63,604 bases of DNA, filler included, from Collodictyon triciliatum (GCA_043381765.1; 19 parts of 19 records of this genome joined end to end with filler, not necessarily neighbours in it), one strand, 5' to 3'; numbered from the whole stretch's first letter, positions 1 to 63,604 are shown. Notes: generated by a model from the letters alone, not told the origin. Translations and numbers: made by a program.

Positions 1-105
1 ATACATACATACATACATACATACATACATACATACATACATACATACATACATACATACATACATACATACATACATACATACATACATACATACATAC
101 ATACA
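1..105. repeat. (ATAC)n microsatellite; most host contigs begin or end in similar simple repeats
   Basis: Read directly. Other examples are 6415-6596, 10043-10150, 34316-34416, 50928-51140 and 63512-63604. Confidence 0.95.
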
Positions 106-178
106 CCAAAGAAAAAATGCATATGTTTTGTTGATATACAAGGAACTGTCTTAAAAGGCGAGATATTAAATTGCATAC

Positions 179-503
179 TTCCCAAGGCCGAGCCGAGCAG
201 GATGATTACAAAGCTCTCTGGGATGGCATGCAGCTTCGAGACAAATAAGAGATACAGTAAAAAGATTGCCAATGTCAGTGTATTCAAAGTCATCACAACA
301 CCCCAACTAGCTCTCGCCTCGCAGTTGCCGCCGGCAGCGCATAGTTCGTACTCGCATGCGGTATGATTTGAAGTCCCATCAGCACGAAGGCTTGCCGAGG
401 AGGATGAGTCGATGAGATCGATCTCAAGAAAAGGCAGGAGGAACACCAAAACAACAACCACCAAAAGCAAGCGAGTCAGCCACTTTGTGACTCGGTCTTG
501 CAT
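179..503 (-). CDS. Na+/H+ exchanger (SLC9/NHE, CPA1), first exon; gene truncated by contig end
   Basis: Manual translation: MQDRVTKWLTRLLLVVVVLVFLLPFLE (signal peptide) ... LAIFLLYLLFVSKLHAIPESFVIILLGSALG, then a GTATGC donor. PES-x-x-x-I-x-LG is the N-terminal NHE TM motif. Confidence 0.75.
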
Positions 504-959
504 GAATGAGTATCTCCGCATTCGTAGTCCCTCGTTCATTTGGACGCCGTCCACAAGTTCTTCTTTGTATGTGTGTTCGTCTGTGAGCGTTTGTTTGTCT
601 GCCTGCCTCCCAAGAAGAGACCGCCCTGAAGCAAGCAAATCCTAATGAGTGTATCATCTTGGTTGCTGGGCTATTTAGAAGCACAAGGTCAGGCCAACCC
701 CCCGGCTGCGCTTTATTGAACAAGAGGCCGCAATAGTACGACTGGCCGCCTGCTGACAAGAAGCTCGCTTTGCTTCCTTTCAATATATCCCTGTTTGTTG
801 TTTTGACAATTCGCGGTCAACAGCCGCGCGCCACATCTACTGCTTGTGCCCTTCAATCAAACCTCTGTGATATGCTTTGCAGATATGGTTCTCACAGCTT
901 CCACTGCTCCACCCTCCGCGAGTTTCCCGAGACAAGAATAGTGCAATGAAAAGATTTTG

Positions 960-1109
960 TTTTTCGTGGGTGTCAGTTTATCCTTAATTCTGAAGGAGAA
1001 TACTAACCTTTCGATTGGTAAACATGGTCCGCTAGTATCCAAGGTCTCACCACTTTTTTCACAAAGATTATGTAGTGGTGAAGGCTGCCAGGAAAGACCC
1101 AACAGCCTA
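960..1109 (-). ncRNA. Candidate Fanzor omegaRNA scaffold (3' of the ORF)
   Basis: Three consecutive stems directly after the Fanzor stop: 1047-1054/1074-1081, 998-1005/1033-1040 and 981-985/993-997. The position matches the known Fanzor/TnpB guide RNA location. Boundaries are uncertain. Confidence 0.5.
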
Positions 1110-3008
1110 TTAGTTTTTTAGAGAGAGGTGTATACAAGTTTTTTGAAGGATTGAAAGAACTTTCTTGGGTATATTATTAGCGCTGTTTAAGTCCCTTGTC
1201 AAGAATACATTTTGTTTGCTTTCTGGGTGATTGCATTCTTTCTATATGAGACATCTATACCTTTTTTTTTTTTTTGATTCCCTTTCAGTGTCATATATTC
1301 CAGTTCTTTTTCGCAGTTGCAGCACATCCTAGAGGTTCTAAATTCATCTACACTTACCGTTTCAAAATGTTTGGATACTATTTTTCGTAATCCGCATCCG
1401 ATTGTTGGCATAAAATGTTTCATCAGATTTTCTGCTCCAGTCTCCACGTGCCAGTATAACACTATCGCCGATTGTCTTTTCGATTCGGTCCATAAACAAT
1501 TGTTCACTTCTTTTTGTATTAACATACTGTCTCCATCCCATCTTTCGAAAAGTTACGAGTTCATAAAATCTGGGATATTCTATCTGGTATCTTGGTTTCA
1601 TAGATACATATTTTCGGATTTTTTCATAATCGACCGTGCATGAATTATGTTTACTCAGGTCTGTCTCTAAATCGATGTAAGATACTCTTGATGTCTCAAA
1701 CTGCTGATTCTCTTCAAAGGTCATGTGACTAAAGAAACATCACTTTGTAAAAATCTGTTGCCATGCATATCCCTGAAGCTACGTTCTCTTTTCTTTTTTT
1801 TTCTCGCGCAAGAGTATTTTGTGATTAAGAGATTTACTATCATGTCTTCTTTGGTGTGCCGTGTAGCATGATTACTTACCTGTCTCGTCAACCATGTAAA
1901 CAAAATTAAACTTGCCTGTGCCCACTCCATCAACTATTTTTTTTTTCGCTAATAAAGATAACTGCTCTTCGGAAAGTTCATCTATATAAACACAATCTTG
2001 GGTTTTGATTATATTTGGATTTTGAATTTGAAATACCTTTCTTTTCTAATAATAATGACACCGCCAACCCGTCTGTTTCTATCATGTATTTAAAATTGTA
2101 GTCTCTTCGATGAAAGACCCTCTTCTTCATTTCAAAGAAGTCATCCCATAGGGTCTCTTTGCATCCTGATATATTCTTCAGTAATGTTTTTTCATAAATA
2201 CTAATAGAAATATCAGACATACGTTATCTGGAGTAATATGACATGTTGTATTGTTAGTTCTTATAGGGATTGGTTGAAAAAGTTTGGTTCCAATGTACTC
2301 AAGAATGCGATTATGTAAATCAGACATGGTATGTACTTACTTGGATTGACTTTGACATCATATTCGATACCTTTTACAATATCGCTGGGAATGATACGAT
2401 ACAAATGGATTATAGCCAATCCTGTATATTGTTCCGGTATTTCGAGTTTCTTGAAGATGGCTTTTTTTTTCAACTTTCGTAACTCTGCCTTTTTAACAGC
2501 TTCAGTAATATCCTCATCTTTAGTAACTGTTTGATATATAAAGCACAGTAACCTCTTTACAAAATGTTCCTTATGTCATTATGACAAGCTGTTAACATTT
2601 GCTTCGCCAAGTACGGTAATGCATGAGACAGTCTGACCAACGGAAAGCGTTCTTCTCGGGACAAATGGAATCGAAAATCATTGACATCAAAAGCCATCAT
2701 GTCTTAACCCATTTCTGGTATATTTTTTTTTAAACTTGCTGGTCTATCTTGTGAAACTATTCCGACAGTCTTTAAAGCGTACATAGAAAAATTTCATCGA
2801 TTGTTGGAAGTTGTTGTGATTTTAATCTCTAACATCTTGCAAACAGATAAGTGTCGGTAACCAAATTATGACACAATAGAACCGCATAGTTAATTTTGTC
2901 ATAGTCATCCGCATTCTTTACAATCGACTTTAGAGACGTTTTCACATTTCGATAGCCTGGTTTTACAGACTTTAGATTCTCAAACTCAAGACGTTTTCTT
3001 TTCTTCAT
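1110..3008 (-). pseudogene. Fanzor1 (eukaryotic TnpB-like RNA-guided endonuclease), frameshifted and with in-frame stops
   Basis: Collinear fragments: MKKRKR..YRNVKTSLKSIV; LPTIDE; MIETDGLAVSLLL; RuvC-I region IVDGVGTGKFNFVYM (degenerate GxDPG); YTAHQRR; FRKMGWRQY; GDWSR; MKHFMPTIGCGLRK; RuvC-II plus zinc finger VDEFRTSRMCCNCEKEL; RuvC-III TRDLNSANNI. No introns. Confidence 0.88.
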
Positions 3009-3196
3009 CTGAAAGTCTTTGTTTTACTTTTTCTTTAGAAAACTACCTAGTTTTCAATTTTAATAAAATTTTTAATAAAACTTTAGGCAATCAGTCAATT
3101 TGATAAAAAAAAAAAAGCTGCACAAAATCAATTAGATAAAATGAATCATCTACCGAGGCTTTCAAAGTGTGCGCATTGTGGCAAACAAACACGCCA

Positions 3197-3235
<39 letters not shown>

Positions 3236-3247
3236 TTTACAAAAAAC

Positions 3248-3347
3248 NNNNNNNNNNNNNNNNNNNNNNNNNNNNNNNNNNNNNNNNNNNNTTAATTAAT
3301 TAANNNNNNNNNNNNNNNNNNNNNNNNNNNNNNNNNNNNNNNNNNNN
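3248..3347. other. Artificial contig spacer (N44-TTAATTAATTAA-N44); 18 such spacers split the window into 19 unrelated contigs
   Basis: The same linker flanked by N runs recurs at about 3292, 6641, 9987, 13333, 16679, 19767, 23113, 26462, 29807, 34461, 37806, 41152, 44497, 47843, 51185, 54527, 57868 and 61207. It has stops in all six frames. Confidence 0.98.
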
Positions 3348-3405
3348 TTTTTTTGGTTTTTCAGAATAATAAAAATATTTTTTTCTTTTTTAAATTTTTC
3401 TGACC

Positions 3406-3440
<35 letters not shown>

Positions 3441-4400
3441 GGCCGTTTCACCTAAAAACCCTTCTGGCTTGCGCACTTCGTGTGTCCCGTCTCGTTGATG
3501 TAAGAAAGATGTCTTTGCTCTTTTCTTTGGAGGTCCACTTCCGTGAACAGGAATAAGCACATACACACCCAACGACGTTTTCCTCTTTTTACCACTAACA
3601 TTCCTTAACATTTATGTGTGTGTTTTTAAAGGACGGCAATGGCGTTATTATCAGTTGTATAAGAGGATACGATTCATCTGCAATGGTTTGCATTTTACCG
3701 CAGACTTTAGTCGAATTAAAAAAAAATACTCTCCTCTTTAACACTAATGAACATGTCCCTGAGCATTTCCATATTGACCAAAAAATACGAGTAGGCATCC
3801 ACCCTTGCACAATTATTTCTTGATCCGTTTTACCGAACTTTGAAAGGATTTCAAGTAATTGCTGGTGATACATGTTTGCCAAAGAACCAAATGACTCATC
3901 CTGAAATAAAGAAGTAATCACATCCTTTTTACAGGTATTGTTCGAAAAGGAATGGGTGTCGATGGGCTTCCCTTTTGATGCGCTGATAGGCAATCCTTTC
4001 TCGGAAACGAGGTAACTATTATTTAGTTTTATTTTTTGCATCCCATGTCTTTACCAAAAGACAAACTGACGATCTCTTTAAAAGTGTAAAGAGTCTTGAT
4101 TACAGTATGCCATTCCGACCAAGCTTTGTTTACTTTTTGTAATTCACTTACACTCTTTTGATGCTGTGCCGAATTCAAAATCACACACAGAAACCCGCCG
4201 CCCTACGTCGGTGCCTCTTTTATTCAACTGGCAGATGCAATTTTTCAGGTTCGATTAAACATTCAAATAAACACCTACTTTGGATACACTTCTACAACTT
4301 TATGTGAAATGCCATCCATTATTTATACATTTTCAATATACTGTAAACCATCCAAATGCTTTTGAACTCTTCAAACATCACGTCGAACTGTCCTCTCTAG

Positions 4401-4964
4401 ACGATGACGCAGTATCCGGTCTCTTTTGAGTACAACGAGCGATTTCTGGTTGATTTCATCGAACAGTTGTTTTCGTGTCGCTTCGGAACGTTTTTGGCGC
4501 ACAATCAACGCGAGCAAGAAACAGCACAGATCAGAAACCGGACAGCCTCGGTTTGGGACTACTTCAACGACCCCAACAGAAGACACTTTTACATCAACCC
4601 AAACTACCGCTCTTCTGATAGGGTTTTGCAAGTTCGTGTCCACAACTTTGACTCTTCGATGATGTCATGTTTAATACAAGTCAAATAAATACAAAATATG
4701 TATTTTTTTTCATATTTATTCTATATCGATGTCATAATATAATTTATTTTTCATTTTCCCCCCTTTCTGACATTTTTTCATTGCATGTAATTATTGTCGA
4801 AGCCAAGGCAGTGACATATTTCACACGGAAATGGTGGCTGATTGATGTATTTGACATACTTTTCTTCGTCTTTCCAGCCATCGCACAACCTGCGGAAAAT
4901 AAAGCTGTGGACGGGCTTCTACATGAGGACATGGTCGTCGCTGTCTGGGTGTGGAACGAGCTGA
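4401..4964 (+). CDS. Myotubularin-related phosphoinositide phosphatase, last two exons (4401-4631, 4878-4964)
   Basis: QYPVSFEYNERFLVDFIEQLFSCRFGTFL..RTASVWDYF..INPNY and PSHNLRKIKLWTGFYMR are myotubularin C-terminal motifs. GT-AG junctions are in frame. Confidence 0.88.
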
Positions 4965-5535
4965 CACACGAATCAGAACTTTGCGCACAAGGCAATCATG
5001 TTACGAAGCATGAAAAGAAAAAAGAAGAAAAGGATGCAGGGTTGTGAATGATGTGATTATATTCGCAAACGGCTTTTTCTTCGTTGGTGTCAGCTTCTCT
5101 TTCTGTACTCTTTGTATTCGGTGATATAATAGAACACATGACTGGTAATTATAAACCAAACTTAAAGCTGTTTCATGTATATGTGGCTTTGAAGGGATTC
5201 TTTATTCATTTGCACTTTTTTGAGATACATAAGTTGGAATGTTATGACATCTCAGCAAATAAAAAAGAAAAAGAAAAAGAAAAAGAAAAAGAAAAAGAAA
5301 AAGAAAAAGAAAAAGAAAAAGAAAAGAGAAGAACAAAAGAAAAGAAAACAACCAAGACGACATAAAAAAGGAAACACCACCAGATCTCCAAAAATATGAA
5401 TGAAAAATAAAAGTGATTATTTCAGAGCTTCAAGACACAGAATCCTTGAGACAAAATGGAAAGGTCTCTGCTTTCCATTCTCCGCACTTTTTTGTTTTTG
5501 TTTTTGCTTTGTTGTTGTTTGAATTCATTATTGTC

Positions 5536-6356
5536 TCAAACTGGCCCTCCATTGGCGACATACTTCAACTTCGTTTCTGGGGGATGATATCCAATACATG
5601 CATTTGAGTGTGATGCAGGGAATTACATTTTACTTAAATAGAAAAAAGAGGAAGAATATTAAAGAAAGTTTCCTACAAAAGAATACGGAGCGCAATCCAA
5701 GCCAGCTGTGGGTCTTTCTTTTCATCCGTGAGCTATTATGAGGATATCATTTACAACTCATTCACTACTTTCCTCCTTTATTCTTCGTTTACAAAAAAAA
5801 AAAAAAAAAAAAAAAGGAGCATATTTATGTGGGTATGGTGGCTACCTCTTTTCTCATTCTTTTTCTCGCTCCGCATATATATATACATAGTTATTATACT
5901 TCAATAAATGATTCAAAGATGAGAAATAGCATACTTTTCGGGCAACTTCATCTCGAATGGAGAGCTTTTCGTATAATCGGATGGCAACGTGCGAGTTCAC
6001 TCCTTTCATCGACTTGATTTCGTGTGCGATGGACTTGCTATTTTTGCGGACATCGTCTTGCAAGCTGCGGACATAGTCGGCCTGCAAATATTCCAAGGAT
6101 GAGAACAGAGCAAAAAAACGCACACAAATCCGTTTGGCGTTGAACAATAAGATATAGAAGGGAAGCAACAGAGTAAAAAGAGTTTGAAAAACAAAGTATT
6201 GAAACGAATGCAAACCACAGTCTCATTCTTCCCACCAACGCGTAGTTTTGGAGTCCAGCAACATCCATAATTGAATCGTCGTGCGATTCGCAAATAAGCT
6301 GCGTATGCAAGTCTTCCTGTTCTTGGGTCTGCATACTCGCGAAAGATTTGACGGGC
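5536..6356 (-). CDS. Hypothetical protein, 3' exons (possible degenerate EF-hand)
   Basis: Spliced reading: ARQIFREYADPRTGRLAYAAYL... | ADYVRSLQDDVRK...EVARK | LTDEKKDPQLAWIAL | ..KLKYVANGGPV*, with GT-AG sites. Confidence 0.5.
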
Positions 6357-7213
6357 CTAGCAACATAGTGAATAGAGACGAGAAAAAATATAGTCACAAA
6401 CAAATGGCAAAGAGATAAAAAAAAGAGATAAAAAAAAGAGATAAAAAAAAGAGATAAAAAAAAGAGATAAAAAAAGAGAGATAAAAAAGAGAGATAAAAA
6501 AAGAGAGATAAAAAAAAGAGAGATAAAAAAAAGAGAGATAAAAAAAAGAGAGATAAAAAAAAGAGAGATAAAAAAAAGAGAGATAAAAAAAAAAGANNNN
6601 NNNNNNNNNNNNNNNNNNNNNNNNNNNNNNNNNNNNNNNNTTAATTAATTAANNNNNNNNNNNNNNNNNNNNNNNNNNNNNNNNNNNNNNNNNNNNTTAG
6701 TAGTATTATTAGTAGTATTATTAGTAGTATTATTAGTAGTATTATTAGTAGTATTATTAGTAGTATTATTAGTAGTATTATTAGTAGTATTATTATTAGT
6801 ATTGTTATTATTGTTGTTATTATTGTTGTTATTATTGTTGTTATTATTGTTGTTATTATTGTTGTTATTATTGTTGTTATTATTATTGTTATTGTTATTG
6901 TTGTTATTATTATTATTATTATTATTATTTATTTATTTATTTTTGTGGAGTAGAAATCACAAAGACGGGCTGGTTATTGCCTCGACTGAATCAAAGTGGG
7001 TGATAATAGTGCTACCAATATGATAACATGAAGAGAAGCATCACGCGAGAAAATGTTGCGATGCCAAAATAGACAAAAACTGAGACAGAAATCACACGGC
7101 GAGAAACGTGGGCCTTGGTCGCCCGGCGGATGTGTTCGAGGGGGATTTTCCTGTTTCCATCAAATGCACGTGTGTTTGTACAAAGCAAAAAAAAAAATAA
7201 CTGTGTTTATGGC

Positions 7214-9743
7214 TTAGATGACAGTATAATAAATATCAACGCGATTATGGTTGGGCGGGAGAATAGCAAGGAACCACAAACCATGGCGAGGCCGGTTCAA
7301 TTCTTTGATATTGCGAAGCCTTTGATTCTTTATTGCGTATTCCGTCTCCGAATCAGAAGAAGAATCGTAATAGTCATCGAATCCACTTGAAAATCCAGAG
7401 TCACTTCCAGTAATATTGGACCGCACTCCTACAGAACAAATAAATGTAAAGGAAACAAAAAAATAATAATAATAGTTTTATCGGATATGAAAAAGCTTTA
7501 CCTCCTCTGGAGTTCAACCGTCTCCTAAAAAAAATTAAAGAAATATGTGGTTTACATTTTAATGTGGTATCTCCTTAAGGCAAATAAGATAGCATGAAAA
7601 GGAGAAGAAAACTAAATTGAAATACACAAAATTCTGAAATATGCCGCATCATTGGAAGCTTGTATATGAATCGCCTCTTACTTTGAAGCTTCTCCATATT
7701 GCACTTCTAACCTATCGATGGCATCATCCATGTTCTTTTGGTACGATTGTATCATTTGAAGGGTTCTTGAATCTGCATCTCCAGGGATTGAGCAAGAGAG
7801 GCGTGTAAACGTTGAAAAAGCCTCACGGATAAAGTTCGGGGAATGGTCACGGACATCCAAAGTAAAAAACTGCAAATAAATAAGCGATACAGTAGCTATG
7901 GAATAAATCTTTGTTTATATTTCAAATTGCTTTAATATCGCTCGAATAAAAAGGAGCGATCCATGAATTATATTATATAGTGTCTCCGAACTTATCCGAA
8001 AATCATGGTGTGCTGCAAATTACCTTCCAGTAAACGGTGGTTGTCGACGTTGTGTTGTGAGTAGGCGGGAGCCCTACTCTGATTTCTAAAACTTTGTGCC
8101 AGCCTGGTTACATGCATGTGTGTTAATTATTATGGGCACCTTAACTTTAAATAAGAAAGGCAATCAAAAAACTTCAAACCATTTGGTTACAAGTCATAGA
8201 ATATTAAAAATTAGAGGAGCTTTGCCAGCAGAGTATGATTTCAGAATATTACAATCTTCGTAGCTCTGTATGAAGTCCAGGACAAGGTCTCCAAATGTCT
8301 GATGTGGGTGTTTTGTAGCTTAATAATGACGCGATGATTTGGGAGAGAGAACAATGTGGGAAAAAGATAACAAAAGACATAGTATTGATTAAGATAATTA
8401 AAACAATGAACGAAAAGACATGACAAGAAAATATTCCAACGATAAGGCTTACATCGTAGCGTAGAGGTTTATATGACAGAGTTGTCTTTCGACTAAGGCC
8501 GATAGAGCCGTATTTTCCATTATTTCTAACAACTAGTACAATATGTCTGTGGCAAAACATCGAGAATTAATCTCAACTTTTTGCTCTTATTAATCTTTAC
8601 GATGGCAGTTATCTTCGTAACACCCATTGGAATCATTTAAAAAGTAACAAACTTGTAGAAGTGTTTACCTGTAAATACTACTGTCAACTTTTGATTTAAA
8701 ACTCAGGGGATATCTCTCGATGTCCTTAAACTCTGATGTCAAGTACCTTGAGGCCGTAAGAACAAAAAGGCATTGAATTTAGCATCATATATTCTTGCAT
8801 AATATAACCCATATGAATTGTTCCTACATCCCAAGAAATACAGCCTCTAGGCACTTTATGGGTAAGCAATCCCGGATCATTTCCTTTGCCGTTTCCATAA
8901 GCTTTTTTTTTTTTGGTTAATGTTAAAGTCGATACATGGATGCTGATTTACTAGTTTATATTCATTTACAAAATTCATATTACTTTCTTTTCTTTCATGT
9001 ACCAGATTATGAATATACATCTGAAATGCTAAATCAAAGAAAAAAAGGTGATATGTGCTCACCCGTTGATAAGGTCTATCCTTCTTTAGATTAAAGTATG
9101 AGATTCCGGTGAAATTGTATCTGTTTTGGAGTTATTTTGTGAGCACTTGGATTGGTACGATATACCGATACAAAAGATCGAAACATACTGAAAGCTTTCA
9201 ATATACGATTGCAACAAGTGGATTTTTGTCGCTGTTGACATATCACGCGTGTATACAGGAGGCTTTGAAATTGGGAACTATGTGTGGAATGGTTAGTGAT
9301 TAATTAAAGGTAGAATTATTGACCTCGTTATCTTGTTTGTTTGTTTTTTTCAAAAAAACCTAATACATCTGGTAGTTGTGGGCAGAGTTTGATTTTATGA
9401 AGAACCGACTGGATTTGAAGGTCATCTACTGTGTACGGATTATATCTAAGAAAAAAACCATCTTTAAATTTGTTGTTTCATAGTATGGTTTAATTCATCA
9501 ATATTTTGAAACTATTATATATTTAAAAGTCGCCCAATGGCCAGCTGTAATGAAAAAGGAAGAAAAGGGAGAGAGGAGAGTAGAAGGTAAGAGAAAAGCA
9601 TATTATGCTCGCCTGTTTTTCTGAACCAACTCTGACCATTCAGCATCGATCCGGCCCCAGGTGACCTCCTGAGGGTTAACATCCAGCTTTCCTCGTGTTG
9701 AAGGGCGGCTTTGCCGTTCTGCTCCCGTCATCTTGTGCGCCAT
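7214..9743 (-). CDS. VASH: Vasohibin (tubulin carboxypeptidase), multi-exon
   Basis: Exons encode YNFTGISYFNLKK, MIRDCLPIKCLEAVFLG (catalytic Cys), PLSFKS, RHIVLVV..YGSIGLSR (catalytic His) and HKVLEIRVGLP. Confidence 0.9.
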
Positions 9744-10221
9744 GTGGCTCTAGGGTCGTATTCTTCTTCGTTATTGACGAAAACTAGTTTTAGCGGACTG
9801 AAGGCTTCTGGAAACCTCAATAACTGACAGGGAGAATTATTTGGTTTTATGGGGTTTTTTTATGGGGTTTTTTTATGGGGTTTTTTTATGGGGTTTTTTT
9901 ATGGGGTTTTTTTATGGGGTTTTTTTATGGGGTTTTTTTATGNNNNNNNNNNNNNNNNNNNNNNNNNNNNNNNNNNNNNNNNNNNNTTAATTAATTAANN
10001 NNNNNNNNNNNNNNNNNNNNNNNNNNNNNNNNNNNNNNNNNNTATGTATGTATGTATGTATGTATGTATGTATGTATGTATGTATGTATGTATGTATGTA
10101 TGTATGTATGTATGTATGTATGTATGTATGTATGTATGTATGTATGTATGTGTGTGTGTGTGGCGGTATTTAAATTTGATTCGACTTATAAGGGAGATTC
10201 TAATTTTCTCATAAAATACAG

Positions 10222-63604: not shown

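What the first reader, a model, noticed from the sequence alone, without database searches (positions are those of the whole stretch)
1110..3008. Fanzor1 RNA-guided nuclease relic embedded in host DNA
Seen: an intronless broken ORF of about 630 codons with all Fanzor1 motifs in order, including the relocated RuvC-II Glu next to the zinc finger (VDEFRTSRMCCNC) and RuvC-III RDLNSANNI. It shares a contig with a spliced host NHE gene, so it is integrated in the eukaryote. The RuvC-I Asp has decayed (GVGTGK instead of GxDPGK). Known: Fanzors are eukaryotic OMEGA nucleases carried by transposons and giant viruses. Inference: this is a dead copy of a Fanzor family that may have intact relatives in this lineage.
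Basis: partly seen in the sequence, partly recalled or inferred. Interest (0 to 1): 0.82.

Follow-up and report, generated by a model that had tools for sequence, protein, structure and literature searches.

The report
Dead Fanzor1 nuclease gene copy
This is a broken, non-functional copy of a Fanzor1 RNA-guided nuclease gene left by a mobile element next to a cell's own ion-exchanger gene, an ordinary kind of genomic fossil whose intact relatives sit in environmental DNA and giant-virus genomes.

Summary
On the minus strand, window 3008 to about 1070 is a full-length but wrecked Fanzor1 gene. Ten successive reading-frame pieces match, in order, a profile of 30 full-length relatives (E 4e-26 to 4e-3); none of the other 2521 six-frame ORFs of the window scores below E 0.1. 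That profile matches the three solved Fanzor1 proteins at E 1e-72 to 6e-98 and no Fanzor2 or TnpB. Against the closest intact relative (P0157, 648 aa) the relic is 61% identical over residues 1-633, with 4 in-frame stops and 10 frameshifts and no introns. The RuvC-I Asp is Gly, and one zinc-finger Cys is a stop. The Glu beside the zinc finger and the RuvC-III Asp survive. The copy shares a 3.25-kb contig with the first exon of a Na+/H+ exchanger gene. The window, however, is 19 short contigs joined by linkers, and no read data bridge the junction. Many diverged copies occur in one public run. The sister clade lies in giant-virus contigs, inside a 3.3-kb Tc1/mariner-type element. Ordinary: a new member of a known kind.

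The parts
1070..3008 (-). Fanzor1 pseudogene. The start codon at 3006-3008 is kept. 3008-1105 aligns to residues 1-633 of intact relative P0157 (61.4% identity), and a C-terminal tail is recognisable to about 1070.
1911..1928 (-). RuvC-I motif, read GVGTGK. The GGC at 1920-1922 (Gly) stands where all 30 relatives have the catalytic Asp, and ACA (Thr) stands where they have Pro.
1313..1351 (-). VDEFRTSRMCCNC. The alternative RuvC-II Glu (GAA 1343-1345) is kept, and so is the first zinc-finger CxxC (1313-1324).
1233..1253 (-). Second zinc-finger knuckle, read C-L-I-stop-K-E-C. The TAG at 1242-1244 replaces a nearly invariant Cys (C564 of P0003, C587 of P0157).
1170..1196 (-). RuvC-III motif RDLNSANNI. 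The Asp codon GAC at 1191-1193 is kept.
2829..2831 (-). In-frame TAG where P0157 has Tyr60. The other in-frame stops are TAA 2704-2706, TAA 1872-1874 (Lys380 in P0157) and TAG 1242-1244.
1145..2783 (-). Span that holds the ten frameshift places of the best protein-to-DNA path: 2783, 2577, 2314, 2198, 2007, 1793, 1737, 1424, 1279 (inside an A14 run) and 1145.
   Evidence: other copies carry extra letters at 2312 and 1424 (table 4)
1013..3044 (-). Stretch on which diverged copies from public runs lie (85-99% alike). At 3033-3044 contigs of other copies go on with different letters, so this copy is cut or interrupted about 36 nt upstream of its ATG.
   Evidence: tables 1, 7, 8
183..539 (-). First exon (119 codons) of a Na+/H+ exchanger-like host gene, followed by GTATGC at 177-182. 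The rest of the gene lies off the contig.
1..105 (.). (ATAC)n microsatellite at the contig end.
3248..3347 (.). Artificial linker N44-TTAATTAATTAA-N44 that ends this contig.

Best explanation
Window 3008-1070 (minus strand) is a dead copy of a Fanzor1 gene. Fanzor1 is the eukaryotic and giant-virus branch of the TnpB-type RNA-guided DNA nucleases. The gene arrived as cargo of a DNA transposon that inserted about 500 nt upstream of a Na+/H+ exchanger gene in a eukaryote, probably a freshwater protist. It then decayed neutrally and now makes no protein: the frame is broken 14 times, the RuvC-I catalytic Asp is Gly, and a zinc-binding Cys is a stop. It belongs to a family with many diverged copies. 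Shown here: homology, the lesions, the neighbouring host exon, the many diverged copies, an intact close relative, and the giant-virus sister clade inside a Tc1/mariner-type element. Inferred: that a transposase moved it, that the ancestor was an active RNA-guided nuclease, and that the host is a relative of Diphylleia.
For: Ten pieces in order match the family profile at E 4e-26 to 4e-3, against no other hit below 0.1 among 2531 ORFs. The profile matches three solved Fanzor1 proteins at E 1e-72 to 6e-98. Fragments of the relic alone have Fanzor1 structures as their top PDB hits (PpFz1 E 0.0016; SpuFz1 E 0.49, weak). P0001, the 228-residue read-through with X at stops, finds 483 proteins at E 0.001 or better and 65 at 1e-10 or better. 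The intact relative P0157 (648 aa) keeps VGVDPGK, NEFRTS, the CxxC pairs and RDFNSANNI. The relic is 381 of 621 aligned codons identical to it, with 4 stops and 10 frameshifts. At two of those frameshift places (2312/2314 and 1424) contigs of other copies carry the extra letters (table 4). In the tree of 48 rows, relic plus P0157 has SH-aLRT 100. The relic's end branch is 0.67 against 0.20 for P0157, as expected after loss of constraint. In run X1, 315 contig pieces lie on the element (32 at 99% or more, 63 at 95-99%, 135 at 90-95%, 85 under 90%), with up to 15 contigs over one place. The host exon is supported. The sister clade (SH-aLRT 94) is P0003, L001 and L003. L001 and L003 share only a 3.3-kb unit with about 33-nt terminal inverted repeats, which holds a 346-aa DDE_3 plus HTH transposase (PF13358, E 1.3e-13) and the Fanzor1 gene.
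Against: No transposase remnant and no terminal inverted repeat were found on this contig or elsewhere in the window. No guide-RNA structure could be shown downstream: the fold z-score is -0.99 and there is no Rfam match. Pfam itself gives only a sub-threshold hit for one piece (Cas12f1-like_TNB, E 0.028) and none for P0157. The contig is short and comes from a fragmentary assembly, and the junction with the NHE exon is not bridged by any laid record. One frameshift lies in an A14 run and could be a sequencing error. The sister relation to the viral clade is below the starred level (94), and most rows of the tree have no known organism.
Confidence: 0.9

Rival explanations
1. The gene is intact, and the breaks are sequencing or assembly errors in a low-quality contig.
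For: The assembly is highly fragmented: 19 contigs of about 3.25 kb joined by linkers. The frameshift at 1279 sits in an A14 run. Other copies carry extra letters at 2312 and 1424.
Against: Four in-frame stops are base substitutions at aligned residues, among them Tyr60, Lys380 and a zinc Cys. Most of the frameshift places I read are not in long homopolymer runs. The catalytic Asp is Gly. The relic's tree branch is more than three times that of its intact sister.
Confidence: 0.04
2. The gene is functional and is read through introns, a variant genetic code or programmed frameshifting.
For: GTAAGT occurs at 1872 and near 2340. Published Fanzor genes can hold introns (PMC10530073, passages).
Against: The protein alignment runs on without intervening DNA at every break, with 8 extra codons in total. 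TAG and TAA both occur in frame on the best path, and TGA occurs on the alternative single-frame path. Ten frame changes of 1-2 nt cannot be spliced out. The neighbouring NHE exon reads normally by the standard code.
Confidence: 0.01
3. The Fanzor relic is not in the host chromosome. Either the contig is a chimera, or the relic belongs to a co-assembled giant virus or another organism.
For: The closest clade with known origin is in giant-virus contigs. Relatives of P0158 occur at 79 IMG/VR loci. No laid record bridges 841-1013. Another contig of the window holds a phage-tail-fibre-like ORF, so foreign DNA may be in the assembly (weak).
Against: The relic and the exon are contiguous, with no N between them. 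A decayed, multi-copy gene is typical of a cellular genome rather than a virion genome. No relative of P0157 or P0022 was found in IMG/VR.
Confidence: 0.08

Closest known systems
Fanzor1 nucleases with solved structures: Spizellomyces punctatus SpuFz1 (8gkh), Parasitella parasitica Fz1 (9cf0), Guillardia theta GtFz1 (9cer)
   Same: There is full-length homology through the family profile (E 3.2e-94, 5.6e-98, 1.1e-72) and through the intact sister P0157 (E 4e-23 to 2e-28). The relic has the same order of RuvC-I, the Glu beside the zinc finger, the zinc finger and RuvC-III.
   Different: The relic is not a working gene: 4 stops, 10 frameshifts, RuvC-I Asp changed to Gly and a zinc Cys lost. Sequence identity to these three proteins is low, and direct hits of the fragments reach only E 0.0016 to 1.
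Fanzor1 elements with an IS630-Tc1-mariner transposase in the giant endogenous virus of Chlamydomonas reinhardtii, and a Fanzor fragment on host chromosome 17 (bioRxiv 10.1101/2024.09.03.611062; passages read)
   Same: Both involve a Fanzor1 lineage carried in giant-virus genomes beside a Tc1/mariner-type transposase, with full, Fanzor-only and degraded copies and a decayed fragment in the host genome. Here the viral sister clade shows the same layout.
   Different: The host lineage differs, since the NHE neighbour is closest to a Diphylleia rotans transcript. Relic and viral copies are only about 35-45% identical in protein, so no recent virus-host exchange is shown. No virus of this host is known from my calls.
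Partial Fz loci and 'ghost' elements of S. punctatus (Saito et al. 2023, PMC10432273; passages read): 42 loci with full-length (19) or partial Fz genes
   Same: Both are multi-copy families in which many copies are partial or degraded.
   Different: In S. punctatus the element ends and the guide RNA are defined. Here neither end nor the guide RNA could be defined.

Membership tests
Fanzor1 (TnpB-type RNA-guided nuclease of eukaryotes and giant viruses) | Full-length sequence homology to established Fanzor1 proteins | tested here: met
   The relic's pieces match profile A1. A1 matches solved Fanzor1 proteins at E 5.6e-98 to 1.1e-72. P0157 matches the same three at E 2e-28 to 4e-23.
Fanzor1 (TnpB-type RNA-guided nuclease of eukaryotes and giant viruses) | RuvC-I catalytic Asp (GxDPGK) | tested here: not met
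   Gly (GGC 1920-1922) stands at the column that is Asp in 30 of 30 relatives.
Fanzor1 (TnpB-type RNA-guided nuclease of eukaryotes and giant viruses) | Alternative RuvC-II Glu just upstream of the zinc finger (the rearranged catalytic site; PMC10530073, passages) | tested here: met
   VDEFRTS is present. The Glu aligns with E530, invariant in A1, seven residues before the first Cys. That the canonical TnpB Glu position is the GDWS stretch is recalled, not tested.
Fanzor1 (TnpB-type RNA-guided nuclease of eukaryotes and giant viruses) | RuvC-III Asp (RDxNA) | tested here: met
   RDLNSANNI is present. The Asp aligns with invariant D581.
Fanzor1 (TnpB-type RNA-guided nuclease of eukaryotes and giant viruses) | Zinc finger with four Cys (CxxC ... 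CxxC) | tested here: not met
   Three of four Cys are kept. TAG at 1242-1244 stands at C564.
Fanzor1 (TnpB-type RNA-guided nuclease of eukaryotes and giant viruses) | Open reading frame able to give the protein | tested here: not met
   4 in-frame stops and 10 frameshifts.
Fanzor1 (TnpB-type RNA-guided nuclease of eukaryotes and giant viruses) | Guide (omega) RNA encoded at the 3' end of the gene, up to the element's right end | tested here: inconclusive
   The fold of 1005-1260(-) has z -0.99, and 34 of 200 shuffles fold as well. There is no Rfam match on 1-3247 apart from the microsatellite. No aligned copies were available for a covariation test.
Fanzor1 (TnpB-type RNA-guided nuclease of eukaryotes and giant viruses) | Carried by a transposon (ends and/or a transposase) | tested here: inconclusive
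   No inverted ends or transposase were found in the window. The viral sister clade sits in a 3.3-kb unit with inverted ends and a DDE_3 transposase.
Fanzor1 (TnpB-type RNA-guided nuclease of eukaryotes and giant viruses) | RNA-guided DNA cleavage | not testable with these tools
   This needs a bench assay, and it is moot for this broken copy.
Fanzor2 / prokaryotic TnpB | Closer sequence match to Fanzor2 or TnpB than to Fanzor1 | tested here: not met
   Profile A1 finds no Fanzor2 or TnpB chain in the PDB at E 0.01 or better. Beyond the three Fanzor1 proteins it finds only LaTranC, at about 0.002. A Fanzor2 structure is published (PMC11832414, abstract). I did not confirm that the PDB copy holds it.
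Na+/H+ exchanger (Pfam PF00999), the neighbouring exon | Homology to a protein that carries the Na_H_Exchanger domain | tested here: met
   183-539(-) matches P0156 at E 1e-27, 53% identity, 91% covered. P0156 has PF00999 at E 2.1e-60. The exon alone has no Pfam or PDB hit.

The most novel reading that the evidence does not exclude
The host is a diphyllatean or other CRuMs-type freshwater protist, a deep-branching supergroup for which I found no paper that mentions Fanzors. In it, a Fanzor1/Tc1-mariner element family shared with giant viruses has multiplied and still has active members, with P0157 as one of them. That would give a new compact natural RNA-guided nuclease and a case of exchange of selfish DNA between virus and host outside green algae.
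Probability: 0.2. Interest if true: 0.45.

Novelty: new member of a known kind. Interest (0 to 1): 0.22.

Why it matters
On its own this copy matters little. Decayed Fanzor copies are expected wherever the family has been active, and thousands of Fanzors are catalogued (3655 unique sequences in PMC10530073, passage). Its value is as a pointer. It marks a multi-copy Fanzor1 family in what may be a little-studied protist lineage. It leads to an intact 648-aa relative (P0157) that could be tested as a nuclease. It also ties that lineage to a giant-virus-borne Tc1/mariner plus Fanzor1 element. A practical point follows for the scan: this window is a chain of unrelated short contigs, so 'same contig' arguments across it are unsafe.

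Tried and rejected
- **Own genome:** none is held, so copy number and intact copies in the assembly could not be searched.
- **Short-fragment search:** the 117-aa piece found nothing in the word-indexed protein search.
- **Pfam on single pieces:** one sub-threshold TNB hit (E 0.028) and otherwise chance hits.
- **Introns:** rejected. GTAAGT at 1872 is in frame, and the alignment is continuous across the breaks.
- **Variant genetic code:** rejected. Stops of more than one kind occur, along with frameshifts.
- **Other copies in the window:** none, by blastn or tblastn.
- **Element ends:** no inverted or direct repeats stand out on 1-3247, only poly-A/T matches. The viral element's end sequence has 0 matches in the window at up to 3 mismatches. 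Viral transposase against the window gave only E above 2.
- **Metagenome contigs:** two scans, with the 125-aa piece and with P0022, found no relative.
- **IMG/VR:** scans with P0022 and P0157 found none. P0016 gave one weak locus.
- **Sequencing runs:** no RNA holder is listed. All four holders have small shares (0.05-0.11).
- **Laid runs:** places 120-943 have no cover in X1 and only scattered pieces in X2-X4. No record bridges 841-1013, so the junction is neither confirmed nor refuted.
- **3' RNA fold:** not better than shuffles.
- **Earlier findings of the scan:** nothing by place or by sequence.
- **Two large ORFs on other contigs:** no close relatives in IMG/VR.
- **Subfamily 1a-1d:** not assigned, because no named reference sequences were available.
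- **Paper supplements:** closed, so the published host lists (tables of PMC10530073 and PMC10432273) could not be checked for this lineage.

Full report
**What the window is.** The 63.6-kb window is not one contig. Eighteen copies of the six-frame stop linker TTAATTAATTAA, each flanked by 44 N on both sides, divide it into 19 pieces of about 3.25 kb. The finding lies on the first piece, window 1-3247. That piece starts in an (ATAC)n microsatellite and ends in a run of T. Nothing beyond 3247 can be used as context for it.

**The observation.** The gene is on the minus strand. Three-frame translation shows the quoted motifs: GVGTGK (1911-1928), VDEFRTSRMCCNC (1313-1351) and RDLNSANNI (1170-1196). 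To test whether this exceeds chance, I read the longest single-frame stretch (1362-2045, minus strand) with X at its stops. This gave P0001, which I scored against 1.84 billion representative proteins. It found 483 proteins at E 0.001 or better, 65 at 1e-10 or better, and many of 580-760 aa.

Thirty full-length hits were aligned as A1. Among the invariant columns are the Asp of GxDPGK (D372), a Glu seven residues before the first zinc-finger Cys (E530) and the Asp of RDxNA (D581). The four Cys are nearly invariant. A profile of A1 was run against all 2531 stop-to-stop ORFs of the window's six frames. It matched ten minus-strand pieces between 3023 and 1113, in order, over profile positions 1-593 of 620, at E 4e-26 to 4e-3. 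The best unrelated ORF scored E 0.13.

**What family.** Profile A1 matches three solved Fanzor1 proteins:
- Parasitella parasitica Fanzor1, E 5.6e-98.
- Spizellomyces punctatus Fanzor1, E 3.2e-94, over positions 4-604.
- Guillardia theta Fanzor1, E 1.1e-72.

Nothing else scored below about 0.002, and no Fanzor2 or TnpB chain appeared. Pieces of the relic on their own also have Fanzor1 chains as their top PDB hits. These hits are weak: E 0.0016 with the DEFRTS..C..CE stretch aligned, and E 0.49. Pfam sees only the Cas12f1-like TNB (zinc-ribbon) domain. Nineteen of the 30 relatives match it at E 0.01 or better, the best at 1.6e-09, and the relic's piece scores below threshold at E 0.028.

**How broken it is.** The last word-indexed search found an intact, much closer relative, P0157 (648 aa, E 1.2e-54). 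P0157 keeps VGVDPGK, NEFRTSKLCCNC, the second CxxC and RDFNSANNI. It matches the three Fanzor1 structures at E 2e-28 to 4e-23.

A protein-to-DNA alignment that allows frameshifts places window 3008-1105 on residues 1-633 of P0157. Of 621 aligned codons, 381 are identical (61.4%), and there are only 8 extra codons and 12 unmatched residues. The best path holds these lesions:
- **In-frame stops (4):** TAG at 2831 (Tyr60 in P0157), TAA at 2706, TAA at 1874 (Lys380) and TAG at 1244 (a zinc-finger Cys).
- **Frameshifts (10):** at 2783, 2577, 2314, 2198, 2007, 1793, 1737, 1424, 1279 and 1145.

An alternative path through the poorly conserved linker trades the two shifts at 1793 and 1737 for two more stops, TAG and TGA. 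Either way there are 14 lesions.

Because the alignment is continuous across each break, these are not introns. The GTAAGT at 1872 is the in-frame GGT AAG TAA. No change of genetic code can rescue ten frame changes.

Independent support comes from public runs. At two of the inferred frameshift places, contigs of other copies carry the extra letters. One is C behind 2312, seen in all such contigs of X3 and X4 and in 87.5 of 141.1 depth units in X1. The other is TG behind 1424, seen in 35.3 of 134.7 in X1 (table 4).

The RuvC-I Asp is Gly and the next Pro is Thr. In the tree the relic's end branch is 0.67 against 0.20 for P0157.

**Surroundings.** Downstream on the same strand, 183-539 is an open exon that begins with ATG and is followed by GTATGC. 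It is 53% identical over 91% of its length to the N-terminus of one protein in 5.8 billion. That protein is P0156, a 582-aa product of a Diphylleia rotans transcript in EukProt, and it carries the Na_H_Exchanger domain at E 2.1e-60. The exon alone is too short for Pfam or the PDB to recognise. The Diphylleia match is a lead to the host lineage, not proof.

**A family of copies.** Four public runs held small shares of the stretch. When they were laid, run X1 gave 315 contig pieces on the element at 85% to over 99% likeness, with up to 15 contigs over a single place. Two freshwater metagenomes (X3, X4) and X2 gave 13-73 pieces each. Pieces reach down to 1013. At 3033-3044, contigs of other copies go on with letters unlike the window (table 7). 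This copy is therefore cut or interrupted about 36 nt upstream of its ATG.

Short database ORFs add to the picture. P0006 and P0012 are 74% identical to the relic, and P0022 (291 aa) is 61% identical. P0006, P0012 and P0022 look like pieces of further copies. No record bridges the junction with the NHE exon.

**Relatives in giant viruses.** The clade sister to relic plus P0157 (SH-aLRT 94; relic plus P0157 itself 100; 48 rows) holds P0003 and two IMG/VR loci, L001 and L003, from contigs of 254 and 173 kb. L001 comes from a giant-virus MAG.

L001 and L003 are alike only over a 3.3-kb unit with about 33-nt inverted ends. That unit holds a 346-aa DDE_3 plus HTH transposase (PF13358, E 1.3e-13) and the Fanzor1 gene. 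In L001 it lies beside a ribonucleotide reductase small-subunit gene. A more distant branch, around P0158, is found at 79 IMG/VR loci.

This layout has been described for the giant endogenous virus of Chlamydomonas, together with a degraded Fanzor fragment in the host genome (bioRxiv 10.1101/2024.09.03.611062, passages). Partial Fz copies are also described in S. punctatus (PMC10432273, passages).

**What could not be shown.**
- No element ends or transposase were found on this contig.
- No guide RNA could be shown.
- No open copy was found in the same organism.
- The junction could not be checked in reads.
- No Fanzor1 subfamily could be assigned.
- No paper in the library holds both 'Fanzor' and 'CRuMs'. 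None of the ten listed papers on Diphylleia, Collodictyon or CRuMs mentions Fanzor (10 of 71 listed). Supplementary host tables were closed.

**Verdict.** This is a genuine but dead Fanzor1 gene copy from a multi-copy mobile family, apparently inserted beside a host gene of a freshwater protist. It is a new member of a known kind, and its interest is low.

Noticed in passing
window 3248-3347 and 17 further places: The window is a chain of 19 contigs of about 3.25 kb, joined by N44-TTAATTAATTAA-N44 linkers. Neighbouring genes across a linker are not truly linked.
   Followed up: yes
window 16737-19415 (+): An 892-aa open frame fills one whole contig and has no Pfam hit. Protein-language-model features are nearest to phage (Uroviricota) tail-fibre or baseplate-like clusters (score 0.93, 163 shared features, a weak lead). 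It may be phage or bacterial DNA in the assembly. No close relative was found in IMG/VR.
   Followed up: partly
window 19825-23067 (-): A 1081-aa open frame, rich in coiled-coil-like repeats, spans another whole contig. It has no Pfam hit and no close IMG/VR relative.
   Followed up: partly
window 23472-25937 (-) and 58120-60582 (-): Two long uninterrupted frames of about 820 aa. One has Na_Ca_ex (E 1.4e-40). The other has CitMHS (2.9e-62) with two TrkA_C domains.
   Followed up: no
window 50151-50449 (+) and 52381-52451 (-): A signal recognition particle RNA (Metazoa_SRP model, 125 bits, full length) and a tRNA gene.
   Followed up: no
window 29807-30139 (-) and 40314-41159 (-): Two different contigs carry closely similar open frames (both start ...FFTDTAV.KLLCHKNQLPAKFTV...). 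They may be alleles, paralogues or a repeat.
   Followed up: no
L001 1631-4952; L003 1625-4951: A 3.3-kb mobile unit in giant-virus contigs, with about 33-nt inverted ends, a DDE_3 plus HTH transposase on one strand and an intact 634-aa Fanzor1 on the other. L001 and L003 are 74% alike within the unit and unlike outside it.
   Followed up: partly
L006-L084 (IMG/VR): Relatives of P0158, a 654-aa Fanzor1, occur at 79 distinct loci, most of them on contigs named as giant-virus MAGs.
   Followed up: no
window 2-74 (-): The mir-297 Rfam hit (43 bits, gathering score 90) is the (ATAC)n microsatellite, not a microRNA.
   Followed up: yes
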